Source of the DNA: an uncultured Candidatus Saccharibacteria bacterium | GTDB taxonomy: Bacteria; Patescibacteriota; Minisyncoccia; Phycocordibacterales; VMEP01 | DNA length: 64,000 nucleotides | Assembly (NCBI GenBank): GCA_964579635.1 | Contig: CAZOFV010000004.1 | Span: forward strand, 817 to 64,816 | Direction: 5' to 3' | In this document: one piece after another, positions 1 to 64,000 of the stretch | Layout of the letters: each line of letters starts with the position of its first letter | Position numbering within the stretch: position 1 is the stretch's first letter | The notes under the pieces: generated by a model | Told to the model about the DNA's origin: nothing | Databases searched by the model: none | Seen by the model: the letters and a program-made list of their open reading frames with translations, nothing else | Made by a program: the position numbers and the translations under genes

Positions 1-437
1 ATAATTGCCCCCCTTATATTATCTTGAGTCATCGCCTCATCTGGCAAAAAAACCACCGCTTTGTTTCTAGAAAACGGTCTAGGGAAAATCATATTTCCCA
101 GAAATAATGTTCGCAACCCTGGAGTAATGTCGCGAATTATTTTATAAAGCTTAAGTCTATTCTCAAGGTCGCCAATAGATTCTTCTTCTTCGTTTGTTAA
201 TGTAAAATCCGGCAATAAAGATTTTGACTTAACTAAAAGAAGGGTTGAGGCAATAACTATAAAATTGGCAATACTTCCAATTGAAGCGGTTGTCGTGCTT
301 TTTAAGAAATTTAAGTACTCATCAGTAACGCTTGCAAGCGATACTTCGTTTATAAAAAGTTTTCGTTTTTCAATGAGAGACAAGAGGAGCTCAACCGGCC
401 CTTCGAACGCATCAGTTTTAACACGATAGGTCTCCAT
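1..437 (-). CDS. scpA: segregation and condensation protein A (ScpA), N-terminal part; gene runs off the window edge
   Basis: Minus-strand translation from the ATG at 437 reads METYRVKTDAFEGPVELLLSLIEKRKLFINEVSLASVTDEYLNFL..., which matches the conserved ScpA N-terminus. There is no stop codon before position 1. This ORF is not in the supplied track. Confidence 0.55.
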   Translation of the reverse strand, partial: METYRVKTDAFEGPVELLLSLIEKRKLFINEVSLASVTDEYLNFLKSTTTASIGSIANFIVIASTLLLVKSKSLLPDFTLTNEEEESIGDLENRLKLYKIIRDITPGLRTLFLGNMIFPRPFSRNKAVVFLPDEAMTQDNIRGAI

Positions 438-443
438 TTTTAT

Positions 444-1787
444 TTAGTCTTCAATTTTTTTAGATAAAAGACTGTCGATACGATTCATGTCACGTGGGAA
501 AAGAGTTGCTTCTTTAACATTATCAAGCATTAAGAATTTTGCGGTCAAACGCTCAAGCCCCATTCCAAAACCACCATGTGGAGGCATTCCATACTTAAAC
601 GCTTGTAAGTAGTAAGAAAACTTCTCAACATCAAAACCACGATCTTTCATTCTCTCAACCAAAATATCATGATTATGTATACGCTGCCCCCCCGTTGTAA
701 TTTCTACCCCTCTAAAAAGAAGGTCGAAGCTTTTTGTATAACCTGGGTCAGCTTCATCTTCATATGTATAAACTGGTCTTTTTTTAACTGGGTAGTGTGT
801 AATAAAGATAAAATCTGAATTAAGATTTTTATTAGCATACTCACAAAGCCATCTCTCATGCTGTGGCTCAAGGTCTGGCTCATTTGTACAATCTACCCCA
901 GTACTTTCCGAAATAAGTTTCTGAGCTTCTCGAAGCTTCATTTTGGGAATATTTTCTGGAATAAGGGGTAATTCAGAATTCAGTAACTTAAATTCATTTA
1001 CACATTCTTTCTTTAGAGTGTCGCATATGTGGTGAAGTAAGGATGTTTCCATCTCCATTATCGTTGTGTGGTCTTTGATAAAACCCATTTCGGCGTCTAA
1101 ACTTGTATATTCATTTAAGTGCCGAGTAGTACTATGTTTTTCAGCGCGAAAAACTGTTCCGGCTGAAAAAACTTTCTCAAAAACACCAACCATTATTTGT
1201 TTATAGAATTGTGGGCTAGTTGCAAGATATGCAGAGCGATCATTAAAATAATCAACATGAAAAACCCCAGCGCCACCCTCAGCGTCTTCCCCAACTAATT
1301 TTGGTGCCTGAAATTCAATAAAACCATCCTTTGTAAGAAAATCTCTGTATGCTTTTACGATAGTTGCTTGAACCTTAAAAATAGCTCGCCTGCGAACATT
1401 GCGAAGTGTTAGTGGTAGATAATCAAGGTAGGTGTCTATGTTTAATTCTGCGTTAAGGTCAAATGGCATTTCTTCTGCTTTAGACAAAACCTCTACACCT
1501 GTTATTTCAATTTCAATATCACCGCTTTGTTCATCGTTATTTACCATTTTCTCCGGCCTTTTATTAACGATACCCTTAACTTCTAAAACCCACTCTAAGC
1601 GGACAGTGCTTGAGATACCATGTGCTTCTTCATGATTTGGCAAAGCAACCATCTGAACCTTTCCGCCAGCATCTCTTAAATCTATAAAAATAAGTTTTCC
1701 ATGATCACGGCGCACATCTACCCAGCCAGAAATTAAAACTTCCTCACCAATATGTTCACGAAGCTTGTCTATGTATGTCCTTTTCAT
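444..1787 (-). CDS. aspS: class IIb aspartyl/asparaginyl-tRNA synthetase (archaeal/eukaryal-type AspRS or AsnRS)
   Basis: 447 aa with an N-terminal OB-fold anticodon-binding region. Class II motifs are present: FRAE...(motif 2) and GGFGMGLERL (motif 3). The length fits the short AspRS/AsnRS type. Asp versus Asn specificity cannot be decided from sequence alone. Confidence 0.8.
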   Translation of the reverse strand: MKRTYIDKLREHIGEEVLISGWVDVRRDHGKLIFIDLRDAGGKVQMVALPNHEEAHGISSTVRLEWVLEVKGIVNKRPEKMVNNDEQSGDIEIEITGVEVLSKAEEMPFDLNAELNIDTYLDYLPLTLRNVRRRAIFKVQATIVKAYRDFLTKDGFIEFQAPKLVGEDAEGGAGVFHVDYFNDRSAYLATSPQFYKQIMVGVFEKVFSAGTVFRAEKHSTTRHLNEYTSLDAEMGFIKDHTTIMEMETSLLHHICDTLKKECVNEFKLLNSELPLIPENIPKMKLREAQKLISESTGVDCTNEPDLEPQHERWLCEYANKNLNSDFIFITHYPVKKRPVYTYEDEADPGYTKSFDLLFRGVEITTGGQRIHNHDILVERMKDRGFDVEKFSYYLQAFKYGMPPHGGFGMGLERLTAKFLMLDNVKEATLFPRDMNRIDSLLSKKIED

Positions 1788-1789
1788 AA

Positions 1790-2767
1790 TTATGTAGTTA
1801 TTAGTCCAACTTTTTCTCTAATCTCAACCATTTTTTCACGGGCGATTTTTTGTGCAACTTCCCTACCATCTTTAAGAGTTTGCATGATAAAAGCGTCATC
1901 CGCAATAATTTCTTTACGTTTTTCTCTAAGTGGAGCAATAAACTTTTCAATATTCTCAACTAATATTTCCTTAGATTCTTTGTAACCAATACCGCCCTTA
2001 CGATATCGCTCTTCAAGTAGAGATAAACCGTCTTCGCTAAATAGTTTGTGTAAGGCAAAAACATTACAAACTTCTGGATCTTTCTCCTCATCAACACCCT
2101 TTGAGTCTGTTGGAATAGACATCACTGCCTTTTTTATTTCTTCATATTCGGCAAAAAGCGGGATTGTGTTGTTATAGCTCTTGCTCATCTTTCTTCCATC
2201 TGTACCAACAACCGTTTTAACATCATCTAAAATGTAAGGTTCTGGCAGTTTGAATGTTTCCCCGTAGGCATAGTTGAATTTCTCTGCAATATCTCTTGCG
2301 TATTCAACGTGTTGTTTTTGGTCTTGCCCAACAGGAACAACATCGGCTCCATAAAGCAAAATGTCGGCAGCCATTAAAACTGGGTATTCGAAAGTTCCAA
2401 CATTTAACTCTTTATTTTTTGCTGCTGCATCTTTATATGCGTGCGCCCTCATGAGATATGGCATGGTAATTAAATTATTAAAAATTGCCATAAGCTCTGT
2501 AACCTCTGGAATATCAGATTGTAAGAATAATGTCGTTTGTTTTGGGTCAAGACCAATCGCAAGATATGTCGCAATAACATTTTTTGAGTTACTTAAAAGC
2601 TCTTCTTTTGTTGGATTATTAGTTAGTGCATGATAATTGGCCACAAAAACGAATCCTTTGTATTTATCCTGCAATAGAACAAACTGACGCATAGCGCCGA
2701 AATAGTTGCCAATATGTGGCTCCCCTGTTGGTTTTACCCCGGAAAGCATTATTTTCTTATCGGACAT
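1790..2767 (-). CDS. trpS: tryptophanyl-tRNA synthetase
   Basis: 325 aa. HIGH-type motif PHIGNYFGA and KMSKS motif (GRKMSKSY), in the class Ic TrpRS arrangement. Confidence 0.9.
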   Translation of the reverse strand: MSDKKIMLSGVKPTGEPHIGNYFGAMRQFVLLQDKYKGFVFVANYHALTNNPTKEELLSNSKNVIATYLAIGLDPKQTTLFLQSDIPEVTELMAIFNNLITMPYLMRAHAYKDAAAKNKELNVGTFEYPVLMAADILLYGADVVPVGQDQKQHVEYARDIAEKFNYAYGETFKLPEPYILDDVKTVVGTDGRKMSKSYNNTIPLFAEYEEIKKAVMSIPTDSKGVDEEKDPEVCNVFALHKLFSEDGLSLLEERYRKGGIGYKESKEILVENIEKFIAPLREKRKEIIADDAFIMQTLKDGREVAQKIAREKMVEIREKVGLITT

Positions 2768-2824
2768 GCTTGAAATAATAGCAAAATATGGCTTATTTTA
2801 AAAGCTTTTACCTTTTATTCTTAC

Positions 2825-4414
2825 TTAATTCAACGCAGGAAGTTCTATATAGAATGTTGAGCCCTTACCTTCTCCTTCGGAATTAACACCAATTGAACCT
2901 TTATGTGCTTCTATCATTTGTTTTGCAATATATAAACCTAACCCTGTACCATTTGCGTGCAATTTACTGACGTCATCTCCTCGGCTAAATTTTTCAAAAA
3001 GTCGTGTACGTAATTCCGGGGTAATACCAACACCAGAGTCTGTAACCATAACCTTAATTATTTTTTTCACAGAGTCTCTAGAAACATTCACCTTAACCGC
3101 TCCTTCCTTTGTATATTTTATTGCGTTATCAACTAAATTGAGTACAACTTGGCGAATTTTCAACAAATCTGCGTTTACAAAATAATCTTGAGCGTTATCA
3201 TTTTCAAAAGTTAGTCCGAGTTTTTTATTAAGCGCATTTGGGTAAAGCGAATCAACAATTTCTTTAGTTAACGCCGACAAATCAACTTTCTCAAAAGAGT
3301 ATTCCATTCTACCTTGCTCTAGGCGTGTAATGTTTAGCAAATCATCAACAATCCCAACAAGATTTTGAGCCGATTGAAAAATGCGCTCAACAGCCTCTCT
3401 TGTTTTTGGTTCAATAAAACCAAACGACCCCTCAAGAACCATAGATGTATATCCCTTAATGGCTGTAAGCGGACTTCTTAGTTGATGTGATGCAATAGAA
3501 ACGAATTCAGACTTTTGTTTATCAAGGAATTGCAATCTATCATTAGCCTTTTTTAGATCACCTGCAAGTAATTCAATCTGTTCGCGAGCCCTAACCTCTT
3601 TTGAAACACCACGAACAATGAGAATGCTAAAAAATGAAACCAGAGCTAAAAGCAAAGCCCTAATAAGCCAATCTTGTAACGTAACCGAGGTAAGCAAATT
3701 AAAGAAAAATAAAATAACAACACCACCGGCAAAAAGTTCTGTCGCGGCGGTCTTAAGGTCAAAAAACTTATATTTAATAATTGAATAACTAATAAAAAAT
3801 ATGTAAAGCAAAACAAAATAATTACCAAACGGGAAAATATTAAAAAATTGCGGTAGAAAATTCGTGATACCACCACTAAAACCGATAGCACCGGCGATTA
3901 TTTGTAAGCGTATTTGTGCGCGTAGGCGTTTATCAGTTTTGTGTTTCCAGTATGAGTTAAAAAGAAAAGCCAAAGATAACAAAACACACACAATAAAAAA
4001 AGCTGGAAACAATAGATAATAAGGCCCAGGATTTATCCAGAAAAAACCAAACTTATTTACAATGCCAATTTTAAAAAGTGGTGTTGTGCTTAAAAAGGCT
4101 AAAAATAATCCAACAATAAAAGTAATGAAAATTAACCATTTTTTTCTAATTGAAAGAAAACTTAAAATAAAATTAAGGTAAAGAACTGGAATAAAAATTG
4201 CTATCACATCAAGTGCGTATTGCCACAACATCGCAGTTTCAACATCTTTAGCTGAAGTTACTCCGTAAAGCGAGAATCCCCAAAACGCAATAAGGGATGA
4301 GAATAAAAACCAAGAACTGTTTAATTTTGCTTTTGTGTTGTTAACGTAAACAAATAAACCAAAGGTTAAACTTGCAAAAAATATGAGGATGCTTGAAATA
4401 TAAAAAAGATTCAT
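2825..4414 (-). CDS. sensor histidine kinase with a polytopic membrane N-terminus
   Basis: About 8 hydrophobic helices in the N-terminal half. The C-terminus has an H-box (SHQLRSPLTAIKGY) and HATPase_c G-boxes (GTGLGLYI). No response regulator is adjacent. Confidence 0.8.
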   Translation of the reverse strand: MNLFYISSILIFFASLTFGLFVYVNNTKAKLNSSWFLFSSLIAFWGFSLYGVTSAKDVETAMLWQYALDVIAIFIPVLYLNFILSFLSIRKKWLIFITFIVGLFLAFLSTTPLFKIGIVNKFGFFWINPGPYYLLFPAFFIVCVLLSLAFLFNSYWKHKTDKRLRAQIRLQIIAGAIGFSGGITNFLPQFFNIFPFGNYFVLLYIFFISYSIIKYKFFDLKTAATELFAGGVVILFFFNLLTSVTLQDWLIRALLLALVSFFSILIVRGVSKEVRAREQIELLAGDLKKANDRLQFLDKQKSEFVSIASHQLRSPLTAIKGYTSMVLEGSFGFIEPKTREAVERIFQSAQNLVGIVDDLLNITRLEQGRMEYSFEKVDLSALTKEIVDSLYPNALNKKLGLTFENDNAQDYFVNADLLKIRQVVLNLVDNAIKYTKEGAVKVNVSRDSVKKIIKVMVTDSGVGITPELRTRLFEKFSRGDDVSKLHANGTGLGLYIAKQMIEAHKGSIGVNSEGEGKGSTFYIELPALN

Positions 4415-4420
4415 ATTTGT

Positions 4421-5083
4421 TTACTTAAAAATCAAAATTGGCCAGTTTCTTTTTACCGCAATATTTCTTAAATTATTTGACGGGTTAACAACAAACGGGT
4501 GTTTAGCTAATTCTAACATGAAGATATCTGAAATGTGATCCCCGTATGCGTATACATTATCCAGTTCTATATTATTGTCTGATATATATTTTTTAATAAT
4601 ATTGCTTTTCTCAACACCATAAACAATTTGACCTTCAATTCTACCTGTAAGATTGCCGTCTTTTACCTCAAGGGTAGTCCCCTTAAAATCATCCACTGAA
4701 AGATATTCAGCAATTTTTTCCACCAAAATATCGACGGCGTTTGATATTAAAATTACGTGGAATTTCTTATCTTTTAGTTCATTAACTAATTTTATTCCAT
4801 CACTATAAAACCTATCTTTTAAGTCTTCGTTGAAAAACTCATTGATAATTTCTTTTACTTCTTGTTCTGACTTGCCACCAAAAAAGGAAAAAGCATATTC
4901 CATTATTTTTTTTGGGTTTTTTATAATATGTAATTTATACAAAACAAACCAAAAAATAATTTTAATGTAATAACAATTTTTAACGTACCCCTTTTTATAA
5001 ATAAATTTAAGCAAAGCTTCTTGGCTTTGACCTTTAATTAAAGTTCCATCAATATCAAAAACTGCTAAATTTTTTGTGGCCAT
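4421..5083 (-). CDS. HAD-superfamily hydrolase (HAD-IB / phosphoserine-phosphatase-like)
   Basis: N-terminal DIDGTL motif I, downstream YGDHISD motif, 220 aa. Confidence 0.6.
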   Translation of the reverse strand: MATKNLAVFDIDGTLIKGQSQEALLKFIYKKGYVKNCYYIKIIFWFVLYKLHIIKNPKKIMEYAFSFFGGKSEQEVKEIINEFFNEDLKDRFYSDGIKLVNELKDKKFHVILISNAVDILVEKIAEYLSVDDFKGTTLEVKDGNLTGRIEGQIVYGVEKSNIIKKYISDNNIELDNVYAYGDHISDIFMLELAKHPFVVNPSNNLRNIAVKRNWPILIFK

Positions 5084-5760
5084 GGTGGGTAAATTTTATA
5101 CGGGTAAGATTTTCCAGATAACTCAGAGATTCTTAACATTATCTTGTTTGTTATAATCTTAAAGGCTTTGCGGTTTAATTTACTTTTGTGATACACAGAA
5201 AGGTCTATAGGGCTCCCAATAATAATTTGGATGCTTTTTTTAATTTTTGGCTTTTCGTCAAAACGAGACATTACTTCATATGCACCTTTTATGCCAATTG
5301 GTATAACTGGGACGTTCCCGTGATAGGCGTATCTAGCTACCCCGATAAATGCCTCGAGCATTTTTTCTTTATGTGGAGAACGTGTCCCTTCTGGAAATAT
5401 TCCCACTAATTTACCGCGTTTTAAATGTGATTGTATTGAGGAATGTAAAAGATTTTTATTTTTACTAGTTCTTTCTACCTTTATTTGCCCCATTATTTTC
5501 ATAACAGGACGCCAAAAATAGCTGGAGAAAAATTTTTCTGCGGAAAGATAGTGTATATGTCGTGGGCACACTGCAATAAAACAAATAAAGTCAAAATAAC
5601 TTTGATGATTAAACGCTAATATAGCAGCTCCTTCTTTCGGTATATTTTCAAGTCCAGATACTCTTTTAATCCAAAATAACTTAACGAACGGGGAAAGAAA
5701 TATTCTTATTGTGTGGTAAGCAATTTCAAAAAACAAATTATCACGATGTGGTATTTTCAT
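5065..5760 (-). CDS. plsC: 1-acyl-sn-glycerol-3-phosphate acyltransferase (PlsC family)
   Basis: HX4D motif (NHQSYFDF) and FPEGTRS motif typical of lysophospholipid acyltransferases. Confidence 0.75.
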   Translation of the reverse strand: MKIPHRDNLFFEIAYHTIRIFLSPFVKLFWIKRVSGLENIPKEGAAILAFNHQSYFDFICFIAVCPRHIHYLSAEKFFSSYFWRPVMKIMGQIKVERTSKNKNLLHSSIQSHLKRGKLVGIFPEGTRSPHKEKMLEAFIGVARYAYHGNVPVIPIGIKGAYEVMSRFDEKPKIKKSIQIIIGSPIDLSVYHKSKLNRKAFKIITNKIMLRISELSGKSYPYKIYPPWPQKI

Positions 5761-5865
5761 CCTATTTTATGTAATGGTTTTTCGTGTCCTAAAAAAACAT
5801 CACCGGTCGGTACGAATTCATATCAAAATTATACCGTAAAAATACTAGAGATTCTAGGGATTTCG

Positions 5866-6252
5866 TTATAAATTCAACAATAAATTAAAATCGTCATCTT
5901 TTGTGGTTTTATTTTTTCGAATAAAACCACATTTAATACATTGGTGTGTAATTACATACTCCCCCGCCTTAACCTCAACCCCAATTGGTTCCATAGATCC
6001 TAAACAATCGGATTTTCTATCTCCTGGATTTATATCAACGTGTTTACTCCATAAACATTTTGGACAGTGGTTTGTATAACCATTTCCCTCAACAAAAAAG
6101 CCACATTCACTACAAGTAAAGTCTTCGATATTCCGCTTAAATTTTTTTGTTTTTATATTGAGAGTCAAGGTTAAAGCTAGTGATGAAAAATAATTATTAA
6201 AGATTTTTCGAAATAATATCCATAATCTTTTGCACCTCTGTTTTATAATCAT
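5866..6252 (-). CDS. RNHCP-domain zinc-ribbon protein
   Basis: Contains NHCPKCLWSKHVD plus two further CxxC pairs (CSECGFF, CIKCGF), resembling the RNHCP domain family. The annotated 5' end overlaps the upstream gene, so the true start may be internal. Confidence 0.5.
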   Translation of the reverse strand: MIIKQRCKRLWILFRKIFNNYFSSLALTLTLNIKTKKFKRNIEDFTCSECGFFVEGNGYTNHCPKCLWSKHVDINPGDRKSDCLGSMEPIGVEVKAGEYVITHQCIKCGFIRKNKTTKDDDFNLLLNL

Positions 6253-6841
6253 CGGTTAACGGAAAAACCGGGGTACCAAAGATTATCTTTATTCTCGCGC
6301 GACGAAAAATAAAATCACTTAATTTGATATTGAAAACACCCTTAATTGAAATCGGCACTATCGGCGCCTGTGAAGCCCTTGCTAGATATATCGCTCCACC
6401 GTGTGCGGGCAACAAATTTCCATCCTTAGTTTTTTCACCTTCCGGGAAAACTAACAAGGAGTGTCCTTTGTTTAAAATTTCTAGATGCTTCTTTAATGAT
6501 TTTTCGTAATCATGTTTTCCAACCAAAACACGATACGCGCCCCATATTTCGAAAAACCATTCACGATAGAAAAGCCACTTTAAAAAAGAGTGTCTGTCGT
6601 AAAACTCCTTCTCTCTTGATGTGTAGAAAGCTGGTGAGAATCGTGACAAAAATGGAAACGAGGCCGGTAACAATATTGGATCAAGTTCGCTACTATGATT
6701 ACTAACAAAAATAACTTTTCCTTTTAGGTTTTTCAAATTCTCAAATCCAATAATTTCAAAATGTCCAAAAAATTTTAGAAATATTCGAGTAGGCACCCAA
6801 ACTAGATTCTGTAGAAAAAAAGGTGGTAAAAATTCTTTCAT
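6197..6841 (-). CDS. lysophospholipid acyltransferase (PlsC-like), second copy
   Basis: HX4D (NHSSELD) and FPEGEKT motifs; 214 aa. Confidence 0.7.
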   Translation of the reverse strand: MKEFLPPFFLQNLVWVPTRIFLKFFGHFEIIGFENLKNLKGKVIFVSNHSSELDPILLPASFPFLSRFSPAFYTSREKEFYDRHSFLKWLFYREWFFEIWGAYRVLVGKHDYEKSLKKHLEILNKGHSLLVFPEGEKTKDGNLLPAHGGAIYLARASQAPIVPISIKGVFNIKLSDFIFRRARIKIIFGTPVFPLTDDYKTEVQKIMDIISKNL

Positions 6842-6845
6842 TTAT

Positions 6846-8285
6846 TTAATTATTCATTTGAACAGAAATGTTCTCGCCTGTCGTCTGTTTTTTGTTTAAA
6901 ACAACACGCTCAACAATGATTCCTAATAGCATACCAGTAATACTAGCCAAAAAGCCAACAATTATTGAAGGAACAATAAAATTCTCATCTGTGAAATGTT
7001 CAACGTATTGCCAAGAAAGCGCCCCGAGAAGCATTGCGAACATCGCCCCTAAGCTATTAGCCTTCTTTAAATACAAACCGGCGGCAAGTGGCACAAAAGC
7101 AGAAACAAGTGTTATTGAATACGCACCACCAACCAATTCGTAAATATTTCCTTGTTTAACTGCGAGCAATATTGCACCAGCAGAAATAACCAAAATCGAT
7201 ATTTTAATAAAACGCAACAAACGAATGTCAGATACACGTGGGAAAAATGGCTTAATAATATTTTCTGCAAGTAGTGTTGCAGGAGCAAGAAGCGCCCCCG
7301 AAGCAGTACTCATGATTGCTGAGAGTAATGCCCCATAAAATATTACCTGAGTAAATATGTTTGTATTATTAGCAATAAGAGTTGGTATTAAAAGCTGAGA
7401 ATCTGCCCCTGGGGCAACTAATTCCGGATAAAGTGTGCGAGCAGCAAGCCCTAAGAAAATCGGGATTAAAACAATTGTAAAATACAACACTCCGCCCACA
7501 ATCGCAGCCCACTTTGACACATCTGCTGATTTTGCAGACATCGCCCTTTGATAAACATCTTGCTGTGGAATTGAGCCGAGACCAATTGTCATTAATGCTG
7601 CGATAAACGCAAGCCAATCTTTAGTTGTGTGTTCTGGAATAATATTAAAAAATTCTGAAGGGGTTGCCACAATCACGTCATGAATACTTATTTTATAAGT
7701 TATTTCAATTAATATTGCGAAAAGCCCTAAAATAATTATTGTGGTTTGTATAAGGTCGTGCATGACAACTGACCACATTCCACCAATATACGTGTAAAGA
7801 ACGACAACCCCCGCTGCTATTAATAAACCACTTATGAAGGACATTCCAAAAACAAACTGCATGATAATACCGAGTGCAACAAACTGCGCTGCGACCCAGC
7901 CAAAATAAGTGACAGTTATGGCGATACTTAAAAGCATCGCGACTGTCTTGTTATAACGTTCAGCAAAGTAGTCTCCTATTGTTAGATGATTTAATGAATA
8001 TAATTTTTTTGCAAAAAATAAACCAATTAAAATAAGACATAATCCAGCGCCAAACGGATCTTCAATCACGTTTAGAAAACCACCCTCTGCCATTTTTGAA
8101 CTGGCCCCTAAAATAGATTCTGAGCCAAACCAAGTAGCAAAAACAGTGGCAAGTGCCATATAAAAAGGCAAGTTTCGCCCAGCTAAAACATAATCTTTTG
8201 AGTTCTTAACAAATCGTGAAGCATAAAAGCTCACTGGTATCATCGCAACAAGATATATAAATACTGATGCGCCGAGAATTGTCAT
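6846..8285 (-). CDS. sodium:solute symporter family (SSF) transporter
   Basis: 479 aa with about 13 predicted TM helices and SSF-like conserved segments (GRNLPF..., SESILG). Confidence 0.8.
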   Translation of the reverse strand: MTILGASVFIYLVAMIPVSFYASRFVKNSKDYVLAGRNLPFYMALATVFATWFGSESILGASSKMAEGGFLNVIEDPFGAGLCLILIGLFFAKKLYSLNHLTIGDYFAERYNKTVAMLLSIAITVTYFGWVAAQFVALGIIMQFVFGMSFISGLLIAAGVVVLYTYIGGMWSVVMHDLIQTTIIILGLFAILIEITYKISIHDVIVATPSEFFNIIPEHTTKDWLAFIAALMTIGLGSIPQQDVYQRAMSAKSADVSKWAAIVGGVLYFTIVLIPIFLGLAARTLYPELVAPGADSQLLIPTLIANNTNIFTQVIFYGALLSAIMSTASGALLAPATLLAENIIKPFFPRVSDIRLLRFIKISILVISAGAILLAVKQGNIYELVGGAYSITLVSAFVPLAAGLYLKKANSLGAMFAMLLGALSWQYVEHFTDENFIVPSIIVGFLASITGMLLGIIVERVVLNKKQTTGENISVQMNN

Positions 8286-8290
8286 TTTAT

Positions 8291-9370
8291 TTACATCCCT
8301 TCTCCCTTTAGGTCCTCTACTATGCCACGGGCTTTTTTGGATAGTTTATGAGGCAAAACAACTTTTATTTTCACAAGTAAATCTCCTCTTTGGTTGTTGT
8401 TACCCTGTGGGACACCCTTGCCCTTTAATCGAAGAACTTCTCCTGTATTAACGCCTTCTGGAATTTTCAAATCAATTTTCCCATCAAGAGTATCAATCGA
8501 ACGCTCTCCACCAAGCAATGCTTCTGTTAATTTAATATCTAGATTCATTGTTAGATTGTTTCCTTCGCGCTTCAAAATCTGATGTGGTAAGACGCTTATC
8601 TTGACGTACAAATCACCAGAAACACCTCGCTGAATAGCTTCGCCCATGCCAGAAAGACGGATCATTTCACCATTTTCAATTCCTGCTGGAACGTGAATAG
8701 AAATTTCTTCCTGCTTTCTAAGAATACCTTGACCTTTACAGGTTGAGCACTTTTCTTCTGGAATTGTGCCAGAACCCATACAAGAATTACATTCTCTCAC
8801 GCTCGTGAAAACGCCAATAAACGATTTCTTTGTCTCGCGAACTTTCCCTTGACCATTACATGTGTCGCATTTCTTGCGCTTTGTTCCCGGCTTTTCACCG
8901 TCTCCTTTACATGTCTCGCATAGTGCTCTTTTTGTTATCAAAACTTTACGAGTTGTTCCAAAAATTGATTCTGAAAAACTTACTGTTATTTCAATAGAAA
9001 TATCGGAGCCACGTCTTCCTTGTGCGCCACCACGGCCACCGTTAAATATTTCACTAAAAATATCTCCGAAACCACCGGCATTACTAAAATCAAAATCACC
9101 AAACTGCGATGGATCAAAACCGTGAAATCCTGATGCCCCTTGTTGCTGACCACTTCCATCGCTAAACACCTGGCCGTAAGTGTCGTATTCAGACCTTTTC
9201 TTTTCATTAGAAAGAACCTGGTAAGCCTCATTCACTTCTTTAAAGCGTTCTTCATCCCCTCCTTTTTTATCAGGATGATATTTGTGAGCTAGTTTATGAA
9301 AAGCTTTTTTTATTTCTTCTTTAGAAGCCTTTCGCTCAACTCCTAAAATTTGGTAGTAGTCTTTTTGCAT
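8291..9370 (-). CDS. dnaJ: molecular chaperone DnaJ
   Basis: J-domain with HPD (YHPDKK), a Gly/Phe-rich linker, and four CxxCxGxG zinc-finger repeats. Confidence 0.9.
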
Positions 9371-9429
9371 AACGATTTAATTATACGGAATTATACATAA
9401 AAACAAATAAAGGTGAAGTTTAAGAAAAA

Positions 9430-9465
9430 CAAAAAAACCACTTATCAAAAAAGTGGTTTTTTTGT
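9430..9465 (-). terminator. intrinsic terminator between dnaK and dnaJ
   Basis: Hairpin aaccactt/aagtggtt flanked by an A-tract and a T-tract, immediately downstream of the dnaK stop. Confidence 0.6.
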
Positions 9466-9470
9466 TGATT

Positions 9471-11393
9471 TTATGATGTTTTATCTTCTGTTCCAGCGCC
9501 GCCTTCTTTAAAGTCGGCGTCGTGAATCTTATCTTCAGGAGTTCCTGTGCCACCATCTTTTGGCGCCTCCTCTTTAGTTCCGCTTTCTTGCTGTGCTTTC
9601 ATCATTGCCTCTCCTATTTTTTGCATTTCAAGAGAAAGCTCCGTTGAAGCCTTTTTAATAGCCTCAATATCTGTTCCATCTTTAACAGCCTTTAGTGCAT
9701 TAACTTTTTCTTCAACTGAAGTTTTTATTTCTGCTGGGACCTTGTCGCCTGCGTCACGAAGAGATTTTTCTGCAGTATAAACCATTATTTCTGAATCATT
9801 TTTAAGATCAGCAACTTCTTTTTTCTTGCGATCTTCGTCGGCGTGTAATTCAGCTTCTTTGGTCATTCTTTCAATATCAGCATCTGTTAAACCAGAACTT
9901 GCTTCAATGCGAATACTTTGTGTTTTGCCAGAAGTTTTTTCCTTAGCGGTAACGTTTAGAATTCCGTTGGCATCAACATCAAGAGAAACTTCAACCTGAG
10001 GCATTCCGCGTGGTGCTGGTGGCACTCCATCCAAAATAAATCTACCTAAAGATTTGTTGTCGGCAGCCATTGGTCGTTCACCTTGAACAATGTGTATTTC
10101 AACAGATGTTTGATTATCGGCCGCCGTTGAAAAAACTTGTGACTTTGATGTTGGTATTGTCATGTTTTTCTCAATAAGTTTTGTCGCAACACCACCGAAT
10201 GTTTCGATACCCAAAGAAAGCGGGATAACGTCGAGCAATAAAATATCGCGCACATCACCCTGTAATACACCAGCCTGAACTGCAGCTCCTGCTGCCACAA
10301 CTTCATCTGGGTTGATTGAACGGTTAGGCTCTTTTCCAAACAATTCTTTAACGGCAGCGATAATTGCTGGCATACGTGTTTGCCCGCCAACCATCACGAT
10401 TTCGTTAATTTCACCCATCTTAACTGGTGACTTTTCAAAAGCTCTTTTTGTAATTTCAATAGAGCGATCAATAAATTCACGAGCAAGCTCTTCTAGAGTC
10501 GAACGAGACATCTTAAGGAGAAGATGTTTTGGTCCTGATGCGTCTGAACTTATAAACGGAATGTTAATTTCCGATTCCATTGTTGTCGAAAGTTCGTGTT
10601 TTGCTTTTTCAGCAGATTCTTTTAATCTCTGAAGTGCTAAAACATCTTTAGTAATATCAATACCACTTTCTTTTTTAAATTGTTCTGCAATCCAAGCAAC
10701 AATCTTTTGATCAATATCTTCACCACCCATATGAGAATCCCCATCAGTTGCCTTAACCTCAATAACATCATCTCCAACTTCCAAAATAGAAACATCAAAA
10801 GTTCCTCCACCAAAATCGTAGACAACTATCTTCTCATTTTTCTTTTTATTAAATCCATATGCTAAGGCGGCGGCAGTCGGCTCATTAATAATGCGCTTTA
10901 CATCAAGGCCAGCAATTTTACCCGCATCTTTAGTTGCCTTGCGCTGTGAATCATCAAAATATGCTGGCACAGTAATAACCGCCTCTGTTACAGGCTCACC
11001 AATTTTAGCTTCCACGTCGTGCTTTATCTTCTGAAGAATCATCGCTGAAATTTCTTCAGGACGATAAAAATCTGCACCCATCTTAACCTTAACTCCTCCG
11101 CCTTCGTTTTCTTCAATAGCATATGGTGAAAAACTCTTATCTCGTTTTACTTCTGCATCATCAAAGCGGTGGCCCATAAGACGCTTGATTCCATAAACTG
11201 TATTTTCTGGATTTGTAACCGCTTGACGTTTTGCAAGTAAACCAACAAGTCTTTCTCCATTTTTAGCAAGCGCAACAACCGAAGGAGTTGTGCGATTACC
11301 TTCAATATTTTCAATTATTTTTGGAACGCCACCTTCTATTAAGGCGACGGCCGAATTTGTTGTTCCTAAGTCAATACCGATTATTTTTCCCAT
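9471..11393 (-). CDS. dnaK: molecular chaperone DnaK (Hsp70)
   Basis: 640 aa. Canonical Hsp70 N-terminus ([12 protein letters not shown]), DxGGGTFD motif, substrate-binding domain and acidic C-terminus. Confidence 0.95.
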
Positions 11394-11483
11394 ATTTTTA
11401 TTACAAAGTTATAAATTAAATACTTTTAATTAAAATTATTATACCGAATAATTTCTAATTGTCAACTAATTATCTCCCTTATT

Positions 11484-12056
11484 TTACTCGCTAAAAACAA
11501 AAACTTTCACTTTTGCTGGTCTTATTACTTTCCCTTGTAGAACATATCCATTCTGAATTATTTCCGCAATCACGTGATCGTTTTCCTTGTCTTTCGTTTG
11601 GATGTTTTCTACCGCATTGTGGTAATTTGGATCAAAAACTTCACCTATCTTACCAATCTCCTCTACTCCCATATTGCTTATTGATGTTTTCAGCTGTGAC
11701 GCAATATATTCAACCCCCTTACGCCAATTTTCATCAACCTTTTCCCATGATTCTTTGTTGGCAAAAGCTAAAGCAAAACTATCAAGTACCGGCAATATTT
11801 CTAAAACCATTCTCTCACTAGCAATGCGTGTCGCATTTGTCCCTGATGTAAGCTCGTCTTTTCTTGCGTTTATATAATCTGCCTTAGCCCTCTGCCAACC
11901 AGCTAAATATTCATCTCTTTCCTTTAGCGCTGTGGCCAACTTATCACGGAGTTCTTTAATTTTTTGTTTAGAAACAGAAATTTCACCTTCGCTTTCGTCT
12001 GGTTCAAAAGCAAAGTCGTCTTTGATATTTTCCTCCTCGTTTAATTCATCTGTCAT
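11484..12056 (-). CDS. grpE: nucleotide exchange factor GrpE
   Basis: 190 aa with an acidic N-terminus, a coiled-coil region and a conserved GrpE C-terminal beta domain (…IIQNGYVLQGKVIRPAKV). Confidence 0.85.
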   Translation of the reverse strand: MTDELNEEENIKDDFAFEPDESEGEISVSKQKIKELRDKLATALKERDEYLAGWQRAKADYINARKDELTSGTNATRIASERMVLEILPVLDSFALAFANKESWEKVDENWRKGVEYIASQLKTSISNMGVEEIGKIGEVFDPNYHNAVENIQTKDKENDHVIAEIIQNGYVLQGKVIRPAKVKVFVFSE

Positions 12057-12128
12057 AAATTTAAATAATTATGAGCTACTTTTTACATAGATCAAATTAT
12101 AGATAAATAGTTGAGTGTTATTAGAAAA

Positions 12129-12566
12129 CTAACGTTTCGACCACTGTGGAGCCTTTCGTGCCTTCTTCAAACCGAACTTCCTTCTTTCCTTCATTCTTGG
12201 GTCACGCTTTAGATAACCAAGTCTTTTTAATCGAGTTTTCAATTCCTCATCTGTTGTAGATAGCGCGCGAGCTATTCCGTGTCGCACAGCCTCTGCTTGA
12301 GAGTGAATACCACCACCCTTAACAAGTGCTGTAACAGAGTATTTCTCTAGTGGCTTTGCTTTATTGAAAGCATCCGTGATAATTCCCTGCATTTCTTCTG
12401 TTGGGAAATATTCTTTGTAATCTTTCTCATTAACAATAACATTCAATTTTGCTCCAGGAGTTACACGAACACGAGCAGATGATGTCTTGCGACGACCAAC
12501 TGTCTCAATATAGCGTCCTTCTTTTTTTGTTTTTGTTGTAGTTTCCATATTATTATTCGGTGACAA
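12129..12566 (-). CDS. rpsI: 30S ribosomal protein S9
   Basis: C-terminal …RDPRMKERRKFGLKKARKAPQWSKR is characteristic of S9. The start may be at the internal Met. Confidence 0.9.
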   Translation of the reverse strand: MSPNNNMETTTKTKKEGRYIETVGRRKTSSARVRVTPGAKLNVIVNEKDYKEYFPTEEMQGIITDAFNKAKPLEKYSVTALVKGGGIHSQAEAVRHGIARALSTTDEELKTRLKRLGYLKRDPRMKERRKFGLKKARKAPQWSKR

Positions 12567-12897
12567 TCAAATTCTTTAACATAACAGCCTGCAATCTATT
12601 TTTAGGAAGCATTCCTGTGATTGCAATCAACATAACTTCTTTCATTCCTTTTTTCTCAGCAACTTCTTCTAAACGCCTTTCTTTTAAACCACCTGGGTAT
12701 CCAGAGTATGTATGAAATAAAGTTTGTTTCTTTTTCTTTTCTGTAACCTTTGCTTTTGCGCAGTTCGTGACAGTAACTACAACCTCAGGTGCTTTGTTTC
12801 GCACAAAAGATGTTGTGTTTTTACCCATAAGTAAAGACGCTGCTTCTGTTGCAACTCTACCTATTGTTTTTCCTGTGGCATCTATTGTGTATTTCAT
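12553..12897 (-). CDS. rplM: 50S ribosomal protein L13 (short form)
   Basis: IDATGKTIGRVAT… and …GMLPKN motifs align with L13. It overlaps rpsI by 14 nt. Confidence 0.85.
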   Translation of the reverse strand: MKYTIDATGKTIGRVATEAASLLMGKNTTSFVRNKAPEVVVTVTNCAKAKVTEKKKKQTLFHTYSGYPGGLKERRLEEVAEKKGMKEVMLIAITGMLPKNRLQAVMLKNLIVTE

Positions 12898-12905
12898 AAT
12901 CTTTT

Positions 12906-13262
12906 TTATATAAATTCAATAACAGCAAGCTTACTTGCATCACCCTTTCTTGGTGTTGAAAGCTTAGTTATACGAGTATAACCACCTGGTCTTTCAGCGT
13001 ACTTAGGGGCAATAACTTCAAAAAGTTTCTTTACCTCCTTAGTGCTGTTGAAAAACTCAGCACCAACAAGTCGTCTTGAAGCAAGAGAATCTTTTTTTGC
13101 TCTCGTAACAAATTTTTCAATATATGGTCGAAGTTCTTTTGCTTTTGCTTCTGTGGTTTTTATTTTTCCACGAATAATAAGAGCAAGTGCGAGAGAACGC
13201 ATAAGTGCCTTTCTCACTTTTCTTACACGACCGAATTTTCTGTTTGCATTATGGTGACGCAT
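12906..13262 (-). CDS. rplQ: 50S ribosomal protein L17
   Basis: MRHHNANRKFGR… is the conserved L17 N-terminus. Confidence 0.9.
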   Translation of the reverse strand: MRHHNANRKFGRVRKVRKALMRSLALALIIRGKIKTTEAKAKELRPYIEKFVTRAKKDSLASRRLVGAEFFNSTKEVKKLFEVIAPKYAERPGGYTRITKLSTPRKGDASKLAVIEFI

Positions 13263-13263
13263 G

Positions 13264-14232
13264 TTATTTTAGTGTGATTCCGAAATTGCCAAGTACGCGC
13301 TTAATTTCCTGAATTCCTTTTTCTCCTAAACCGCCGACTTCAAGTAAATCATCTTTCTTTTTTCGTGCCAAGCCTCCAATTGTGCGAATATTTGCGTTAG
13401 TCAAAGCATTTAATGTTCTTGTTGAAAAATCGAGAGTTTCGATTCTTGTCTTCATAACATCATCATCCTCAACTTTCTCACCTTCGCCTTCATTTTTATT
13501 GGAAGACTGAGCAACGTGACCATCAATCTCAACTTCAGGCTCTTTAAAACCAACAATAGCCTTAAGCTGATGAATCATAACCTCAATAGAGCTTTCAAGA
13601 GCCTCTCGTGGTGTTAACGTTCCATCGGTCTCTACGAAAATACGAAGACGATTATAATCTGTACGATCACCAACGCGCATGTTTTCAACCTCGTAGTTAA
13701 CACGGCGAATTGGGGTAAAAATAGCGTCTACCGCGATATTCCCTATATCAACCTTATCTTTGTGCATAGCCTCTTTTGGAACATAACCAAGGCCTTTTTC
13801 AATACTTATTTCAATATTTAAAGATGCGCTTTTACCAACAAGTTCTGCAATATACGCATCACCATTTAGAACCTCAACTTGTCCTGGAGTTGTAATATCT
13901 TTTGCTGTTACAACCTTAGGTCCTTTTACAGACAAAGTAACTTTCTGTGGTTCATCTGTGAGCAACTTAAAACGAACTTTTTTCAAATTCAACAAAAGCC
14001 CAACAACGTCTTCTTTTACTCCATCTATAACAGAAAACTCATGACTAACTCCATCTATTTTAAGCGCAGTTATAGCTGCCCCAGGAAGTGAGGATAGAAT
14101 TATACGACGAAGAGAGTTACCTAGCGTGTGTCCATAACCAGGATAAAGTCCCTCTATTTCAAAAACAGCACTTGTCTCCTCTTCCGAAATAACTTTCGGC
14201 TTTGAAGGTAAAATAATGTTGTTGTCAGACAT
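13264..14232 (-). CDS. rpoA: DNA-directed RNA polymerase alpha subunit
   Basis: 322 aa with an N-terminal dimerisation domain and an alpha-CTD (…LNALTNANIRTIGGL…), in the expected position between rpsD and rplQ. Confidence 0.9.
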   Translation of the reverse strand: MSDNNIILPSKPKVISEEETSAVFEIEGLYPGYGHTLGNSLRRIILSSLPGAAITALKIDGVSHEFSVIDGVKEDVVGLLLNLKKVRFKLLTDEPQKVTLSVKGPKVVTAKDITTPGQVEVLNGDAYIAELVGKSASLNIEISIEKGLGYVPKEAMHKDKVDIGNIAVDAIFTPIRRVNYEVENMRVGDRTDYNRLRIFVETDGTLTPREALESSIEVMIHQLKAIVGFKEPEVEIDGHVAQSSNKNEGEGEKVEDDDVMKTRIETLDFSTRTLNALTNANIRTIGGLARKKKDDLLEVGGLGEKGIQEIKRVLGNFGITLK

Positions 14233-14255
14233 AATATTTTTTTAAAATTAATAAA

Positions 14256-14888
14256 TTAACGACTATAAAATTCAATCACCGAATGTAAATTAACCGTCAT
14301 ATCCTTATCTTTCTCTAAAGGAAGGCCTTTAATTTCTGCTTTGCCGTTCTTTGCGTCAAAAGAAATCCATCCTGGTACCTTGTGGTCTATCATTCTTTTT
14401 CCCGCTTCGATTATTGGGGAAGTTTCCTTACTTCCTTCTCTAACCGCGATAACATCTCCAACCTTAATTGCTCTTGATGGAACCATTGAGCGAACTCCGT
14501 TGACTGTAATGTGTCCATGAGAAACCATTTGCCTTGCCATTGTTCTTGATTTTGCTAAACCAAGGCGGAAAGTAATGTTGTCGAGACGATTTTCAAGGCT
14601 TTGATAAAGACGCTCTGCTGGATCACCTGATTTCTTTGCAGATGCCTTAATGACATAATTGGAAAACTGTTTTTCACTTACGCCATAAATATTACGAACT
14701 TTCTGTTTCTCACGGAGCTGTCGGCCGTATTCAGTAATAGTTGATTTGTGTTTTCTTTCTGAATCTAGTTTACCTGGTGGATAAGGCTTTTTATTAAAAA
14801 CACACTTTGGAGTAAAACACTTCTCCCCTTTAAGGAAAAGTTTTTCTCCAGCACGACGACAGACTTTACATTTTTTATCGATTATCAT
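14256..14888 (-). CDS. rpsD: 30S ribosomal protein S4
   Basis: N-terminal zinc ribbon CKVCRRAGEKLFLKGEKC and an S4 RNA-binding domain. Confidence 0.9.
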   Translation of the reverse strand: MIIDKKCKVCRRAGEKLFLKGEKCFTPKCVFNKKPYPPGKLDSERKHKSTITEYGRQLREKQKVRNIYGVSEKQFSNYVIKASAKKSGDPAERLYQSLENRLDNITFRLGLAKSRTMARQMVSHGHITVNGVRSMVPSRAIKVGDVIAVREGSKETSPIIEAGKRMIDHKVPGWISFDAKNGKAEIKGLPLEKDKDMTVNLHSVIEFYSR

Positions 14889-14893
14889 GATAT

Positions 14894-15328
14894 TTATATT
14901 CTTCGTGGTTTCTTAGGTTTTGGTCCATTGTGTGGAACAGGTGTCTTGTCTTTGACGCTCTCCAAATCAATCCCTTTGGCGATAAAAGCTCTAACTAAAG
15001 ACTCTCTTCCAGAACCAACTCCTTTTATAACGACATTTACCTCTTTCATACCAACAAGCATTCCTTTTTCTCCCATAAGTTCGCCAACTTTAGCAGCAGC
15101 AAAAGGAGTACCTTTCTTCGCACCCTTAAAACCGAGAGCGCCGGAAGATGACCAAAACAAAGCGTTACCACTTTTATCTGCCAAAAGTGCTTTAGTGTTG
15201 TTGTACGTTGCCTGCACAAAAAGAGTTCCTGATGCAACTTTTTTCTTTGGAACCTTAGATAAAGAGCGAGATTTTAATCCCTCGTCAGCTCCACTTCCAC
15301 CCTTTTTTATAATTCTTTTTTTACCCAT
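14894..15328 (-). CDS. rpsK: 30S ribosomal protein S11
   Basis: Conserved S11 core (…GSGRESLVRAF… / …TPVPHNG…). Confidence 0.9.
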   Translation of the reverse strand: MGKKRIIKKGGSGADEGLKSRSLSKVPKKKVASGTLFVQATYNNTKALLADKSGNALFWSSSGALGFKGAKKGTPFAAAKVGELMGEKGMLVGMKEVNVVIKGVGSGRESLVRAFIAKGIDLESVKDKTPVPHNGPKPKKPRRI

Positions 15329-15334
15329 GTTATT

Positions 15335-15715
15335 TTATGTTTTTTCAGCCTTACGTCTTCCCGAACCCATAGTCTTACGAACATTACCACGAACCGTACG
15401 AGAATTTGTTTTTGTGCGTTGACCGCGAGCTGGAAGTTTTTTTGCATGTCTTGTTCCGCGATAAGATTTAATATCTTTTAATCGCTTAACATTCCCACTT
15501 ATTTCGCGCCTCAAATCACCTTCTAGTTTTAAAGATTCAATTTCTTTACGAATTTTTGCTTCTTCTTCGGTGCTTAGCTCTGTTGCTTTTTTACCATGAG
15601 GAACTCCTGCGCGATCAAGTATAGCCTGAGCTCTAGCACGACCAATACCATAAAAAACAGTTAGAGCTATCTCTAATCTTTTTTGTTCTGGAACTGTTAT
15701 ACCAAAAATTCTCAT
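15335..15715 (-). CDS. rpsM: 30S ribosomal protein S13
   Basis: MRIFGITVPEQKRLEIALTVFYGIGRARA… is the conserved S13 N-terminus. Confidence 0.9.
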   Translation of the reverse strand: MRIFGITVPEQKRLEIALTVFYGIGRARAQAILDRAGVPHGKKATELSTEEEAKIRKEIESLKLEGDLRREISGNVKRLKDIKSYRGTRHAKKLPARGQRTKTNSRTVRGNVRKTMGSGRRKAEKT

Positions 15716-15731
15716 GTTTATATTTAAGCTT

Positions 15732-15845
15732 AAGACTATCCTTGTCTTTGTTTATGTCGTGGATTATCGCAAATGACAACAACTAAACCCTTACGGCGTA
15801 CCATTTTACATTTTGCACATCTTTTTTTTACCGACGACTTTACTT
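15732..15845 (-). CDS. rpmJ: 50S ribosomal protein L36
   Basis: Manual translation gives [37 protein letters not shown] (37 aa). It has the C-x2-C…C-x4-H zinc ribbon of L36 and lies between infA and rpsM as expected. It is not in the supplied track because it is under 60 aa. Confidence 0.85.
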
Positions 15846-15932
15846 TCATTTTTTTATTTAAAATTTTGCACTAAAAAAAACAGAACCCAACCCTTTTTAA
15901 GGGAGTGTTGTGTAAACCACATACTACAATAT

Positions 15933-16151
15933 CTATAATCTTTTTACAACCCTGCCTTTTCCACCATATGGATCAAGCTGTACGGAAACCCTATCTCCAA
16001 CCAAAACCTTTATTCGATTAAAGCGCATTTTCCCTCCTAAGTAGGCAAGAATCTCTGATCCATCCTTAAGCGTAACCTTAAAAAGGGTGCTAGGTAACGC
16101 TTCGGTTACAACCCCTTCCTTTACTAATTCTGGATCAACTTCATTACTCAT
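15933..16151 (-). CDS. infA: translation initiation factor IF-1
   Basis: 72 aa; aligns along its full length with bacterial IF-1 (…LPSTLFKVTLKDG…GKMR…). Confidence 0.9.
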   Translation of the reverse strand: MSNEVDPELVKEGVVTEALPSTLFKVTLKDGSEILAYLGGKMRFNRIKVLVGDRVSVQLDPYGGKGRVVKRL

Positions 16152-16152
16152 T

Positions 16153-16181
16153 TAGTGCTTAAAATATAACAAAATAATGAT
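16153..16181 (-). promoter_or_regulatory. candidate sigma70 promoter (TTGACT-N17-TATATT) directly upstream of the infA ATG
   Basis: Minus-strand sequence reads TTGACTaaaaatcattattttgtTATATTttaagcactaaATG. The -10 box is only about 8 nt from the start codon and there is no SD, so the transcript would be leaderless or short-leadered. Confidence 0.35.
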
Positions 16182-16190
16182 TTTTAGTCA

Positions 16191-16340
16191 AATTCTTTTT
16201 ACATACACCCTTAAAATACACGCATAAAATTCTGCTGAATTTTCGCTCTGCTCGCCCCGTCGGTCTGCGCAAGGTATTTTAGGGGTGTATGTGAGGAATA
16301 AAATACTATAAAAGACGCACGTAATTTTCTGCTGAATTTT
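16191..16340. repeat. 18-bp inverted repeat plus 14-bp direct repeat in the infA upstream region
   Basis: Inverted repeat: acatacacccttaaaata (16191-16208) versus tattttaggggtgtatgt (16265-16282), one mismatch. Direct repeat: ttctgctgaatttt at 16220-16233 and 16327-16340. Confidence 0.6.
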
Positions 16341-16510
16341 TCTACACTCGCACTCGTCGTGCTCCGTAATGTTTTTAAAACGGAAAAATTGGGAATTTTT
16401 AAGAAAACTCACAAGCAAGTCTGTGTAAAGTATTTTCTACTTTATATTTTTATTACATAAAAATATAAACCCTTGTTTTTTCTAAAAACTGTGGTTAAAT
16501 CACTTAAGGT

Positions 16511-16897
16511 TTGTATGTGTCCCAACAACACACACAAAATTCCATGTGTTCTTTTACCACACAACTTGTAATGAAAGGATTAAAAATGAGATTTCCTTAT
16601 TGTCACACGCCAGTTGATCCCGAAATAAGCAGGATGGCCGAGGCAAGAATCAACGCACTGACTGATAAACGCAAAAGAGAAGTCCGGCGCGAACTGTATG
16701 AAAACAAGATTCCGTTTCGACCAAAAGGATGCTCCTGTGGCAAATGCGACATCATGGAATACGACCAATGGATTATCGGGGATGAAACCTGTAATACCGA
16801 ACTAAATTTTTTTTGGAATCCGGAAGTTTTCAGCGATTTTGAAAAATTCATTGTTCAGTGGAAAGAGTACAAAACGGGGCAAACCGCTACGGAGTAA
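16511..16897 (+). CDS. hypothetical Cys-containing small protein of atypical composition
   Basis: 128-aa ORF with visibly higher GC than its surroundings. Contains CHT…CSCGKCD…C. Likely start at an internal Met (MKGLKMRF… or MRFPYCHT…). Followed by a strong terminator. No family recognised. Confidence 0.4.
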   Translation: MYVSQQHTQNSMCSFTTQLVMKGLKMRFPYCHTPVDPEISRMAEARINALTDKRKREVRRELYENKIPFRPKGCSCGKCDIMEYDQWIIGDETCNTELNFFWNPEVFSDFEKFIVQWKEYKTGQTATE

Positions 16898-16930
16898 TAT
16901 CTAGGCGCTTCACTTCCATTGTTAAAAAAC

Positions 16931-16964
16931 CAAAATCCCTGAGGGCTACCTCGGGGATTTTTCG
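16931..16964. terminator. bidirectional intrinsic terminator between convergent genes
   Basis: 10-bp stem atccctgagg/cctcggggat with a GCUA loop, an A-tract upstream and TTTTT downstream. Confidence 0.6.
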
Positions 16965-16984
16965 TATATATAAAGCGATAAAAA

Positions 16985-18343
16985 CTAATTATCGCTAACC
17001 TGAACAATTGAAATTTTTTCTTCGTTTGTTGGGATGTAGCGAGCCCAAAAAGGATTAACCGAAAGGGTTGCGGTTTTAATCCCTTTATGGCTCGTTAGTA
17101 AAGCGTTAAATTCATTCCTTGGTTTACCAGCAACATCTTTCTTCAGTTTATCAAAATCTACAACAGCCTCAGCTGTTGCCACGCCGTTTAAGGTAAATTC
17201 TAGATTTGTTACTTCAAGTATAGGTGTGTTATTGTTACCAAAAGCAAAAGTAAGGTTTTCTGTATCTTTTAGAGTAATACTATCAACATCTTTCATTAAA
17301 TAATTTGTTTTCTTTAAAACCTCTTTTGCTAACAAATCTTTCGGAAGTAATATTCCAACGTAAGTTCCTTTTTCTTTAACAATAACTCCACTTTCGTTCT
17401 TAACATCATCTTTTGTTTCAAAAGAAACTTCTGATGCTTCTTTAAACAAAACAAATCCTTCTGGTATTTGAGATGAAACTTGCCTTGTTAAAGAATCTTT
17501 AATGGAAGTCCTTAGTTCATTTCTCGCTGTGTTAATGGCTGCCGGAGAAGCTGTTTGAACACTACCAACATAACCACCCTTTATTTCACCTTTAGATCTA
17601 GCGTAAAACTTGCTGTATCTCGGATCACCTTTAAAGCCTGTAACAGTGAAATCGGCTAATCCGATGTTGTATTGTTCTCCCGGCTTGTCAGCATAAATAG
17701 AAACCTCAACCGATCCAGGAACCATTTCGCCGTTTACAGTCTTAAGACCTGGAACAACTACACTATCTACAATTCGGTATATCTTACCGTCTGTAGTTTC
17801 AAGTCGAGTATCTTTAAGTAATTTCTGAGTCGCGGTGCTATAAGCATTGTAAATTACCACCCGACCAGTGGCTTTTTCTGAAACATCCCTGGTTCCAGTA
17901 GAAGCAACAAGCTTACTTCCTTCTTCAGAAAAATTAACAGTTTCAAAATAAAGATTTGCTTTTGAGTCACTTTTCTTAGCCGCAAAACTACCTGAAACTT
18001 GAATTTGTTCTGATTTTGGGACAATTTTTAAATCTGCTCCAGAAAATATTACAGAAATTATTATATAAAAAGTAAAAATTACAACAGTTGGAACTGAAAA
18101 CCATGCTGTTTTCTTTATAAGATTCTTTGTTTTACCGACATTTTCGTTAGTAATTTTGTCGCCACGATGAATAGCTTGTTCTTTTAAAATATGCTCAACT
18201 TCTTTTTTCTTCGGTAAGATTTTTATTTCTCTATTTTTTATTGGAGTATGCTTGGCCTCCCCTTTCTGTAAAACATCAGAAAGCGGCCTTCTCTTATCAC
18301 TATGATGAAACATAACATCGTTTAAAATTCTCTTTTCCTTCAT
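16985..18343 (-). CDS. hypothetical bitopic membrane protein
   Basis: 452 aa with a basic cytoplasmic N-terminus of about 90 aa, a single TM (WFSVPTVVIFTFYIIISVIF) and a large extracytoplasmic domain. No family recognised. Confidence 0.6.
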   Translation of the reverse strand: MKEKRILNDVMFHHSDKRRPLSDVLQKGEAKHTPIKNREIKILPKKKEVEHILKEQAIHRGDKITNENVGKTKNLIKKTAWFSVPTVVIFTFYIIISVIFSGADLKIVPKSEQIQVSGSFAAKKSDSKANLYFETVNFSEEGSKLVASTGTRDVSEKATGRVVIYNAYSTATQKLLKDTRLETTDGKIYRIVDSVVVPGLKTVNGEMVPGSVEVSIYADKPGEQYNIGLADFTVTGFKGDPRYSKFYARSKGEIKGGYVGSVQTASPAAINTARNELRTSIKDSLTRQVSSQIPEGFVLFKEASEVSFETKDDVKNESGVIVKEKGTYVGILLPKDLLAKEVLKKTNYLMKDVDSITLKDTENLTFAFGNNNTPILEVTNLEFTLNGVATAEAVVDFDKLKKDVAGKPRNEFNALLTSHKGIKTATLSVNPFWARYIPTNEEKISIVQVSDN

Positions 18344-18359
18344 ATTTAGATTATATCAT

Positions 18360-19577
18360 CTAGTCTTGTTCAAGACGAAAGTTTCCGTTATTGCTATGAA
18401 TAATATAGAAAACCCCTATTCCTAAAAATGTATCTATTTCCTCCTTTTCAAAAATGTGTTTTCCTCTTGTATTAAAAAGATTATTTGTATCAACAACAGA
18501 AAATGGTGTGTGGGTCATAACATACTGACTAAAACTTTCTTTTTTTATACCGTCGACCAGCCATTTTTTAATATCATCGTCAGATGTAAGAAAAACCTGA
18601 TCTGGTAGGTAGAAGGTATCTGCCAATTTAGCTAAAGATTTTTCAAAAGAAACAACCCATGAATCAAATACCTCAGAAAAAGCCTTCTCCATTTTTAAAC
18701 TTACCTCTTGGCTTGTCTTACCCTTAAAAAAAGCTCCCAACAAAGAAATAATTTCTTCTGCTGGCCTATGTAGAGACGAAGATAATCTACGAAAAATCGT
18801 GTTTCTTCCCAAGGGAAAAGATGTTATCTCAAGCAAAGCGCCATTCAAAACAAATGCGATGTCTGTCACCTCCCCACTAACGTCAACCAAAAGGGCATCG
18901 TCAAATTTCGGGTAAAGCTCACGGGCTGCAAAAAAATACGCCAAAGGAAAAGTTCCAAAAACAATTTCAATTTTAGGAAAAACATTTTTAACGGAAGTAC
19001 TAAATGCCTCTAAAACAATCTCTGGGGCAACGCTTAAATATAGGGGCATTTCGATAGTCTTTACCTTTTTACCAAAAGGATTCTCTGTCTCATAGCCATT
19101 ACATTTTAATTGAACTATATGCTGTTCAATTAAAACCAAATTATCTTCTTCTGCTGCTTTTTTAAATCTCCCCTTTATGTGTTCATTCTTGAATGCATTA
19201 CTTTCTTTTTTAACCAACTCTAAAAATAATTCCTCCGTAAAGATAAACGGATCGCGCTTACGCAAATTAACAACTCGTGTTTGAGATGCATACCAAGGAG
19301 AAGCTAAAATTAAATAAGCTTTTTTAATAGGATAATTTAAATCCTCTTTTATTTTTTTTGTCGCATTTTCAATACTTTTGGCGACAGTTTTCGTGAAGCG
19401 GTCAAAACGTAAATGTTCTTGAAATGGAATATTTTCTCTATGTATTTCTTTAAGTGTCCCCTTATCTATGACGTTGTTTTTGTTATTAGAAATTTCTGCG
19501 ACCGCAACACCAATACTCCCATTTCCAACATCAAATAAAAGAACAAACTCCTTATTATTTTTTGAAAAAAATCCCAT
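18360..19577 (-). CDS. actin-like (ASKHA superfamily) ATPase, FtsA/PilM/Ppx-GppA-like
   Basis: Phosphate-1-like LLFDVGNGSIGVAV near the N-terminus and phosphate-2-like VDVSGEVTDIAFV later; 405 aa. The precise family is not resolved. Confidence 0.45.
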   Translation of the reverse strand: MGFFSKNNKEFVLLFDVGNGSIGVAVAEISNNKNNVIDKGTLKEIHRENIPFQEHLRFDRFTKTVAKSIENATKKIKEDLNYPIKKAYLILASPWYASQTRVVNLRKRDPFIFTEELFLELVKKESNAFKNEHIKGRFKKAAEEDNLVLIEQHIVQLKCNGYETENPFGKKVKTIEMPLYLSVAPEIVLEAFSTSVKNVFPKIEIVFGTFPLAYFFAARELYPKFDDALLVDVSGEVTDIAFVLNGALLEITSFPLGRNTIFRRLSSSLHRPAEEIISLLGAFFKGKTSQEVSLKMEKAFSEVFDSWVVSFEKSLAKLADTFYLPDQVFLTSDDDIKKWLVDGIKKESFSQYVMTHTPFSVVDTNNLFNTRGKHIFEKEEIDTFLGIGVFYIIHSNNGNFRLEQD

Positions 19578-19606
19578 AAATCTATTTCTAAAATTGTATC
19601 ACACCA

Positions 19607-21463
19607 TTAAGTCAAAATCGCTTTAATTCTACGCACCCCAGAGGAAACCGCCTCTTCTTTTGTTATTTTAAAATTACCAAGCTCACTCGTATTTTTAACA
19701 TGTGGTCCTCCGCAGAACTCAAGACTGAAATCGCCAACTTTATAAACACGGACAATGTCGCCATATTTCTCTTCAAATAATCTTATTGCTCCCCTTTTTT
19801 CCGCCTCAGCAAGTGGAATATCCTCATATGACACAGGAAGTGATTCTTTTATTTTTTGATTAACCAAATCTTCAACTTTCTTTTTTTCCTCATCGGTCAT
19901 TTTTTGGTTATGCGAAAAATCAAAACGAAGTCGTTCCCCTGTTATATTGCTACCCTTTTGAGCAACATGAGTACCCAGTATTTCTATAAGCGCTTTCTGA
20001 AGCAAGTGTGTCGCGGTGTGATATCTAACCGCCATCTCACCATGGTCGGCTAATCCACCTTTAAATTTCTGATCCGATTGTGATTTTGACAAAAGCTTAT
20101 GTTTTTCCATCTCTATCTTAAATCCATCTAAATCAACAGTTAGTTCTTTTTCTTTTGCAAGTTCCAAAGTAAGCTCAATAGGAAAACCGTAGGTAGTAAA
20201 CAAAAGAAAAGCTTCATGCCCGCTAATACCTTCACTTTTTATTTTTTCAAACTGACGCATTCCAACTTCCAGTGTTTTTCTAAACTTCACTTCCTCATTT
20301 TTTATTCCCTCGCGAATATATTCAATTTTTTCTTGAATCTCGGGATAAACATCTTTATAAATCAAAGAAATTGAATCAATTGTTTTTTGAAGTTCATTTT
20401 CTTTTAGTCCTAGCAAATCTGCATAACGAACAGCGCGTCTAATTAATCTTCTTAACACATAGCCTTGCTCAGTGTTTGATGGCAAAATTCCTCCACTCAT
20501 CATAAAAACAGCCCCTTTCATATGATCTGCTATGATCCTAAAAGCAGAATCATCTTTTACTAAACCACCTTGATATTTTTTCTGAGAAAGTTTTTCTATC
20601 GATTCAATAATAGGCTTAAAAAGATCTGTCCCGAAAATATCAGCTCCACCTAAGCTAGCTGCCGCAATTCTTTCTAACCCACCACCAAAATCAACATTTT
20701 TTTGAGGCAACGCAGAAAAACTTCCATCTACTTCTTTTACGTATTCCATAAATACGGAATTACCTATCTCCATAAAACGCCCACAATCACAATTTGGATG
20801 ACAATTTTCTCCAAACTTTTTATCGTGTGGTGTTCCAAAATCATAAAAAACCTCAGAATCTGGGCCACCTGGTTCACCGGCGGGCATATTTTCTGGAACA
20901 CCAGAACGACTCCACCAATTCTTTTTAGAATTGTAATAAAAAATCTTCCCACCCTGCATTCCAGTCTTTCCGCCATCTTCTTCACTACCAATAAATATAT
21001 CTTTAGCATCAATTCCAACTTTTTTAAAAAGTTCTTTCCAGATTAAAACCGCTTCGTTATCTTTTGGAATTCCATATTTTTCTTCTCCCGCAAAAACTGT
21101 CACATATAATTTTTCAGGAGAAAGCCCGACTTCTTTTGTAAAAAAATCAAAAACCCAATTTAGTTGTTCATTTTTAAAATAATCTCCTAAAGACCAATTA
21201 CCAAGCATCTCAAAACAGGTCGTATGGCGATTATCTCCAATCTCTTCAATATCTTCAGCACGAAAACATTTTTGAGAATTAACAAGGCGAACTCCTTTTG
21301 GGTGTGGAGAACCCAAGAGATATGGAAGAAGTGGTTGCATCCCAGAACTTGTAAAAAGAGTCGTGGGGTCATTTTCTGGGATAATTGGGGCAGATGGAAT
21401 AACCGCATGTCCACGCGAATTAAAATACTCCAGATATTTTTTTCTTATCTCAGTCCCGTTCAT
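19607..21463 (-). CDS. alaS: alanyl-tRNA synthetase, short form lacking the C-terminal C-Ala domain
   Basis: N-terminal class II AlaRS catalytic core (…FTSSGMQP…KCFRAEDIEEIGDNRHTTCFEMLGNWS…). Editing domain present with HTATHLL…H and CGGPHV. Total 618 aa against about 870 typical. Confidence 0.9.
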   Translation of the reverse strand: MNGTEIRKKYLEYFNSRGHAVIPSAPIIPENDPTTLFTSSGMQPLLPYLLGSPHPKGVRLVNSQKCFRAEDIEEIGDNRHTTCFEMLGNWSLGDYFKNEQLNWVFDFFTKEVGLSPEKLYVTVFAGEEKYGIPKDNEAVLIWKELFKKVGIDAKDIFIGSEEDGGKTGMQGGKIFYYNSKKNWWSRSGVPENMPAGEPGGPDSEVFYDFGTPHDKKFGENCHPNCDCGRFMEIGNSVFMEYVKEVDGSFSALPQKNVDFGGGLERIAAASLGGADIFGTDLFKPIIESIEKLSQKKYQGGLVKDDSAFRIIADHMKGAVFMMSGGILPSNTEQGYVLRRLIRRAVRYADLLGLKENELQKTIDSISLIYKDVYPEIQEKIEYIREGIKNEEVKFRKTLEVGMRQFEKIKSEGISGHEAFLLFTTYGFPIELTLELAKEKELTVDLDGFKIEMEKHKLLSKSQSDQKFKGGLADHGEMAVRYHTATHLLQKALIEILGTHVAQKGSNITGERLRFDFSHNQKMTDEEKKKVEDLVNQKIKESLPVSYEDIPLAEAEKRGAIRLFEEKYGDIVRVYKVGDFSLEFCGGPHVKNTSELGNFKITKEEAVSSGVRRIKAILT

Positions 21464-21597
21464 TTTTCCTATTGTAATACAATTAAAACTATCTGAGCAA
21501 ACACAGTGAGAATACTAAGATCAGATTACTCGTTACTGTCACTTGGAGGCTTCGCCTCCAAGTTGGGAGATAATCTTTTTACATGAGGCGGACTTTT

Positions 21598-23880
21598 CTA
21601 AAACTCCTCAACTCGAACCCTACAATCCACCCTACATCTCGCAGGATTCTCACCTTTAGAAGGTTGACAGATTCCATTACCACAAGAGGTGTTTGAACTA
21701 CAGGAAGCATTGATTCCTCCGTATTCGCCAGCACAAGTCCATGTCCATGAAGAAGGAGTTCCTCCTTCTGGTAAAAAGTTGGTATTTGATGGTAATACAG
21801 TAGGTCCTGGTAATCCAACTGTATTACAGAGATTTGATGTTGGTTTCTTTTGAGATGGTATCCCGTTGGCAGAACCGCAGACTCCATCTACTGGGTTATT
21901 AACATTTACTGTTATCGTGCGAGAAGGACAGTTGGTTGACCATAAGCCCATGTTGTCTTGAGCTCTAAAGTAGACAGTGTAGGTTCCAGCAGAAAAAGAT
22001 CTAACGAAACTTACCAAAGAACTAAGTAATGTTCCGGTAGAGCAGTTTCCACTTCTCCATTCATAACCAACAACTGTGCCATCTGCGTCTGTTGCTGATC
22101 CTGTAAACTGCTGGGTTTGATTTTCAAATATGGTGATATCGATTGCTGGGCTGACAATTGATGCGGTTGGTGGTGTAGCTGGGATACAAGAGCTGGTACT
22201 ACTTTGCCAGATGAATAGTGGTGCACAGGTATTACAGCTTACTGGGTTGTTTGCTCCGTTATTACATATTCCATTGGTACAGCCGCCATTACTACATGTA
22301 GCACAAGTGCTTCCATTCCAACCAAGTGGGGTAGAACAAGTGTTGCATGTTGGGTAGTTGTTTGCGCCATTTGAACAAGTTGGAGTAATTGTGAAAGAAC
22401 TGAATGGAGACCAACCGCTGTATAGTCCATTGGAGCTATTGTAAGCATATCCAGAAAGAGTGTTGCTGTTTATCGGTGAAGTGAAGTTTGTGTTGAAAGT
22501 TACGACGTAAGAGACAGTTCTAGTGTTTCCTGATACTGAAGTACTGCAAGACACGAGGTTGATATATTCTGGACCATAACCATTGTAGATTGTTGCAGAG
22601 CCACCACCAGAACAAGCTATTGGTGGTATTTTGTATAATCCTCCGAAGAAGGTAAATCCAATTGATGACCATCCTAGATATCCACGATAGTAACCAGCGT
22701 TCACTCCTTGGTAATTTACTAAAGCGAGTTCGTCGGTAATGAAGGAACCGCCGCCGTAGTTAGAAGCTGTTGAGGTAATGGTGTATTGATTGGTTGCGTT
22801 AGTTAGCACTGTACCACTACTGATAGTGACGTTTGTCATAGTTGGAAGAGGCGGAGATACTGTGAAGTTGGTTGTTGACCAACCAGAACCAGCCCAGACA
22901 GTGTTGTAGCAATATGCAGAAATAGTATGAGCTCCTGGACTAGTCATGGCTCCCGCATAATATGTTCCGGAGGTTGTGTATCCGGCGACTAAATATGTAG
23001 ACCAATCAAGTAGTAAATAACAGTAGTAGCCGTTTGTGGAGGAAAGAGTAAATCCTGGGTTGGCACCATAAGGTACTGGATTTTGCGAAACGGAAGCAGA
23101 TGCGGTGGGAGGATCATAGGTCCAGTAAACAACAACAACGCCCTGCGCGCCATCACCAGCGTAAGTGGGGGTCCCCCAGTCGCAGGTGGCGTTGGAGCCA
23201 AACACTTGGCTGGCAAACACTCCTCCTCCACCACCACCACCTCCTCCACCAGATTGTGGATAGACTAAAGGTGACCCACCACTCCATGCGCCACACGTGC
23301 ACGACGTCTCATTGCAATCATAAAGAAGGGTACAGGTTCCGGCGGTGGCCGCTGAGCCCCCAGCACCTCCAGCACCTCCAGAGCCACTAGCGCCACCGGC
23401 GCCACCAGTAGTTGCCCATCTACTTGGTGGCCAAGAACCATACGAACCGTAACTAGCTGTCCCGTAACCTCCATACCCCGGGGAACCGCCCGTCTGACCA
23501 CCGCCACCGCCATACGCAACCACTGGCCCAATAAGAGAATATCCACCATCACCACCAGGACTTGATGCACCAGACTCACAGTGGGGAGCACCGCCATGAA
23601 CACCGCCCGGGCCAACAGTAACCCAATAAGACTGACCACCTGTTACCGAAAAAGACCCGACACTATAACCTCCTCCTCCGCCACCAGCACCAGCACCTTC
23701 ATTGGTACCACCAGCACCAGCTCCACCACCACCAACTACTACTGCGGTTAGAGAAGACACTCCTGTTGGCACGGTAAAGGTCCCACTGCTAGTAAAAGTA
23801 TATGATTCGGCAAGTGAAATGCTCGGCATCACTGTGAGCAAAACTACTGCAACAATAACCGTAGAGATTATTTTTTTCAT
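21598..23880 (-). CDS. large secreted cell-surface protein with a polyglycine-rich N-domain, Cys-rich repeats, a PKD-like domain and a conserved Cys-containing C-terminal module
   Basis: Signal peptide MKKIISTVIVAVVLLTVMPSISLA. Gly-rich segment at aa about 40-250, including a G10 run. TCxxC-type Cys-rich repeats at aa about 500-555. PKD-like motif SATDADGTVVGYEWR. The C-terminal 200 aa are paralogous to the C-terminus of the 1122-aa neighbour. Confidence 0.8.
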   Translation of the reverse strand: MKKIISTVIVAVVLLTVMPSISLAESYTFTSSGTFTVPTGVSSLTAVVVGGGGAGAGGTNEGAGAGGGGGGYSVGSFSVTGGQSYWVTVGPGGVHGGAPHCESGASSPGGDGGYSLIGPVVAYGGGGGQTGGSPGYGGYGTASYGSYGSWPPSRWATTGGAGGASGSGGAGGAGGSAATAGTCTLLYDCNETSCTCGAWSGGSPLVYPQSGGGGGGGGGGVFASQVFGSNATCDWGTPTYAGDGAQGVVVVYWTYDPPTASASVSQNPVPYGANPGFTLSSTNGYYCYLLLDWSTYLVAGYTTSGTYYAGAMTSPGAHTISAYCYNTVWAGSGWSTTNFTVSPPLPTMTNVTISSGTVLTNATNQYTITSTASNYGGGSFITDELALVNYQGVNAGYYRGYLGWSSIGFTFFGGLYKIPPIACSGGGSATIYNGYGPEYINLVSCSTSVSGNTRTVSYVVTFNTNFTSPINSNTLSGYAYNSSNGLYSGWSPFSSFTITPTCSNGANNYPTCNTCSTPLGWNGSTCATCSNGGCTNGICNNGANNPVSCNTCAPLFIWQSSTSSCIPATPPTASIVSPAIDITIFENQTQQFTGSATDADGTVVGYEWRSGNCSTGTLLSSLVSFVRSFSAGTYTVYFRAQDNMGLWSTNCPSRTITVNVNNPVDGVCGSANGIPSQKKPTSNLCNTVGLPGPTVLPSNTNFLPEGGTPSSWTWTCAGEYGGINASCSSNTSCGNGICQPSKGENPARCRVDCRVRVEEF
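23221..23250 (-). repeat. in-frame (GGN)10 triplet repeat encoding a Gly10 run
   Basis: Plus strand reads tcctcctccaccaccaccacctcctccacc, which encodes GGGGGGGGGG (aa 211-220 of the 760-aa protein). Confidence 0.8.
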
Positions 23881-23943
23881 TTCATCTTTATATCACTCAA
23901 CATATTTTGACTATTCACAGATGCTTATCTTGATTGTTGTTTT

Positions 23944-24483
23944 TTATCTTACTTGCACTTCCCCACCAACAAGGGATTGAATATTTATTCTCGTAGCCAC
24001 GAACGTTTTTAAGCTTGATATATCAACAGAAGAAAAAGCAACAAGAATATCTCCAACTTTAATATCTTCAAGTGCAACCCCAACTCGAGTAAAAGGCTCT
24101 GGTGGTATTGTAAGCGTAGTTGTATTTTGTTTTTGCTTTTCGGCAAAGTCCGCTAAATCCTTTTTTATTGACTCAGAATCTTTTTGAATAAGATTTTCAA
24201 TAACAGTGGCCTTATCAACAGTCACGACGATGGATTCTGTTGGATCTCCCGAGATAACCTTGCTTGGCATTTTCCTTGCGTCTTTAAGAAAGATCTCTTT
24301 ATCAGATATTTTTTCAACAGTACCAACAGCCATGTGTTGTTCTAATTGTTCCAATCCTGTGTTTTGTGTCTTGGGAGCAGTCTTTATATTTGAGCCACCC
24401 GTATAGACATAAAAAACCGTAGCGAGAATAGCAATTACACCAATAACAGCAGTGGCACTAATTATTTTTTTATATTCAGCCAT
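23944..24483 (-). CDS. hypothetical N-terminally anchored membrane protein between the two surface-protein genes
   Basis: 179 aa with a single N-terminal TM (IISATAVIGVIAILATVFYVY). No recognised domain. Confidence 0.55.
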   Translation of the reverse strand: MAEYKKIISATAVIGVIAILATVFYVYTGGSNIKTAPKTQNTGLEQLEQHMAVGTVEKISDKEIFLKDARKMPSKVISGDPTESIVVTVDKATVIENLIQKDSESIKKDLADFAEKQKQNTTTLTIPPEPFTRVGVALEDIKVGDILVAFSSVDISSLKTFVATRINIQSLVGGEVQVR

Positions 24484-24673
24484 ATTATTGTTTTTATTTA
24501 TTGATCTTTATTTTAACACACAACTATTATGTTTATATTGGCAATTGTGCATAAATATAAATTATTAATTCTTACTGTAATACAGGCAAAAATATCTGAG
24601 TAAATATAACAAGGATAGTAGTATTAAATTACTAATTTCTATCACACTTAAAAACAAAAACTTTAAATGACTT

Positions 24674-27600
24674 CTAAAACTCAAAAAACTTAACCTTGCA
24701 ATCTGCCCTACAAGTAGATGGGTTTTCACCTTTAGAAGCCTGACACTTATCGTCACCGCACGATGTTCCTAACTGACGGCATACACCCTCTGAATCACAT
24801 ACTGTACCAACTGAACTACACGAAGCATTTGAGCCATTATATTCACCAGCACAGGTCCATGTCCAAGATAGCGCAGGGTTGTTTTCAGGAAGAATATTGA
24901 TATCTGTGGGTAGAACAGTTGGACTTGGTAAGCCTACTGTGTTACAGAGATTAGAGGTTGGTTTCTTTTGAGTTGGAACGCCGTTAGCAGAGCCACAAAC
25001 TCCTGGTATTGGATCTGGTGTAGTAACGGTCAATCGACGATATCGGCATGGTGATGACCATGCCCCGGAATCATCTTGGCCCCTGAAAAAAATCCAGTAT
25101 GTTCCGGGAACAAATGAACGAACAAAACTTGTTAAAGAACTAATGAGTGTGCCGGAGGTGCAGTTATCGAGTCTCCATTCATAAGCCACTATAGTACCGT
25201 CAATATCGGCGTCTGTGGCCGCACCAGAAAATTGCTGTGACTGGGAGCTGTTTATTGTGATGTCTGTAGCGGGGCTAATGATTGTCGCTGTTGGTAATTT
25301 GTTTTTATACGCATAACAGGTAGGATTTGCTCCATTTACCCCACGACACTCCCACTGATAACGATCAAGAAGGTTCCAAACATAACCCGGAGTACCTGTA
25401 TTGCAAAGCCCAGAAGTTGGAGCAGTTGTTAACCTTGTAGTCCCATTAGCTGGGCCACAAGAACCGTTAACTATGGATGTTACTATGTTTATAGTCTTAA
25501 AAACGTTTGCAGATTGATTATTATTAGAATCTTGTGTTCTTACATAAAAAACTTTCGTTCCAGTTGTGCCCCATGTACGACTAATTGTTTGAGGGGTCCC
25601 AGACGGAACATATCCAACCGCAGGAGCCCATTCGTCAATAATAGTGTCGAAGTTCCAGTCAAAGCCATACCTAACATTATCACCATCAATATCTGTTGCG
25701 GTAGCTGTAAAACTTACGGGAGTATTCACAAGACTAGGATCCTGATAAACAAGAGTTGGTGTTGATGGTGGATTACTTGGAGGAGCTGCAGTAAATGAGA
25801 AAGAAAGACTCATGGCTTGAACATCGAAATTAAGACCACCGGAACGCCCATATTGACCTGTTTGTCTACTGTCATAACTAATAAATTGTCCCGCTCGAAG
25901 AAAACCACTTGTAGCTGGGTATGAAACATACATATTAATTGGTTGTCCAGAAGAAGCTGTAACTAAACAATCAGAATAAAAAGGACTATAGCTCACAGTT
26001 GGAGCACACCACGTAGGATCACCAGGGTACAGCGAACAGAAAAAGCTGTTATATGGAGCAACTGTCCTCACACCACCTAAAGTAGCTCCACAGCTAAGAC
26101 CGCTTCCAGAGACAGAAAATGTTGGAGGTATGGTGGCCATATCCCCTTGATAAATAATGTAATACCAACCACCAGAAACATAATTAATGTTGGCACACTC
26201 ATTATATGTTGTACAAGATTTTGCAGAGGTGTCCCATCGTCCATACGGAGAGTCATATTCACCACCTGTGCCAACCCAAGAACTTGCGCCACTATTTGGA
26301 TTCCAGGTCACCCTAACAGTAGCGCCGGTTGGAATTGAGGATCCATCAAGTATCTCTGCCCCAAAAAGAGTTACAGTGGCATTGTATATCACCGTCGCTG
26401 TTATTCCCGCGACCCCGTAACCAGTCGGATTAGAAGACCCCTCACTAAAACCAAGTATCGGCAAGCTTTGTGTTGTCCCAACGCTCTTTGCTTCTGCTAA
26501 TAGTGGCACCGTAAAAGAAGACCCGAGAAAAATAAGTATTAACACAAGAGAAATTGGCAATTTTTTCCTACCACGAAAAACTCTCCACAAAATATAAGCG
26601 ATAGACAAAAGAACCAAACCACCTAAAACAATAGCGCCCGTATTCGTTTTTTTAGGACAGATGTCAGGGTTAATATTCCGACAATCATAAACCTCTTTTA
26701 CTTCCTCAACTACTTCTCCTTTGTGTTTAAGTGTGGCAGTTAAGGAAAATGTTGTGTAATTTTTTTTCGGAGTAAACAGATCTTTTACCCCCATCATTGT
26801 ACTTGTAATATCTCCAGCATACTCATAGGAATGGATAAATCTCCCATTTTCATCCCTTAGTGTTAAAGTCAAGGTGTTATCTTTAACAAAGCCGTCACTA
26901 ACCGCGTGAACGCAAGAAAAAAGCGTATTTTCCTTATTTTTTTCAAGTGGATAGCTCATAATACTTGGAAAATTTATTCTTGTTTCCTCAATGCCATCAC
27001 GAACAAAACGAATGTTAAGAATTGATTTACTAGAAAGATCTCTGGTCTCTACTACAAGATAAGAAACAATCGCCCCGGTTGGTAAGGCGGTATATGAAAT
27101 TTCTTTGGTCTCTCTTGGCTTTAATTGCACAGATTCTGTTTTTATATCCTTAAGATTTTCTTCACGAAGACCATCCCAGTTATATAATTTCCAAACGACA
27201 GGGACTGTCACTGATTCGTTTTTCGGGTTTACAATCTTAACAACAACGCTCACTGGATCATCTTTTGAAAAATGAAGGGGGAAGGCGGCAAAACGATGTG
27301 GTTGCTTGTTCAAAGTAACCGTACTCTTGTCAAAAGCGACAACGCCAATCTTGCTATCATTAACAACAGAAAAATAAACCTGATTACCAACTACGTCATC
27401 AGTAAAAGAAAGTCCTAAAAGGTTATAGCGCTTAGCGGTCTGAAAAAAGAAGGTTGCAATATAATCTCCAGCCGGAGCGTTATCTGGAACTTTCCATAAA
27501 AATGACGTCTTCTTACTTCCTTTTGCTGGGAGTGTAAAGGTTTCGTTGAGTGGAAACTGGTCAACTAGCTCAAACCCATTTTCTTGGTCAAAATTTTCTC

Positions 27601-28042
27601 CCGCTTGTTGTCTAAATATTTTTACGTAAACTTGACCATCAACTATAGGATAAGGGTTGGCATTTTTTATTTCACCAGGAAACCCGACTGTCGCACCGGG
27701 AACAGTTTGGGAAAGCGTAGTCGGAAGATCAACTTGAACAGAACCAAAATGATAATAATCAAAACAATCAACTGTTCCTAGAGGAGAAGCTCCAGATGTA
27801 TCGACACCAGAGGGATTGCCTAAAAGAATAAAAGAAGTCATTTTCTCTTTTTCTTCATTCGTCCAAGTCTTTTGGTCTTTCTTAAAGATAGCCTGTATTT
27901 CGACGGGGGCTTCTTTAAGATTAACTGTTGGCGCACCAGGCGACGAAGGAGTTGTCACTTGGGCTTGCGACGATGGTGCTACAATAAAAAACAAAAAAAA
28001 GAAAATAAAAAACAGAGATAAATTAAAAAATTTAAAGTTCAT
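24674..28042 (-). CDS. giant secreted cell-surface protein (1122 aa) with an internal TM hairpin, two PKD-like repeats and two copies of the conserved Cys-containing module
   Basis: Signal peptide MNFKFFNLSLFFIFFFLFFIVAPSSQA. Internal hydrophobic pair TGAIVLGGLVLLSIAYILW-RVFRGRKK-LPISLVLILIFLGSSFTVPLLAEA. PKD-like motifs TATDIDGDNVRYGFDW and AATDADIDGTIVAYEWR. Two G(S/V)CG(P/S)ANG…LCNT…W.C modules. The C-terminal roughly 200 aa are about 70% identical to the 760-aa protein. Confidence 0.8.
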   Translation of the reverse strand: MNFKFFNLSLFFIFFFLFFIVAPSSQAQVTTPSSPGAPTVNLKEAPVEIQAIFKKDQKTWTNEEKEKMTSFILLGNPSGVDTSGASPLGTVDCFDYYHFGSVQVDLPTTLSQTVPGATVGFPGEIKNANPYPIVDGQVYVKIFRQQAGENFDQENGFELVDQFPLNETFTLPAKGSKKTSFLWKVPDNAPAGDYIATFFFQTAKRYNLLGLSFTDDVVGNQVYFSVVNDSKIGVVAFDKSTVTLNKQPHRFAAFPLHFSKDDPVSVVVKIVNPKNESVTVPVVWKLYNWDGLREENLKDIKTESVQLKPRETKEISYTALPTGAIVSYLVVETRDLSSKSILNIRFVRDGIEETRINFPSIMSYPLEKNKENTLFSCVHAVSDGFVKDNTLTLTLRDENGRFIHSYEYAGDITSTMMGVKDLFTPKKNYTTFSLTATLKHKGEVVEEVKEVYDCRNINPDICPKKTNTGAIVLGGLVLLSIAYILWRVFRGRKKLPISLVLILIFLGSSFTVPLLAEAKSVGTTQSLPILGFSEGSSNPTGYGVAGITATVIYNATVTLFGAEILDGSSIPTGATVRVTWNPNSGASSWVGTGGEYDSPYGRWDTSAKSCTTYNECANINYVSGGWYYIIYQGDMATIPPTFSVSGSGLSCGATLGGVRTVAPYNSFFCSLYPGDPTWCAPTVSYSPFYSDCLVTASSGQPINMYVSYPATSGFLRAGQFISYDSRQTGQYGRSGGLNFDVQAMSLSFSFTAAPPSNPPSTPTLVYQDPSLVNTPVSFTATATDIDGDNVRYGFDWNFDTIIDEWAPAVGYVPSGTPQTISRTWGTTGTKVFYVRTQDSNNNQSANVFKTINIVTSIVNGSCGPANGTTRLTTAPTSGLCNTGTPGYVWNLLDRYQWECRGVNGANPTCYAYKNKLPTATIISPATDITINSSQSQQFSGAATDADIDGTIVAYEWRLDNCTSGTLISSLTSFVRSFVPGTYWIFFRGQDDSGAWSSPCRYRRLTVTTPDPIPGVCGSANGVPTQKKPTSNLCNTVGLPSPTVLPTDINILPENNPALSWTWTCAGEYNGSNASCSSVGTVCDSEGVCRQLGTSCGDDKCQASKGENPSTCRADCKVKFFEF

Positions 28043-28049
28043 AATTTAA

Positions 28050-28469
28050 TCATAATACAACAAGTATCGCCCCTGCAACTATTAAGAATGCCCCAGCCAA
28101 AGATTTAACCCCAAGTCCTTCTCCGAGAAAAAGAGCGGCAAAAATAATAACAAAAACAATACTCAATTTATCTACTGTTGCGACACTGGACGCCTTCCCC
28201 TCCTTCAATGCAGAGAAATAAAATAACCAAGAAAGAGCACCTGCGACTGCAGATAAAATAATAAAAATCCAATCACGCCCAGCAAAACTGGAAAAAGAAA
28301 AATCGTTAAATTTTTTAAGAGAGAGGCTCGTTATAAGAAGAAACCCCGCCATGATAACGGCGCGAACGGTAGTTGCGAGGGTTGTATCAATCCCCTTAAG
28401 GCCAACTTTTCCTAAAATAGCTACGAATGAGGCGAATATTGCAGAAAAAATTGCGTACCAAAACCACAT
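28050..28469 (-). CDS. EamA/DMT-family small membrane transporter (4 TM)
   Basis: 139 aa with four hydrophobic helices and an EamA-like half-transporter pattern. Confidence 0.6.
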   Translation of the reverse strand: MWFWYAIFSAIFASFVAILGKVGLKGIDTTLATTVRAVIMAGFLLITSLSLKKFNDFSFSSFAGRDWIFIILSAVAGALSWLFYFSALKEGKASSVATVDKLSIVFVIIFAALFLGEGLGVKSLAGAFLIVAGAILVVL

Positions 28470-28472
28470 ATA

Positions 28473-28964
28473 TTATCTTTCTTCAGGAACATCAATACCT
28501 TCATATGCCGTGAAAAGTTTTTCCTCTACATACCAAAGAAGCGTAAAGATTGCCAGTGTAAAAATTGTTGTAAAAAAAGCGGCAATATAGTAACCAAAAC
28601 CAACAGCCATTCCAATCGCAGAAACAACCCATAAACCAGCAGCTGTGGTTAACCCGGTAAGCTTAGAATCTTTAAAGATAATTATTCCAGCACCCAAAAA
28701 ACCAACACCAACAACTATGTTTGAAGCAACATGAAGTGGGTTTACTTGAATATTTGTGTATAAATACTGCTTAACAACATATTCAGAAGATAGAATAAAC
28801 AAAGCTGAACCCATCGAGACTAAAGCGTATGTTCTTATGCCGGCGCTTTTTTTTGCAAAAACACGCTCAAGCCCAAGTATTGCGCCAAGTGACATCGCGA
28901 GGAAAAGCCTAATAAAAACTTCTGTGTTTTCCGGCGTAACCAAAATCAACAAGTCTGGAATCAT
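28473..28964 (-). CDS. mgtC: MgtC/SapB family membrane protein
   Basis: N-terminal LGLERVFAKKSAGIRTYALV is characteristic of the MgtC family; 163 aa. Confidence 0.75.
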   Translation of the reverse strand: MIPDLLILVTPENTEVFIRLFLAMSLGAILGLERVFAKKSAGIRTYALVSMGSALFILSSEYVVKQYLYTNIQVNPLHVASNIVVGVGFLGAGIIIFKDSKLTGLTTAAGLWVVSAIGMAVGFGYYIAAFFTTIFTLAIFTLLWYVEEKLFTAYEGIDVPEER

Positions 28965-29062
28965 ATATTTAAATTTAAAATTAACTTAAATATAGTATAA
29001 CAAAAGATAGACCATTAAACATTTTAGATATACACACCGCGCTAAATAACAACAAATTTTGA

Positions 29063-30187
29063 TTAGAAAGAAATTATCCCACCACCCACACAAACATCTT
29101 TTTTATACAAAACAAGAGACTGTCCGGCAGATACAAGCTTTTCTTCGTTAAACTTTATTTCTACTATTTTTTTTGATAAATCTATACCAACTAAAGAACA
29201 AGGGGATAATTTTTCCCGATACCTTGTCCGAGCATTAAGTTTTTCGCCAACCTTGATATTCGACTCAATAAAATTAAAATCTCTCAAACTAACAGTCTTA
29301 GACAAACCGCGACTTTTTTTGGGAAAAGGAGAAACGGTTACCGTATTATTTTTTAAGTTTTTAGAAACAACGTATTGTGGTGGTGTTTCTTTTGAATTTG
29401 TCTTTTTTGTTACAACAAAATTATGTCTCTCCCCTTCTGTAAGAAAAATTGCTCCACTGTGGTAACCAATTACCTCGCCATTTTCATTTAACAAATTACC
29501 TTTTTTTTCTTTTATATAATGCTTTAAGAAATCCTTAATATCTAATTTGCCAACAAAACAAAGACCTTGGCTGTCTTTCTTCTCCCAAGTTATCAAATTA
29601 TATTTCTTTGCGAGCGCACGAACTTCTGTTTTTTTATAAACCCCCACTGGAAATAAAATTTTAGGAAGTAATTCTTTTTTTATTGTCCAAAGAAAGTATG
29701 ATTGATCTTTTTCTTTATCAACCCCTGTAAGCATTTTATACACACCATCGATTTTTTTAACCTGAGCATAATGACCTGTTGCAATAAAGTCTGCTCCATT
29801 TTTTAACGCAAAATCTAAAAACGCACCAAACTTAACATGTTTATTACACATGACATCTGGATTTGGAGTACGACCATTTTTATATTCAGAAATCATATAA
29901 TCAATAACTTCTTTTTTATATTCTTTTTCTAGATCTAAAGTTAAAAATGGAATGTTGAGTTTGGCGGCAACACGCATCGCGTCTAATCTATCTTCTTTCC
30001 ATGTACAAGCAAAAAAATCCGGTTGCCAAACCTTTATAAAAACACCAACCACTTCATATCCTTCTTTTTTAAGTAGAGCTGCCGACACCGAAGAATCAAC
30101 TCCTCCAGACATGCCTAAAAACACTCTCTTGTGTTGTCCGCCGGTTCGCCTTACTGGAAGCACCTTAGAAACCCTTTCTTTTTTCAT
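29063..30187 (-). CDS. mnmA: tRNA-specific 2-thiouridylase MnmA
   Basis: PP-loop SGGVDSS, catalytic Cys context and MnmA C-terminal domains; 374 aa. Confidence 0.9.
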   Translation of the reverse strand: MKKERVSKVLPVRRTGGQHKRVFLGMSGGVDSSVSAALLKKEGYEVVGVFIKVWQPDFFACTWKEDRLDAMRVAAKLNIPFLTLDLEKEYKKEVIDYMISEYKNGRTPNPDVMCNKHVKFGAFLDFALKNGADFIATGHYAQVKKIDGVYKMLTGVDKEKDQSYFLWTIKKELLPKILFPVGVYKKTEVRALAKKYNLITWEKKDSQGLCFVGKLDIKDFLKHYIKEKKGNLLNENGEVIGYHSGAIFLTEGERHNFVVTKKTNSKETPPQYVVSKNLKNNTVTVSPFPKKSRGLSKTVSLRDFNFIESNIKVGEKLNARTRYREKLSPCSLVGIDLSKKIVEIKFNEEKLVSAGQSLVLYKKDVCVGGGIISF

Positions 30188-30222
30188 AACGCTATCCTAT
30201 CAGAGAAAACAAACGGGTAAAG

Positions 30223-30774
30223 TTACATATTTACAAGCTTCTGAAAAATCTCGTATGTAGCACGGGCATCAGATAAAGCTGAATGAGCACGCTTATTTTC
30301 TATCCCTAAATAATCACAAAGCGCCCTTAGAGAAAATTTTTCAACTTCTTTATGGTTATGTAATTTTGCGTAAGCGATAGAAATCGTATCAAGTTTATGA
30401 TAATGCATAGGATTTTGAATACCCGTTTCTTCAAAGGCCTTTTCTAAAAAAGCGAAATCAAAAGCAACATTATGCCCAACCATAATCGTATTTTTAACCT
30501 TTGTCGCTGTAGCTTCAATCGCTTCTTTTAAACCAATTGCAAAAATCCAGTCTTTCTCATCATATCCATTAATACTAAGTCCAACAGGATCAGCTGTTTC
30601 AATGTGTGTTGGTTTTATTTTATATTCAAACTCATCAATATATTCCAAGGTTAAAACTCCGCTCTCTGAGAATTTCTGTCGGGCCAAAACACAACCAATC
30701 TCTATGATTTCGTGTTTATTGGGCAAAAGCCCTGTTGTCTCTAAGTCAATAAATGCCAATATTTGATTTTTCAT
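30223..30774 (-). CDS. DEDDh 3'-5' exonuclease (DnaQ / RNase T-like)
   Basis: Exo I motif FIDLETTGL, Exo II VGHNVAFDFAFL and Exo III H…D; 183 aa. Confidence 0.75.
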   Translation of the reverse strand: MKNQILAFIDLETTGLLPNKHEIIEIGCVLARQKFSESGVLTLEYIDEFEYKIKPTHIETADPVGLSINGYDEKDWIFAIGLKEAIEATATKVKNTIMVGHNVAFDFAFLEKAFEETGIQNPMHYHKLDTISIAYAKLHNHKEVEKFSLRALCDYLGIENKRAHSALSDARATYEIFQKLVNM

Positions 30775-30801
30775 TCTTTAAATTATTTAACTTTCTGGTT
30801 T

Positions 30802-31779
30802 TTATAGATATAATTCCCGATTTCTTTTATGCTCTTCAAAATCCTTCCCGTAATAGACAGTACCATTTTTATCCGAAAGGTAGAAAAGATAGGGCGATTC
30901 TGTAGGATAAAGAGCTGCTGTTATTGAAGAAATTCCTGGATTTGAAATTGGTCCAACCGGTAAACCTCTATTCTGATAAGTGTTGTAAGGCGAATTACCC
31001 CTCAAATCGCTTCTTGTTAATTCATAGGTATTTCTACCAATTGAATATATAAAAGGTGCGTCAACTTGTAGTGCCATACCGATTTTAATTCTTTTCCACA
31101 AAATCCCAGAGATCATTTTTCTATCTTCCTCTTTCCTTGCCTCCTCTTCAATGATTGAAGCCATAATTATAATATCCCTAAAATCTTTGCCTAATTTTTC
31201 GGCTGAGCGTTTTAGTGTATCTGTTTTTACTTTAAAATTTTCTTCTAGCACCTTTGCCACATTTTCTGTTTTTGTGTTTGTGTAAAAAACATAAGTGTCT
31301 GGAAAAAGATAACCCTCCTTACCTTCCGTCAATTTCATAAACTCCTCGGCGTTAAATCTTGGAAGTTTTTTTTCTGCAATTTTTGCCATTTCCGCTATTG
31401 TTGAGCCTTCGGGAAAAGTTATTTTCACTGGTTCAAAACCAAAATCACCTTTTATAATCCTAAAAGACAAACTAACAACACTCGCTGGTTTCGGTAAAAA
31501 ATATTCCCCAACTTGCACACCACGTTCTCCACCAAGAATGTAGACAAATGCCTTAAATACAAATGGTGAACGAATCACATTTTCATTTTTCAAAAGATCA
31601 GCTGTTTCTGAAAGAGTAAGCCCTTCTTTTATCTCAATAGAGTGTTGTGCGGGAAAATTATATGGTGGGATTATATACACCCCCAAAAACACAAAAACAG
31701 AAAGTATGGCAACGGCTATCCATCTCCACCATTTACTAGATATCAATGAATAAAAAGCGTAATTTTTAAAAGGAATCAT
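30802..31779 (-). CDS. mltG: endolytic murein transglycosylase MltG (YceG family)
   Basis: N-terminal TM followed by a YceG-like domain with …YNTYQNRGLPVGPISNPG…. Confidence 0.8.
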   Translation of the reverse strand: MIPFKNYAFYSLISSKWWRWIAVAILSVFVFLGVYIIPPYNFPAQHSIEIKEGLTLSETADLLKNENVIRSPFVFKAFVYILGGERGVQVGEYFLPKPASVVSLSFRIIKGDFGFEPVKITFPEGSTIAEMAKIAEKKLPRFNAEEFMKLTEGKEGYLFPDTYVFYTNTKTENVAKVLEENFKVKTDTLKRSAEKLGKDFRDIIIMASIIEEEARKEEDRKMISGILWKRIKIGMALQVDAPFIYSIGRNTYELTRSDLRGNSPYNTYQNRGLPVGPISNPGISSITAALYPTESPYLFYLSDKNGTVYYGKDFEEHKRNRELYL

Positions 31780-31785
31780 AGAAAA

Positions 31786-32964
31786 TTAAAACGGTAAATT
31801 TGCTGGTGGCTCTGAACGCTTAGAATCAACTCTTGCCAAAGTTGGTGTCTCGGCAACTCCGCTTGGAAAATGAAATATAGTGGCCAACTCTTCAACGTTT
31901 AATACAAATGGTTTACGCTTATATGGCTCGTAAAAATAAGCTCTAAGTCGATATGAATCAAACAGACTTTTCAAGATTGTCTTTTTGCGAATATCTCTAA
32001 AGTCATCCCATGGATAATCAAGCACAGTAAGCCCGTATCCTGGCTTAAACCCATTCATGTTATGTGATGAGTATTGTTTAAAGGTGCTCAAAAGCGCAGT
32101 AATATTTGCGGGGTTAAACTTCCCTTTTTCTGCAAAATATAAACCACGGATACCAACCTCAAAGGCCGGTTTTGAGATACTCCTTTCAATAGCATTAATA
32201 ACATCGGTCTCTCCTTTTGTTAATCTCGTTGTTACAGCCTTATCATCATCCTTATCGTCTCTGTGCATTAACTTTTTTATCAACTCTTTACCTTCAGCTT
32301 TCCAACCATCTCCTTTCGTTGCGCGCACAAGAATCTGAATCCATGTTTGCTCTCCCTTTCCCATAGAACCTAGAAACTCAAGCGTTGGAGCCATTGTCTC
32401 AATACGCTGTTTTTCGTCTACGTAGCCTTTATCCATTCCGTAATCAACATAAGTTTTTATTGGATATGGATCTGGTTGGGTAAGTGCAAATTCAGAACCC
32501 CAAAGAGATATCTCACTTTTATTATCCCAAGGCATATTTTCTGTGTAATCAGAAGCTTCACTAATTATCGCCTCTGGATATTGCGAGTACACATGTGCTT
32601 CAATAATATTTTTGTATTTTGAAAGACATCTAATGTATACGCGAATAGACCCCTCAACAGAAACGATCTCGAATGAAAACCAATCTGGAACACGGCCCTT
32701 CCAATACTGATCTAGTTTATTTCCAGAACTAGGTTGCTGAAGCCCATTTAAAACAAGCTCCATTGCCATTGGGGTTTTGAAAACCTCTTTCGGTAATCTA
32801 ACCTCAAGAAGTATCCATTTTAGTTTAGAAATCCAATCAGCTTGGATATACGCAATCCAAACTTTCCAAAAAACATAAACAAGAACTACCGGCAACCAAA
32901 AATTGGCGGTGTTGTTTATAAATTCAAATATAATTACCAGTATATAAAAAAGAAAATCTACCAT
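31786..32964 (-). CDS. conserved hypothetical membrane protein
   Basis: 392 aa with two N-terminal TM segments and a large soluble domain ending …EELATIFHFPSGVAETPT…. No family recognised. Confidence 0.55.
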   Translation of the reverse strand: MVDFLFYILVIIFEFINNTANFWLPVVLVYVFWKVWIAYIQADWISKLKWILLEVRLPKEVFKTPMAMELVLNGLQQPSSGNKLDQYWKGRVPDWFSFEIVSVEGSIRVYIRCLSKYKNIIEAHVYSQYPEAIISEASDYTENMPWDNKSEISLWGSEFALTQPDPYPIKTYVDYGMDKGYVDEKQRIETMAPTLEFLGSMGKGEQTWIQILVRATKGDGWKAEGKELIKKLMHRDDKDDDKAVTTRLTKGETDVINAIERSISKPAFEVGIRGLYFAEKGKFNPANITALLSTFKQYSSHNMNGFKPGYGLTVLDYPWDDFRDIRKKTILKSLFDSYRLRAYFYEPYKRKPFVLNVEELATIFHFPSGVAETPTLARVDSKRSEPPANLPF

Positions 32965-33051
32965 CTCCTATATCTTATCGCGAAATTAAATTAAGTGGTA
33001 GTAAAAAAGCGGGTCACTATATGACCCGCTTTTTTACTATAGTTTTTTAGA

Positions 33052-34080
33052 TTAAACAGCTGTGTACAAACCGTTCTTGTTCTTCTTAAAGTTATTAGTA
33101 TTTTGAAGGTTAACCAAGACTGTATTTTCCTTAACATACCTTTCTTTCATAACTCTTTTCAATATGTCTTCTTTACTCATTGGACCCTCTTTCTTCAAAA
33201 GTTCTTTTATAACGTCGCGGACAACCCCTTTGTTGTAGCCCCACTCAGATAGTGCATATAAACCACGGCCAACTAAAACAAAGCGTTTGTCTTTTATAAG
33301 CTCATTGTGACAAGTAGCAACATGCGCTGGTTTTTTAAAAGAAGCAGTAATTGCTTTTGCAACTTCAGAGAAGTGCATTGGAGAGCCGTGTCTACGCAAA
33401 ACTAAATATGCATAATCTCTCATTCCGCGCGCTCTAATGTTTGAAGAAGATGAACGACCCCATTCTCCGAAAGGATTACGGTCTATTAATTTAGAAAGTT
33501 TTAACCATCGCTTTAAAATCTCTTCATCGCGATATTTTTCTGAAACATCTTTAAGGTGAGAAAGAAAACGTGTAACCAATTCACCCTCCGGAACTATTTC
33601 CTCATCACTTAATCCTTCATAAAGTTTTTTTAATGAAGCGTGAACTTTCTCAGACATATCGGAATCAATACTCCATCGGTGTTTAAAATGATTATCTTCT
33701 TTTGAGCGAACAAAGGCATCACCTAAAACTAGAAAAAAGTTAATATGATTTTGTGTTGCTTTGTCTTCCGAGAAATGGCTAAGCAATTCATCCTCTGAAA
33801 CAACGGCACCTAGTGCCTCTATAGCGGAAAAGAGGTTCTCAAAAGCTTCCTTTTCTTTCGCAAAAACCTCTGACTTCTTAATAGCTTGAATAGAAAAATT
33901 TTCAATTTGTCTGACGCGTTCACGGGTAATACCATACTTCTTCCCAATAGCATCAAGGGTCTTAGCCTCGCTTGATTCTCCCAAGCCAAAACGATTAACG
34001 ATAACGTCAAAATTACGCTCTGGAAGAACGGTCAAAAGCTTTTTAGCTACCTGTTTTGGCTTAAAATTGATTTGTGACAT
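33052..34080 (-). CDS. DNA-binding protein with a sigma-70 region-4-like HTH and a HARE-HTH-like winged helix
   Basis: N-terminal …LDAIGKKYGITRERVRQIE… resembles a sigma70_r4 HTH. The mid-region …HFSEVAKAI…KRFVLVGRGLYALSEWGY resembles HARE-HTH as found in RpoE/delta subunit. Confidence 0.55.
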   Translation of the reverse strand: MSQINFKPKQVAKKLLTVLPERNFDVIVNRFGLGESSEAKTLDAIGKKYGITRERVRQIENFSIQAIKKSEVFAKEKEAFENLFSAIEALGAVVSEDELLSHFSEDKATQNHINFFLVLGDAFVRSKEDNHFKHRWSIDSDMSEKVHASLKKLYEGLSDEEIVPEGELVTRFLSHLKDVSEKYRDEEILKRWLKLSKLIDRNPFGEWGRSSSSNIRARGMRDYAYLVLRRHGSPMHFSEVAKAITASFKKPAHVATCHNELIKDKRFVLVGRGLYALSEWGYNKGVVRDVIKELLKKEGPMSKEDILKRVMKERYVKENTVLVNLQNTNNFKKNKNGLYTAV

Positions 34081-34167
34081 TTTGTTTTTTTCTTAGAAAT
34101 TACCGACGAACTACTTATGTGTTCTAATTTCTATCATTTATTACAGTAAAGGTCAAGGGGGCGGAAT

Positions 34168-37002
34168 TTATTCCAAAACAATACTAAACATTCTTCCTTT
34201 TATATATATTGTTTTCTTAATTTTCTTATCCAAAATCCACGATTTAACACGGGGAGAATTCATAACCGCTTCCTTAATTTGATCCTCTGAAACATTGCTT
34301 AAAAACTCGAGTGTCTCTCTCAATTTTCCGTTAATTTGCACCGCAATTACAATCTTCCCTCCAGTTAATTTAGACTCGTCGTAGGTTGGCCAAACAGCCT
34401 TATTCATTGATTTTTCGTTACCAATTATTTCCCACAACTCTTCGGTAAAATGTGGGGCAAATGGTGACAAAAGAAGCAATAATTCATTAAACGATTTACG
34501 AGAAATATTTTTTTCAGACTCAAGAGTGCTCACCAAAATCATCATTTGGCTTATCGCGGTGTTGAACTTAAATTCCTCAACATCTTCTCCAACCTTTTTT
34601 ATAGTCTGATTTAAAACCATTATCGCATTATCACTTTCGGTATAATTTTCATCACTTGAAATTTTTTCTTGTAACTTCCAAATTCTTTCCAAAAATCTGC
34701 GTGGGCCAATTATCGATTTTGTATCCCATGCGCTAGCTTGACTGAAAGGCCCCATAAACATTTCGTAAATTCGAAGTGTGTCGGCTCCATATAATTCAAC
34801 TATCTCATCAGGATTAACTATATTCCCTAAACGTTTAGACATCTTTACTCCACCACCAGCCAAAATAAGACCCACACTTTCAAGGCGCATGAATGGCTCC
34901 TTTGTTGAAACTATTCCCAAGTCATACAAAAACTTATGCCAGAAGCGGGCATAAATAAGATGCCGTGTCGCATGTTCTGCTCCACCAACATAAACATCAA
35001 CAGGAGACCAATTTTTTTCTTTCTTCTCGTCTATTAAAGCTTTGTCGTTTTTAGGATCGATAAATCTTAAATAATACCAAGATGAACCCGCCCACTGGGG
35101 CATCGTGTTTGTCTCACGCTTAGCGGTTCCTCCACATTTTGGACACTTTGTATTTACCCATTCAGGAATATCGGCAAGTGGTGATTCCCCTGTTCCTGTT
35201 GGTTCATATGCCTTAACATTTGGCAAAACAACCGGCAGATCCTTTTCTGGCACGGGTACAACTCCACAACTTTCACAGTGAATAATTGGAATTGGTTCAC
35301 CCCAATATCTCTGGCGAGAAAAAACCCAATCACGAAGCTTGTATGTGGTTTTAATTTTTCCACTAACAAATTTAGTTATTTTTATTTTTGCCTCTTCGGA
35401 AGACAGGCCACTAAAATCAGATGATTCAGCGAGAATTCCATTTCCTGTATATATTTTATTTTTTACAAACTTTTGAAACACGTATTGATGTAGCGGATCA
35501 CTCACTTTTTTCTCAGCCTCCTCTTCTGTTATCCACTCCACCTTAAACTTACCCTTTTCAGATTCGTCTTGTGATGTTGATTCTTGTTTATTCCCAGTTA
35601 ATTCGAAGTACAAACCAATAGCATCAATATTCCTTGCCACCCCTTTTGAGTGTGCAAAGTAGTGATGATGAATTGTCTCTGAGGTTCCAACTAAACGGAT
35701 TTCACTATAACCTGTCTCTTCTTTTATTTCCCTAATTGCCGTGCTCTCCGCATCTTCCCCTTCTTCAATTCCACCGCCAATAAATAATTGCCCGCCAAGT
35801 TTTTCGCCCCAATTAAGAGATAGGATTTTCCCATTTTTTGGGTCTCTAACTATCGCAACAATACTTTTTCTTTTTTCTTCGTTTTCCTTAATTTCCCCGG
35901 TCACTGGTTCAATGACCACCTTAATCGGTAAATTAAATTTTTTAGCAAATTCATAATCTCTGTCATCGTGTGCTGGCACTGCCATAATTGCCCCGGTGCC
36001 GTAATGAGCTAAAACATAATCTGCAATAAAAACTGGAAGCTTGTCTCCATTTGCTGGATTAATTGCAAAAATTCCCTCTAACTTAACACCCGTCTTTTCT
36101 TTTCCTTCAGAAGTTCGTTCAATCTCTGTTTTTGCTCCTGATTCTTCAATATATTTTTCAACCTCGTCCCAATTTTCAATCTTTGATTTTAAATCTTTAA
36201 TTAATTCGTGTTCTGGAGAAAGCACGGTGTATGTTGCGCCAAAAAGAGTATCTGCGCGCGTCGTAAACACTGTAAATTTTTTATCTATTCCATCTATCTG
36301 AAAATTTATTTCTGAACCTTCGCTTTTACCTATCCAATTTCTTTCCGCTTCTTTAAATGATTCCGGCCAATCTTTCAAGATCTCCAAATCCTCAACCAAC
36401 CTATCTGCGTATTCGGTAATTTTAATAACCCACTGTCTCATTGGTTTTTTTTCTGCTACGGTTCCACATATTTCGCAAGCGTTACCCTCCAAATCCTCGT
36501 TAGACAATCCAGTCTGACAAGTTGGGCACCAAACTATCGGTTGATAGGACTCGTAAGCTAAACCTTTTTCATACATTTTAAGAAACATCCATTGTGTCCA
36601 TTTATAAAACTTCGGATCAGTAGTATCAATTTCTCTTTCCCAATCATAAGAAAAACCAACCGATTTCATTTGCCGTTTAAAATTAGCGACGTTATTATCA
36701 ACCGCCACACGAGGATGAATTTTATGTTTTATTGCAAAACGCTCCGCTGGTAAACCGAAAGCGTCCCATCCTGTTGGATGAAGAACGCGAAAACCGTTCA
36801 TTCTTTTATAACGTGCGTAAATATCACTCGCCGTATAAACCTTAACGTGTCCAGTATGAAGACCCTCTCCTGATGGATATGGGAACATATCCAAAATATA
36901 AGATTTTGGTTTATTTAAATTTTCGTCTGTGGCAAAGGTATTTTCTTCCTCCCATTTTTTTTGCCACTTTTTTTCTATTTTTCGATGGTCGTATTGCTCC
37001 AT
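34168..37002 (-). CDS. leuS: leucyl-tRNA synthetase carrying an inserted Nudix hydrolase domain
   Basis: Bacterial LeuRS hallmarks are present: HIGH (HTGH), CP1 editing domain (TTRADTLFGATY), KMSKS (VKMSKRL) and C-terminal domains. An extra segment of about 150 aa follows …AHDDRDYEFAKKFNLPIKVVIEP and contains the perfect Nudix box GGIEEGEDAESTAIREIKEETGY. Total 944 aa. Confidence 0.9.
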   Translation of the reverse strand: MEQYDHRKIEKKWQKKWEEENTFATDENLNKPKSYILDMFPYPSGEGLHTGHVKVYTASDIYARYKRMNGFRVLHPTGWDAFGLPAERFAIKHKIHPRVAVDNNVANFKRQMKSVGFSYDWEREIDTTDPKFYKWTQWMFLKMYEKGLAYESYQPIVWCPTCQTGLSNEDLEGNACEICGTVAEKKPMRQWVIKITEYADRLVEDLEILKDWPESFKEAERNWIGKSEGSEINFQIDGIDKKFTVFTTRADTLFGATYTVLSPEHELIKDLKSKIENWDEVEKYIEESGAKTEIERTSEGKEKTGVKLEGIFAINPANGDKLPVFIADYVLAHYGTGAIMAVPAHDDRDYEFAKKFNLPIKVVIEPVTGEIKENEEKRKSIVAIVRDPKNGKILSLNWGEKLGGQLFIGGGIEEGEDAESTAIREIKEETGYSEIRLVGTSETIHHHYFAHSKGVARNIDAIGLYFELTGNKQESTSQDESEKGKFKVEWITEEEAEKKVSDPLHQYVFQKFVKNKIYTGNGILAESSDFSGLSSEEAKIKITKFVSGKIKTTYKLRDWVFSRQRYWGEPIPIIHCESCGVVPVPEKDLPVVLPNVKAYEPTGTGESPLADIPEWVNTKCPKCGGTAKRETNTMPQWAGSSWYYLRFIDPKNDKALIDEKKEKNWSPVDVYVGGAEHATRHLIYARFWHKFLYDLGIVSTKEPFMRLESVGLILAGGGVKMSKRLGNIVNPDEIVELYGADTLRIYEMFMGPFSQASAWDTKSIIGPRRFLERIWKLQEKISSDENYTESDNAIMVLNQTIKKVGEDVEEFKFNTAISQMMILVSTLESEKNISRKSFNELLLLLSPFAPHFTEELWEIIGNEKSMNKAVWPTYDESKLTGGKIVIAVQINGKLRETLEFLSNVSEDQIKEAVMNSPRVKSWILDKKIKKTIYIKGRMFSIVLE

Positions 37003-37097
37003 AATTTTAATTACGTATTCTCATCATAATGTTCGAAAACACCCTTGTAAAGCATCATTTTTTGTACTTTTTGTTTTCGTGAGTATAATGCGCAGAA

Positions 37098-37562
37098 ATG
37101 AACAAGTTTAAAGAATTACTAGAAAAATATTCAATGAAGATTACCGAGGGAATCGGCTCAGTTCCTTCGCTTCTTATTCATACCTTATTTTTTATTAGTA
37201 TTTTTACTCTTGCCTTGCTTGGAGTATCTTTTGACAAAATAATGCTCGTTCTAACAACTATCGTTTCTCTTGAAGCAATTTATCTTTCAATCTTCATTCA
37301 GCTGACGATAAACCGCACAACCGCACAGTTGCATGCCGTCGAGAAAGACATTGAGGAAATCTCTGAAGACATCGAGGAAATTCAAGAGGATGTCGAGGAA
37401 ATCCAGGAAGACGTTGAAGACATCCAAGAAGATGTTGAGGATATTCAAGAAGATGAAACCGAAGAAGAAAAGAAGGACCGCGAAGATAAGAAGCTGTTGT
37501 CTAATATTGAAAACCAACTGATGACTATTGTCCGAGAAATTGAAGAACTAAAAAAGAAATAA
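37098..37562 (+). CDS. small 2-TM membrane protein with an acidic heptad-repeat tail (DUF1003-like)
   Basis: 154 aa with two TM helices, then (EDVEEIQ)n repeats and a coiled-coil C-terminus. Confidence 0.5.
   Translation: MNKFKELLEKYSMKITEGIGSVPSLLIHTLFFISIFTLALLGVSFDKIMLVLTTIVSLEAIYLSIFIQLTINRTTAQLHAVEKDIEEISEDIEEIQEDVEEIQEDVEDIQEDVEDIQEDETEEEKKDREDKKLLSNIENQLMTIVREIEELKKK
37346..37450 (+). repeat. five imperfect 21-bp tandem repeats encoding acidic heptads
   Basis: Units are gacattgaggaaatctctgaa / gacatcgaggaaattcaagag / gatgtcgaggaaatccaggaa / gacgttgaagacatccaagaa / gatgttgaggatattcaagaa. Confidence 0.8.
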
Positions 37563-37568
37563 ATTTTC

Positions 37569-38669
37569 CTAAATTCTAAACTCAATCACATCCCCGTCTT
37601 TGACGATATATTCTTTTCCTTCAATACGAACGAGTCCTTTTGATCGCGCTTCGGCGTACGAACCAGATGACAGTAGATCATCACAATAAACAACTTCAGC
37701 GCGAATAAACTTATCCTTAAAATCATTATGAATCGCAGTACCCGCTTCTGGCGCAGTTGAGTTTTTGGGAATTGTCCAAGCCCTCGTCTCGTCTTCTCCT
37801 GTTGTAAAATATGTAATTAATCCAAGCATCTCATACCCAGCGCGAATTAAATCTTTAATACCATCATCTTTTGCGCCAAGTTCTTCTCTTAAATTATTTT
37901 TTTCTTCACCGTCAAATGATTTAAGCTCGTCTTCAATTTTTGCATCAACAATAACAAAGCTTCTATTTCCATCTTTTAAAAACTTCATTAGGGCAACAAA
38001 GCGCTCATCCTCTGGTGACTCATCAAGATTTTTACCTCCAGCTTTTTTGTTTAAAACATAAAGAAACTGTTTCGAAGTAATCAAATGGATACTTCTTACA
38101 ACCGCAATCTCTTCTGTTGAAAGGATAATTTCTGAGGCAATCTTTCCCTCCAAAAGAGCAACTTTTACTTTCTCAAGAACACCTTTTTCGAATATTGCGA
38201 TTTTATCACCCTTTTTAACATCGCGTTCAATATTTATTAACCTCTTTGAAACCGTGTCTAAATCAGCAAGAGCAAGTTCTGTGTTTATCGTTTCAATATC
38301 ACGAAGGGGATTTATTCCCCCATCAACATGAATAACATTATCATCCTCAAAAATCCGCACGACTTCCGCAATCGCATTTGTTTCTCTGATATGAGAAAGA
38401 AATTTATTTCCAAGACCTTCGCCGTCTGCCGCACCCTTAACGAGACCGGCAATATCAACAAACTGAACGACTGCCGGAATTGTCTTTGCTGAATGAGATA
38501 AATTACTCAATTTTTCCAATCTTTCATCAGGCACAGAAACAACCCCGACAGACGGATCAATCGTACAAAATGGATAATTCTCAGCCGGTACTGAATTTTT
38601 AGTGAGTGCATTAAAAAGCGTCGATTTGCCGACGTTTGGAAGACCCACGATTCCTATAGATAAATTCAT
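37569..38669 (-). CDS. ychF: ribosome-binding ATPase YchF (Obg-like ATPase)
   Basis: G1 motif GIVGLPNVGKST, N-terminal NxxE-type region, TGS domain at the C-terminus; 366 aa. Confidence 0.9.
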   Translation of the reverse strand: MNLSIGIVGLPNVGKSTLFNALTKNSVPAENYPFCTIDPSVGVVSVPDERLEKLSNLSHSAKTIPAVVQFVDIAGLVKGAADGEGLGNKFLSHIRETNAIAEVVRIFEDDNVIHVDGGINPLRDIETINTELALADLDTVSKRLINIERDVKKGDKIAIFEKGVLEKVKVALLEGKIASEIILSTEEIAVVRSIHLITSKQFLYVLNKKAGGKNLDESPEDERFVALMKFLKDGNRSFVIVDAKIEDELKSFDGEEKNNLREELGAKDDGIKDLIRAGYEMLGLITYFTTGEDETRAWTIPKNSTAPEAGTAIHNDFKDKFIRAEVVYCDDLLSSGSYAEARSKGLVRIEGKEYIVKDGDVIEFRI

Positions 38670-38762
38670 TCTGTAAAGATATATTAAAAAATAGCTGGTG
38701 TAAAATCTGCAAATAATTTAAAACGTGCGTTATTTAATTATGAAAGATATAATTATAATTAT

Positions 38763-39143
38763 ATGTTGAACTTAAAATCATCGCAGAAAAGTGTACTTAT
38801 CTCTATAGTATTAATTCTTATCATAACAACACTTGAGTTTCCGGCCCCAATTGGCTTTGAAACAAGACCACAAGACAACGTCTCGCTATATTGGTTGGCA
38901 TATTTCTTAATTATCTTAATTTCCGAAATAGCAACAATTCCATTAATTTATAAACGCCCAAAAATTGGTGCAGTTATTGGAATATTCGCCGGAATTTTAA
39001 ATGTACTTTTTGTCATCGCCGACCTTGCTCATTTACTTCAACCCGAAGTTGCAACCCTCGGTTATTCCTTACTTGAAATAGCGGGGGCTATTGCTTCTAT
39101 TTCCCTAGTGTATTTCTCGCAAAAAGTATATGTAAATTCGTAA
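38763..39143 (+). CDS. hypothetical small membrane protein
   Basis: 126 aa with four hydrophobic segments and no recognisable motif. Confidence 0.45.
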   Translation: MLNLKSSQKSVLISIVLILIITTLEFPAPIGFETRPQDNVSLYWLAYFLIILISEIATIPLIYKRPKIGAVIGIFAGILNVLFVIADLAHLLQPEVATLGYSLLEIAGAIASISLVYFSQKVYVNS

Positions 39144-39150
39144 TTAAAAT

Positions 39151-39735
39151 TTAAGCGAATTTCTTTCCGTGCTTCTCTACCTTTTCAAGCCAGTGGACGC
39201 GCTCGTCATCTGACATCATTTTTATGGCCCCAATCTTCGTTACCGAAACAGGACTAAAGCCAATAAACCCTAAAATATCTCTCTTTATTTCATTAGCATT
39301 ATCTCCAAACATCATACGGGCAATAAGTGGAGGTGAATCCATTGTTATATAAACATGAGCACTGCGATCAGATAAAAGTTTATCCCACATATACCCATTC
39401 TTATGAAAACGGAAGGCAAAACCAGGCAAAATCATTCTATCGAACATTCCCTTAAGTAGCGCTGGCATTGTCCCCCACCAATTCGGATAAACAATAACTA
39501 AATGTTCCGCCCACTTAATATCTTCTTGCACCTTTATTAAATCCGGCTCAAGTGGCTGAATTACTTTATATCCATAGTGTAAAATTGGATCAAATTTTAA
39601 ATCACCAATAGCGACAACTCGCACTTCATGTCCTGCTTCTTTAGCTCCTTTTTCATAACGTCGCGCAAGCTCACCACAATAAGTATTTTTATCTGGGTGT
39701 CCGATTATTACTGTTATTTTTTTCTTATTGTCCAT
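39151..39735 (-). CDS. flavodoxin-like-fold NAD(P)H dehydrogenase (quinone) / FMN reductase family
   Basis: …ITVIIGHPDKNTYCGELARRY… N-terminus and overall similarity to NQO1/MdaB/KefF-type proteins; 194 aa. Confidence 0.7.
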   Translation of the reverse strand: MDNKKKITVIIGHPDKNTYCGELARRYEKGAKEAGHEVRVVAIGDLKFDPILHYGYKVIQPLEPDLIKVQEDIKWAEHLVIVYPNWWGTMPALLKGMFDRMILPGFAFRFHKNGYMWDKLLSDRSAHVYITMDSPPLIARMMFGDNANEIKRDILGFIGFSPVSVTKIGAIKMMSDDERVHWLEKVEKHGKKFA

Positions 39736-39738
39736 TTA

Positions 39739-39960
39739 TTAAGAAATTAGCGAAGATAATTGATCTTTATATTTTACCGCAACATCTTTCGCAGCCGACA
39801 TATAATCTTTTCCATTTTTCACTTCAACCTCTACTTCCTCCATTATTTTAGAAATAAGTTCTGGGTTTTCGCTTGCAACCTTAACGATCTTATCTTGCAT
39901 TTCTTTAGGAATATCTTTTAGTTGCCTTTCAAGCATTTTTTTCATCAAAAATTCTTTCAT
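39739..39960 (-). CDS. hypothetical small protein
   Basis: 73-aa ORF, Lys/Glu-rich, no recognisable domain. Confidence 0.35.
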   Translation of the reverse strand: MKEFLMKKMLERQLKDIPKEMQDKIVKVASENPELISKIMEEVEVEVKNGKDYMSAAKDVAVKYKDQLSSLIS

Positions 39961-40496
39961 ATTTTTTGTTTTTTCTCTCGAAATTTAATTATTGCATAAA
40001 AGAGAAGTAAAACCGAATAATTTAAAACCATAAACCATAAAACACCCCACGAAATACCATCTACTTTAAAATCAGAAAGTGGCCAAAGAAACGGCGTTGG
40101 AAAAAATTGATAACTATGTGTTGGAATATCAAAAAGAATATGTAAAAACCACCCAATCATTTCAATTGGTAATTTTTTTGTAAATAAATAAAGAAGCCCA
40201 AATATTCCACCAAAAACAAAAAAGCTATGGCTTATGCTGTATAAGTTATTTACGAGCGCTGAAAAAGGTAGTAGGCCCTGAGATGGCTCAACGTGTGGTG
40301 ACGGTGGAGGCCAAGAGGAAAATGTCATGTCTCCAAAAAATATATTCCACAGAAGGAAAAATATCGGAATAGTAAAAGCAAACAAATCTGGAAATACACC
40401 CCAAAGAAACGCCTTAATAGCGCTCACTCGGCGAGTTTTATTAGAAAGAGCTCTCCCGGAAAGGCCTCCCCAGAGTCCATGTGCTAACGTATCCAT
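39957..40496 (-). CDS. membrane-bound metal-dependent hydrolase (YdjM-like)
   Basis: MDTLAHGLWGG… N-terminus, multiple TM helices and conserved His residues; 179 aa. Confidence 0.5.
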   Translation of the reverse strand: MDTLAHGLWGGLSGRALSNKTRRVSAIKAFLWGVFPDLFAFTIPIFFLLWNIFFGDMTFSSWPPPSPHVEPSQGLLPFSALVNNLYSISHSFFVFGGIFGLLYLFTKKLPIEMIGWFLHILFDIPTHSYQFFPTPFLWPLSDFKVDGISWGVLWFMVLNYSVLLLFYAIIKFREKKQKI

Positions 40497-40503
40497 GCTT
40501 TAT

Positions 40504-40863
40504 TTACTGAATCGTTCCAATTGCTTTACCAATTTTTTGCAAAACATCTTCAATGTCTTCTCTTAACGCTATGTTGTGTCCCTCTTTTACAACAGTGGCT
40601 AAATAACCACCTAGTTCATTTTTTACCCCAATGATTTGTTTTTCCAACATGTCAACGTTTTCAGACGATGGGCCATCAACCTCACGCAACACTATAAGAT
40701 TACCGATAAGTTCGTTTATAGCGTCAACTCGCTCATAGAAATCTTCTTCTATATCCATAACATCCAAACTACGTCCCTCTTTTTTAGCTAGCGGTGTTGT
40801 AATATCTTCATCAGCAATAAAAACTTCTCTTCGTTGTGCAGGATCGTGTTCTCCGAATTTCAT
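40504..40863 (-). CDS. hypothetical protein
   Basis: 119-aa acidic ORF with no recognised family. Confidence 0.45.
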   Translation of the reverse strand: MKFGEHDPAQRREVFIADEDITTPLAKKEGRSLDVMDIEEDFYERVDAINELIGNLIVLREVDGPSSENVDMLEKQIIGVKNELGGYLATVVKEGHNIALREDIEDVLQKIGKAIGTIQ

Positions 40864-40904
40864 AATTTTTTTATATCGTTACTTATAAAGACTTATAAAA
40901 GGTA

Positions 40905-41120
40905 TTATACCGCAGGGCAAGCCCTGCACCCAAAGCGTGTTCGCTTCGCTCACGCTTTAGCGCGGTAAGCCGCGCGGTATTTTAATCCCTTATATTGCTC
41001 TCCTCGGCTCGGAAATGAGAAAGATTACTTTCTCATTTCACTCTCTCTACGTCGGCAATAAACATTCATAAATAATTATTTGGCGACACCGTCTGTGTTT
41101 TTAAACAGACGGTGTTTTTG
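40905..41120 (+). ncRNA. putative structured small RNA: GC-rich hairpin cluster ending in an intrinsic terminator
   Basis: Three adjacent perfect hairpins (40912-40927, 40932-40958, 40960-40975) enclosed by the stem ataccgc/gcggtat. A 12-bp perfect stem lies at 41012-41039. A terminator stem caccgtctgt/acagacggtg plus TTTTT lies at 41087-41119. Nothing matches tRNA, tmRNA, RNase P or SRP consensus. Confidence 0.25.
41086..41120 (+). terminator. intrinsic terminator (10-bp stem + U5)
   Basis: acaccgtctgtGTTTTTAAacagacggtgTTTTTg. Confidence 0.6.
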
Positions 41121-41128
41121 CCAAATCG

Positions 41129-41326
41129 TTAATCTGCGTATCGTTTGCCCTCCCTGACTAACTCTAGGTGGCATGTCCGAACTTCTCCCTTTACGCTTTC
41201 CGTTTTTGTTTGCGAAAAATCGAAGGCGTTTGCATAAAGCACCGCCGGCACGTGCACAAAGTGCGCAAACCACCAGGCAAGAATACTGCCGGAAACGTCG
41301 CCCCAATACTCTAAATTAACGTTCAT
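41129..41326 (-). CDS. hypothetical 65-aa protein of atypical (higher) GC with a strong RBS
   Basis: AAGGAG lies 6 nt upstream of the ATG (taaggagaaaagcATG). Sequence MNVNLEYWGDVSGSILAWWFAHFVHVPAVLYANAF…. GC is clearly above background. The overlapping 41076..41306 ORF lacks an RBS. Confidence 0.35.
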   Translation of the reverse strand: MNVNLEYWGDVSGSILAWWFAHFVHVPAVLYANAFDFSQTKTESVKGEVRTCHLELVREGKRYAD

Positions 41327-41450
41327 GCTTTTCTCCTTATTTAAGGTACCCTATCTCAGCATACCTCATGACCAAAATTGGTCAATGTATAAAAACCATA
41401 CCTAAACAGATAAGCTTCTAAACAATTAAGAATTAATCTATACTATACAA

Positions 41451-42449
41451 ATGAAACAAAAGCTCGGAGCAAAAAGAACTCAACAAAACAAATCTAAGAA
41501 AAAAATAAAGTTATTCAGTAGTGGAGTTTTATTTTTAGGCCTCGTCACTGCCACTTTTTTTATAGCTATTGTTGGTCTATATCTAATTGGTAAAAAAGGA
41601 TCTCTCGCGCCAGACCAACACTTCATTGTCACAGTTGATCCTGTTAAAAAACGAGTACTCGGAGAAAAAGAGAGTCCAGAAAAAGAAGAAGTAAAAATTA
41701 CACAAGAAGTTGCAAATAAAGTTTACGAAATTTTAACCGATAACATTTCAGCAATTTCATCTCTTGCAAATCCATCTATTAAACATGTACGTGTGCAACC
41801 GGGAATGCGAAAAGAAGAAATTGCTGACATTCTCGCAAAAAAATTAAACTGGGACGCAAAGGCTGAAAATATTTTTCTAACAACAAGAAGCGAGGTTGTT
41901 CTTGATGATATAAAATTTACCGAAGGGTATTATTTCCCAACTGGTTATTCTTTTGAAAAGAATACCCCACCAGAAAAGGTCGCTGAGGTAATGATAAGTG
42001 AGTTTAAAGAAGAAATTGCGGATAAATTTGCCAGTTCAACCAAATCCATAATCTCAATAGAAACTGCATTAAAAATAGCTTCTATAATTGAACGAGAATC
42101 AAATGGGACCCGTGACATGCGTCTTATTTCAGGGATTATCTGGAATCGTATTTTCAACGGCATGAGTTTAGATATTGACGCAACACTACAGTACGCAAAA
42201 GGATCTGAGAAAAATGGTTGGTGGCCAAAAGTATTATCTGAAGACAAATACATAGAATCGCCATATAATACGTACCAGAACAAAGGGCTTCCACCATCAC
42301 CAATCTCAAGTCCGAGCATGGCAGCAATCCAAGCTGCATTAAATCCCAAAAAAACAGAGTGCCTCTTTTATCTACACGATAAAAGAAGAAATATCCACTG
42401 CTCTGTAACATACCAAGAACACGTTAAAAATATTAATCGTTATTATTAA
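41451..42449 (+). CDS. MltG/YceG-family endolytic transglycosylase, second paralog
   Basis: N-terminal TM and a YceG-like C-terminal domain …YNTYQNKGLPPSPISSPS…. Confidence 0.75.
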   Translation: MKQKLGAKRTQQNKSKKKIKLFSSGVLFLGLVTATFFIAIVGLYLIGKKGSLAPDQHFIVTVDPVKKRVLGEKESPEKEEVKITQEVANKVYEILTDNISAISSLANPSIKHVRVQPGMRKEEIADILAKKLNWDAKAENIFLTTRSEVVLDDIKFTEGYYFPTGYSFEKNTPPEKVAEVMISEFKEEIADKFASSTKSIISIETALKIASIIERESNGTRDMRLISGIIWNRIFNGMSLDIDATLQYAKGSEKNGWWPKVLSEDKYIESPYNTYQNKGLPPSPISSPSMAAIQAALNPKKTECLFYLHDKRRNIHCSVTYQEHVKNINRYY

Positions 42450-42460
42450 AAACAAATACA

Positions 42461-42721
42461 ATGAACCAAATTTTTTCACAAAGTTTTTTAGATCAATACA
42501 TAGCAAGCAACCCTCAATTAATTCCATACCTGAGTTTTTTGTTCGCAGTGCTTTTAGTTTGGAGTTTAGTGTGGAAGGGGCTAGCCCTCTGGAAATCAGC
42601 ACAGCAAGGAGAAAAGTGGTGGTTTATCGCCATGCTCCTAATAAACACTATTGGAATTCTTGAAATACTCTATATCTTTGTATTTAGTAAGACGAAAAAC
42701 AAAACTGAAGAGAGTAAGTAA
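42461..42721 (+). CDS. hypothetical 2-TM small membrane protein
   Basis: 86 aa with two hydrophobic helices. Confidence 0.4.
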   Translation: MNQIFSQSFLDQYIASNPQLIPYLSFLFAVLLVWSLVWKGLALWKSAQQGEKWWFIAMLLINTIGILEILYIFVFSKTKNKTEESK

Positions 42722-42725
42722 AAAA

Positions 42726-43067
42726 TTAATGGAGTGTTTTGGCGCAATACGCTTCGTACTTCTTCATAACGTCTTCCATATCTTCGAATTTTCCAACCTC
42801 TTCTAAGGAATGGTTTTTGGTGTAGTCTTCAACTACGAACTTACCTTCTTCTGTATCAATCCAATCATGAAACTCACTGCCGAAATTTCTTGTTTCTTCT
42901 GCTAAAATTTCATTTTCTTCTTTATTTGGGGAATATAACTCAGCGTTTACACCTGTCTTTCTTTGAGCATGATAAAGCTGTAAAAAATTACGCACTAAAA
43001 AAACTTTTTCACTATCAACCGCCGACAACTCTGGTTTTTTTGAAGAGGGCTGTTCTAATTGATTCAT
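42726..43067 (-). CDS. hypothetical protein
   Basis: 113-aa acidic ORF with no recognised family. Confidence 0.45.
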   Translation of the reverse strand: MNQLEQPSSKKPELSAVDSEKVFLVRNFLQLYHAQRKTGVNAELYSPNKEENEILAEETRNFGSEFHDWIDTEEGKFVVEDYTKNHSLEEVGKFEDMEDVMKKYEAYCAKTLH

Positions 43068-43077
43068 ATATAAAAAA

Positions 43078-43272
43078 TTAAAATGATTTCAAATAATAAA
43101 CATAAACAACAGAACCATCAACCAATAACCCTATAACTCCTATTAAAAACAAAATAATAATCATCCACTTTTTTACATAAATTCTGCGCAACAATAACCA
43201 AGAAAATAAAGTAATGTAGGCAAATACAACGAGACCAAAAATATCGAAAAATTGTGGTTCTAAAGAAAACAT
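43078..43272 (-). CDS. hypothetical small membrane protein
   Basis: 64-aa ORF with two hydrophobic helices. Confidence 0.3.
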   Translation of the reverse strand: MFSLEPQFFDIFGLVVFAYITLFSWLLLRRIYVKKWMIIILFLIGVIGLLVDGSVVYVYYLKSF

Positions 43273-43305
43273 ATTTATGGTGCTATTTTAACATTTTTAT
43301 AAAAA

Positions 43306-43821
43306 TTATTGTTCATATTTTCCAATAACCCACTCAAATTCGCCCTGCCAGTTTCTTCCTGGACAGCTCCATCCACGGCTTGTTGGGTGAGGGTTGCCAC
43401 TTGATTCCATATTTCTAACCCCTAAAACATAGAATGAATTAACACATCCTGTATATCCAGCTGGATAACGATAATAGGCGTAATTTCCACAGCTATCATT
43501 AGTTGATGGATCTAATAAATGTTGTGGTAAAAACTTATTAAACACCAACGCTGTAATAAACGTACCATTCCCCGAAGAATCCCAACCACCGCAACCGGCA
43601 AAATCAGAATCAGGATATACACCAAAAGTATCGTAATACAATTCAAGGGCAACCTCCATTTGGTGCATATCTGATAATCTTTTTGCATCCCTTGCCTTAG
43701 AGCGTGAGGTATTTAAACTTGCTAAAACAATACTCGATAAAATACCTATAATCGCAATAACAACCAATAGTTCAATAAGGGTAAAACCACTGTTACTTAA
43801 TTTTCTCTCTGTAAAAAACAT
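43306..43821 (-). CDS. type IV pilin / pseudopilin with a class III (prepilin peptidase) signal
   Basis: The most probable start is Met-22 of the track ORF (MFFTERKLSNSG|FTLIELLVVIAIIGIL…). Classic G|FTLIE motif with Glu at position +5. The C-terminus is Cys-containing. Confidence 0.75.
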   Translation of the reverse strand: MFFTERKLSNSGFTLIELLVVIAIIGILSSIVLASLNTSRSKARDAKRLSDMHQMEVALELYYDTFGVYPDSDFAGCGGWDSSGNGTFITALVFNKFLPQHLLDPSTNDSCGNYAYYRYPAGYTGCVNSFYVLGVRNMESSGNPHPTSRGWSCPGRNWQGEFEWVIGKYEQ

Positions 43822-43932
43822 TAACTTTGTTTGTGTTGTTATTTTAGCATTTTTGCAAAAACAACTTAAGAAGAGCTCGGCCACATATAAAAATAAAAGT
43901 CGCCAAATACTTTCATATTTGGCTTCTTTGTT

Positions 43933-44032
43933 TGTGGACCGTACAGGACTCGGTCACGGATAAATTTTTACTAAAATTTTCCTCGACCCCGCCTCGCGCC
44001 GTCGCGCTCCGGCTTTCGAGTCCTGTACGGTC
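43933..44032. repeat. duplicated tRNA-Ala 3'-end fragments (one direct, one inverted)
   Basis: tgtggaccgtacaggactcg at 43933-43952 duplicates 44081-44100, the 3' end of tRNA-Ala. The inverted copy cgagtcctgtacggtc is at 44017-44032, with GC-rich filler between. Confidence 0.7.
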
Positions 44033-44082
44033 GCTACAAAATAAAAATTCCCGAAGCTAACGCTTTGGGAATTAAGATTTTG

Positions 44083-44155
44083 TGGACCGTACAGGACTCG
44101 AACCTGCCACCCCCGCATTGCAAATGCGGTGCTCTACCAGATGAGCTAACGGCCC
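44083..44155 (-). tRNA. tRNA-Ala (anticodon UGC)
   Basis: Manual fold: acceptor GGGCCGU with G3:U70, D-arm GCUC/GAGC, anticodon loop UUUGCAA, T-loop UUCGAGU, discriminator A73. Confidence 0.9.
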
Positions 44156-44197
44156 ATTTATAACTTAACTTTTAAGCTACCTGAATATACTACCTTA

Positions 44198-45169
44198 TTA
44201 TTTTAAGAGAGCAAGTCTAATCACATGATCAACAAAATCAGGCATATTCAAACCAATAACTTCAAGGGATTTTGGCAAAAGAGATTCTTCTGTAAGACCC
44301 GGGAGTGTATTAACTTCAATAAAATAAACTTTATTTCTGCCGATAATAAAATCTGAACGAGAATAATGCCTTAACCCTAATTGTTCATGAATTAATACCG
44401 CCACCTCTTCAATATTTTTTTTCAATTCGGCTGGTAAGTAAGAAGGACAAATCTCTCTACTTTTTCCACTATATTTTGCATCATAATCAAAAAAACTATT
44501 TTCTTGTGGTGGTTGAATTTCAACAACAGGAAGAGCGTAACTTTTTTGTCCCCTAAAATTATCAATGACTCCGCAAGTAACCTCTTTTCCTAAAATGTGT
44601 TCTTCGAGCATTATCACGTCTTCGTGTTTAAACCCTTCCTCAATTCCCTCTTTTAATTTTTCCAAATTTGATGCAAACGTCATTCCAACAGAGGAGCCGC
44701 CAAAAACCGGCTTAATCATTCTTGGCTGAGAAATACTTTTAAATAAATCCAAAGAAAGTTTTGATATATCTGTCACCTCGTCGCGTTTCAATAAAATATG
44801 TTTTGGAACAGCCACTCCGGCCCTCTCGGCAAATTCTTTTGAAATAATTTTATTCATTCCAAGGGATGATGGCATTGCAGATGACCCCGTATATGGAATC
44901 CCCGTACTTTCTAGGAGTTGTTGAACTCTTCCATCCTCACCAAATTCTCCATGAAGTGCGTTAAAGATAACATCAACATATTTTAGTAAATCGCTAAATT
45001 TTGACGTAATTCCGTTTACAACAATAGTTCCGTCCTTTTCCATAAGAACATCTACTCCTTTGTACTTATCTTTTGGCAAAACATTAAGCACATTTCCCCC
45101 CGTTTTTAGGGAAACTTCATACTCATTTGAAACTCCTCCTCGGAGCACTCCGACTCGAATTGCTGTCAT
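44198..45169 (-). CDS. ddl: D-alanine--D-alanine ligase
   Basis: 323 aa with ATP-grasp motifs and a Ddl N-terminus (…VGVLRGGVSNEYEVSL…). Confidence 0.9.
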   Translation of the reverse strand: MTAIRVGVLRGGVSNEYEVSLKTGGNVLNVLPKDKYKGVDVLMEKDGTIVVNGITSKFSDLLKYVDVIFNALHGEFGEDGRVQQLLESTGIPYTGSSAMPSSLGMNKIISKEFAERAGVAVPKHILLKRDEVTDISKLSLDLFKSISQPRMIKPVFGGSSVGMTFASNLEKLKEGIEEGFKHEDVIMLEEHILGKEVTCGVIDNFRGQKSYALPVVEIQPPQENSFFDYDAKYSGKSREICPSYLPAELKKNIEEVAVLIHEQLGLRHYSRSDFIIGRNKVYFIEVNTLPGLTEESLLPKSLEVIGLNMPDFVDHVIRLALLK

Positions 45170-45187
45170 AGAAACATTATAGCAAAG

Positions 45188-46474
45188 TTATTTACGAATT
45201 TTATCCCTTAATTCACGGTGATACTTAATTGCAAATCTATGTGCCTCACTATTTGCAAGAAAAATCTGTCTTTCCTTACCTTTCCACATATCTATATCGC
45301 CAAAAATCTCTCGGGCACGATGTTTTTCGTCTTTAACAACTGAAACAATTCTGGTCTTAATATCCATCTCCTTTGCAATGCTATGCGCGATATTTAGCTG
45401 TGCACGCCCGCCATCTACAACAATAAGGTCAGGAAATTTCCATTCTCCGTGATTAAATCTACGCCTTAAAATTTCAGCCAAAGCACCAGTGTCATTCGCC
45501 TTCGAAAAACCACTTACTTTAAATTTACGATAGTCTGATTTTTTAACTTCCCCATTTTCAACCACCGTCATAACCCCAACCATTTGCTTCCCAGAAATAT
45601 GAGCAATGTCATATGCCTCAATCCTAAAAACATTTTCACTAAAAGCTTCCGGCTCGCGCTTAATTAAAGCGATGTCTTGAATATGTTCAAGAGAAAAAAG
45701 AATTTTCTTTAAGCGCTGAGCTTCTTCGAATTTCTGCTCTTTTGCCGACTGCTTCATATTCTTTTTAATCTCCGATAAAAGTGTTTTCTTCTTTCCCTCA
45801 AAAAATAATGAAAGAAGTTTAATGTGTTTTTTATAATCGACACTAGAAATTTCTCCAGTACACACGCCGGGACATAATCCAATTTGTCTCTCAAAGCAGG
45901 GTTTTAAATTTTTAGCCGATGGATTACATTTATCGCGAAATGGAAAAATCTTTCGTATTAATTTCATCGCGTCACGCAATGCTCCACCATTTGGAAATGG
46001 ACCAAAAACAGCACTCAGCTTAAAACTTTTAGCTTTTAATTCCTCAAAATCAATTTCCCTCTTTCTAATAACAAGAACTTTCGGGAAAAGCTCCTTGGTA
46101 ATAACAACGCAATTAAAGCTCTTATCATCTTTTTCTTTAGTGTTGTATTTTGGCTTCCATTTTTTAATTAAACTTGCTTCAAGTAAAAGTGCCTCAAGAA
46201 CTGAATCGGTAGTCTGCCAATCAATTTTACGCGCTTGCAAAACCATAGCGCCAATTTGTGCCCCACGCATTTTATTTAAATCTTTTGAAAAATAACTTCG
46301 CACACGTTCTTTAAGTGATGTTGCTTTGCCAATATATAAAACTTCGTTACGCACCCCTAAAAAGCGGTATATGCCTGGTTTTGTGGGTAGTTTAAATTTT
46401 GAAAAATCTTTAATGGTCATAAGTATTTTAGCGAACTCTATCCCGTACCAAGATAACTCGATACAGGGTTGCAA
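45188..46474 (-). CDS. uvrC: UvrC-like excinuclease subunit lacking the C-terminal (HhH)2 domain
   Basis: GIY-YIG domain (GIYRFLGVRNEVLYIGKA), Cys-cluster/UVR region and an RNase H-like endonuclease domain (…IEAYDIAHISGKQ…DGGRAQL…). Ends at 428 aa with no HhH. The start is probably the internal Met (MTIKDF…). Confidence 0.75.
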   Translation of the reverse strand: MQPCIELSWYGIEFAKILMTIKDFSKFKLPTKPGIYRFLGVRNEVLYIGKATSLKERVRSYFSKDLNKMRGAQIGAMVLQARKIDWQTTDSVLEALLLEASLIKKWKPKYNTKEKDDKSFNCVVITKELFPKVLVIRKREIDFEELKAKSFKLSAVFGPFPNGGALRDAMKLIRKIFPFRDKCNPSAKNLKPCFERQIGLCPGVCTGEISSVDYKKHIKLLSLFFEGKKKTLLSEIKKNMKQSAKEQKFEEAQRLKKILFSLEHIQDIALIKREPEAFSENVFRIEAYDIAHISGKQMVGVMTVVENGEVKKSDYRKFKVSGFSKANDTGALAEILRRRFNHGEWKFPDLIVVDGGRAQLNIAHSIAKEMDIKTRIVSVVKDEKHRAREIFGDIDMWKGKERQIFLANSEAHRFAIKYHRELRDKIRK

Positions 46475-46529
46475 TTTTGTAATTTGTATAGTATAGTATT
46501 AAACGGAAACGCTCAACTGAGCGTCGTTT

Positions 46530-46949
46530 TTGTTTCTAGTGAAAGGGCTCCTAATGAAAAAAATAGATTTCCGCGGTAGGGAGATAATCGCGTCATTCAT
46601 GGCTGAAATGGCTGAGAACAGTTGCCACGAGCTACACAAGCTCGCTTCCCTCTTTATTGAGGCGGAGATCAGTGCAATAAAAATCACCAGGGAAAGTGTT
46701 GAAATTTATTTCTCTGGGGAGGGTGACTCGATCTTCGTCTCGGCAGAAAATAACGATCAAATCAGAAAGTTATTCGGGGACGAATGCATCATCAGAAGCG
46801 AACACTTCTGGGCAACCATGGGGGAAATATGGGGGCAATATGAGTCAACTCACGTGAAAGCCACGAGAGAGCTCTGGGAAGAGTGGTGTCGGGTCATAAA
46901 CCCGTTCATACACAATGCAATTCCCGACGAGAAGAAACAAGCAGCTTAA
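46530..46949 (+). CDS. hypothetical protein of atypical (higher) GC
   Basis: 139-aa ORF with GC around 45% against a background in the low 30s. Probable start at MKKIDFRG…. No recognised family. A terminator follows. Confidence 0.4.
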   Translation: MFLVKGLLMKKIDFRGREIIASFMAEMAENSCHELHKLASLFIEAEISAIKITRESVEIYFSGEGDSIFVSAENNDQIRKLFGDECIIRSEHFWATMGEIWGQYESTHVKATRELWEEWCRVINPFIHNAIPDEKKQAA

Positions 46950-46974
46950 GGTTAAACACCTTCGGCAAAATACT

Positions 46975-47003
46975 GGGGCGGCGCTTATTGCGTCGCCCTT
47001 TTG
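46975..47003 (+). terminator. intrinsic terminator
   Basis: gggcggcgcTTATTGcgtcgccc followed by TTTTG. Confidence 0.5.
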
Positions 47004-47015
47004 CATTTATCTTTT

Positions 47016-49619
47016 CTAACCACGCAAAACTTTTTTCAAATATTTCCCTGTGTGGGATTTCGTACTATTTGCGATATCTTCCGGTGTCCCTTTAGCAACA
47101 AGATTACCACCACCATCTCCTCCTTCGGGTCCAAAATCTAAAACATAATCAGCGCTTTTTATAACATCCATATTATGCTCAATCACGACAACTGTATTAC
47201 CCTTATCAACAAGTTTTTGCAAAATTTCTATAAGCTTACGAACGTCTTCATAATGCAAACCAACGGTCGGTTCATCTAAAAGATAAATCGTTTTTTCAAC
47301 ATGTGGACGGTAAAGTTCTGATGATATTTTTACACGTTGCGCTTCACCACCAGAAAGAGTCGTTGCGGATTGTCCGAGCTCCAAATAACCCAACCCAACA
47401 TCAGAGAGTGTTTTTATTCTGTCGTAAATTGCTGGAATATCTTCAAAAAATGTAAGTGCTTCCTCAACCGTCATTTTTAAAATATCGTGGATATTTTTCT
47501 TTTTGTATTTAACGTGAAGGGTTTCTTTGTCGAATCTTTTACCATTACAAATATCACAAGTTACATAAACTGTAGGTAAAAAGTGCATTTCTACGGCGAT
47601 TTCTCCGTTTCCTTGGCACGCCTCACAACGTCCACCTTTCACGTTAAAAGAGAATCTGTTAGCTTTCCACCCTCGCGTGCGTGCCTCTTCTGTTGAAGCG
47701 AATAATTCGCGAATAAACGTAAATGAACCAGTATAAGTGGCTGGGTTTGACCTTGGTGTTCTCCCGATTGGAGATTGATTAATCATTATCACACGCGAAA
47801 GGTATTCTGTTCCAGTAAAACCAGAGCAGTTATAGATTTTATTACTTCGATAACGACGTTCAAGTCGCGCTTGTAGATTGCGATATAAAATTTCATAAAG
47901 GAAAGACGATTTTCCAGAGCCAGATACCCCTGTCACGATAGAAAGTCTGCCGAGCGGAACGTCAACATTAAGATTTTTTATATTAAAAACTTTTCCTCCA
48001 GCAATTCGAAGAGTTCCCTTGTCTTTATCTCGCCTCCCTTCTGGCACCTCAATTTTTATCTCACCACGAAGATATGCGAGTGTTAAAGATTTAGAATCAT
48101 TTTTCTTGGCAGTTAATAATTCCTCTAGATCGCCGGCAACAACAATATTCCCTCCATGGATTCCAGCACCTGGACCAATATCAACAAGGTAATCTGCAGA
48201 AAAAATAGTGTCTTCATCGTGCTCAACAACAATTATCGTGTTGCCCATATTACGCAAATCTTGAAGTGTTTTTATCAAACGATCATTGTCGCGTTGATGA
48301 AGCCCAATTGTTGGTTCATCAAGAACATATAGCGCCCCCACCAAACGAGAACCAAGCTGTGAGGCAAGTCTAATACGTTGTGCTTCGCCACCAGAAAGTG
48401 TATTAGCGCGACGATTAAGCGTTAGGTAATCAAGACCAACGTCGAGCATGAAAGTAAGTCTTGCTTCAATTTCTTTAAAAACAACGCTGGCAATATTTTT
48501 TTCTTTGGCTGTAAGCTTTAATCCTTTAACGAAATCATTCGCTTTCAAAATTGATAGATCGGTAAAATCAACTATATTCTTGCCGACCCCTTTTGGTCCA
48601 CCGATGTATACATTCAAAGCCTCCGGCCTCAAGCGCGCACCAGCACACGTATCACACGGCTCATCTCCAAACAAATGTTTAGTGCCTAAACCATTACACT
48701 TTGGGCAAGCCCCGTATGGCGAATTAAATGAAAATAATCTCGGTTCAATTTCTGGATAAGAAAATCCATCTTTAGGGCAAGAAAATCTAGCCGACATAAT
48801 AAACTCTTCACCTGAAACCACCCCCGAAACTAGTCCCTCTGATTCTAGAACAGCGCGCTCTATTGCTTCAGCAAGCCTTGTTTCTGCTTGTTTTTGATTA
48901 TCCTTAAATTCAACTACACCAATTTCATCTACAAGAACCTCGATTGTGTGTTTTTTTGTTTTTGAAAGCGCGATTCTCTCGCGAAGATTTTTTAATTCTC
49001 CGTCCACGCGCACTTTTGTATAACCACGAGAAAGAAGGTCGTAAAGCATTTGGTAATATTCCCCTTTTCTTCCACGCACGAGTGGTGAAAAAATCTGTAC
49101 AGTTGCATCACTATATTTAACACCTAAAACTTTTTTCTCTTTAAAATGAGTAGCTGTTTCTATTTTTTCAACAACAAAACTTACAATCTCCTCGGTTGTG
49201 AGTTTTTCAATTTTTTCTCCACAAACTAAGCAGTATGGTTTACCAATACGCGCATAAAGAACACGGAGATAGTCATATATTTCAGTAATAGTCGCGACTG
49301 TCGAACGAGGATTATTTGAGCGAGATTTTTGGTCAATTGAAATTGCAGGTGAAAGTCCAATTATCTCATCAACATCCGGCTTTTGCATTTGATGTAAAAA
49401 TTGTCGAGCATAAGCAGAAAGAGACTCAACATAACGACGTTGCCCTTCGGCAAAAATGGTATCAAAAGCAAGAGATGATTTACCTGAACCAGATAGCCCA
49501 GTAAAAACAACCATCTTATTACGTGGCATTTCAACAGTAACGTTTTTAAGATTATGAGTCCTCGCCCCTTTGACGATTATTTTACTTATCCCGTTTGAAT
49601 TTTCACTTTGTTTTGACAT
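47016..49619 (-). CDS. uvrA: excinuclease ABC subunit A
   Basis: Two ABC ATPase modules (Walker [13 protein letters not shown] and GVSGSGKSS) with Zn-finger CxxC pairs. 867 aa, somewhat shorter than typical. Confidence 0.9.
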
Positions 49620-49756
49620 AAAATTTATATGATGGTTTTGTCGAAAAATACCGCTTAAATACTTAAATCTGTGTCCCGAAAATTTCTAATGGGATCAATA
49701 TTTTTGTTTTCGTCTTTTTTCATATAGCAGGTTTTCTTGCCCCGTAGTCAGCTATG

Positions 49757-49835
49757 CCCCGTACTGAACTTGTTCTAGTACCGGGGTCGCTGTACTACTG
49801 GGGTTCATAATGACGCTAAAAACTACCCCGCGACC
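49757..49835. other. GC-rich nested-hairpin element in the uvrA upstream region
   Basis: ccccgtact/agtaccgggg stem (49757-49786) followed by the gtcgc…gcgac outer stem and the tgggg…cccc inner stem (49786-49834). Confidence 0.3.
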
Positions 49836-49879
49836 ATTCATAGGGGTATATATGAGTGAACTATATATGAATAAGATGT

Positions 49880-49908
49880 AAAAAACAAAGCCCCGAGAAG
49901 GGGCTTTG
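49880..49908 (-). terminator. intrinsic terminator downstream of the GC-rich orphan gene
   Basis: Minus-strand reading: aaagcccc-TTCTC-ggggcttt followed by GTTTTTT. Confidence 0.6.
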
Positions 49909-49930
49909 GCATTGCAACAACGAGAGAGAG

Positions 49931-50608
49931 CTACGGTCGAAGCCGGAGAAAAACGAGGCTACCAGCACGCCACCTGCCCGCCAGGGACACCTCTTCGGGG
50001 AGATATTCGTTTGTTTCCCACTCGTCAAAACCAGCTGTCTTCCAGTGGGCGCCAAAGATGAAAACTTCATCACTACCACCTCGAACGTGGAAGATGTTTG
50101 CTCTCCCGTTTATGGTAAGCGGTCCATCGTTCCCGTCAACCTGATTCTCAACAAGGACCGCAAAGTGGTACCACTCGGCAAGATCGTAGTCCTTGAGTTT
50201 TTCAACAATGTCTGACTCGTGAACATTGCGCATGAGACGAAAAACCTCAAAACTGGCCTCCGGCGCCGAATCAATTGCGCTAACAGACGGCAATATCCGG
50301 AAATCACAGCCGGCAGAATTTTTGAAAAACTCCTTCGGGTCCATGCGTTTCGTTATCGCCGGAACCGTTACTTCCGTAACGTAAATGAAATCCGCATCCA
50401 CCGGAATCGTTTTAGCGCTTCCGTTGTATAACATGTTGATTGCTTCGGCGACAGCGAGAGAGAGACGCTCCCCCTGGCTTGTGTGGTTAAGGATAACTTT
50501 CGGATCAAGACCTGTCAGTTTTATCGCCTTCGGCAAAGCGGGGCCAATTCCGCTCCCCAAAGTAGCAAATTGCCCGTTGGTACAAGAGGGTGTTCCATGA
50601 GAATCCAT
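49931..50608 (-). CDS. hypothetical protein encoded in a GC-rich islet between uvrA and uvrB
   Basis: 225-aa ORF with GC near 50% against a background in the low 30s. Its own terminator lies downstream and a 17-bp inverted repeat lies upstream. No recognised family. Confidence 0.5.
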   Translation of the reverse strand: MDSHGTPSCTNGQFATLGSGIGPALPKAIKLTGLDPKVILNHTSQGERLSLAVAEAINMLYNGSAKTIPVDADFIYVTEVTVPAITKRMDPKEFFKNSAGCDFRILPSVSAIDSAPEASFEVFRLMRNVHESDIVEKLKDYDLAEWYHFAVLVENQVDGNDGPLTINGRANIFHVRGGSDEVFIFGAHWKTAGFDEWETNEYLPEEVSLAGRWRAGSLVFLRLRP

Positions 50609-50657
50609 GGCTGTTCCTTTCGTGTAATTAATGCTGGAGGGTTCTTTCGTTGTGAAA

Positions 50658-50722
50658 GTTTACCACAGCTGGAAATGACTAGAACTATTTAGTAGATAGA
50701 GGCGCTTCCAGCTGTGGTAAAC
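50658..50722. repeat. perfect 17-bp inverted repeat with a 31-bp spacer
   Basis: gtttaccacagctggaa (50658-50674) versus ttccagctgtggtaaac (50706-50722). Confidence 0.8.
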
Positions 50723-50787
50723 AAGTAAGTAAAAGAACTAATTTCCTACTTATACATCAGCATAAATTTCTTTGCAATTCTTCCTTA

Positions 50788-52812
50788 TTATTCCCCTTTC
50801 TCTTCAAATTTTTTCTTAAGTAGTAATATCTCATCACGTAGAATTGCAGCGGCCTCGAAATCTAATTCTTTCACCGCAATACTCATTTCTTTTTCTTTTA
50901 ATTTAATAAGTTTCTTAGGATTTTTCTGAAAGATTTGTTCGTCTATACTTAAATTAAATCTAACAGACTTATCATGGTTGCTTTCCAAGTGTTCGGCAAT
51001 GTCGTGAATTTTCTTTTTTATTGTTGTTGGAGTAATGCCATGTTCTTTGTTGTAGGTAACTTGAATAACTCTACGGCGATTAGTTTCTCCAATAGCTTTC
51101 TTCATTGAGTCGGTTTCTACGTCGGCATAAAGAGTTACTCGTCCGGCAGAATTTCTAGCAGCACGTCCGATAGTTTGAATCAAAGAAACAGCTGAACGCA
51201 AAAATCCTTCTTTGTCGGCGTCTAAGATGCCGATAAAAGAAACTTCCGGTAAGTCCAAACCTTCACGTAGTAAGTTGACCCCAACCAAACAATCAAAAGT
51301 TCCACGACGAAATTCTGATAATATTTTAATTCGGTCGATTGTTTTAATGTCGCTATGTAAATATTCCGCCTTAATCCCTTGATCTTTTAGATACGTACTT
51401 AATTCTTCTGCCATTTTTTTAGTCAAAGTTGTTGCAATAGAACGCTCTCCTTTTGCAGTCACCTTCTTTGTTTCGGTCATAAAATCTTCAATCTGACCAC
51501 CATATACACCTTTTGCAGAAATTGGCCTTATTGTAATTTCAGGGTCAACCAACCCAGTTGGACGAATAATCTGCTCAACAATTTGTTCGCTTGTCGTCAT
51601 CTCAAGCTCACTCGGTGTTGCTGACGTATAAATCACTTCTCCTATACGTTCTTCAAATTCCTTAAAATTCAAAGGACGATTATCAACGGCAGACGGTAAG
51701 CGAAATCCGTGCTCAACAAGTGTTTTCTTTCGAGAAAAGTCCCCCGCCTGCATTCCGCGCAATTGTGGCAATGTCACATGAGATTCATCTATGATGGTCA
51801 AAAAATCTGGTTTCCCTTCTTTTGTTTTTGGAAAATAAGAAAGTAGTGTATCCGGCGCTGCCCCAGCTGGTCTTCCTGAAAGTGGCCTTGAATAGTTCTC
51901 AATTCCAGAACAATATCCAACCTCGCGAATCATCGCCATATCATAATTCGTTCGGCGCTTTAACCTATCTGCTTCAAGCAACTTTCCCTCTTTTTCAAAT
52001 TTTTTTAAAGTATCGGCTAATTCTTTTTTTATAATTTTTATTGCCCGTTCGCGCTGTGATTTTTCTGTAAGAAAATGTTTTGCCGGAAAAAGAAAAACAC
52101 TTTTTTCTTCACCAAGAATTTTTTGTGACACTGGATCAACAACAATAATATTTGATATTTTCCCATCATTAATATCAACATTCAAAACATATCTCTCAGA
52201 AACTGGCATTATTTCAACGCGCGAACCAATACTCCTAAATTCTCCAGGATTTATATCTGCATTTGTTCTTTCAAAGTGAATACTTATAAGACGCTTAATT
52301 AATTCTTGACGATTAGTGGAATCACCAACTTTAATTTCAAAATTCTCCTTACGATATTCTTCTGGGCTACCCAAACCATAAATACACGAGACAGAAGCAA
52401 CAATTATCACGTCGCGACGCGACATTAACGCCTGAGTGGAAGCATGCCTTAATCGATCTATCTCTTCGTTAATCTGAGCATCCTTTTCAATATATGTGTC
52501 TGTCACGGGCATATAAGCCTCTGGTTGATAGTAGTCGTAATAAGAAACAAAATAATGTACCGCATTCTCTGGGAAAAATTCTTTATACTCTTGCGCCAAC
52601 TGAGCAACCAGAGTTTTGTTGTGAGCAATCACAAGAGTTGGCTTACCCTCATTTGCAATTATGTTTGCCATCGTGAAGGTTTTTCCGGAGCCAGTCACAC
52701 CAAGCAAGGTCTGCTTCTTAAAGCCTTTTTTGAGACCCTTTGTAAGCGCAGAAATAGCCTTCGGCTGATCTCCGGCTGGAGTAAAATGTTTTGATAGTTT
52801 AAAAACTGACAT
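50788..52812 (-). CDS. uvrB: excinuclease ABC subunit B
   Basis: 674 aa with helicase motifs (GVTGSGKT, DESH), a beta-hairpin region and a C-terminal UVR domain (…ILRDEILLLKKK…). Confidence 0.95.
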   Translation of the reverse strand: MSVFKLSKHFTPAGDQPKAISALTKGLKKGFKKQTLLGVTGSGKTFTMANIIANEGKPTLVIAHNKTLVAQLAQEYKEFFPENAVHYFVSYYDYYQPEAYMPVTDTYIEKDAQINEEIDRLRHASTQALMSRRDVIIVASVSCIYGLGSPEEYRKENFEIKVGDSTNRQELIKRLISIHFERTNADINPGEFRSIGSRVEIMPVSERYVLNVDINDGKISNIIVVDPVSQKILGEEKSVFLFPAKHFLTEKSQRERAIKIIKKELADTLKKFEKEGKLLEADRLKRRTNYDMAMIREVGYCSGIENYSRPLSGRPAGAAPDTLLSYFPKTKEGKPDFLTIIDESHVTLPQLRGMQAGDFSRKKTLVEHGFRLPSAVDNRPLNFKEFEERIGEVIYTSATPSELEMTTSEQIVEQIIRPTGLVDPEITIRPISAKGVYGGQIEDFMTETKKVTAKGERSIATTLTKKMAEELSTYLKDQGIKAEYLHSDIKTIDRIKILSEFRRGTFDCLVGVNLLREGLDLPEVSFIGILDADKEGFLRSAVSLIQTIGRAARNSAGRVTLYADVETDSMKKAIGETNRRRVIQVTYNKEHGITPTTIKKKIHDIAEHLESNHDKSVRFNLSIDEQIFQKNPKKLIKLKEKEMSIAVKELDFEAAAILRDEILLLKKKFEEKGE

Positions 52813-52841
52813 GTGTAAAATGAATAATACTGTAGTGAGAT

Positions 52842-52872
52842 AAAAAGGAAAGCCGTCGATATTTTCGACGGC
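52842..52872 (-). terminator. intrinsic terminator upstream of uvrB
   Basis: Minus-strand reading: gccgtcga-AAATA-tcgacggc followed by TTTCCTTTTT. Confidence 0.5.
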
Positions 52873-52905
52873 AGACCGACAACGGGTTAAAGTAGGCCAA
52901 ATAGC

Positions 52906-53259
52906 TTAATCCCGAACGAGCGTAGTAATTAATTTTTGGAAGGGCCTATCCTTTGCTGATAGCGCAACATAGCCGACCAAAACATACGCAATGTGGGTAA
53001 ACAGAAATGATAAAAAACTCTGCGTCGTCATCATAATAATTAGACCTAAAGAAAAAGAAACAACAACGCTTAGTTTGGAAAAAGATTTTATCGGCAGCTT
53101 CCTTATCGGATTAAACCAAAGAACCGAAAGGAGAGAGTACGTGTAAAGAAACCTTACCCCATCTCCATCCGCCCAAAAAGTCGAAATGACGACAATCACG
53201 AGATGGGCTATCGTTTGAAAAACAACGGCAGACCACCACGTAAAACATAAGCGTGACAT
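52906..53259 (-). CDS. hypothetical small membrane protein
   Basis: 117 aa with three or four hydrophobic helices. Confidence 0.4.
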   Translation of the reverse strand: MSRLCFTWWSAVVFQTIAHLVIVVISTFWADGDGVRFLYTYSLLSVLWFNPIRKLPIKSFSKLSVVVSFSLGLIIMMTTQSFLSFLFTHIAYVLVGYVALSAKDRPFQKLITTLVRD

Positions 53260-53312
53260 AACTTCCCCCTATCTATTAGAAAACCTTTTGAAAGAATACA
53301 ATAAAAACATGT

Positions 53313-54518
53313 TTACGTCAATTGACGATATCGCCCTAAAAACTCTTCTTTAAATTGCGGAAAGTTACCATCTAAAATTGATTGTCTAATTTTCTTTACC
53401 AAATTAACTATGAAGTAAAGATTATGGATTGAACCCAATGTTGGCCCCAACATTTCTTTTGCCCTAAAAAGGTGTGCTATGTAGGCCTTACTAAAATTTT
53501 TACAAGCATAGCAACCGCAATCTTTTTCAACAGGACTCAAATCTTCTCTAAACTTAGAGTTTTGTATTATTATCCTTCCTTCGTTTGTATAAAAATTACC
53601 ATTTCTCCCCTGGCGTGTCGGGGCGACACAATCAAATGTATCGCATCCATTTTCTACCCCTAAAAATAAATCTTCTGGTTCTCCCACCCCAAGTAAATGT
53701 CTTGGCTTATCTTCTGGCAAGATTTCATTAACCCACCTTACGGCTGTTGCCATGTCCTCTTTAACAAATGACCCGCCAATACCAAAGCCATCAAAAGTTT
53801 TACCGTTTACATCAAGGCCAGCGAGAACTCTAGCGCTTTCTTTTCTTAAATCTTCAAAACGCCCACCTTGAACCACCCCAAATAATGCTTGATCATTTTT
53901 ACTGTGCGACTCTAAACACCTTTTTGCCCAGCGGTGCGTTCTTTCCATAGCTTGCATTTGATATTCTTTAGGTGCCATTGGCGAAGTACACTCGTCAAAA
54001 GCAAAAATAATATCAGCTCCCAAGTTTTGTTGTATCTCCATAGAACGCTCTGGTGTAAAGCGGTGCTCACTGCCATTCATAAAAGACCTGAATGTTACAC
54101 CTTCTTCGTCTATTTGTGCGAGCTTACCACCAAAGTTCCCCTCATCGGTATATTCTGCAATTTCTTCCCCTGTGGCAATTTTACCAACACTTTTCCCCAT
54201 GGCAGCACCTAAAGAAAAAACCTGAAAACCACCAGAATCGGTAAAGGTGGGTCCTTCCCAATTCATAAATTTACCCAAACCACCAGAATTTTTTACAAGC
54301 TCATCACCAGGCTCAAGATAAAGATGATATGTATTTGCTAAAACAGCCTGCCCGCCCAAACCCAAAACTTGTTCAGTCGTGAGAGACTTCACACTCCCCT
54401 TGGTACCAACCACAATAAAAGCCGGAGTTTCAAGCACTCCATGGGGGGTAATTATTGTTCCAGCTCTACCTAGTGTTTCTGGTACTTTTTTATCAATAGT
54501 AAATTTAATTGGCTTCAT
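53313..54518 (-). CDS. tgt: queuine tRNA-ribosyltransferase
   Basis: 401-aa TIM-barrel Tgt with Zn-site CGCYACKNFSKAYIAHL and conserved catalytic Asp context. Confidence 0.9.
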   Translation of the reverse strand: MKPIKFTIDKKVPETLGRAGTIITPHGVLETPAFIVVGTKGSVKSLTTEQVLGLGGQAVLANTYHLYLEPGDELVKNSGGLGKFMNWEGPTFTDSGGFQVFSLGAAMGKSVGKIATGEEIAEYTDEGNFGGKLAQIDEEGVTFRSFMNGSEHRFTPERSMEIQQNLGADIIFAFDECTSPMAPKEYQMQAMERTHRWAKRCLESHSKNDQALFGVVQGGRFEDLRKESARVLAGLDVNGKTFDGFGIGGSFVKEDMATAVRWVNEILPEDKPRHLLGVGEPEDLFLGVENGCDTFDCVAPTRQGRNGNFYTNEGRIIIQNSKFREDLSPVEKDCGCYACKNFSKAYIAHLFRAKEMLGPTLGSIHNLYFIVNLVKKIRQSILDGNFPQFKEEFLGRYRQLT

Positions 54519-54558
54519 ATGTTTAGCCTATGCACTCTGCCAAAAATTTTCAATTCGG

Positions 54559-55377
54559 TCAAAAAATAAACCTTCTTTTAATAAAGCGTAAAAATAAAAA
54601 TATAACGACAAAAGAAATTGTATAAAAAATAATTGAGTTACCAAGAATTAATCCGATTATTGTTAAAATAAAAATATAAACATAATCTAGTGGTTTTTTG
54701 ACCATAGACCAAACATCAGTTTTTCCTTCATTGTTTTTTATCTTCTCATCTAACTTTTCTATATCTTTGCGGACGTCAACCGAGGTGTTATCAGTCCATG
54801 TTTTTATACTAGTTCTTATTGGCTCAACCTTACCAAAAAATGACTGGGTAGTTTCAGTAACTGGCTCTGGTAAATTTTCTACAGCATACTCTTTTGCAAA
54901 ATTAACTTTCTCGTTAATAATTTGCTGAGCTGTAGTAGTCGGACTAGTTGATTTTATTGGTGCGCCAATAAAATGTTCACTTTCTTCGGTTTTCGCATAC
55001 TCAAGAGTTGCTCCGTTCGTTCCTATTTTAGAGGTCCCAACAACAGCGTAAACCTTATGATAACCATCTGATATTTTCCAGTCAGCAGAAGCAATTTTTG
55101 TCCCTAAAGACGAAAGGGAGAAAGCTACTCTTGCTATAACATCAGCATTATCATAAAAAACAACTTCCCCTGTTATGGTTTCTTTCCCGCCATTCCAAAG
55201 AATTGTATAAACCTTAACTGTGTCTCCTGGAGTAAAATCATTCTGTGAAAACCAAATGTTTCCAGGAGCAAATCCGGCATTTTTAATAACAGTATCCTCT
55301 GCAAAAGATAAGGATGGAATAAAAATAAAAACCAGTATCGTGATTATGGTAATAATATTTATTCTTTTTATCTCCAT
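54559..55377 (-). CDS. hypothetical secreted protein with a C-terminal TM anchor
   Basis: Signal peptide, an extracytoplasmic domain of about 200 aa and a C-terminal TM. Confidence 0.45.
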   Translation of the reverse strand: MEIKRINIITIITILVFIFIPSLSFAEDTVIKNAGFAPGNIWFSQNDFTPGDTVKVYTILWNGGKETITGEVVFYDNADVIARVAFSLSSLGTKIASADWKISDGYHKVYAVVGTSKIGTNGATLEYAKTEESEHFIGAPIKSTSPTTTAQQIINEKVNFAKEYAVENLPEPVTETTQSFFGKVEPIRTSIKTWTDNTSVDVRKDIEKLDEKIKNNEGKTDVWSMVKKPLDYVYIFILTIIGLILGNSIIFYTISFVVIFLFLRFIKRRFIF

Positions 55378-55383
55378 AAAAAC

Positions 55384-56112
55384 TTAGTGTAGAAAAATTG
55401 TCGCAATAAACATCAATGCAACGCCTGTAATCGTCGCTAATACTGCACGACCAGACGGCCTTTGACTATGCGCTTCTGGTAAAACTTCCGATGCTCCGAT
55501 GTAAAGAAAGAATCCAGCAAAAAACCCTAGATAAATAAGTAAAATTTCTTCCGGAACAGTAAAGAATAAGGTAGAAAGTCCACCCAAGACTGGAGCAAAC
55601 GCCACTATCCCTAAAAACATAAAAACTTTTTTTGTTGTGTTTTTATGCTGAAGCATAAGTGTTACGGTATTTAATCCATCAGAAAATGCGTGAGAAATCA
55701 CTCCTAAGGAAACGAGCATCCCCAAAGCGGGTGATACTTGGAACCCTAAGCCAATACCAACACCGTCTAAAAATGAGTGGGCGGCAAGCGCTAAAGCAGA
55801 AACAATTCCTACTGTTGGGTGTGTGTGGGGGCCATAATGATCTTCATTTGAGTGGTGAATCAAAACAGCTTTTTCAAGTATGTGAAAAATGAAAAATCCA
55901 GCAATAAGCGCAACCATTGGAACCAACGGGTCAACGGAAAGGTCTGCTGTCATCTCCATAATCTCTGGCATCAAATCAAAAGCTACAACAGAAAGAAGAA
56001 TACCTGCTGTAAACCCCAAGACTATATGCAAATGGTCACGATATTTAAAAGCAATTAAACCACCAAGAAACGACGAAACGAGGGTCAACAAAATAAATAT
56101 AATTACGGACAT
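55384..56112 (-). CDS. zupT: ZIP-family metal (zinc) transporter
   Basis: HSFLDGVGIG and HAFSDGLN motifs; 8 TM; 242 aa. Confidence 0.8.
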   Translation of the reverse strand: MSVIIFILLTLVSSFLGGLIAFKYRDHLHIVLGFTAGILLSVVAFDLMPEIMEMTADLSVDPLVPMVALIAGFFIFHILEKAVLIHHSNEDHYGPHTHPTVGIVSALALAAHSFLDGVGIGLGFQVSPALGMLVSLGVISHAFSDGLNTVTLMLQHKNTTKKVFMFLGIVAFAPVLGGLSTLFFTVPEEILLIYLGFFAGFFLYIGASEVLPEAHSQRPSGRAVLATITGVALMFIATIFLH

Positions 56113-56138
56113 AGTTTATATATTATAACACGTATAAA

Positions 56139-56723
56139 TTAAGCGTTAAATAAATCTTTTTCTTCGCTCTTTAGCAACTCAATTAATTCTTCAAAATATT
56201 TTTTTACCTCCGGAGAAACAGCAACCTTATCTTTTTTATGATCAAGAAGCATCTGAAGCCCGACCTTATTCATTTTCCAAGAACGGCCATTATCAGTATA
56301 GATATTTATCATTGGTTGTATTTTATCTAACGCATAGACAAACCTGCTCTCCTTATCTTCCCTTTTTTCGTATTTTTCAATTAGTGTATGCAAATCTTCA
56401 AATTCAGAAAAATCTTCTTTAATTTTTTCTGCCGCCTCTTTTTCTCTTTTTTCCTTACTTTCTAAGTGAGTTTTTTCAGAAGAATATATATAGGTATCAC
56501 CTGCATGAACTTCGACAAAATCGTGCACCAACGCATACTTAATGACTAAATTAATATCTAAATCTAATTTATTAACGTTTACTATATACCAAGCAAGCAT
56601 CGCCATGTAATAACTATGCTCTACATCATTTTCGTTTCTTTCTTTTTCATTAACTAAAACAACCCGCTCAACAGAGCGAAATTTGTTTAAAAGTTTTGTA
56701 AAATTAATTATTTTACTAAGCAT
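56139..56723 (-). CDS. HD-domain phosphohydrolase (YfbR-like 5'-nucleotidase family)
   Basis: H…HD…D metal-binding motif (VEHSYYMAM…LVHDFVEVHAGD). Confidence 0.7.
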   Translation of the reverse strand: MLSKIINFTKLLNKFRSVERVVLVNEKERNENDVEHSYYMAMLAWYIVNVNKLDLDINLVIKYALVHDFVEVHAGDTYIYSSEKTHLESKEKREKEAAEKIKEDFSEFEDLHTLIEKYEKREDKESRFVYALDKIQPMINIYTDNGRSWKMNKVGLQMLLDHKKDKVAVSPEVKKYFEELIELLKSEEKDLFNA

Positions 56724-56728
56724 ATGAG

Positions 56729-56799
56729 TCGGGGTACAGGGAATCGAACCCTGTCTTCACGCACCCGAAACGTGCGTACTACCGGTATACTATACCCCG
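56729..56799 (-). tRNA. tRNA-Pro (anticodon CGG)
   Basis: Manual fold: C1:G72 acceptor pair and A73 discriminator, both typical of bacterial tRNA-Pro. U8, A14, G18G19 and A21 present. Anticodon loop UUCGGGU with G37. T-loop UUCGAUU. 4-nt variable loop. 71 nt. Confidence 0.8.
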
Positions 56800-56820
56800 A
56801 AAAAACTAAGTCTAACATCT

Positions 56821-58002
56821 TTAAGAACTAGAGACTTCTTTGTCTATTTCCAACAACCGATCATACTTTACATGCCTAACAACTTGCGTTGGAACACCGA
56901 GTTTTAAACCAAAGGCTCCAACAGCATAAGCAAAATCAGCAATAAAAGTATCTTCTGTTTCTCCGCTTCTGTGCGATGCAATAACTTTCCAACCAAAATT
57001 ATTTGCTGTCCGCACCGCTTCCATCGCATCCGAAACACTCCCAATTTGATTTGGTTTTATTATAACCCCATTAATACTTTTGGTTCTTTCTGCGGTGCGC
57101 ATCAACTCTGAATTGGTTACTGTAAGGTCATCACCAGCAACTATTAAATTATCTCCGTGCAACGCCTTCATTTTTGCAAAAGACTGAAAATCATTTTCCT
57201 CGTAAGGATCTTCTATGTATATAAGGTTGTATTCTTTTATTGCTGTCTCAAAAAGAATATCTCTTTCTTCATTGGTAAGTTTTGCATTAGCACCAGCAAC
57301 ATCTGTTCCCATAGAAACGAACCCATCTTCAATAAGTTCTCCGGCCGCTTGTTTAATTAAACGAAATGGCTCAAGGTTATCACTAATCTCCGGAGCAAAC
57401 CCTCCTTCATCCCCCAATGGCAGTGCGTCGCCATATTGATCATTAAACATTTTTTTTAAATTACTCCAGAGGGATGCTTGAATCTCTGTCATTTCTGCAA
57501 AATTAGCACCATCAATAATCGCTAAATACTCCTGAAAGGCAAGTTTATTTTTTGCGTGCTCACCACCGTTAATCAAATTAACAAAAAGACGTGGTCGTTT
57601 TGTGTCTAATATTGATACTCCGGCCATCTCACGAAGATGCGCCCAAAGGGGTATTCCACGAGCATTTGCAGCAGCACGTGCAACGGCAATAGAAACCGCA
57701 AGAATAGTATTTGCCCCAAGACGACTTTTGTTTGCCGTACCATCAAGGATTTTCAACCTTCCATCGATATCTTTTTGCATAACACTTAAAGAGTTTTTAA
57801 GTGCTGGTAAAATAAAATCTTTAATGTTAAGAATAGCCTGTTCTGGAGAAACACAAACAGCCTCACCGGCACCACGGCTTTTCCCTTGTGGAACAGACGC
57901 CGAGGCGATAGATCCATCAGAAAGACGAACTATCGCTTCTACTGTTTTTTCTCCCCTAGAATCGAGGATTACACGAGCCGTAATATCATCTATCTCGTAC
58001 AT
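56821..58002 (-). CDS. eno: enolase (short form)
   Basis: SHRSGETED motif, metal-binding Asp/Glu residues, IKPNQIGS. Confidence 0.95.
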   Translation of the reverse strand: MYEIDDITARVILDSRGEKTVEAIVRLSDGSIASASVPQGKSRGAGEAVCVSPEQAILNIKDFILPALKNSLSVMQKDIDGRLKILDGTANKSRLGANTILAVSIAVARAAANARGIPLWAHLREMAGVSILDTKRPRLFVNLINGGEHAKNKLAFQEYLAIIDGANFAEMTEIQASLWSNLKKMFNDQYGDALPLGDEGGFAPEISDNLEPFRLIKQAAGELIEDGFVSMGTDVAGANAKLTNEERDILFETAIKEYNLIYIEDPYEENDFQSFAKMKALHGDNLIVAGDDLTVTNSELMRTAERTKSINGVIIKPNQIGSVSDAMEAVRTANNFGWKVIASHRSGETEDTFIADFAYAVGAFGLKLGVPTQVVRHVKYDRLLEIDKEVSSS

Positions 58003-58005
58003 ATT

Positions 58006-59025
58006 TTATTTAACCAAATTTACAGGAGTACCAGCTAAATAATTTTTAATGTTATCAACCGTTGTATCAAGAATACGACGAAGCGCTTCTCCTGTGTTAA
58101 AAGCGTTGTGTGGCGTCATAACAACATTTGGCAAATCAATAAGCACGTGATTTGCAATAATTGTTTTTAAATCATGACCCTCGCCACTTCCCTTTTTCAA
58201 AAACTCCATCTCGTCTTTTATTACCGCCTCCTCTTCAAGAACATCAAGTCCGGCTCCCGCAATCTTTCCGTCTTTAAGCGCACTTACTAAGGCCTGGGTA
58301 TCAATAATTGGCCCGCGACTAGTGTTAACAAGAATTGCTGTTTTCTTCATCAACGAAAATTTCTCTTCATTAAAAAGATGGTGTGTCGTCTTAAGATAAG
58401 GAACGTGAATTGTTACCACATCGCTTTCTTTAAGCAACTCATCGAAATCTTTGTATTCAAAACCAAGTTCTTTCGCTAAATTTTCGTTTGGATATGGGTC
58501 ATAGGCAACAACCTTCATACCAAAACCTTTAGCAATTTTTATAGAAAATTGCCCAATATGTCCTGCTCCAACAACTCCAATTGTCTTTCCCATCAAATCA
58601 AAACCTTGTAACCCATCAAAACTAAAACTTCCTTTTTCTTTAATTCTGTCGTATCCTTCAAAAATTTTTCGAGAAAGTGACAAAATTAAAGCGAAAGCAA
58701 ATTCAGCAACAGTATTTTCTCCGTAGGACGGTACAGAAGAAACAACAATTCCTCTTTCTTTACATGTAGCTAAATCAACGTGGTCATATCCAGTAGAACG
58801 GGTCGCAACAAATTTTAATTTAGGAAATTTCGATAAAACCTCGTTGTCGACAGTAGAATCAACAAACACTGAAACAATGTCAGCACTGGTGTCTGCTGGA
58901 ACATGGCTCTTATCTAGAATTTCTTCAGAAAACAAAATCTCCGCATCTCCCGCAACTTGAGCTACTTTTTCTTGTAGATATTCTCTTTCCCACTGCTTAA
59001 CTCCGTAAAATGAAATTTTTGTCAT
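58006..59025 (-). CDS. D-isomer-specific 2-hydroxyacid dehydrogenase (D-lactate / glycerate dehydrogenase-like)
   Basis: NAD-binding GVVGAGHIGQ and catalytic RG…E…H arrangement; 339 aa. Confidence 0.85.
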   Translation of the reverse strand: MTKISFYGVKQWEREYLQEKVAQVAGDAEILFSEEILDKSHVPADTSADIVSVFVDSTVDNEVLSKFPKLKFVATRSTGYDHVDLATCKERGIVVSSVPSYGENTVAEFAFALILSLSRKIFEGYDRIKEKGSFSFDGLQGFDLMGKTIGVVGAGHIGQFSIKIAKGFGMKVVAYDPYPNENLAKELGFEYKDFDELLKESDVVTIHVPYLKTTHHLFNEEKFSLMKKTAILVNTSRGPIIDTQALVSALKDGKIAGAGLDVLEEEAVIKDEMEFLKKGSGEGHDLKTIIANHVLIDLPNVVMTPHNAFNTGEALRRILDTTVDNIKNYLAGTPVNLVK

Positions 59026-59042
59026 GTGTGTATTTTACTACA

Positions 59043-61478
59043 TTAATTAATTTGAAGCGCCTTCTCTTTCTCCGCAACGACACCTCTTGTTTTTATGATT
59101 GTATCTGGGTTAAGTGACATACTTTCAATCCCCGCTTCAACTAAAAAGGCTGCAAAATCTGGGTAATCTGATGGCGCTTGCCCACAAATACCAACGTATT
59201 TACCTCGCGCACGACATTTCTTTATCGCCTCACTAATCATCTTCTTTACCGCTTCGTTATTTTCATTTGCGACATGACTAACAATTCCCGAATCTCTATC
59301 CAAACCAAGCGTTAATTGAGCAAGGTCGTTGGAGCCAATAGACATACCGTCAAAGATATCCAAAAATTCATCAGCCAACATAACGTTAGATGGAATCTCA
59401 CACATCACATAAACAGATACACCCTTTTTACCATCTTTTACCATAGAATTTGCAACAAGTCCGGCCTCAGCCATAATTTGAAGAGTTTGTTTTCCTTCCT
59501 CAACAGTACGACAAAATGGAACCATTGGAGTAACGTTATCAAGACCCATTTCTTCGCGAACCTTTCTGATTGCTAAACATTCAAGCTTAAAAGCTTCTTT
59601 AAACTTAAGGTCGTAATAACGAGATGCTCCACGCCAACCTATCATTGGGTTTTCTTCTGCCGGCTCATAAGCATCTCCACCCAAAAGAGTTCTGTATTCA
59701 TTCGTTTTAAAATCAGAAAAACGAACAATTGTTTCTCTTGGATAAAAAGCTGCCGCTATTTTACCGATTCCATAAGCAAGGCGGTCAACATAAAACTGAG
59801 TCTTGTCGGTATAACCAATAGTTTTCGCGTCAATTTTTTTACGAAGTGCCGGCGACAATTTTTTATAATTAAGTAAAGCAAGTGGATGAATACCGATTTC
59901 TGAAGCAATTATAAATTCCTCACGAGCAAGACCAACTCCATCCGCTGGTAAAAATGATTTTTCAAAAGCTGTGTCTGGGGTTGCAATATTAAGTGCAATT
60001 TTTGTTTTCGTTTTAGGAATTGTCTTTAAGTCATGTGTGACTATATCAAACTTAAGGTCACCAGCCATAACAACACCATCTGAGCCGGTTGTATCAACGG
60101 TCACCATCATTCCAGTTTTTATTTTTCGAGTTGCGTCTCCTGAACCAACAACCGCCGGAATCCCAAGTTCGCGAGCAACAATCGCAGCGTGTGATGTTCT
60201 TCCACCTTTATCGGTAATAATAGCCGAAGCAATTTTCATAATTGGCTCCCAGTCTGGATCGGTCATGTCAGTAACCAAAACTTCACCATGTTTAAATTCA
60301 CCAATTTTTTTGGCATCCATAATAATACGGGCCTTACCGACAGCAATAGAACTACCGACCGACACGCCAGCTGTTAAAACTTTTCCTTCTTCTTTACGAA
60401 CATATTCTTTAACTTTAGAAAAATCTCTTAAAGCCTGCACTGTCTCTGGTCTTGCTTGAACAATAAAAAGTTCGCCAGTATTGCCGTCTTTAGCCCACTC
60501 CATATCCATTGGTGTCCACTTTCCACCTTTATCTGAATAATGTTTCTCAATGATCATTCCCCAACGAGCAAGCTTTAAAATTTCCTCATCAGAAAGACAA
60601 AATTTACTTCGTTCAGCCGGTGTTGTTTTAATAATTTTTACAGGTCGAATTCCTTTTGCACCTGCAACATAAATCATTTTATCAGCCTTCTCTCCGAGCG
60701 TTTTTGAAATAATAGCTTTTGGCGCCGTCTCTATTGTATTTTTAAAAACAAAAAATTCATCTGGTGTCACTTGCCCTTGAACAACCATTTCTCCAAGACC
60801 GTAAGATCCATTTATCACAACTGTATCCCTAAAACCGGATTCCGTATCCACTGTAAACATCACACCAGACACACCCTTATCAGAACGAATCATTCTTTGA
60901 ACCCCAACAGAGAGCGCAATTGTGAAATGGTCAAAGCCTTTATCAACGCGATATGAAATAGCACGATTAGTGAAGAGTGAAGCGAATGCCGCCTTTGTAG
61001 CTTGCGTCACATCTTTTGCTCCACGAATTCCTAAGTATGTTTCGTGCTCGCCCGCAAATGACGCTCCCGGCAAATCTTCAGCCGTAGCAGAAGAACGCAC
61101 AGCAACATCAATATTCTTGCCATATCTCTTCTCCATCATTTCGTAACAAAGTGCAATTTGTCTATCTAGCTCAACTGGCACTTTTGTTGCAATAATACTT
61201 TCGCGAACCAACTTGCCGCGCTTTGATAAATCTTTCAAATTTTTTGTATCCAACCCCTTAAGCGCAGTTTTTACAAATTGCTCCATTCCCGTCTCTTGCA
61301 TAAAATAACGGTATCCATCAGCTGTAATAATAAAACCAGATGGCACCGCAACACCTTTCTCACCCAAGTTTTTTATCATTTCGCCAAGCGAAGCATTCTT
61401 TCCTCCAACAGTTGCAACATCTTCAATGCCGACATCTTCCATCCAGACAACGTATTTATTTTCATTCATCTCACTCAT
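59043..61478 (-). CDS. ppsA: phosphoenolpyruvate synthase (pyruvate, water dikinase)
   Basis: ATP-grasp N-domain, phosphohistidine domain GGRTSHAAIVARELGIP and a PEP-utilising C-terminal TIM barrel; 811 aa. Confidence 0.9.
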   Translation of the reverse strand: MSEMNENKYVVWMEDVGIEDVATVGGKNASLGEMIKNLGEKGVAVPSGFIITADGYRYFMQETGMEQFVKTALKGLDTKNLKDLSKRGKLVRESIIATKVPVELDRQIALCYEMMEKRYGKNIDVAVRSSATAEDLPGASFAGEHETYLGIRGAKDVTQATKAAFASLFTNRAISYRVDKGFDHFTIALSVGVQRMIRSDKGVSGVMFTVDTESGFRDTVVINGSYGLGEMVVQGQVTPDEFFVFKNTIETAPKAIISKTLGEKADKMIYVAGAKGIRPVKIIKTTPAERSKFCLSDEEILKLARWGMIIEKHYSDKGGKWTPMDMEWAKDGNTGELFIVQARPETVQALRDFSKVKEYVRKEEGKVLTAGVSVGSSIAVGKARIIMDAKKIGEFKHGEVLVTDMTDPDWEPIMKIASAIITDKGGRTSHAAIVARELGIPAVVGSGDATRKIKTGMMVTVDTTGSDGVVMAGDLKFDIVTHDLKTIPKTKTKIALNIATPDTAFEKSFLPADGVGLAREEFIIASEIGIHPLALLNYKKLSPALRKKIDAKTIGYTDKTQFYVDRLAYGIGKIAAAFYPRETIVRFSDFKTNEYRTLLGGDAYEPAEENPMIGWRGASRYYDLKFKEAFKLECLAIRKVREEMGLDNVTPMVPFCRTVEEGKQTLQIMAEAGLVANSMVKDGKKGVSVYVMCEIPSNVMLADEFLDIFDGMSIGSNDLAQLTLGLDRDSGIVSHVANENNEAVKKMISEAIKKCRARGKYVGICGQAPSDYPDFAAFLVEAGIESMSLNPDTIIKTRGVVAEKEKALQIN

Positions 61479-61490
61479 ATATTTATCTCA

Positions 61491-62807
61491 TTAAAATTTT
61501 ATTCCTATAATCAAATCTGAAACGTTTGAACCAGTATACCCCGACTTCAGTAAACCACCTGTTTTCTTAAAAAAAGAAGTGCTGTCATTCTTATCTAAAA
61601 ATTCCTCTGGTTTTAACGACAACCTCTCGGCTTCTTTCTTTAAAACATTATCGGCAATCGCCCCCATATACTCACCATTATCGCGTCCATCGGACGCAAA
61701 AGACAGTACGACTTCACCAAATCTAATGTCGGGAAGCACGCTTAAGACAAGTTCCTGATTTCTACCGCCGGAACCAAGCCCGTGCACCTTAACGGTCGTT
61801 TCCCCGCCATAAAGGAATACAGATCGTTTATGCGCACCTCTGACAGTTTCCAATATTTTAGGACCAACCTCTCTCGCTTCCCCTGTCAATTTATCATCTA
61901 TAATCCTAGCCTCAAACAAAAGCTCGTTGGCTCTTTTTTCCATAGCTTTTAATGCGACATCATTTGAAACAACTATTGTATTATAAACATTCTCAAAGTA
62001 TTTAGCCTCCTTTGGTGTTTCAAGTAAAATTTCTCCTATTTCATCTGGCATTGTCATTTTGTAACGATTAAAAATCTCTATCGCATCCCCCACTGTGGTC
62101 TCATCTCTAATAGTAGGACCTGAAGAAATAAATCCGGGGTTATTTCCAGGCACATCAGAAAAAATAAGAGAAACAACACGAGCTGGATATGCGTGTTTTG
62201 CCAAAAAACCACCACGAACGCCAGAGATGTGCTTTCTTATTGTATTAATTTCCTGAATCGTTGCACCAACACTAAAAAGTTCTTCAACAATTAATTTCTC
62301 ATCAATACAAGTACGATTATTATGAGGAAGACAAAGCAAGGTCGAACCACCACCAGAAATAGCCATAATCACAAAATCATCTTCTGAAAGGTCTTTAAGT
62401 AGATGAACAATTTCTTTTGAAACGGCAACATTTCCATCTGATGGAAAAGGATGAGTGCCAATAAAACTTCGAATATACTTTAATACATTAACTTCTGGAA
62501 GGTTCACATCAAAGACAATTCCGCCGGTCAGTTTATCTCCCAATATCTCCTCAACTGCGACAGCTGCGTCATAAGCACATTTACCAATCCCGATAAAGAA
62601 AATTCTTTTACCAGCATCAAGAGATCTTGCCACTAAACCATTACCAAAAATTATTTGTTTTTCGTTTGCGGTAATAAAATTTTGTACCGCCCTCTTTGTA
62701 TCAATAGCAAAAAGGCCAGCCTCAGCGATTTCCAAGGCAACCTTTCGCGAATCATTTATCGCAAGTTCTTTAAAATTTTTAATTTTACCAACCTCAACCT
62801 TCTGCAT
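61491..62807 (-). CDS. glycerate 2-kinase (MOFRL family)
   Basis: 438 aa with a DUF4147-like N-domain and a MOFRL C-domain (…GGGETTVKVHG…GGRNQE…). Confidence 0.75.
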   Translation of the reverse strand: MQKVEVGKIKNFKELAINDSRKVALEIAEAGLFAIDTKRAVQNFITANEKQIIFGNGLVARSLDAGKRIFFIGIGKCAYDAAVAVEEILGDKLTGGIVFDVNLPEVNVLKYIRSFIGTHPFPSDGNVAVSKEIVHLLKDLSEDDFVIMAISGGGSTLLCLPHNNRTCIDEKLIVEELFSVGATIQEINTIRKHISGVRGGFLAKHAYPARVVSLIFSDVPGNNPGFISSGPTIRDETTVGDAIEIFNRYKMTMPDEIGEILLETPKEAKYFENVYNTIVVSNDVALKAMEKRANELLFEARIIDDKLTGEAREVGPKILETVRGAHKRSVFLYGGETTVKVHGLGSGGRNQELVLSVLPDIRFGEVVLSFASDGRDNGEYMGAIADNVLKKEAERLSLKPEEFLDKNDSTSFFKKTGGLLKSGYTGSNVSDLIIGIKF

Positions 62808-62852
62808 TCAGCAAATTGTAACATATTTGCAATAATCAGTAGAAAATTTTTG

Positions 62853-63776
62853 TTACAAATCAATGTTTCTTAACACCTCAACTTTGCCAACAATAAGAGA
62901 ATCCGCCTCTTCTATTTCTCCATAGAAACGAATCCTATCTCCAACCTCAAAACGTGATAATTTTGCGTTATTTTTAAGACTATTTAAAACAACTGTTTTT
63001 TCGTTTAATTTAACTAAATAATCAACCCCGCCTACTGTTGCTGTAAAATTTAAAGGAAGTGTTGTTCCAGAAATTTCTTTAATGGTCCCCTGAAAATTTC
63101 TTGGTTTAAAAGTATTCATATCAACATAAACGACAATGTTTTTAGCAATCATCTGATTTGTTGCATGATTTAACACACCATCAACCTTTGTCACCTTGTC
63201 GCCATTGCGCAATGATGAAATATTAATTATTCGACTTCCTTTTTTTATTTGAGTTGTCGTTCCATTATTTACTGAAATGGTAATCGGCCCTTTAGATTTC
63301 GTGGTAAGAGTGAACGTATCAGAGTCTAAACGAATATTGCTTACTGTTCCCGAAAATTCATTATTCTCTGTTTGATTTGAAATATTACGCACAGTCCTTG
63401 GAATAATTGTCATTGTCTGAGAAGCGGATTCAAGTTCGCCCTCAATCACCAAGATATCTCCCTCCTTAACTTCTTTTACAGAAATAGGTTCACCGAATTT
63501 ATTTGCAAACTTAGTTTTACTATTTGTTTTTACCGTAAGCCTAATAAAACTTTCACCCCAAATTAGACGCGTAAAATAGGTGACGCCTGCAACCTGTGTC
63601 ACCTTAACCCCGCCGATAATAGCGCGACCTTCACGATCAACGTATATCTGCGAATAGGTATCATTAACAAGACTCTCAACTGTAGGGATAGTTGCCGCGT
63701 TAGCGTTCAAACCAAAAGTTCCAATAATAAATGCAGAGAACACAAAAATAGATATCATTAAAGCGTTATTTTTCAT
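62853..63776 (-). CDS. hypothetical secreted beta-rich repeat protein (DUF5666-like)
   Basis: Signal peptide plus internally repeated EGDILVIEGELESA… / VGDRIRFYGEIEEA… units. Confidence 0.45.
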   Translation of the reverse strand: MKNNALMISIFVFSAFIIGTFGLNANAATIPTVESLVNDTYSQIYVDREGRAIIGGVKVTQVAGVTYFTRLIWGESFIRLTVKTNSKTKFANKFGEPISVKEVKEGDILVIEGELESASQTMTIIPRTVRNISNQTENNEFSGTVSNIRLDSDTFTLTTKSKGPITISVNNGTTTQIKKGSRIINISSLRNGDKVTKVDGVLNHATNQMIAKNIVVYVDMNTFKPRNFQGTIKEISGTTLPLNFTATVGGVDYLVKLNEKTVVLNSLKNNAKLSRFEVGDRIRFYGEIEEADSLIVGKVEVLRNIDL

Positions 63777-64000
63777 TCTAAAGATTCTACCGCCATAAAA
63801 CTGAAAAGCAAACTACTACTTAAAATTTATTAAAAAACTATACATACCCATAGAACACAAACCTTGCATAGTGCCTTGCGCTTTATCAGCTGAAATTTCT
63901 ATTTCCTCAACCCCCGTTGGACTTAAAAACTTCTTATATGAAATTTCTGGGATAACCAAACTAGCTGAACAATCAAAAGTATTGGTTGTCTCCATTTTAA

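Follow-up and report, generated by a model that had tools for sequence, protein, structure and literature searches.

Variable surface-type genes in a Patescibacteria genome: a predicted two-piece precursor and a separate cassette for a modular secreted protein

Introduction

In the bunyavirus Gn-Gc and flavivirus prM-E precursors, a first ectodomain is followed by a transmembrane (TM) anchor, a short loop and an internal signal peptide for the second ectodomain, with the signal-peptidase cut positioned after a small-x-small site. Protein B of the locus described here follows the same linear logic, but has no kinship with the viral precursors in sequence or fold; it is encoded by a cellular bacterial gene (with one archaeal copy), its cut is predicted, and its second product in bacteria is without a TM anchor.

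Among cellular systems, the two-subunit surface layer of Sulfolobus is made of a membrane stalk, SlaB, and a canopy, SlaA (PMC10903991), and the SlpA precursor of C. difficile is cleaved into two associated subunits (PMC8881574). B resembles these in that a proximal subunit would carry an outer one, in its β-rich domains, in being encoded by adjacent genes or as one precursor, and in the variability of the exposed parts. It differs from them in that homology is not detectable, SLH and CWB2 domains are absent here, and SlpA is cut by the protease Cwp84 and not by signal peptidase as predicted for B. Other Ig-like or PKD-containing surface proteins (the collagenase PKD, the PKD of the M14-like peptidase 4xed, the archaeal surface-layer PKD protein 1l0q) do not have the combination of TM helix and internal signal peptide, and the N-domain and central domain of B, the four-cysteine (4-Cys) GxCGxANG module and the C-terminal tags discussed below belong to no curated family. 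Protein A of the same locus, when set against Gly_rich_2 (PF21722) proteins and the phage tail proteins of PHROG 863, is chromosomal, Sec-exported and equipped with a Patescibacteria-specific stalk and C-terminal module. As with sortase and archaeosortase substrates, many secreted proteins of one lineage carry a short conserved motif at their extreme C-terminus.

Beyond a small number of cultured Saccharibacteria, little is known of how the ultra-small, host-dependent Patescibacteria build their surface and attach to partner cells, and in Saccharibacteria surface proteins predicted as adhesins are essential (PMC11665869). In Paceibacteria-type parasites of methanogens, the secreted genes with the highest expression include those for signal-peptide proteins with Ig-like and PKD domains (PMC10936435).

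Overview of the locus

The window, i.e. the whole stretch of 64,000 nucleotides that was analysed, contains three intact open reading frames (ORFs) between eamA and alaS on the minus strand, to which all coordinates below refer: gene B (24674..28042, 1122 aa), gene C (23944..24483, 179 aa) and gene A (21598..23880, 760 aa, for which homologues were found), just as the preliminary description had placed them. The neighbours of this island (alaS, eamA, mgtC, mnmA) are housekeeping genes. Both A and B begin, as had been claimed, with a hydrophobic segment and a small-x-small site (in A, SLA|E after residue 24), and the description of C as a small N-anchored membrane protein agrees with its single, N-terminal hydrophobic segment (residues 5-31); the signal-peptide and TM assignments in all three proteins rest on hydropathy and inspection. 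Within the window, large secreted proteins rich in cysteine are confined to A and B, with a cysteine content of 3.9% (A) and 2.3% (B) as compared to 0-1.4% in the other listed ORFs. The label “giant” overstates the size of the two proteins.

The earlier view of A, B and C as uncharacterised secreted or membrane-associated modular proteins of surface type is borne out in what is a Patescibacteria genome, and searches of Pfam, NCBIfam, PDB and PHROG returned no well-characterised adhesin, S-layer or tail-fibre family covering the whole of A or the whole of B. The traits of giant repeat adhesins of the RTX/Bap type (a length of several thousand residues, extended arrays of near-identical repeats, a T1SS or LPXTG signal) were sought in both proteins and not found, nor were matching Pfam families, the sole internal repeat detected being the pair of PKD plus 4-Cys units in B. 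Likewise, neither protein has a sortase-type LPXTG signal or, by hydropathy, a C-terminal hydrophobic segment; A ends in ...CRVDCRVRVEEF and B in ...CRADCKVKFFEF. The preliminary description had not mentioned the internal hydrophobic segments of B, its second internal PKD plus 4-Cys module, the Gly_rich_2 domain of A or the non-coding DNA repeat, all of which are described below.

Protein B and its family

Protein B, which we read as a bipartite envelope-protein precursor, starts with a Sec-type signal peptide (residues 1-27, 27962..28042; SQA|Q by hydropathy), the last residue of which, A27, hardly varies across the aligned family members. The N-domain (residues ~88-465, 26648..27781) carries the motifs CFDYYxFGSVQVD, NLLGLSFTDD, RINFPS and YDCxxIDPxxCP and is modelled as three tandem β-sandwiches (pLDDT 87.9, pTM 0.82). 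It is followed by TM helix 1 (residues 469-486, 26585..26638), a putative stop-transfer anchor of the N-terminal half according to hydropathy and family-wide conservation, by a short basic loop predicted to be cytoplasmic (RVFRGRKK, residues 487-494, 26561..26584), and by a second hydrophobic segment (residues 495-518, 26489..26560), which is taken to be an internal signal peptide with A-E-A as its last residues. Where the preliminary description had B as simply secreted, this reading thus replaces it with a conserved TM helix and an internal signal peptide.

The second half of the protein is modelled as two β-sandwiches and a PKD domain. The sandwiches make up the conserved central region (residues 519-~755, 25778..26488; TDISWxGTG..DSPYGxW and LSC..G..CTVTS), at the start of which the conservation of K-S-V after the predicted cut site could reflect the first β-strand of the domain. 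PKD domain 1 (ATDIDGDNVRYGFDWN...; residues ~758-858, 25469..25771) matches solved PKD domains in both sequence and fold. The first 4-Cys module (residues ~863-913, 25304..25456), recognized by sequence inspection as GSCGPANG...LCNTG...WECRG...C, is modelled as a small β module with a pLDDT of 82-92; it has no Pfam model, and the motif is present in 48 of the 214 B-family members examined. The C-terminal module (residues 917-1122, 24677..25294), common to A, comprises a PKD-like domain, a GVCGSANG 4-Cys module and a Cys-rich tail ending in KVKFFEF. No catalytic fold was found in the models of B.

More than 170 homologues cover 70-98% of the length of B, about 120 homologues conserve the architecture, and the family alignment has 34-36 invariant columns. 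The family is defined here by two features, a conserved N-domain of ~380 aa, with the motifs given above, directly after a signal peptide and the succession of TM helix, basic loop, second segment ending (A/V)-E-A|K-S, central domain and PKD, and B possesses both. A profile of the N-domain retrieved 1,236 representatives, with E <= 1e-10 in 1,070 cases; about 20% are short forms and the others long forms. Confirmation was obtained for 153 genome loci, all but a few of which bear record titles of Patescibacteria type. For B, all Pfam and NCBIfam models stay below their cut-offs. B is a member of a widespread, uncurated Patescibacteria-wide family, and the locus points to a phylum-wide family of ~1,200 sequence clusters that lacks a Pfam or NCBIfam model and that offers, through its internal signal peptide and its fused and split forms, a clear model of processing.

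Predicted processing of B

In 167 long forms, the two hydrophobic segments enclose a loop with a median length of 11 aa that contains 4 K/R and 0 D/E, and in the short forms the equivalent of TM helix 1 is a C-terminal anchor. The alignment columns around the presumed cleavage site hold A/V at -3 (38/45), A at -1 (44/45), K at +1 (39/45) and S at +2 (38/45), with P/G at -6/-5, and a cut by signal peptidase I is predicted in B between A518 and K519. The two halves are fused in 43 genome loci and split in 12, with two further loci probably split. In the split forms, the next gene (gap of -8 to +94 nt) bears the central domain, mostly behind a signal peptide of its own, which is the counterpart of the second hydrophobic segment of the fused forms; in one such gene (L044) it ends in ...MPEVVEG|KSV. 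Both fused and split copies are present in L057. B is read as a precursor cut by signal peptidase because the two halves are adjacent genes in at least 12 genomes and because the site is conserved.

An identical topology would be obtained if B stayed unprocessed, as a single polypeptide whose two-helix membrane hairpin tethers both ectodomains outside the cell. Such a reading needs no extra assumption, is in keeping with the conserved hairpin and would suit the fused form if its two halves need 1:1 proximity. It appears unlikely nonetheless, considering that 38-44 of 45 sequences conserve the canonical small-x-small site and the helix breaker ahead of it, and that in those genomes where the halves are separate genes the second segment is an ordinary N-terminal signal peptide.

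The model which we regard as probable on balance is that of a variable surface island composed of two independent cassettes, with B as a two-piece precursor and C-A as the second cassette. The island would represent variable cell-surface genes of a Patescibacterium of the Paceibacteria/Parcubacteria type, and the two cassettes would be adjacent by chance. For the first of these, the N-terminal signal peptide would export the three β-sandwich domains of B, following which TM helix 1 would halt the transfer, leaving the short basic loop in the cytoplasm. The second hydrophobic segment would then restart export and signal peptidase I would cut after the conserved A-E-A, separating a type I membrane-anchored “base” of about 490 aa from an “outer” subunit that is secreted and made of two β-sandwiches, the PKD domain, variable modules and a conserved terminal tag; many genomes encode these same base and outer pieces as two adjacent genes. 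Base and outer subunits may well remain associated. The second cassette consists of C followed by a secreted modular protein with an exchangeable head (in this case the phage-tail-fibre-like Gly_rich_2). Both A and B carry a lineage-specific C-terminal module that is mobile between gene types.

Possible roles in attachment or as an envelope coat

The function of such a precursor would presumably lie in surface display, be it for attachment or as an envelope coat. The genomic context of B-family genes is uninformative in this respect, since they have no conserved partner genes, the commonest neighbour cluster being found at 10 of 68 loci. Attachment to a host or partner cell, as suggested in the preliminary description, may reasonably be proposed; the idea rests on the class of fold and on analogy, given that neither a ligand-binding pocket nor a lectin fold nor any host-related domain came to light.

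Alternatively, the B family might form a structural envelope coat, i.e. an S-layer-like two-component lattice of membrane stalk and outer canopy on which A would be displayed as an accessory protein, and not a host adhesin. Against this coat, the known S-layer anchoring domains are absent, with no match in A, B or C to SLH, CWB2 or another wall-binding domain among Pfam and NCBIfam models at E <= 1, and neither lattice formation nor high abundance finds support. The divergence and cassette exchange described in the next section would fit an exposed coat just as well and do not discriminate. The literature search found no paper naming a Patescibacteria S-layer protein, and the coat is doubtful in our view. 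If the B family is indeed an envelope scaffold or attachment device, it would make a useful marker in host-range studies.

Exchange and divergence of the cassettes

In close relatives, B and C-A form separate cassettes, each of which can be found at one or the other of two chromosomal sites. At the eamA-alaS site, where the window has B-C-A, a very close relative (L005) has B alone and four other loci (L001, L003, L087, L091) have C-A, and at a second site, between an LTD-protein gene and Wzy_C, there is either B (L084-L086, L004) or C-A (L088, L089), with ORFs in the related loci called by a crude longest-ORF heuristic. At the LTD-protein/Wzy_C site, the flanking spacers are 92-100% identical. 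The closest orthologue of B (88% identity) lies at a different chromosomal site. The cassettes also diverge fast: identity to L005 is mostly 90-100% for the flanking proteins and 66% for B, and in comparison with L003 the flanks are mostly at 84-99%, A at 66% and C at 44%, so that overall the cassettes are 44-66% identical in close relatives whose flanks are 84-100% identical.

This bears on the earlier proposal that B, C and A are one functional unit, in which two paralogous adhesins flank a membrane partner. The three are adjacent genes on the same strand in the window, and A and B have a C-terminal module in common; the arrangement is, however, not conserved, as only the window among nine C contexts has B upstream, and it is on this count, the refutation test named in the preliminary description itself, that the three-gene unit is not supported. 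At the same site, a relative with 90-100% identity in the flanks has B alone, the B and C-A cassettes swap at two sites, and the spacer between B and C is pieced together from a “B-downstream” and a “C-upstream” part, all of which makes a three-gene unit very unlikely.

What C is linked to, judging by gene order, is a gene of A type or for another secreted protein, directly downstream of it, and not B: C precedes an A-type gene in the window and in L001/L002, L003, L088, L089 and L092, precedes a truncated gene in L087 and lies at a contig end in L091. Seven homologues of C were found, among which the motif PPEPFTR is invariant, and C has no match in Pfam or PDB. Within the model of two independent cassettes, C may act as a partner or anchor of A.

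Protein A and the shared C-terminal module

The N-terminal “head” of A (residues 30-253, 23122..23793) belongs to Gly_rich_2 (PF21722; 39.1 bits against a cut-off of 24.3, over model positions 1-225 of 226), for which no function has been established in the literature and on which no paper was found. The following region (residues 255-568, 22177..23118) is β-rich, with Cys-rich CxNGAxNxxxC repeats and a weak Pfam match to Bact_surface_Ig-like, and is probably made of Ig-like domains; its parts match different proteins (P0009, P0011, P0014-P0018). The C-terminal module (residues 571-760, 21601..22170) contains a PKD-like domain, a GVCGSANG module and a Cys-rich tail ending in RVRVEEF. In protein P0006, the head is replaced by an unrelated N-terminus of 138 aa, with the remaining 504 aa being 87% identical to A, which marks the head, from the sequences, as an exchangeable one.

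Homology to phage tail proteins is confined to this N-terminal part of A, residues 15-282 matching PHROG 863 (tail category) at E 2.8e-12. One relative adjoins an AbiEii gene. A reading of A, or of the island in its entirety, as what is left of a prophage, with A as a tail-fibre or receptor-binding protein, is extremely improbable: the PHROG 863 match, the swapping of heads as in tail fibres and the AbiEii neighbour favour it, but neither phage genes nor a phage or prophage structural module surround A, whose neighbours are alaS, eamA, mgtC and mnmA, A has a Sec signal peptide, and viral contigs, scanned twice, yielded relatives of neither A nor B.

The C-terminal ~200 residues of A and B had been described as homologous, and indeed residues 571-760 of A and 917-1122 of B are 61% identical over 206 aa (BLASTP, E 3e-76); the reported 75-80% identity in DNA compares with 75% over about 480 nt and 76-79% in the best blocks. 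The term “paralogous” holds for this last stretch but not for the remainder, which is unrelated, A having its Gly_rich_2 head and β-sandwiches of its own and B belonging to the phylum-wide family. As for the PKD-like repeat attributed to the module, weak support comes from matches to PKD/Big domains in the PDB (E 1.4e-4 to 1e-2, also covering residues 570-660 of A), whereas the Pfam scores are all below cut-off (K319L-like_PKD, 16.2 and 15.0 bits vs 27; Big_7, 22.8 and 16.7 vs 24.1). The tree of the module does not follow gene type, and the module appears to move between gene types. It may be a common cell-proximal “handle”, a role that we infer and do not take from the models because AF2 confidence is low for the module in B.

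C-terminal tags

Short C-terminal tags (..NWKEVAP, ..G.IEEI, ..P.F.EF) recur on many bacterial secreted proteins that are otherwise unrelated; they lack a hydrophobic segment, a basic tail and the LPXTG and PEP motifs, and have no NCBIfam match. Where the bacterial B homologues have such a tag, the archaeal one (L040) has a classical hydrophobic segment with a basic tail. A bolder and rather improbable extension of the two-cassette model would make the B family a major Paceibacteria scaffold for envelope or attachment, with the tags on secreted proteins, that of A included, as an undescribed signal for sorting or docking to this scaffold or to the wall, and with cassettes exchanged between the two sites, even with a DPANN-type archaeon, so as to vary the exposed surface (for host range or phage evasion). 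More generally, the locus presents surface genes as exchangeable, fast-diverging cassettes with a recurrent C-terminal tag on secreted proteins, and the cleavage-site peptide, the candidate interaction pairs and the tag motif provide handles for metaproteomics, structure modelling and cryo-ET.

Non-coding elements

A hairpin with a perfect 9-bp stem and a 3-nt loop (CTTGGAGGC-GAA-GCCTCCAAG; 21542..21562), read from the sequence, lies 36 nt past the stop codon of A and is a possible terminator without a T-run; the terminator scan, whose counts were not above those of shuffles, did not report it. The DNA repeat shared by A and B extends beyond the two genes into non-coding sequence downstream of them. 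One non-coding copy (21466..21542) lies immediately upstream of alaS, and its last 40 nt match, at 95-100% identity, the spacers that precede alaS in L005 and L003. A second copy, downstream of B (24569..24645), is 71% identical to it and related to the spacer before alaS, as it matches the spacer between B and alaS in L005 with 84% identity over 51 nt.

Three reading frames and a C-terminal module shared by A and B

The three minus-strand open reading frames claimed in the preliminary description are all present, with gene A (21598-23880) encoding 760 aa, gene C (23944-24483) encoding 179 aa, and gene B (24674-28042) encoding 1122 aa, and hydropathy places a hydrophobic segment at the N-terminus of each product. 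In A and B, the signal peptides claimed for both were recovered by hydropathy as a hydrophobic segment with a small-x-small site (SLA|E after residue 24 of A and SQA|Q after residue 27 of B), and the single segment of C (residues 5-31) is signal-anchor-like. The likeness of the C-termini of A and B, also claimed earlier, holds at both levels: in BLASTP, residues 571-760 of A align with residues 917-1122 of B at 61% identity over 206 residues (E 3e-76), and the DNA of the module is 75% identical over ~480 nt, with the best blocks at 76-79%. The BLASTP comparison of the two proteins gave no further alignment outside of this C-terminal module. The DNA repeat extends past the stop codons into 77-nt noncoding stretches, located at 21466-21542 downstream of A and at 24569-24645 downstream of B, which are 71% identical to each other. 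Within the window, A and B are the only proteins that are at once large, exported, and Cys-rich.

The GC content is 47.6% at 22001-24000 vs ~37% elsewhere in the window; this rise falls on the Gly-rich (GGN codon) stretch of A and is alone no sign of foreign origin. A perfect 9-bp inverted repeat with a 3-nt loop and without a T-run is positioned at 21542-21562, 36 nt past the stop codon of A, and was unreported by the terminator scan. Counts from the scan for promoters and terminators were equal to or below those of shuffled sequences, so that it is uninformative on transcription units.

The B family and its bipartite architecture

A reading of B as a second copy of A is ruled out, as B belongs to a family of its own, with >170 homologues, 900-1500 aa long and matching 70-98% of its length, found in Moran-, Yonath-, Kaiser-, Vogel-, Taylor-, and Nomurabacteria and other Patescibacteria. 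The profile of the B N-domain, searched against 1.84 billion cluster representatives, found 1,236 of them, 1,070 at E <= 1e-10. The family is covered by no Pfam or NCBIfam model, and the NCBIfam search of A, B, C, and six B-family members returned none.

The architecture of the family is strikingly constant: a signal peptide is followed by an N-domain of ~380 aa with 34-36 invariant residues, a hydrophobic helix, a loop (median length of 11, including 4 K/R and free of acidic residues), another hydrophobic segment, a conserved site, a likewise conserved central region, a PKD domain, and variable modules. In the family alignment, the conserved site shows A/V at -3 (38/45), E at -2 (32/45), A at -1 (44/45), K at +1 (39/45), and S at +2 (38/45), with P/G at -6/-5. 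The hydrophobic helix of B occupies residues 469-486, the basic loop residues 487-494 (RVFRGRKK), and the second hydrophobic segment residues 495-518, with AEA|KS at 516-520 and K519 as the predicted start of the outer subunit (sequence KSVGTTQSLPILGF...). As a whole, B consists of β-sandwich beads in a string, broken by the membrane hairpin, and showed neither a catalytic nor a lectin fold. Membership tests placed the locus outside of the LPXTG proteins, the SLH/CWB2 S-layer proteins, and the giant repeat adhesins; of the domains in the locus, only PKD and Gly_rich_2 (the latter in A) belong by descent to curated families.

Fused and split forms

In the comparison of 74 N-domain genes in genome loci, 43 are fused like B and 12 (plus 2 probable) are split, the remainder being short forms with other or no visible neighbors. 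The short forms of ~450-540 aa comprise a signal peptide, the N-domain, a TM helix, and a basic tail, and in the split forms the central domain is carried by the next same-strand gene at a gap of -8 to +94 nt, mostly downstream of a conventional N-terminal signal peptide. The signal peptides of these split second halves stop at the position of the conserved site of the fused proteins, as in loci L044 (“...LMPEVVEG|KSV”), L045 (“...AQEVYA|VKS”), and L043 (“...SPMVSEA|SKG”), and locus L057 contains both forms, first a fused copy and then a split pair.

The hairpin of B is most plausibly a stop-transfer helix followed by an internal signal peptide. Because both halves also occur as separate genes, which is the decisive comparative evidence, we infer that B is cut after A518 by signal peptidase I. 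This predicted cleavage would produce a type I membrane-anchored base, i.e. the N-terminal half, and a secreted outer subunit, which would then associate with the base. Viral glycoprotein precursors carry internal signal peptides and are the closest parallel to B in mechanism. The other closest parallels are the two-subunit surface layers formed by SlaA/SlaB (PMC10903991) and by cleaved SlpA (PMC8881574).

Exchange of the B and C-A cassettes

Only seven homologues of C are detectable. Wherever the context is informative, the gene immediately after C is of the A type, except in the most distant case, where it encodes another secreted protein. B is located upstream of C in only one of nine contexts, that of the window. 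The conserved three-gene arrangement that had been anticipated therefore fails, and of the earlier picture of two paralogous surface proteins forming a conserved unit, the surface proteins stand and the conserved three-gene unit of two paralogues does not. The more interesting outcome is the B family itself, together with the cassette behavior of the locus.

Between eamA and alaS, the window has B-C-A, locus L005 has B alone, and L001/L002, L003, L087, and L091 have C-A. A second site, between the gene of a ~1050-aa LTD-like secreted protein (ending in ..NWKYGVAQ or ..FKYGVAP) and a Wzy_C/TPR membrane-protein gene (L084:4794-13866; L088:719-7381; L089), is occupied by B in L084-L086 and L004 (88% and 65% identical to the B of the window) and by C-A in L088 and L089. 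The spacers on both sides of the second site are 92-100% identical with either cassette, and no border repeats were identified at it. In the window, the first part of the B-C spacer matches the post-B spacer of L005 (84% over 51 nt) and its last part matches the pre-C spacer of L003; this composite spacer and the site occupancy together imply that B and C-A are discrete units, merely juxtaposed in the window. A simple inversion between the shared modules as the route of exchange is ruled out, since both flanks remain with the site.

No credible match of C was found in Pfam or PDB, and its weak TusA matches are probably spurious. By analogy with the pairing of base and outer subunit, C may be the membrane partner of A.

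Protein A and its exchangeable head

Residues 30-253 of A correspond to the whole Pfam Gly_rich_2 model (PF21722; 39.1 bits vs a cutoff of 24.3), on which nothing specific was found in the literature. After this head, the protein continues with β-rich regions, which are also found in other Patescibacteria proteins, then Cys-rich repeats, and finally the C-terminal module in common with B; this module begins with a part that weakly resembles a PKD/Big domain. In the homologue P0006, the last 504 residues are 87% identical to A, and an unrelated N-terminus of 138 residues replaces the Gly_rich_2 domain, which implies that the head of A is exchangeable on a conserved stalk. In the locus of P0006 (L090:87-3331, on a Logan SRR28495930 contig), the gene immediately upstream belongs to the AbiEii toxin family, which makes this a third genomic context of an A-type protein. 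One A homologue carries the label “Candidatus Paceibacterota bacterium”; this label and the closeness of the flanking proteins to those of L005 (see below) assign the window to a Parcubacteria/Paceibacteria-type member of the Patescibacteria (CPR). Residues 15-282 match PHROG 863, a phage family of the “tail” category (E 2.8e-12). Scans of viral contigs for A and B gave no match, and the membership test spoke against a prophage tail module as the identity of the locus.

Divergence and movement of the shared module

Most flanking proteins share 90-100% identity with their counterparts in L005 (“Parcubacteria group bacterium LiPW_30”), whereas B shares only 66%; relative to L003, the flanks are mostly 84-99% identical, whereas A is 66% and C 44% identical. 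The C-terminal modules derived from A and from B intermingle in the module tree, and hence the module has moved between the gene types. The A module of L003 clusters with the B modules of L004 and L005 (74-78%), and the A module of the window is 76% identical to the B module of L004 and only 62% identical to that of the window B. No two modules in the tree differ more than those of A and B in this genome (62%), and a recent conversion between the two genes is rejected on that ground. P0013, whose N-terminal architecture is a different one, closes with the same C-terminal module.

C-terminal tags and an archaeal homologue

In the B family, most long-form proteins with a complete C-terminus carry one of a few short terminal motifs, ..C(D)(F/Y)NWKEVAP, ..G(E/V)IEE(I/T), or ..P.F.EF, and A and B themselves end in ..EEF/..FEF, encoded at 21601-21640 and 24677-24715. 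The same tags are present on unrelated secreted proteins beside B genes and on several A-related proteins. Exported Patescibacteria proteins that otherwise differ from one another share them in large number (e.g. in loci L044, L051, L057, and L081 and in proteins P0008-P0019). With a loose pattern, they were counted in 1.6% of ORFs without hydrophobic segments, 13.8% of other exported ORFs of at least 300 aa, and 43.6% of B-family ORFs, i.e. an enrichment over cytoplasmic ORFs of ~9-fold for the exported and ~27-fold for the B-family class. The tags match no curated sorting-signal model, and nothing specific on a CPR C-terminal sorting signal was found in the literature.

A full-architecture B-family gene of 1682 aa is also located at L040:9647-14695 (SBBR01000093.1, “archaeon isolate Bin_44_1”), between aEF-2 and EF-1α. 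The contig is truly archaeal, with aEF-2, EF-1α, and RNA polymerase A' (with an intein)/A'' above or near the NCBIfam cutoffs. This homologue ends in a hydrophobic segment and a basic tail (...PEVPSMLAVLLGLLIVAIAGRKLGR), with no bacterial tag, suggesting gene transfer between Patescibacteria and an archaeon with a membrane anchor in place of the tag. Such an anchor would fit a tag position that serves attachment or sorting. The shared module and tag may be pictured as a cell-proximal handle, from which the exchangeable N-terminal heads would point outward.

Possible role and gene neighborhood

All statements on function are predictions, the proposed role being that of host- or partner-cell attachment or of an envelope coat. 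In Paceibacteria-type parasites of methanogens, the secreted genes with the highest expression include those of Ig-like and PKD signal-peptide proteins (PMC10936435), and in Saccharibacteria, predicted-adhesin surface proteins are essential (PMC11665869); neither study is about the B family specifically. A literature search for a Patescibacteria S-layer protein returned nothing specific. The B family and the cassettes, as part of the modular Ig/PKD surface proteins, matter to researchers of Patescibacteria.

Clustering of the neighborhoods of 68 B loci revealed no conserved partner, and a dedicated B operon is rejected since no neighbor is universal among these loci. The best neighbor clusters are a putative PilB/GspE-type ATPase (5 loci), putative FtsA-FtsZ (5 loci), and a putative coiled-coil protein with a lysozyme-like C-terminus (10 loci, in 4 of which it is directly upstream of the B gene); the loci named for the clusters are L023, L044, L026, L014, L030, and L042; L007, L010, and L063; and L021, L034, and L044.

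Downstream of alaS in the window, two minus-strand genes at 18360-19577 and 16985-18343, encoding 405 and 452 aa, are conserved at 72-83% identity and are noticeably more divergent than the surrounding housekeeping genes. The precomputed annotation of the relatives gives no Pfam match for either of them, and the 405-aa protein opens with a sequence (FDVGNGSIGVAV) that may represent an actin-fold (FtsA/PilM-like) N-terminus.

Follow-up and report, generated by a model that had tools for sequence, protein, structure and literature searches.

Two neighbouring genes in the genome of an uncultured Candidatus Saccharibacteria bacterium encode large proteins in which a short, cysteine-containing stretch recurs beside repeats of PKD-like appearance. 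Is this stretch a protein domain in its own right, does it belong to a family already on record, and what might it do for the proteins that carry it? We approached these questions for the window, that is, the whole stretch of 64,000 nucleotides that was analysed, and extended the comparison to proteins of other bacteria and archaea.

Two exported proteins and their three module copies

Both open reading frames named in the original prediction exist on the minus strand, as do all features described below: protein A (24674-28042, 1122 aa), for which an exact look-up found no identical sequence on record, and protein B (21598-23880, 760 aa). The peptides quoted for them and the segments given, 24809-25759 (A aa 762-1078) and 21676-22185 (B aa 566-735), were likewise correct. 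From its N terminus, protein A comprises a signal peptide, an N-terminal ectodomain, a putative transmembrane (TM) hairpin, a middle region, PKD-like domain 1, module 1, PKD-like domain 2, a variant module 2 and a Cys-rich tail ending in EF. The signal peptide (aa 1-27, MNFKFFNLSLFFIFFFLFFIVAPSSQA, 27962..28042) was recognised from its sequence and an N-terminal hydropathy peak. A hydropathy scan revealed two hydrophobic helices (aa 469-489 and 495-518, 26489..26638) with RGRKK between them, which probably form the TM hairpin and would expose the two large halves of the protein on the cell exterior. The tail (CGDDKCQASKGENPSTCRADCKVKFFEF-COOH, 24677..24811) is common to A, B, P0001-P0004, P0008, L140 and L141.

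Protein B is built from a signal peptide, a Gly_rich_2 domain, a middle region, a Cys-rich stretch, a PKD-like domain, a variant module and a Cys-rich tail (CGNGICQPSKGENPARCRVDCRVRVEEF-COOH, 21601..21693), which again ends in EF. Its glycine-rich domain (aa 30-253, 23122..23793) matches Pfam PF21722 with an E-value of 1.1e-9 and a score of 39.1 bits, the cut-off being 24.3. No recognised adhesive domain was found in either protein, B having only this Gly_rich_2 match, and hydropathy indicates no membrane anchor in B beyond the signal peptide, as opposed to the probable hairpin in A. The resemblance of A and B is confined to their last ~206 residues (61% identity). Between the two genes lies one for a single-pass membrane protein of 179 aa (23944..24483) without any Pfam match, which is 27% identical (E 2e-11) to the product of the gene directly downstream of the P0001 gene in loci L133, L137 and L139.

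The label PKD-like, proposed originally for the repeats, is supported. PKD-like domain 2 of A (aa 917-1011, 25010..25294) on its own remains below the Pfam cut-offs (PKD_4 17.1 versus 27, PKD 16.4 versus 23.5, K319L-like_PKD 22.1 versus 27; the Big_7 match is sub-threshold, too), and homologues exceed the threshold (P0001 with PKD_4 at 28.7, P0008 at 39.7). Its AF2 model (pLDDT 81-96) is a beta-sandwich superposable on solved PKD domains (Foldseek: 4xed, TMt 0.83, 28% identity; 9kvu, 0.82; 4aqo, TMt 0.77), and the domain contains a Cys pair of its own, C961 and C999. The homologous domain of B (aa 571-663, 21892..22170) matches Big_7 (E 1.5e-4) and K319L-like_PKD (E 0.01). PKD-like domain 1 of A (aa ~768-856, containing TATDIDGDNVRYGFDW, 25475..25741) has no Pfam match; it is 38-39% identical to both PKD domains of P0009, which carry PF00801/PF18911, and was modelled as a beta sandwich with moderate confidence (pLDDT 60-75). 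An AF2 model spanning several domains of A (aa 750-1122) is uninformative on contacts between module and PKD domain, since the underlying alignment is a single sequence deep over module 1 (pLDDT 29-44).

Four copies of the module across the two proteins had been predicted. A six-frame scan of the whole window, using an HMM as well as a regular expression, gives exactly three: copy 1 in A (aa 860-911, 25310..25465), which with 52 residues is close to the canonical 51-residue form, copy 2 in A (aa 1014-1077, 24812..25003) and copy 3 in B (aa 666-729, 21694..21885), both of a 64-residue variant form with an insertion of ~12 residues between Cys2 and W-x-W-x-C. The two modules of A stand ~100 residues apart with a PKD domain in between, and tandems of module upon module do not occur in the window proteins. 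An independent profile, built from 63 copies that all stem from other organisms and contain no window sequence, recovered all three copies and nothing else among 1011 six-frame segments. Copy 1 was matched over its full length (30.6 bits, i-E 1.6e-8), whereas in copy 2 of A and in the copy of B the N-terminal and the C-terminal half were matched separately (i-E 3e-5 to 1e-3 per half), as the ~12-residue insertion divides these copies; judged by these scores, the recovery is far beyond chance.

All three copies retain C-G, P, L-C, G, W-x-C, G and the last C, and depart from the canonical length of 51 residues and from the G-x-G-P-W that precedes W-x-C. In copy 1, NLLDRYQWEC stands where the canonical form has GxGPWxWxC, and in copies 2 and 3 a segment of ~25 residues (TVGLPSPTVLPTDINILPENNPALS) replaces xxGTASxVxGxGP; on this alignment, the window copies are divergent or variant members of the family. 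Between copy 2 of A and the copy of B, dN amounts to 0.19 and dS to 1.24 (dN/dS ~0.15), hence the window module is under purifying selection. A dS of ~1.2 or higher led us to reject a recent duplication, or gene conversion, as the link between A and B.

A domain family across bacteria and archaea

Word-indexed homologue searches with short module alignments returned nothing or fragments only, and related loci were collected with a degenerate DNA pattern and a narrower alignment. An exhaustive search of cluster representatives with a family profile of 33 copies yielded 5170 representatives at E<=1e-3, 2774 at 1e-10 and 702 at 1e-30, with a best E-value of 0. The hosts include Patescibacteria, DPANN archaea, Bdellovibrionales, Micavibrio, Geobacteraceae, Pseudomonadota and Acidobacteriota, the module being common in free-living Proteobacteria and Acidobacteriota as well. 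Many of the hosts (CPR bacteria, Geobacter) are anaerobes, in which the formation of disulfides outside the cytoplasm is less certain. Three tandem modules gave no tblastn match in GenBank phages or PLSDB plasmids, and PHROGs, queried with nine module-bearing IMG/VR proteins, returned nothing useful; a phage origin of the module was rejected.

In the proteins retrieved (the 150 best representatives and the first 13 homologues) the median is 8 copies, and the maximum per protein is 44 matched stretches according to HMMER versus 31 copies in a stricter recount. The tandem period of 56-60 residues implies linkers of 5-9 residues for a module of 51, and in some carriers the module makes up as much as 80-87% of the protein length. 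Minisyncoccus archaeiphilus PMX.108, a parasite of archaea cultured with Methanospirillum, encodes a protein of 1816 residues, WP_412732245.1, with 22 copies in near-identical repeats; a highly expressed PKD protein, PMX.108_01191, has been described from Minisyncoccus (PMC10936435).

An extracellular location, suggested originally for the module, is supported by the signal peptides of A and B, by the hydrophobic N terminus of 118 of 134 Met-initiated family representatives (versus 3 in an internal control segment) and by the extracytoplasmic type of the partner domains: OmpA (9/52), RCC1, pilin N_methyl, PKD/Big_9, Lcl_C, Flg_new_2, CARDB and HYDIN-type Ig. Occasional partners are Laminin_G_3, GH26 and Glucodextran_B. 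The pairing of PKD and module fared less uniformly: a PKD-like Ig domain precedes each of the three window copies, as predicted, but PKD is present in only one of the 52 sampled carriers. Judged by this sample, PKD pairing is specific to a subgroup of Patescibacteria and no family-wide property, and as a rule of the module family it is rejected.

That the module could not be assigned to a named family also agrees with our searches, as Pfam-A and NCBIfam contain no match at E<=1, even for proteins with 18-29 copies. The PDB gave no match by sequence or by Foldseek, no curated model or solved structure of an established small, Cys-rich domain type from outside the cell (EGF, TSP1, Sushi, FN1, hevein and others) matched the module, and we found no description of the module in the literature. 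RefSeq names of carriers derive only from their other domains. As far as these profile searches tell, the module represents a new family of domains, if one of familiar type, which occurs in thousands of proteins secreted by bacteria and archaea.

Fold, role and the C-terminal cassette

The consensus of the module reads G-x-C-G-[SAT]-[AS]-N-G-x6-P-x3-L-C-x2-G-x-A-S-x-V-x-G-x-G-P-W-x-W-x-C-x-G-x-N-G-G-x4-C-S-A. Its four Cys residues, at profile positions 3, 20, 38 and 49 (C-x16-C-x17-C-x10-C), are all present in 1588 of 1590 copies (1278/1280 and 310/310). Loss of the Cys/Trp pattern in orthologues, it had been argued, would point to a fortuitous resemblance; the pattern is kept in those copies from elsewhere as well as in an orthologue of A in locus L141, which is 88% identical and has both modules. 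Among 1256 full-length copies the four Cys, G4, P15, L19, G23, W36 and G40 are conserved at 90-100%, W36 of the W-x-C at ~100%, and the remaining positions are mostly variable and rich in S, T, A, G and N. The conserved residues thus look like those of a core and of turns, and less like a shared ligand site. AF2 models copy 1 as a small beta domain with three short strands (pLDDT 91, pTM 0.70); going by this model, the module is a real, autonomously folding unit of ~51 residues with four invariant Cys.

How the cysteines are arranged can be approached by direct-coupling analysis, which was run on the variable columns of 1466 copies, given that the invariant Cys columns carry no information; the couplings are moderate (z ~3-4). 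Couplings 2-21 and 5-18 define an antiparallel register (i+j=23) in which Cys3 faces Cys20, and coupling 35-50 falls into the hairpin holding Cys38 and Cys49. W34 and W36 lie on one face of one strand and are coupled to positions 14, 18 and 30. Together with the export signals, this register suggests that the module probably contains two disulfides, Cys1-Cys2 and Cys3-Cys4.

We infer that the module most likely serves as a disulfide-stabilised extracytoplasmic spacer or stalk element of surface proteins, a reading to which we give a probability of roughly 0.6. A core of two Trp, Leu, Val and Pro, locked by two disulfides, would make the module a compact bead, resistant to proteases and to force, which could space and project the remaining domains of proteins that are secreted or sit at the surface. 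In most carriers the module stands in long tandem arrays, in the window proteins as single beads alternating with PKD-like Ig domains. In A and B, proteins of a genome that probably belongs to the Paceibacterota (CPR), the variant module is in addition part of a conserved C-terminal cassette (PKD domain, module, Cys-rich tail, EF) placed on unrelated N-terminal parts.

A rather unlikely alternative is that the module is an adhesive or lectin-like unit, for instance for glycans of the host envelope, and that its arrays serve multivalent binding beyond mere spacing. The two conserved aromatic residues W34 and W36 would suit such a function, but next to invariant Cys, Leu and Pro they more likely belong to the core of the domain. 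Variable surface positions could tune specificity; however, nothing is conserved outside the core and turn set, which means that a common binding site is missing. Episymbionts and predators that have to attach to their prey (Patescibacteria including M. archaeiphilus, DPANN archaea, Bdellovibrionales, Micavibrio) do carry the module, but so do the free-living hosts. The occasional Laminin_G_3, GH26 or Glucodextran_B partners mentioned above would also suit a binding unit; near-identical repeats as in Minisyncoccus are what is typically seen where stalks vary in length.

A purely structural role leaves unexplained why single copies are retained beside PKD domains and why the insertion variant is so well conserved as part of the cassette; the module may also serve in binding or anchoring.

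With respect to the window, the unit of interest might also be the cassette as a whole, acting as a shared surface-retention or sorting device for proteins that Paceibacterota secrete, perhaps in concert with the small membrane protein whose gene lies alongside; we regard this as doubtful. Cassettes of A, B, P0001-P0004, P0008 and L140 are 60-75% identical despite unrelated N-terminal parts, B and P0001-P0004 have no membrane anchor besides the signal peptide, and all of these proteins end in x-EF-COOH. The same ending is found in P0010 and the L057 protein, both without the Cys-rich tail, and the terminal EF could be inherited within one small paralogue family of the lineage. The cassette genes of the window and of L133, L137 and L139 are each followed by a gene for a protein of the 179-aa type; the three loci share the P0001 gene and may be copies of one genomic locus, and this neighbour is absent beside the orthologue of A in L141. 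Furthermore, only ~10 cassette proteins were found, no NCBIfam model of C-terminal sorting signals recognises the cassette, and no sorting enzyme was identified, with no sortase- or exosortase-like gene seen nearby. The broader proposal, that the cassette is a previously unrecognised C-terminal retention or sorting signal of Paceibacterota, perhaps read together with the adjacent membrane protein, and the module a new disulfide-rich fold family building host-contact structures in episymbionts and predators, is rather unlikely.

It is far less probable that the four invariant Cys bind a metal, in a Zn or Fe site, instead of forming disulfides. Four such residues within ~51 and the anoxic habitats of many hosts would accord with it; against it stand the export of the carriers, the antiparallel pairing that sets Cys3 across from Cys20, the geometry one would expect of a cross-strand disulfide, the lack of conserved His or Asp partners and the spacing itself, in which the CxxC knuckles usual in Cys4 metal sites are missing. 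Chance or low-complexity resemblance of Cys/Gly/Ser-rich stretches, to which the S/T/G/A/N-rich composition might give rise, is refuted by the specificity of the independent profile (three matches among 1011 window segments), by thousands of database matches with E-values down to 0 and by the invariance of the Cys residues and the Cys/Trp register, and does not fit the dN/dS of ~0.15 or the confident AF2 model.

Relation to known systems

Host attachment by CPR bacteria, DPANN archaea and predatory bacteria probably relies on their large surface proteins, most of which are annotated as 'hypothetical'. Defining the family would improve the annotation of thousands of proteins (>5000 clusters), among them the 22-copy protein of M. 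archaeiphilus, provide a small and tractable target for structure determination and flag a candidate surface-display cassette in Paceibacterota. No established concept is altered by the module family.

Like the T9SS CTD, dockerins, PEP-CTERM / PEF-CTERM and LPXTG signals, the cassette is C-terminal, conserved and found on unrelated secreted proteins of one lineage; it differs from them in having no TM helix or basic tail and no match to a sorting-signal model. The proteins terminate right at EF and lack a hydrophobic segment there (hydropathy), and the combination of motif, TM helix and basic cluster that marks PEF-CTERM / PEP-CTERM was not found. The tails themselves, CG[DN]xxCQxSKGE[NS]PxxC[RK]xDC, resemble the pattern of the Myxococcus cysteine-rich repeat (TIGR02232) and similar sequences, CGDG-x-C...GE-x-C-x-DC, with the look of a short Cys knot and a GE...C.DC signature. 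Pfam and NCBIfam returned no match to the tail (the latter at E<=1), and unlike TIGR02232 it occurs singly, at the extreme C terminus, and is followed by x-x-x-EF.

In eukaryotes, EGF-like, thrombospondin type 1, Sushi/CCP and fibronectin type I domains are built from 40-60 residues with invariant Cys and Trp, are mostly beta and are arranged as beads on a string in secreted proteins. The module shares their size, the invariant Cys and Trp, the beta structure and the bead-like use, an analogy of principle, as the order and spacing of Cys and Trp differ, the module is prokaryotic and neither Pfam nor Foldseek connects them.

A further likeness is that to the stalks of bacterial fibrillar adhesins, built from repeats such as PKD, Big, Rib, SHIRT or cadherin-like domains. 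Stalk domains have been defined operationally (Monzon et al. 2021, PMC8286594) as tandem domains of one family that are separated by fewer than 35 residues, an arrangement which the module family displays in its arrays, though not inside the window proteins, where the module alternates with PKD. With half the size of Ig-like stalk domains, the module is braced by four invariant Cys in place of a beta-sandwich core or isopeptide bonds, and it has no Pfam model or Foldseek-similar solved fold. Nevertheless, it is, like these domains, small, extracytoplasmic and arranged head to tail with short linkers, is joined to Ig-like or PKD domains, anchors and varied functional domains, and shows the same expansion in copy number and the same near-identical repeats.

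A repeat family missing from curated libraries

A six-frame scan of the window, combining an HMM of the copies with a regular expression, revealed three copies of the four-Cys module on the minus strand, not four as the original prediction had announced in its title: copy 1 at residues 860-911 of protein A (1122 aa; 24674-28042, minus strand), and two variant copies at residues 1014-1077 of A (copy 2) and 666-729 of protein B (760 aa; 21598-23880, minus strand; copy 3). The predicted coordinates and peptides themselves were correct, the former falling at A aa 762-1078 and B aa 566-735. Common to all three copies are G-x-C-G-x-A-N-G, P-T-S-x-L-C-N-T-G, W-x-C-x-G and the last Cys; an insertion separating Cys2 from W-x-W-x-C lengthens both variant copies to 64 aa. 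Chance similarity can be excluded, as a profile built from 63 copies of other organisms matched solely these three among 1011 six-frame segments.

Neither Pfam-A (2025 copy) nor NCBIfam (June 2026) yields a match at E<=1 to the module in A and B. Searching for homologues of the C-terminal 382 aa of A gave 13 proteins (P0001-P0013), six of which (P0005, P0006, P0007, P0011, P0012, P0013) are tandem arrays of the approximately 51-aa module; the repeat has no counterpart in Pfam or NCBIfam in these six, nor in nine of the best profile-search matches, which carry up to 29 copies by the HMMER count and 24 by a stricter recount. That the original prediction could assign the module to no named family is thus borne out even on tandem-array carriers, with no confident family hit in either library. 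PDB sequences searched with a 33-copy profile gave no credible match, full-text literature searches found no description of the module, and RefSeq titles of the carriers derive from their other domains ('PKD domain-containing protein' for WP_412732245.1, 'DUF1566 domain-containing protein' for WP_165903440.1, 'choice-of-anchor D domain-containing protein' for WP_137913381.1). The module represents a large domain family missing from these curated libraries.

Its size became apparent when the 33-copy profile was run with hmmsearch exhaustively against 1.84 billion cluster representatives: 5170 matched at E<=1e-3, of which 2774 passed 1e-10 and 702 passed 1e-30. In 163 proteins (the best 150 of the 5170 representatives plus the first 13 homologues) we counted 1427 copies, with a median of 8 and a maximum of 31 per protein (HMMER's own figure is up to 44 matched stretches in a single protein), and modules make up as much as 80-87% of the length of some carriers. 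The commonest spacings in this set are 56-60 aa, implying linkers of 5-9 aa.

Hosts were surveyed in species-representative genomes with a degenerate DNA pattern for GPWxWxCxGxxGG; at least 120 stretches matched, and the HMM confirmed real modules in 107 of the 120 listed. By record title, these 107 listed loci belong to Patescibacteria (23), Alphaproteobacteria (19), Desulfuromonadales/Geobacteraceae (13), Betaproteobacteria (10), other 'delta' lineages (10), Bdellovibrionales (8), Gammaproteobacteria (7), Acidobacteriota (5), DPANN archaea (2), Micavibrio (2) and others (8). Among the cultured carriers are Minisyncoccus archaeiphilus PMX.108, Thiobaca trueperi DSM 13587, Acidovorax sp. SDU_ACID1 and a Rudaea sp. 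In viruses the module is rare: 11 of the 12 IMG/VR contigs matching the pattern (L121-L132) encode real modules, in proteins of 209-1097 aa with one or two copies each. None of the nine such proteins scanned against PHROGs had an informative match, and no module was matched in GenBank phages or PLSDB plasmids.

Secretion and partner domains

The first 45 residues include a strongly hydrophobic stretch in 118 of the 134 Met-initiated proteins among 147 top representatives, against 3 when a control window inside the proteins is used. In 52 sampled carriers the Pfam partners were OmpA (nine), RCC1 (three), DUF5648 and pilin N_methyl (two each), and PKD, Gly_rich_2, Laminin_G_3, Cohesin, GH26 and others as single cases. 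Module plus Lcl_C and Flg_new_2 occurs in the Thiobaca and Acidovorax carriers, HYDIN-type Ig domains in that of Rudaea, and a beta-propeller with CARDB in a Yonathbacteria protein. A Candidatus Paceibacterota MAG protein (L013:3463-5505, minus strand) joins a type IV pilin N-terminal methylation motif (N_methyl) to three modules, so pilin-like proteins can also be module-decorated. As an extracytoplasmic domain the module is thus promiscuous. In Patescibacteria it is often paired with PKD (the window, P0001-P0004, P0008, P0010 and the loci L057 and L059); as a rule for the family this pairing has to be rejected, PKD being a single case among the 52 sampled carriers.

The M. archaeiphilus protein WP_412732245.1 (L059:590-6037, minus strand; 1816 aa) contains 22 copies, about ten of them nearly identical 60-aa units indicating recent tandem amplification, and the array is followed by PKD/Big_9 domains with one further module between them; it might be PMX.108_01191, a highly expressed PKD protein (PMC10936435). 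It should also be noted that in the same strain (L095:3745-7998, minus strand; NZ_AP038758.1 within 1368001-1376000) an RNA polymerase beta' ORF (Rpb1 domains 1-5) has no stop codon and is extended by about 250 aa rich in E and K, then by a TM helix, two four-Cys modules and an FGE-sulfatase-like domain, either a genuine fusion or a stop lost, or a frameshift, in the assembly.

Proteins A and B and their C-terminal cassette

Both A and B begin with typical signal peptides. A hydropathy scan found no further hydrophobic segment in B; A has a pair of hydrophobic helices at aa 469-518 (26489-26638, minus strand) separated by RGRKK, which could be a TM hairpin or the relic of two fused secreted proteins. 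The second helix terminates in AEA, resembling a signal-peptidase site. The label 'PKD-like' is fair: PKD2 of A gives sub-threshold matches to four PKD/Ig models and an AlphaFold2 pLDDT of 81-96, and its model can be superposed on PKD domains of known structure (4xed, TMt 0.83; 4aqo, TMt 0.77), while PKD1, which finds no Pfam match, shares 38-39% identity with the PKD domains of P0009. Upstream of its PKD domain, B has a 10-Cys stretch (aa ~502-565; 22186-22377, minus strand; CSNGANNYPTCNTCSTPLGWNGSTCATCSNGGCTNGICNNGANNPVSCNTC...), distinct from the four-Cys module, also present in P0003 and without a Pfam match.

Similarity between A and B is confined to their last ~206 aa (61% identity), comprising a PKD domain that has its own Cys pair, then the variant module, and last a tail, CG[DN]xxCQxSKGE[NS]PxxC[RK]xDC...x-EF-COOH, which lies at 24677-24811 in A and 21601-21693 in B, both on the minus strand. 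Between copies 2 and 3, dN is 0.19 and dS 1.24; they are therefore old paralogues under purifying selection, and a recent duplication is ruled out. The Cys/Trp pattern persists in orthologues: in one of A from a metagenome (L141), 88% identical over 1102 aa, both modules are retained with every Cys and Trp. The C-terminus of B likewise has an orthologue (L140), which adjoins alaS, as in the window.

The cassette recurs in P0001-P0004 and P0008 behind differing N-terminal parts (GW-type repeats, Gly_rich_2 or CARDB). A terminal x-EF-COOH is present in every close relative of A and B (P0001-P0004, P0008, P0010, L057:5339-7219, L140, L141), in most with the CG[DN]xxCQxSKGE[NS]PxxC[RK]xDC motif ahead of it; P0010 and the L057 protein, both from Patescibacteria, have the terminal EF without the Cys-rich tail. 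The fetched loci contain 1437 long ORFs, of which 10 end in EF; seven of these are module-bearing and Patescibacteria-type, namely six cassette proteins (duplicate loci included) and the L057 protein. These features suggest that the cassette may have a common role in retention or sorting, possibly in anchoring. Between A and B lies a 179-aa single-pass membrane protein (23944-24483, minus strand) without a Pfam match, a homologue of which (27% identity, E 2e-11) is encoded immediately after the P0001 gene in L133, L137 and L139. These three share the same P0001 gene and possibly represent a single genomic locus; no homologue is found beside the A orthologue in L141.

The neighbouring genes are housekeeping (alaS, mnmA, yceG, rpoA, rpsD), with MgtC and an EamA transporter, and the nearest homologues are from Candidatus Paceibacterota MAGs, which makes a Patescibacteria (CPR) genome the probable source of the window. 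Window G+C is ~37%; it rises to 0.476 within 22001-24000 (background ~0.37), where the Gly_rich_2 domain of B lies, rich in glycine (GGN codons); the rise is therefore probably compositional rather than a sign of foreign DNA.

Fold and likely role of the module

In 1256 full-length copies C3, C20, W36, C38 and C49 are ~100% conserved, followed by G4 and G23 (98%), P15 (95%), L19 (91%), and G40 and G44 (90%); position 34 is W, F or Y, and the remaining positions are mostly variable and S/T/A/G/N-rich. All four Cys were present in 1278 of 1280 and in 310 of 310 copies. AlphaFold2 modelled copy 1 of A, with a 33-copy alignment, at pLDDT 91 and pTM 0.70, predicting short strands at residues 2-3, 21-23, 36-41 and 49-51, which places every Cys in or beside a strand. 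Mean-field direct-coupling analysis of 1466 distinct copies (variable columns only) returned 2-21, 5-18 and 35-50 among the strongest couplings. The first two match the antiparallel register i+j=23, setting Cys3 opposite Cys20, and the third falls in the hairpin holding Cys38 and Cys49; with moderate confidence, we infer a Cys1-Cys2/Cys3-Cys4 disulfide topology. W34 is probably buried, to judge by its couplings to positions 14, 18 and 30. The proposal of a disulfide-stabilised extracellular domain was essentially right, its extracellular part being supported by the hydrophobic N-termini and the partner domains, and its probable disulfides indirectly by the couplings.

The conserved positions resemble those of a core and its turns, leaving the surface free to vary; copies are strung on short linkers and amplified, next to typical parts of surface proteins. 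The module would thus act as a disulfide-braced structural bead, spacing and projecting other domains, which is the best-supported reading. Alternatively, the module itself might have a binding role; metal binding by the four Cys is the least likely reading. Conceptually the family is unsurprising, a new one of a well-known kind, the small extracellular repeat modules; it is of use for annotation and for the handle it gives on surface proteins of CPR, DPANN and predators. As a structural bead, the module fits the sense in which 'stalk domain' has been used (PMC8286594).

Follow-up and report, generated by a model that had tools for sequence, protein, structure and literature searches.

The 64-kb window (the whole 64,000-nucleotide stretch of Candidatus Saccharibacteria DNA analysed here) contains, between two divergent genes, a 587-bp spacer (40864-41450) crowded with hairpins, and the question that this locus raises is what those hairpins are. 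The preliminary description took them, most simply, for one plus-strand structured sRNA of ∼215 nt that ends at 41120 and lies next to a horizontally acquired small gene. The spacer holds the whole of that finding (Table 1). Comparison with related loci, and with homologous copies in other genomes, leads us to read the island instead as three separate things: a copy of a repeat, a terminator hairpin and a small-protein gene.

Table 1. Coordinates of the spacer's features and of its flanking genes, counted along the window.
Feature	Position	Strand	Remark or basis
119-aa ORF	40504-40863	-	No Pfam match
10-nt tandem duplication, ACTTATAAAG / ACTTATAAA	40881-40899		Abuts the repeat end and overlaps the TTTAT junction; present once in L222
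Interspersed structured repeat, one complete copy	40892-41064	Model orientation = window +	Matches to CM R1 and CM R2
Outer helix P0	AAGG 40899-40902 / CCTT 40988-40991		Encloses domain 1
Domain 1, four-way junction	40907-40980		Folding and alignment
P1	ATACC 40907-40911 / GGTAT 40976-40980		Closing stem of domain 1
Hairpin 1	40912-40917 / 40922-40927		Perfect; loop CAAG
Hairpin 2	40932-40939 / 40951-40958		Perfect
Hairpin 3	40960-40965 / 40970-40975		Perfect; loop TAAG
Domain 2	40990-41064		Alignment A7, 74 copies
Domain 2 outer stem	TATTGC 40993-40998 / GCAATA 41055-41060		
Domain 2 conserved loop strands	CTCCTCGGCTCGG 41000-41012; ACTCTCTCTACGTCG 41040-41054		Nearly invariant
Domain 2 inner 12-bp hairpin	41012-41039		Perfect stem 41012-41023 / 41028-41039
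Extended hairpin (predicted terminator)	41079-41125		Inner 11-bp stem 41086-41096 / 41105-41115; outer TTTGGC 41079-41084 / GCCAAA 41120-41125
Small-protein gene, 65 aa, one hydrophobic segment	41129-41326	-	Conserved in relatives
Shine-Dalgarno AAGGAG	41333-41338	-	TAAGGAGAAA invariant in 10 syntenic loci
Promoter TTGACC, 16-nt spacer, TATGCT	41358-41385	-	Consensus scan; both hexamers invariant in all relatives
YceG/MltG gene	41451-42449	+	Right-hand neighbour of the spacer

The individual structures lie where they were first described. The three perfect hairpins (40912-40927, 40932-40958 and 40960-40975), the 12-bp perfect stem and the 65-aa minus-strand ORF, with AAGGAG 6 nt before its ATG, are all present. 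The 7-bp stem thought to close the three hairpins is indeed complementary over 7 nt (ATACCGC/GCGGTAT), but hairpins 1 and 3 compete for its inner 2 bp, which leaves a closing stem of 5 bp. The high GC content attributed to the island is raised, but only moderately: 200-nt segments give 0.43-0.49, the window as a whole ∼0.37, and stretches elsewhere in it reach 0.59. The structure potential is as exceptional as claimed, in that 40890-41125 folds far beyond chance on both strands: -88.8 kcal/mol on the plus strand (z = -8.2, 0/200 shuffles) and -91.1 kcal/mol on the minus strand (z = -8.4). All ∼43 stem pairs of the window copy are Watson-Crick, and the fold therefore carries no strand information. 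The earlier choice of the plus strand is not supported; several weak signals, set out below, lean towards the minus. ARAGORN detected no tRNA or tmRNA at the island, and Rfam 15 gave no match at gathering thresholds and, scanned permissively over 40700-41600 (E <= 10), only chance-level ones, in line with the earlier failure to match the island to a tRNA, tmRNA, RNase P, SRP or 6S consensus.

Our revised reading begins with the relatives of the locus. These were reached via homologues of the 119-aa protein, 71-91% identical to it (at 91%, the closest named one belongs to 'Parcubacteria group bacterium LiPW_30'), and were aligned so as to read along the minus strand of the window. All of them keep the order YceG, spacer, 119-aa gene. 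The hairpin-dense block, 40906-41059, is missing from every syntenic relative: CM R1 has no match on them, and the element is absent from L005-L015. The relatives do keep the hairpin at 41079-41125 and the small ORF. Block and terminator therefore have separate histories, which speaks against a single sRNA running through both.

The small ORF fares differently from the block. Relatives conserve its promoter, ribosome-binding site, core peptide (SG..LAWWFA.FVH.PA..YA) and terminator at the corresponding locus, and its substitutions fall mostly at the third codon position (8-11, against 2-4 at positions 1 and 2), which speaks against the proposed horizontal acquisition. The ORF is called as a gene in L012, L014 and L223, and its homologues include P0006 (66 aa, 55% identity, same C-terminal tail) and P0008. 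Pfam has no family for the 65-aa protein, and of 1.84 billion representatives scanned in full, only 5 matched it. We take the ORF to be a real, clade-restricted small-protein gene, and not a recent import.

Of the plus-strand terminator placed at 41086-41120, the 11-bp perfect stem and the T5 that follows it are confirmed, but a simple terminator scanner does not list it. Downstream of the small ORF on the minus strand, 3 nt separate its stop codon from the extended stem, after which comes a U-rich tail, UAAUUAUUUAU. In every relative the core of the hairpin, ACACCGTCTGT / ACAGACGGTGT, is almost unchanged, L014 (ACAGATGGTGT) and L222 having one change each, while the lower stem TTGGN/NCCAA covaries (GGC/GCC versus GGT/ACC). 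Thus 41079-41125 combines a stem and U-run, a position after a gene and conservation, as expected of an intrinsic terminator; we predict that it terminates the small ORF, possibly in both directions, and place it outside the repeat.

The block that the relatives lack lies 29 nt upstream of the ATG of the 119-aa gene and 15 nt beyond the terminator hairpin. One relative, L222, which has the same long-tailed small ORF as the window, presents the empty site with a single TTTAT (...AATA-TTTAT-AAGTAA...). The window has TTTAT on both sides: ...AATG-TTTAT, the element (TGCC...ATACCT), then TTTAT-AAGTC-TTTATAAGTAA. Two other relatives, L005 and L012, keep a ∼25-nt remnant, TTATTAATG plus CTTGATACCCTTTAT, that matches the terminal consensus of the family at 11/11 positions. 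As a separate observation, Logan unitigs of the same organism from three runs (L001-L004) break off within the repeat, at 40935 or 40941, and pick up again at 41037, still within it, with flanks identical to the window save one SNP; the breaks point to strain heterogeneity or to k-mers common within the element.

The block is no single-copy RNA gene but a copy of a dispersed repeat. The 21-mer at 40907-40927 (ATACCGCAGGGCAAGCCCTGC) has 77 exact-match loci in GTDB species genomes. Treponema Nl494_bin32 accounts for 21 of these loci (23 exact matches) and Spirochaetaceae Nm470_bin66 for 11. The 21-mer is also found in Clostridia, Oscillospiraceae and Christensenellaceae MAGs and in one Saccharibacteria MAG, often at contig ends, and the termite-gut Treponema MAGs carry many copies each. 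A domain 2 18-mer (41000-41017) adds at least 120 loci in groundwater and sediment metagenomes, with ∼110 of 124 matches among those listed being true copies. At least ∼170 homologous copies, with architecture and loop sequences in common, were gathered in this way from genomes and metagenome contigs. It is important to note that they were collected with exact seeds taken from the window element, so that conservation of the seeds themselves is no evidence. The family ranges over Patescibacteria (CPR) MAGs, including Saccharibacteria and the window's own, Parcubacteria-like genome, termite-gut Spirochaetes and Clostridia, and groundwater and sediment contigs without taxonomic assignment. CM R1, built from 22 of the 21-mer copies, matches 40892-41061 on the plus strand (86 bits, E 1.4e-22), and CM R2, for domain 2 alone, matches 40990-41064 on the same strand (79.3 bits, E 1.4e-21); with filters off, R2 finds exactly one copy, and no further one, within the 64-kb window.

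The neighbours of the copies are housekeeping genes (LysRS, EF-G, EF-Tu, TyrRS, PrfB). Clustering the flanking ORFs revealed no recurrent protein family within 2-2.5 kb of the ∼170 copies, and no mobilising enzyme or RAYT-like gene was found in those flanks. Permissive Rfam scans of Treponema and CPR copies gave no match. Blastn with the island, and with three copies of the family, likewise found nothing among plasmids, phages and E. coli genomes, and the literature that we searched contains no description matching the family. This is apparently a previously undescribed, cross-phylum family of structured interspersed repeats.

In most copies the element opens with AATAAAGGGTAT, TATACC, hairpin 1 and ACCC, continues with hairpin 2 (variable), TTCC, hairpin 3, GGGTAT and TAAACCCTT, and closes with a CU-rich strand, hairpin 4, a second CU-rich strand and CGTCAATAA. 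It measures 150-170 nt, and its minus strand reads TTTATTG...CCTTTAT(T). The AATAAAGGGTAT... and ...CGTCAATAA ends are not inverted copies of each other; that is, there are no terminal inverted repeats. Nor is there a clean target-site duplication: most copies have (A)ATAA(A), which is TTTAT on the other strand, at both ends, and these AATAA ends, like an ATGAA variant, are inherited within subfamilies and therefore appear to belong to the element. In the window's subfamily the copy may reach ∼41074; L203 and the right end of the window copy have AATAAACATTCATAA in common.

In domain 1 a long helix (P0, P1) leads to a junction from which one, three or more variable hairpins branch. In domain 2 an outer stem of ∼7 bp, which covaries freely (TTAGC/GCTAA, TTGGC/GCCAA, CTGGC/GCCAG and others), encloses the 5' strand UCCUC, a 3-bp helix GGC/GCY and a 2x2 pyrimidine mismatch; next come a G-C pair, a bulge of one base and the inner hairpin GAAAUG...CAUUUC, whose top varies. 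Across the family the unpaired strands of domain 2 are near-invariant (CTCCTCGGCTCGG and CTCGCYCTACGTCG on the model strand); the 3' strand CUCGCYCUACGUCG is nearly invariant though it lay outside the search pattern. The window copy deviates from this at 41044, where it has T in place of the consensus G (CTCGC). A 17-codon mini-ORF had also been noted here; its ATG belongs to a conserved GGAAATG motif, but frames and lengths differ among copies (in L085 a stop follows after 3 codons).

The family is modular, with domain-2-only copies, one- and three-hairpin forms of domain 1, extra nested hairpins and tandem dimers, and it appears to grow by hairpin addition and tandem duplication. Individual copies with extra nested hairpins (205-229 nt) or head-to-tail domain 2 dimers are L054 3333-3537, L079 3794-4022, L193, L209 and L216. 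Some further observations concern the wider set of loci. About 13 Treponema-type copies (Treponema- or Clostridia-type loci, L022-L098) have an upstream same-strand ORF that stops at TAA or TGA within the first six bases of the element, examples being L084 1321-1474, L094 4800-4954 and L040 5042-5195, and the consensus element has two reading frames open from end to end. A lone ACCGCAGGGCAAGCCCTGCGGT hairpin, identical to hairpin 1 plus part of P1, occurs in unrelated bacteria (L065 2056-2076, L072 737-757, L092 5120-5140, L036 154-174), in three of these four loci with a T-rich stretch after it, like a terminator. It may be raw material of domain 1, or a coincidence of stable hairpins.

That the block is non-coding with a real fold (40907-41039), as originally proposed, is backed by compensatory changes among the homologous copies. 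Across 66 copies, hairpins 2 and 3 stay paired through two-sided changes, with 95.2% of cells paired. The R1 alignment shows compensatory change in 25/43 pairs and 187 compensatory cells, against 35 ± 4.4 in shuffles (0/500); this alignment, A8, was fitted to the model's structure, and its pair counts therefore lean towards the model. For domain 2 we used A7 (74 copies), which was built with MAFFT and given its structure by hand, and which has 149 compensatory cells against 39 ± 4.7 (0/500); kinship among copies inflates the shuffle statistics of such tests. Slid controls collapse. Hairpin 1 and P1 are invariant among the 66 copies, partly because the 21-mer used for finding copies selects them. 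We conclude that covariation among the aligned copies strongly supports the fold.

Our preferred explanation, to which we assign a probability of roughly 60%, is that 40892-41064 is one copy of a structured repeat family that is non-autonomous and either mobile or formerly so. We favour mobility because there are many copies per genome, the neighbours are unrelated housekeeping genes with no recurrent neighbour protein, the family is modular and leaves remnants, and the element is present or absent at the same locus. The conserved loop strands, positioned by the hairpins, would be the recognition site of a trans-acting enzyme encoded elsewhere, one that probably acts on single-stranded DNA, as for REP/RAYT or IS200/IS605 ends, and selection for recognition by this enzyme would keep the hairpins. 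At the window locus, the copy would be a passenger in a safe intergenic site: it sits between a predicted terminator and a probably leaderless promoter, probably a tolerated position, and any transcription of it would be minus-strand read-through. When one conserved T.G column is excluded, G.U (33) and A.C (42) cells are balanced, as one would expect of young copies or of pairing that matters at the DNA level. The model plus strand lies on the C-rich flank strand, by GC skew, at 42/71 loci of one set and 36/59 of another, a weak trend that is significant in neither set alone.

Several points count against this explanation. We found neither a mobilising enzyme nor a transposition event in progress, a clean target-site duplication is lacking, the 64-kb window shows a single copy, and the copies are biased in orientation relative to genes. 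Loop strands this constant from one phylum to another are, moreover, uncommon in selfish MITEs and could stem from an RNA function for the host, in which case the element would be a module within mRNAs, most likely in the minus (purine-rich) orientation, that spread by host recruitment rather than by selfish transposition. Such a module could process, stabilise or insulate transcripts, signal termination or serve as a protein-binding platform. The loop strands vary little across Spirochaetes, Clostridia and CPR, and the copies adjoin highly expressed housekeeping genes. Among the matches listed for groundwater copies, the 3'-side gene points into the element in 59 cases versus 26 (by crude ORF calls), and co-directional gene pairs there split 26 versus 11. 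On the minus strand, moreover, the 2x2 Y.Y mismatch becomes tandem G.A (CGAG/CGAG), three hairpin loops read G(CUUG)C, the fold is 0-8 kcal/mol more stable in 6/8 copies, and in the inner stem A.C cells of the model strand, read as G.U on the minus, outnumber their opposite 24 to 11. The pairing data are not of one mind, however: there is no overall G.U versus A.C asymmetry (77 versus 42, with one column giving 44/77), the outer stem trends the opposite way (28 versus 17), and G16.U60 pairs only on the model (plus) strand, in 53/74 copies. The element has no GNRA or UNCG loops and no U-tract after it in either orientation. Close relatives do without it at the window locus, and its modular hairpin gain and loss, remnants and tandem dimers resemble repeat dynamics, making us doubt, on balance, that an RNA module is the better account.

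Somewhat less probable again, in our judgement, is that domain 2 is the substrate or active core of an undescribed system, either an ssDNA-transposition end with a distant enzyme or a widespread functional RNA (self-cleaving or protein-recruiting) that is carried by the repeat.

We regard a free-standing plus-strand sRNA of ∼215 nt (∼40907-41120), perhaps antisense to the small hydrophobic ORF in the manner of a type I toxin-antitoxin pair, as very improbable. The stem with T5 on the plus strand is canonical, a weak TTACTT-N18-TATTAT lies upstream, and the small ORF is hydrophobic and convergent. Against this, the relatives keep ORF and hairpin without 40906-41059, the T-run is not conserved in L014, a promoter scan gave no plus-strand promoter, and the block, being a dispersed repeat, has ends of its own at 41061-41064 and stops 15 nt short of the hairpin. 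That the palindromes arose locally, by template-switch or quasi-palindrome mutation, or by chance, without relatives elsewhere, would suit stems that are all perfectly Watson-Crick, but is refuted, to our minds almost completely, by at least ∼170 homologous copies with the same architecture and loop sequences.

Several other candidates were tried and set aside. A hammerhead-like core has GUC and GAAA but CUGANGA is absent; one or two copies per 8 kb do not make a CRISPR array or an integron attC array; and both a riboswitch or attenuator of the 119-aa gene and a type I toxin-antitoxin pairing with the small ORF were rejected on account of the relatives that lack the block.

Other features of the window were recorded in passing. 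The 22-mer CTATACTATACAAATGAAACAA at the YceG start (41438-41459) recurs, inverted, upstream of a UvrC-like ORF (46475-46496), and contains a -10-like TATACT 6 nt before the start codon; the 119-aa gene likewise has TATAAA 6 nt before its ATG (40864-40875) and no Shine-Dalgarno sequence. Such start-proximal TATACT and TATAAA sequences suggest that leaderless-type promoters are used in the window's genome. The stretch of highest G+C (23201-23600, 0.59) has CCACCACCACC-type repeats and is probably a low-complexity coding stretch. There are also a 32-nt inverted repeat (88%; 31251-31282 / 31684-31715) enclosing 401 nt, a 129-nt direct repeat (76%; 21766-21894 / 24884-25012) whose copies are separated by 3.1 kb, and, at 50658-50722, a 30-nt hairpin whose loop is 5 nt.

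These results remove a false lead, in that a 215-nt sRNA beside a horizontally acquired gene is replaced by a conserved small membrane-type protein gene and an inserted repeat. CPR (Patescibacteria) genomes are small, streamlined and usually described as repeat-poor. A structured repeat that recurs by CPR core housekeeping genes, and is common to gut spirochaetes and clostridia, is worth a name and a model. Such a repeat breaks assemblies, as seen in the unitigs of the window organism that end inside it, can pass for an sRNA or a riboswitch, and serves as a marker of recent insertion or deletion between closely related strains. The invariance of its loop strands suggests some enzyme or RNA function, which is directly testable.

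The family belongs to a known kind of element, that of the REP, BOX or bcr1-like repeats. It resembles a classical MITE in its small, non-coding, dispersed copies and in their presence or absence at a locus, but has no terminal inverted repeats matching an IS, and only one copy lies in the 64-kb window. Most BOX-type families have inverted terminal repeats and duplications of known IS type. We know of no cross-phylum conservation in these families, nor of any sequence relation between them and the family described here. The likeness to BOX (Streptococcus pneumoniae), RUP, Correia/NEMIS, ERIC and Rickettsia RPE lies in the variable number of modules, stable hairpins, intergenic position and non-autonomy (PMC3184786); small repeats of the BOX type are also co-transcribed with their neighbours (PMC3184786).

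REP/BIME elements, which bear GTAG or CGTC tags, are similar in pairing hairpins with a conserved unpaired tag. The 3' loop strand of domain 2 holds CTACGTCG, which joins CGTC and the complement of GTAG and so recalls the REP tags (PMC3733652). Like REP/BIME, the family has no inverted terminal repeats, is intergenic and often downstream of genes, and occurs as dimers. REP/BIME are mobilised by RAYT, a Y1 transposase of IS200/IS605 type, whereas the flanks of the family contain no RAYT-like gene, although CGTC repeats are also found without a dedicated transposase (PMC3733652). A REP consists of a single 20-40 bp palindrome, its GTAG or CGTC tag standing at the end, outside the stem. The present module does not fit that description: it is 75 nt long, has its tag within a large internal loop and frequently adjoins a second domain.

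The closest described analogue, likened by description rather than by sequence, appears to be bcr1, the group A repeats of the Bacillus cereus group. These are ∼155 bp, intergenic, multi-copy and variable in position between strains, with TTTAT direct repeats at their ends and a cruciform-like stem-loop fold kept by compensatory changes; they lack a transposase of their own, have been proposed to move by a process resembling site-specific recombination, and often lie in UTRs (PMC3184786, PMC6542083, PMC3446304). The plasmids of PLSDB, a number of which are said to contain bcr1, gave no blastn match to three copies of the family. While bcr1 is reported only from the B. cereus group, the window family spans several phyla, and whereas the TTTAT of bcr1 forms direct repeats, the AATAA ends of the window family behave as part of the element, with no demonstrated duplication. 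In size (150-170 nt), in having TTTAT at both ends and in a multi-stem-loop fold with compensatory changes, the window element is nonetheless like bcr1.

Follow-up and report, generated by a model that had tools for sequence, protein, structure and literature searches.

An islet of unusual base composition between uvrB and uvrA in a tiny Parcubacteria (candidate phyla radiation, CPR) genome is, in a reading that we hold with moderate confidence, a stand-alone cassette with one accessory gene, acquired long ago. This gene (hereafter gene X) encodes a fast-evolving, two-domain protein of an unannotated CPR family; in other members, the C-terminal domain serves as variable region of diversity-generating retroelements (DGRs). 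Gene X itself would be a fixed, non-diversified member of this DGR-target family, a part of the same explanation that we favour as a whole without regarding it as settled.

We analyzed a 64-kb stretch of DNA (hereafter the window) for which a first-pass annotation had described a 225-aa ORF with about 50% GC in a gap of about 1.2 kb between uvrA and uvrB. Both flanking genes were confirmed with Pfam, the uvrB-uvrA spacer measures 1,168 bp (49620–50787), and the ORF indeed lies at 49931–50608 on the minus strand, with a GC content of 0.509 and a GC content at third codon positions (GC3) of 0.535. The background, which had been put in the low 30s, is higher than that, at 0.376 for the window mean and 0.38–0.39 for uvrA/uvrB. 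The anomaly is sharpest at third codon positions. Across the 57 genes of the window, GC3 has a mean of 0.29 (sd 0.06), and gene X is one of only two outliers, the other being a second orphan at 46554–46949 (0.561). With this composition and with a leader and terminator of its own, gene X was aptly described as a compositionally foreign, self-contained unit between two repair genes. Elsewhere in the window, a GC-rich stretch at 22851–23900 corresponds to a glycine-rich domain. The features of the locus are as follows.

47016–49619, minus strand: uvrA, flanking gene (Pfam UvrA_inter and ABC_tran).
49620–49735, minus strand: second inserted stretch, partly common to the related locus L014, carrying a new uvrA start ATG (49617–49619).
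49736–49803, minus strand: 68-nt palindromic insertion, present in the window only, right after the ancestral uvrA start ATG (49806–49808).
49809–49868, minus strand: ancestral uvrA upstream region, outside the cassette and also present in the empty-site loci L022 and L023, with a small hairpin at 49826–49846.
49869–50787, minus strand: whole cassette of ~919 bp (promoter-like site, leader, ORF and terminator), delimited by aligning occupied and empty sites.
49880–49908, minus strand: intrinsic terminator, CAAAGCCCC-UUCUC-GGGGCUUUG then U6, which closes the cassette and is kept in all orthologues.
49931–50608, minus strand: gene X, 225 aa, with an N-terminal helical module (~1–65) and a C-terminal alpha/beta domain (~70–225).
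49949–50062, minus strand: segment homologous to a DGR variable region (codons 183–220), from pairwise alignments with the relatives P0034 and P0027; not hypervariable here.
50615–50619, minus strand: Shine-Dalgarno sequence AAGGA in the conserved context AAAGGAACAGCCATG, shared without differences by the window, L006, L017 and L019.
50644–50657, minus strand: tentative small hairpin P2, UUUC-ACAAC-GAAA, directly 3' of P1 and invariant in orthologues.
50658–50722, minus strand: leader hairpin P1, a 17-bp inverted repeat (arms 50658–50674 and 50706–50722) at the base of a ~65-nt rod.
50749–50777, minus strand: predicted promoter-like site, TTGCAA-17 nt-TATAAG, from sequence reading and alignments.
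50788–52812, minus strand: uvrB, flanking gene (Pfam UvrB, UvrB_inter, Helicase_C and UVR).

Gene X is a genuine coding gene, because differences between orthologues fall mostly at third codon positions, then first, then second (108/54/30 for the window versus L006), and the 225-codon frame is free of indels at 68% identity. A spurious ORF over a structured non-coding RNA is ruled out by this codon-position pattern. Structured RNAs often account for GC-rich islands where a genome is AT-rich, and real hairpins do flank gene X, but we give that reading next to no chance in view of the codon-periodic substitutions, the protein homologues described below, a confident structural model and the lack of an Rfam match. 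A near-identical annotated copy, 98% identical to gene X, occurs in LiPW_30 (TSC55039.1, 'hypothetical protein LiPW30_505').

Sequence similarity assigns gene X to a CPR protein family that lacks annotation and is built from two modules, with at least 186 representatives at E ≤ 1e-3 (counted as clusters at 50% identity) and the best homologues reaching E 1e-34. What had been a 'hypothetical protein' thus gains a family, one without a Pfam, NCBIfam, PHROG or PDB relative. Searches of gene X against Pfam, NCBIfam, PADLOC and PHROGs gave zero matches, and it resembles neither a known anti-phage defence profile (PADLOC) nor a phage profile (PHROGs). A Pfam search with 50 family members likewise gave zero matches, profile searches of the PDB returned nothing meaningful, and a scan of IMG/VR found no relatives of gene X. 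A scan of genome contigs for the locus recovered only LiPW_30 and one further MAG, and a scan of metagenome contigs yielded nothing new; the family alignment was too diverse to serve in a family-wide locus scan.

An AlphaFold2 model of gene X built from 141 sequences reached a pLDDT of 89 and a pTM of 0.72 (an earlier run on 4 sequences only, with a pLDDT of 35, was discarded). Foldseek searches of the PDB and BFVD with this confident model returned no neighbours, the solved C-type-lectin DGR proteins included. In the model, residues 118–222 run as a strand, two helices, three strands, a short extra helix and a final strand. Our criterion for a C-type-lectin core was strand 1, two helices and strands 2–5, with strands 1 and 5 paired. 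Because Foldseek matched no structure, it is solely the order of these secondary-structure elements that speaks for a C-type-lectin reading. By homology, the gene X protein would most likely be a binding protein, with residues ~183–220 as its binding surface.

The apparent link of gene X to DGRs runs through two relatives at ~27–32% identity and not through gene X itself. In locus L019, the P0034 gene lies with a 116-nt repeat, found at the gene's 3' end and as a copy upstream of avd, and with bAvd and an RVT_1 reverse transcriptase (domains PF22296 and PF00078). The variable region of P0034 comprises its last ~38 codons, and 19 of its 26 mismatches with the template repeat fall at template adenines. 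The second relative, P0027, is a 90%-identity cluster whose five full-length members are identical over residues 1–166 and vary at ~15 scattered positions in residues 167–197. Gene X is significantly similar over its full length to P0034, a protein with a proven variable region whose locus also holds the template repeat, Avd and the reverse transcriptase: the alignment spans residues 3–220 and passes through the variable region (BLASTP E 7e-20). The alignment with P0027 (E 9e-21) likewise passes through this region.

The lineage of gene X itself shows no signs of diversification. Among close relatives, the C-termini of P0001, P0155 and P0002 are identical, that of P0154 is one residue apart (T191P), and changes between orthologues are no denser in the segment equivalent to the variable region than elsewhere in gene X. 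A blastn search of the 64-kb window for a template repeat gave just chance 11–19-mers, and none was found in L001, L013 or L014. A Pfam scan of window ORFs revealed neither a reverse transcriptase nor Avd, the genes called in L001 and L022 included neither of the two, and loci L024 and L025 added no DGR evidence. Because the C-terminus is invariant and no template repeat or reverse transcriptase was found within 64 kb, we regard gene X as probably a fixed member of the family.

Alternatively, a retroelement at another place in the genome might diversify gene X in trans, which would make it an active DGR target. In favour of this stand its full-length homology to a bona fide DGR variable protein (P0034) and its homology to the hypervariable P0027 cluster, and remote targets were reportedly described for CPR DGRs by Paul et al. 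in 2017. DGRs are also significantly enriched in CPR (PMC8144416). We nevertheless consider such diversification in trans very unlikely, given the conservation of the equivalent segment, the even spread of orthologue changes, and the absence of a template-repeat-like copy and of a reverse transcriptase from the sequences named above. With gene X taken as fixed, the family contains both diversified members (P0034 and P0027) and a non-diversified one, a natural contrast. In members of the P0034/P0027 type the C-terminal ~40 residues serve as DGR variable region. The domain, at ~110 residues and confidently modelled, makes the family a source of a small candidate scaffold on which hypervariation could act.

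Gene X occupies the position between uvrB and uvrA in six orthologous loci, and the cassette is found at the same site and with the same GC (0.50–0.52) in five other related metagenomic lineages. Two fully syntenic relatives, L022 (Ca. Paceibacterota, GCA_041661305.1) and L023, repeat the gene order of the window (tgt, a 117-aa gene, uvrB, uvrA, a 131-aa gene, uvrC and ddl) and lack the cassette of the window clade: their uvrB-uvrA spacer is only 192 bp. Alignment of occupied with empty sites places the left edge of the cassette at the uvrB stop codon (50788–50790) and picks up again at ATATATAGTT, from 49868 downward. These alignments revealed no direct repeats, target-site duplication or terminal inverted repeats at the cassette ends, and there was no mobility gene or tRNA target at the cassette.

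The silent-site divergence of gene X equals that of the flanking uvr genes, which indicates an old acquisition rather than a recent one. Between the window and L001, third-position divergence is 0.227 for gene X, 0.219 for uvrB and 0.174 for uvrA; for gene X between the window and L006 it is 0.48, close to the 0.42–0.44 of uvrA/uvrB between the window and L022. At the amino-acid level, gene X is 84% identical between the window and L001 and UvrA/UvrB are 98–99% identical, and the gene X protein evolves ~10x faster than UvrA/UvrB. The recent insertion proposed in the first-pass annotation is not borne out, since five other lineages have the gene in the same place with the same GC and its divergence equals that of the flanks. 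The annotation had also held that the same gene at this site with similar GC in all relatives would make it an ancestral resident. This is so in most relatives, as the five lineages and the flank-like divergence indicate, but not in all: the gene is absent from L022 and L023. Its history may have been an ancestral gain followed by loss in L022, or a transfer through homologous recombination, the direction and source of which we can only infer.

At 5 of 6 other loci, too, the family member exceeds its flanks in GC content, and some hosts of the family are themselves GC-rich (the L012 gene has a GC3 of 0.76). On the terminal lineage of gene X, 14 changes from GC to AT and 7 from AT to GC were counted, on few sites and by parsimony with a distant outgroup, a ratio that fits slow amelioration. 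The same count for the uvrA control gave 28:70, indicating that it is biased towards AT-to-GC changes. An earlier suggestion that GC3 of gene X is at equilibrium (22 GC-to-AT versus 20 AT-to-GC changes) was dropped after the stricter count of 14:7. A strong composition anomaly can thus persist in a long-resident gene, so GC deviation alone should not be read as recent transfer.

The position of gene X inside the uvr cluster is incidental. That it assists nucleotide excision repair as an accessory factor, sited by uvrB/uvrA because it cooperates with them, is highly improbable: nothing but its location in the uvrB-uvrA-uvrC cluster, conserved in several lineages, favours the idea, whereas uvrB, uvrA and uvrC are all intact in syntenic relatives that lack gene X, and its homologues sit in unrelated contexts (between prmC and prfA in L007 and L012, beside rnhB in L021 and beside an L25 gene in L017). 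We rejected a functional link to excision repair on these two grounds, and the fast evolution of the protein and its own leader and terminator also argue against one.

The promoter-like site keeps its position in orthologues (TTGACG-17/18-TATAAC in L006). It appears weak because the final base of its -10 hexamer is not T, which is usually invariant, and a consensus promoter scan did not report the site at 50749–50777; other family members have perfect TTGACA-17-TATAAT sites. Gene X would be transcribed from this weak promoter of its own or by read-through from uvrB, and translated from a strong, conserved ribosome-binding site. Transcription would end at the intrinsic terminator, which had been called strong by the first-pass annotation and whose 9-bp stem and U tract are conserved in all orthologues. 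The stem (49908 to 49886) contains 6 G-C pairs and closes a 5-nt loop, begins 22 nt past the stop codon and is followed by TTTTTT to 49880. Because gene X transcription would stop there, uvrA would be transcribed from its own upstream region.

In this upstream region, the conserved hairpin at 49826–49846 has undergone changes from U-G to U-A and from A-U to G-C, all of which preserve its pairing. The 68-nt insertion, which is absent from L013, L014, L001 and L003, folds at -33.8 kcal/mol (z = -6.4), and no other copies were found in the window or the fetched loci. A stop interrupts the old uvrA frame in L014, which forces a restart of uvrA from the new ATG, just as in the window.

The perfect 17-bp inverted repeat reported upstream of gene X is present as described, with GTTTACCACAGCTGGAA at 50658–50674, its reverse complement at 50706–50722 and a 31-nt spacer. 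At up to 3 mismatches these two arms are the only matches in the window, and 0/100 shuffles gave two. The repeat had been interpreted as an operator or a recombination remnant; a transcribed 5'-leader RNA hairpin is likelier, because the helix covaries, its G-U pairs work on the sense strand only, and it recurs upstream of distant homologues. Across 6 sequences, a small sample from 3 independent lineages, the 18-bp P1 helix is 97% paired and 8 of its 18 pairs are compensatory, which 0/500 shuffles reached; slid controls were 37–55% paired. P1 has 8 G-U cells against 3 A-C cells, which favours an RNA on the sense strand, and its helix is supported by compensatory changes, as that of a structured cis-acting leader RNA would be. 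A P1-type hairpin also lies upstream of two distant homologues (L012 and L021) in other genomic contexts; where P2 would lie, each of them has a short hairpin that differs from it in sequence. A covariance model of P1 (R1) detected it in only 3 lineages of the family, with no additional copy in the window or other family loci. With Rfam 15, only two tRNAs in the window reached the gathering threshold, and 46300–51000 gave just sub-threshold microRNA-like hairpin matches. Stem positions UU..CC...GC are invariant; because this holds across distant hosts, sequence-specific recognition is suggested rather than simple end protection. The rod-like hairpin would most likely stabilise the message, direct its processing or bind a regulator; it may represent a new cis-acting RNA motif associated with the gene X family.

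The same observations bear on whether the cassette is a mobile unit and the inverted repeat a DNA-level recombination signal rather than an RNA leader, whether through an IS200/IS605-type or PATE-like element, an attC-like site or reverse-transcriptase retrotransposition of the mRNA. Presence and absence at an otherwise identical locus, the occurrence of family members singly between normally adjacent housekeeping genes such as prfA and prmC, hairpins near both cassette ends without target-site duplication or terminal inverted repeats, a stem sequence conserved across hosts and the foreign composition of gene X would all suit mobility. We consider it unlikely, however, as no transposase, integrase or TnpB adjoins any copy, the G-U pairs favour sense-strand RNA, the covariance model finds the hairpin in so few lineages, and flank-equal divergence argues for long vertical residence. 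Moreover, the stem reads GTTTACC...GGTAAAC, the opposite of the integron cassette arrangement RYYYAAC...GTTRRRY of attC, and the loci examined contain no IntI or other integrase. It is distinctly unlikely that hairpin, ORF and terminator together form a mobile CPR cassette, with the hairpin recognised as single-stranded DNA or RNA and the machinery possibly a DGR-type reverse transcriptase copying the whole mRNA. If true, housekeeping genes would be separated by newly landed cassettes, each a seed for further DGR targets built on a minimal scaffold for which Foldseek matched no solved structure. We retain the long-resident cassette with an RNA leader as the preferred reading.

Compared with known systems, gene X shares with horizontally acquired single-gene islets (ORFans of atypical composition) its atypical GC and GC3, syntenic presence/absence, own expression signals and fast protein evolution. 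It differs in being old, common to lineages with 0.2–0.5 third-position divergence and in step with its flanks, and in having no integrase or other mobility gene, tRNA target or direct repeats; it does not qualify as a recently acquired island. As with attC sites and IS200/IS605 subterminal hairpins, an imperfect palindrome of 60–95 nt lies beside a single ORF, and terminal inverted repeats and target-site duplications are lacking. Unlike in those systems, no integrase or TnpA is nearby, the stem has its core boxes in a non-attC arrangement with the hairpin 5' of the ORF, and the sense-strand evidence for P1 speaks against a DNA-level role.

5'-UTR stem-loops such as the ompA and ermC leaders and RNase III sites stabilise or process bacterial mRNAs. 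Like them, P1 is a long, near-perfect helix between a promoter-like site and a ribosome-binding site, and it shows the covariation and sense-strand G-U pairs of an mRNA-level leader helix. It differs in having no Rfam match, in its several stem positions invariant across distant hosts, and in beginning ~20 nt past the presumed transcript start rather than at the start.

Variable proteins of DGRs have been solved from other organisms (Mtd, TvpA, AvpA and TaqVP; PMC6328139). Neither sequence searches nor Foldseek linked gene X to the C-type-lectin variable proteins of known structure, and its domain, at ~110 residues and without inserts, is much smaller than that of FGE-type DGR proteins; residues 118–222 have the element order of the C-type-lectin core except for the short extra helix. 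Unlike active DGR targets, it has no nearby template repeat, Avd or reverse transcriptase and no hypervariation in its lineage. DGR targets in CPR are an acknowledged blind spot: most have no domain that can be recognised, and new variants of the C-type lectin may occur among them (PMC8144416). Gene X likewise has no transmembrane or known domain and, like DGR variable proteins, is modular, with an N-terminal module and a C-terminal variable-region domain. Its likeness to the CPR DGR variable proteins (clade 2; Roux et al., 2021, PMC8144416) lies in its full-length homology to P0034 and its homology to the P0027 cluster, which is hypervariable only at the C-terminus.

Gene X, a 225-codon ORF, lies in the 1,168-bp spacer between uvrB and uvrA, within a cassette (about 49869–50787) made up of a promoter-like site, a leader hairpin, the gene and a terminator. 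The features of the locus are as follows:

50788–52812, minus strand: uvrB
50749–50777, minus strand: promoter-like site, TTGCAA-17-TATAAG
50658–50674 and 50706–50722: arms of a perfect 17-bp inverted repeat
49931–50608, minus strand: gene X ORF, 225 codons
49908 to 49886, minus strand: stem of the intrinsic terminator of gene X, followed by T6
47016–49619, minus strand: uvrA
45188–46474, minus strand: uvrC

The first-pass annotation had described a GC-rich islet here, and its ORF, terminator, inverted repeat and anomalous composition all stand; the background it placed in the low 30s was set too low, with GC at 0.376 for the window and 0.509 for the gene X ORF. Third codon positions show the difference most strongly: GC there (GC3) is 0.535 in gene X, whereas 57 genes average 0.29 (sd 0.06). 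The most GC-rich kilobase of the window (22851–23900, up to 0.61) belongs to another gene (21598–23880, minus strand), whose 760-aa product combines a bacterial Ig domain with a glycine-rich domain (PF21722); the GC peak corresponds to the latter. We ruled out a foreign origin for this peak because the gene has high GC2 and normal GC3 (0.34), so that amino-acid composition accounts for it.

The closest relatives of gene X fall into only four clusters (100, 85, 85 and 68% identity). In all contigs of these clusters, and in two genome-collection matches, the gene sits between uvrB and uvrA, with a GC of 0.50–0.52 against 0.37–0.41 in the flanks. One of these matches, Parcubacteria group bacterium LiPW_30, encodes a 98% identical protein, TSC55039.1, annotated as 'hypothetical protein'. 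A non-coding RNA was ruled out, since every orthologue has exactly 225 codons and the differences fall mainly at third positions (54, 30 and 108 at codon positions 1, 2 and 3 between the window and L006, the locus of the 68% orthologue). Between the window and L001, another relative's locus, third-position divergence is 0.227 for gene X, 0.219 for uvrB and 0.174 for uvrA, and amino-acid identity is 84% for gene X and 98–99% for the flanking uvr products. Because the former resembles the flanks and the latter is lower, gene X was inherited together with its flanks while its protein evolved about ten times faster. With flank-like divergence, and the same place and similar GC in orthologues, the acquisition is not recent. 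Of the ten nucleotides at which the window differs from LiPW_30, six fall within 19 nt (50540–50557, gene X codons 18–23) and turn ASRIVT, as found in LiPW_30, P0155 and the relative locus L014, into GSGIGP; more distant orthologues read ASRIIT or ASRVIT. Local hypermutation or micro-conversion could explain this cluster of changes, as could an error in assembly.

A second GC3-rich orphan gene (46554–46949, plus strand) served as a lead to two relatives' contigs, L022 (Ca. Paceibacterota, GCA_041661305.1) and L023. Their gene order matches that of the window from enolase to ddl, gene X is absent and the uvrB-uvrA spacing is only 192 bp, an empty site that bears out the idea of a foreign, self-contained cassette present in some relatives and absent from others. 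Alignment of occupied and empty sites placed the left edge of the cassette at the uvrB stop codon and the right edge at approximately 49869, beyond which about 60 nt upstream of uvrA are common to both kinds of genome; neither a target-site duplication nor terminal inverted repeats were visible in it. The orphan itself encodes 131 aa between uvrA and uvrC, convergent with uvrA, and has the highest GC3 in the window (0.561), its own TTGCAA-17-TATAGT site, only three protein clusters and no Pfam or PHROG match; a hairpin at 46975–46999 could terminate both it and uvrA. It is kept in L022 (GC3 0.53), as is a 117-aa hydrophobic (membrane-like) orphan between tgt and uvrB (52906–53259, minus strand) whose GC3 (0.42) ranks third in the window and which has a terminator of its own (52872–52852). 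UvrA (867 aa) and the short UvrC (428 aa, TTG start), whose C-terminal helix-hairpin-helix region was not detected, have the same sizes in L022, and these sizes appear typical of the clade.

The flanks of L006 are closer to L022 than to the window, and third positions diverge by 0.48 in gene X (window versus L006) and by 0.42–0.44 in uvrA/uvrB (window versus L022). The simplest history would be that gene X was acquired once, ahead of the divergence of these lineages, and that the L022 lineage then lost it; alternatively, gene X may have been exchanged by homologous recombination via its flanks. Polarised changes in gene X were first counted as 22 GC-to-AT and 20 AT-to-GC. Restricting the count to terminal lineages gave 14 and 7, and the same method applied to uvrA, a control expected to be at equilibrium, gave 28 and 70, exposing a parsimony bias towards AT-to-GC, which is a known effect. 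We therefore dropped active maintenance of GC3 as an explanation. Relative to the uvrA control, gene X appears to be losing GC, and slow amelioration after arrival from a GC-richer donor would fit. Family members do occur in GC-rich CPR hosts (GC3 of 0.76 for the gene in contig L012) and are GC-richer than their own flanks in five of six other loci.

The inverted repeat, which is unique within the window, had been proposed as an operator or an insertion-site remnant. All 17 pairs are kept in orthologues, with compensatory double changes at four pairs and several G-U pairs. Two distant homologues from other contexts, P0009 (L012, between prmC and prfA) and P0029 (L021, beside rnhB), have leaders that form a long rod hairpin, and its basal stem, TTT(N)RCC-RYR-GC, is recognisably the same one. 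In the six-sequence alignment, which covers three independent lineages, an 18-bp helix is 97% paired with 8 compensatory pairs, values reached by none of 500 shuffles, while slid controls were 37–55% paired. The sense strand has 8 G-U and 3 A-C cells, and the antisense would show the reverse; the repeat is therefore best read as an RNA hairpin transcribed with gene X, a leader element in place of the operator or remnant. Seven of the 18 stem pairs are invariant, most clearly the block UU..CC...GC, which hints at sequence-specific recognition, and we infer that the hairpin would act in stability, processing or regulator binding. It matches no Rfam family, and a scan with its covariance model found no further copy in the window or other family loci; the hairpin is a feature of only part of the family. 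As a rule, family members carry a TTGACA-17-TATAAT promoter of their own. Because the promoter-like site in the window is weaker, uvrB read-through may contribute to expression.

The remainder of the spacer contains the following:

49809–49868: ancestral uvrA upstream region, also at the empty site
49826–49846: small covarying hairpin, CCCUAUGA-AUGG-UCGCGGGG, in the conserved upstream region
49806–49808: ancestral uvrA start codon
49736–49803: 68-nt palindromic insertion, window only, two bases past the ancestral uvrA ATG
49620–49735: second inserted stretch, ~115 bp, shared in part with L014 (~4560–4745)

The small hairpin, in which empty-site genomes change U-G to U-A and A-U to G-C, may be a uvrA leader element. 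The 68-nt insertion is a nested palindrome (CCCCAGTAGT...ACTACGGGG around CCCCGGTAC...GTACGGGG; −33.8 kcal/mol, z = −6.4) that the 98%-identical LiPW_30 locus lacks. No second copy turned up in the window or in the loci compared, and the insertion could be a miniature mobile element. The ~115-bp stretch replaces the first ~12 uvrA codons in the window and L014 and brings a new start codon (49617–49619); the old start, MKKPEHKEID..., is retained in the relatives' loci L001, L003 and L013. Together these two insertions make some 190 bp of the '1.2 kb' spacer recent and unrelated to the cassette.

Homologues of gene X are found elsewhere, between prmC and prfA, next to rnhB and next to the L25 gene, which makes its place in the uvr cluster incidental. 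The genes prmC and prfA are normally adjacent. In two other CPR lineages (L007 2861–4552 and L012 334–1486) a lone family member lies between them on the opposite strand, with non-coding spacers of ~470 bp (L007) and ~250 bp (L012) on each side, the same pattern of wedging into a housekeeping pair as in the window.

The gene X protein matched no Pfam, NCBIfam, PADLOC or PHROG model. It does have relatives: when 1.84 billion cluster representatives were searched with a profile, 186 proteins came up at E ≤ 1e-3, mostly of 200–250 aa. Matches cover residues 1–70, residues 72–220 or both, which makes the protein a two-module fusion. Tandem arrays of the C-terminal module also exist, such as the five copies in the 926-aa P0011, whose gene is followed by a 215-aa family member (L025, 843–4535); the family has thus expanded locally, and this 5-kb contig has no reverse transcriptase. 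None of 50 family members tested contained a Pfam domain, and no related sequence was found in the PDB.

Two independent lines link this family to diversity-generating retroelements (DGRs). Locus L019 holds a complete DGR, in which bAvd (PF22296) and an RVT_1 reverse transcriptase are encoded downstream of P0034. The last 116 nt of the P0034 gene recur 465 nt downstream at 78% identity, with 19 of 26 mismatches at adenines of the downstream copy, which encodes an Asn-rich version (…VNVNWNDDGWNVNANLVENTNRWNTGNQVF…) of the P0034 C-terminus (…VSVGWGGDGWDVRADSVEDPDRWGAGFQVF…); the two copies are a canonical template repeat and variable region. Within the cluster formed around P0027 at 90% identity, the five full-length members agree throughout residues 1–166, and ~15 scattered positions in residues 167–197 are highly varied, interspersed with W, A, V and G scaffold positions that never change. 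The alignments of gene X with P0034 (27% identity, E 7e-20, residues 3–220) and with P0027 (32%, E 9e-21) extend through the variable and the hypervariable region, respectively, making residues 183–220 of gene X the variable-region equivalent. We found no template-repeat-like copy of gene X in the 64-kb window or orthologous loci, and no reverse transcriptase or Avd among the neighbours scanned. P0001, P0155 and P0002 share one C-terminal sequence, from which P0154 departs at a single residue, and substitutions among orthologues are spread across the whole protein. Gene X is therefore a fixed, non-diversified member of a family used elsewhere as a DGR target, and by homology its product is most likely a binding protein.

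The AlphaFold2 model (141-sequence alignment; pLDDT 89, pTM 0.72) had no Foldseek neighbour in the PDB or BFVD. Over residues 118–222 it runs strand, two helices, three strands, a short extra helix (204–210) and a final strand. In the C-type-lectin core described for DGR variable proteins, the variable region spans strand 3 to strand 5; read from topology alone, the modelled order would match this core, the extra helix excepted. This DGR variable-protein family has had no earlier description; gene X is a non-diversified member with a family-linked leader hairpin. Roux et al. (PMC8144416) point out that in most DGR targets of CPR bacteria no domain can be recognised and that new variants of the C-type lectin may be concealed among them, and the gene X family fits this picture of domain-less CPR targets.
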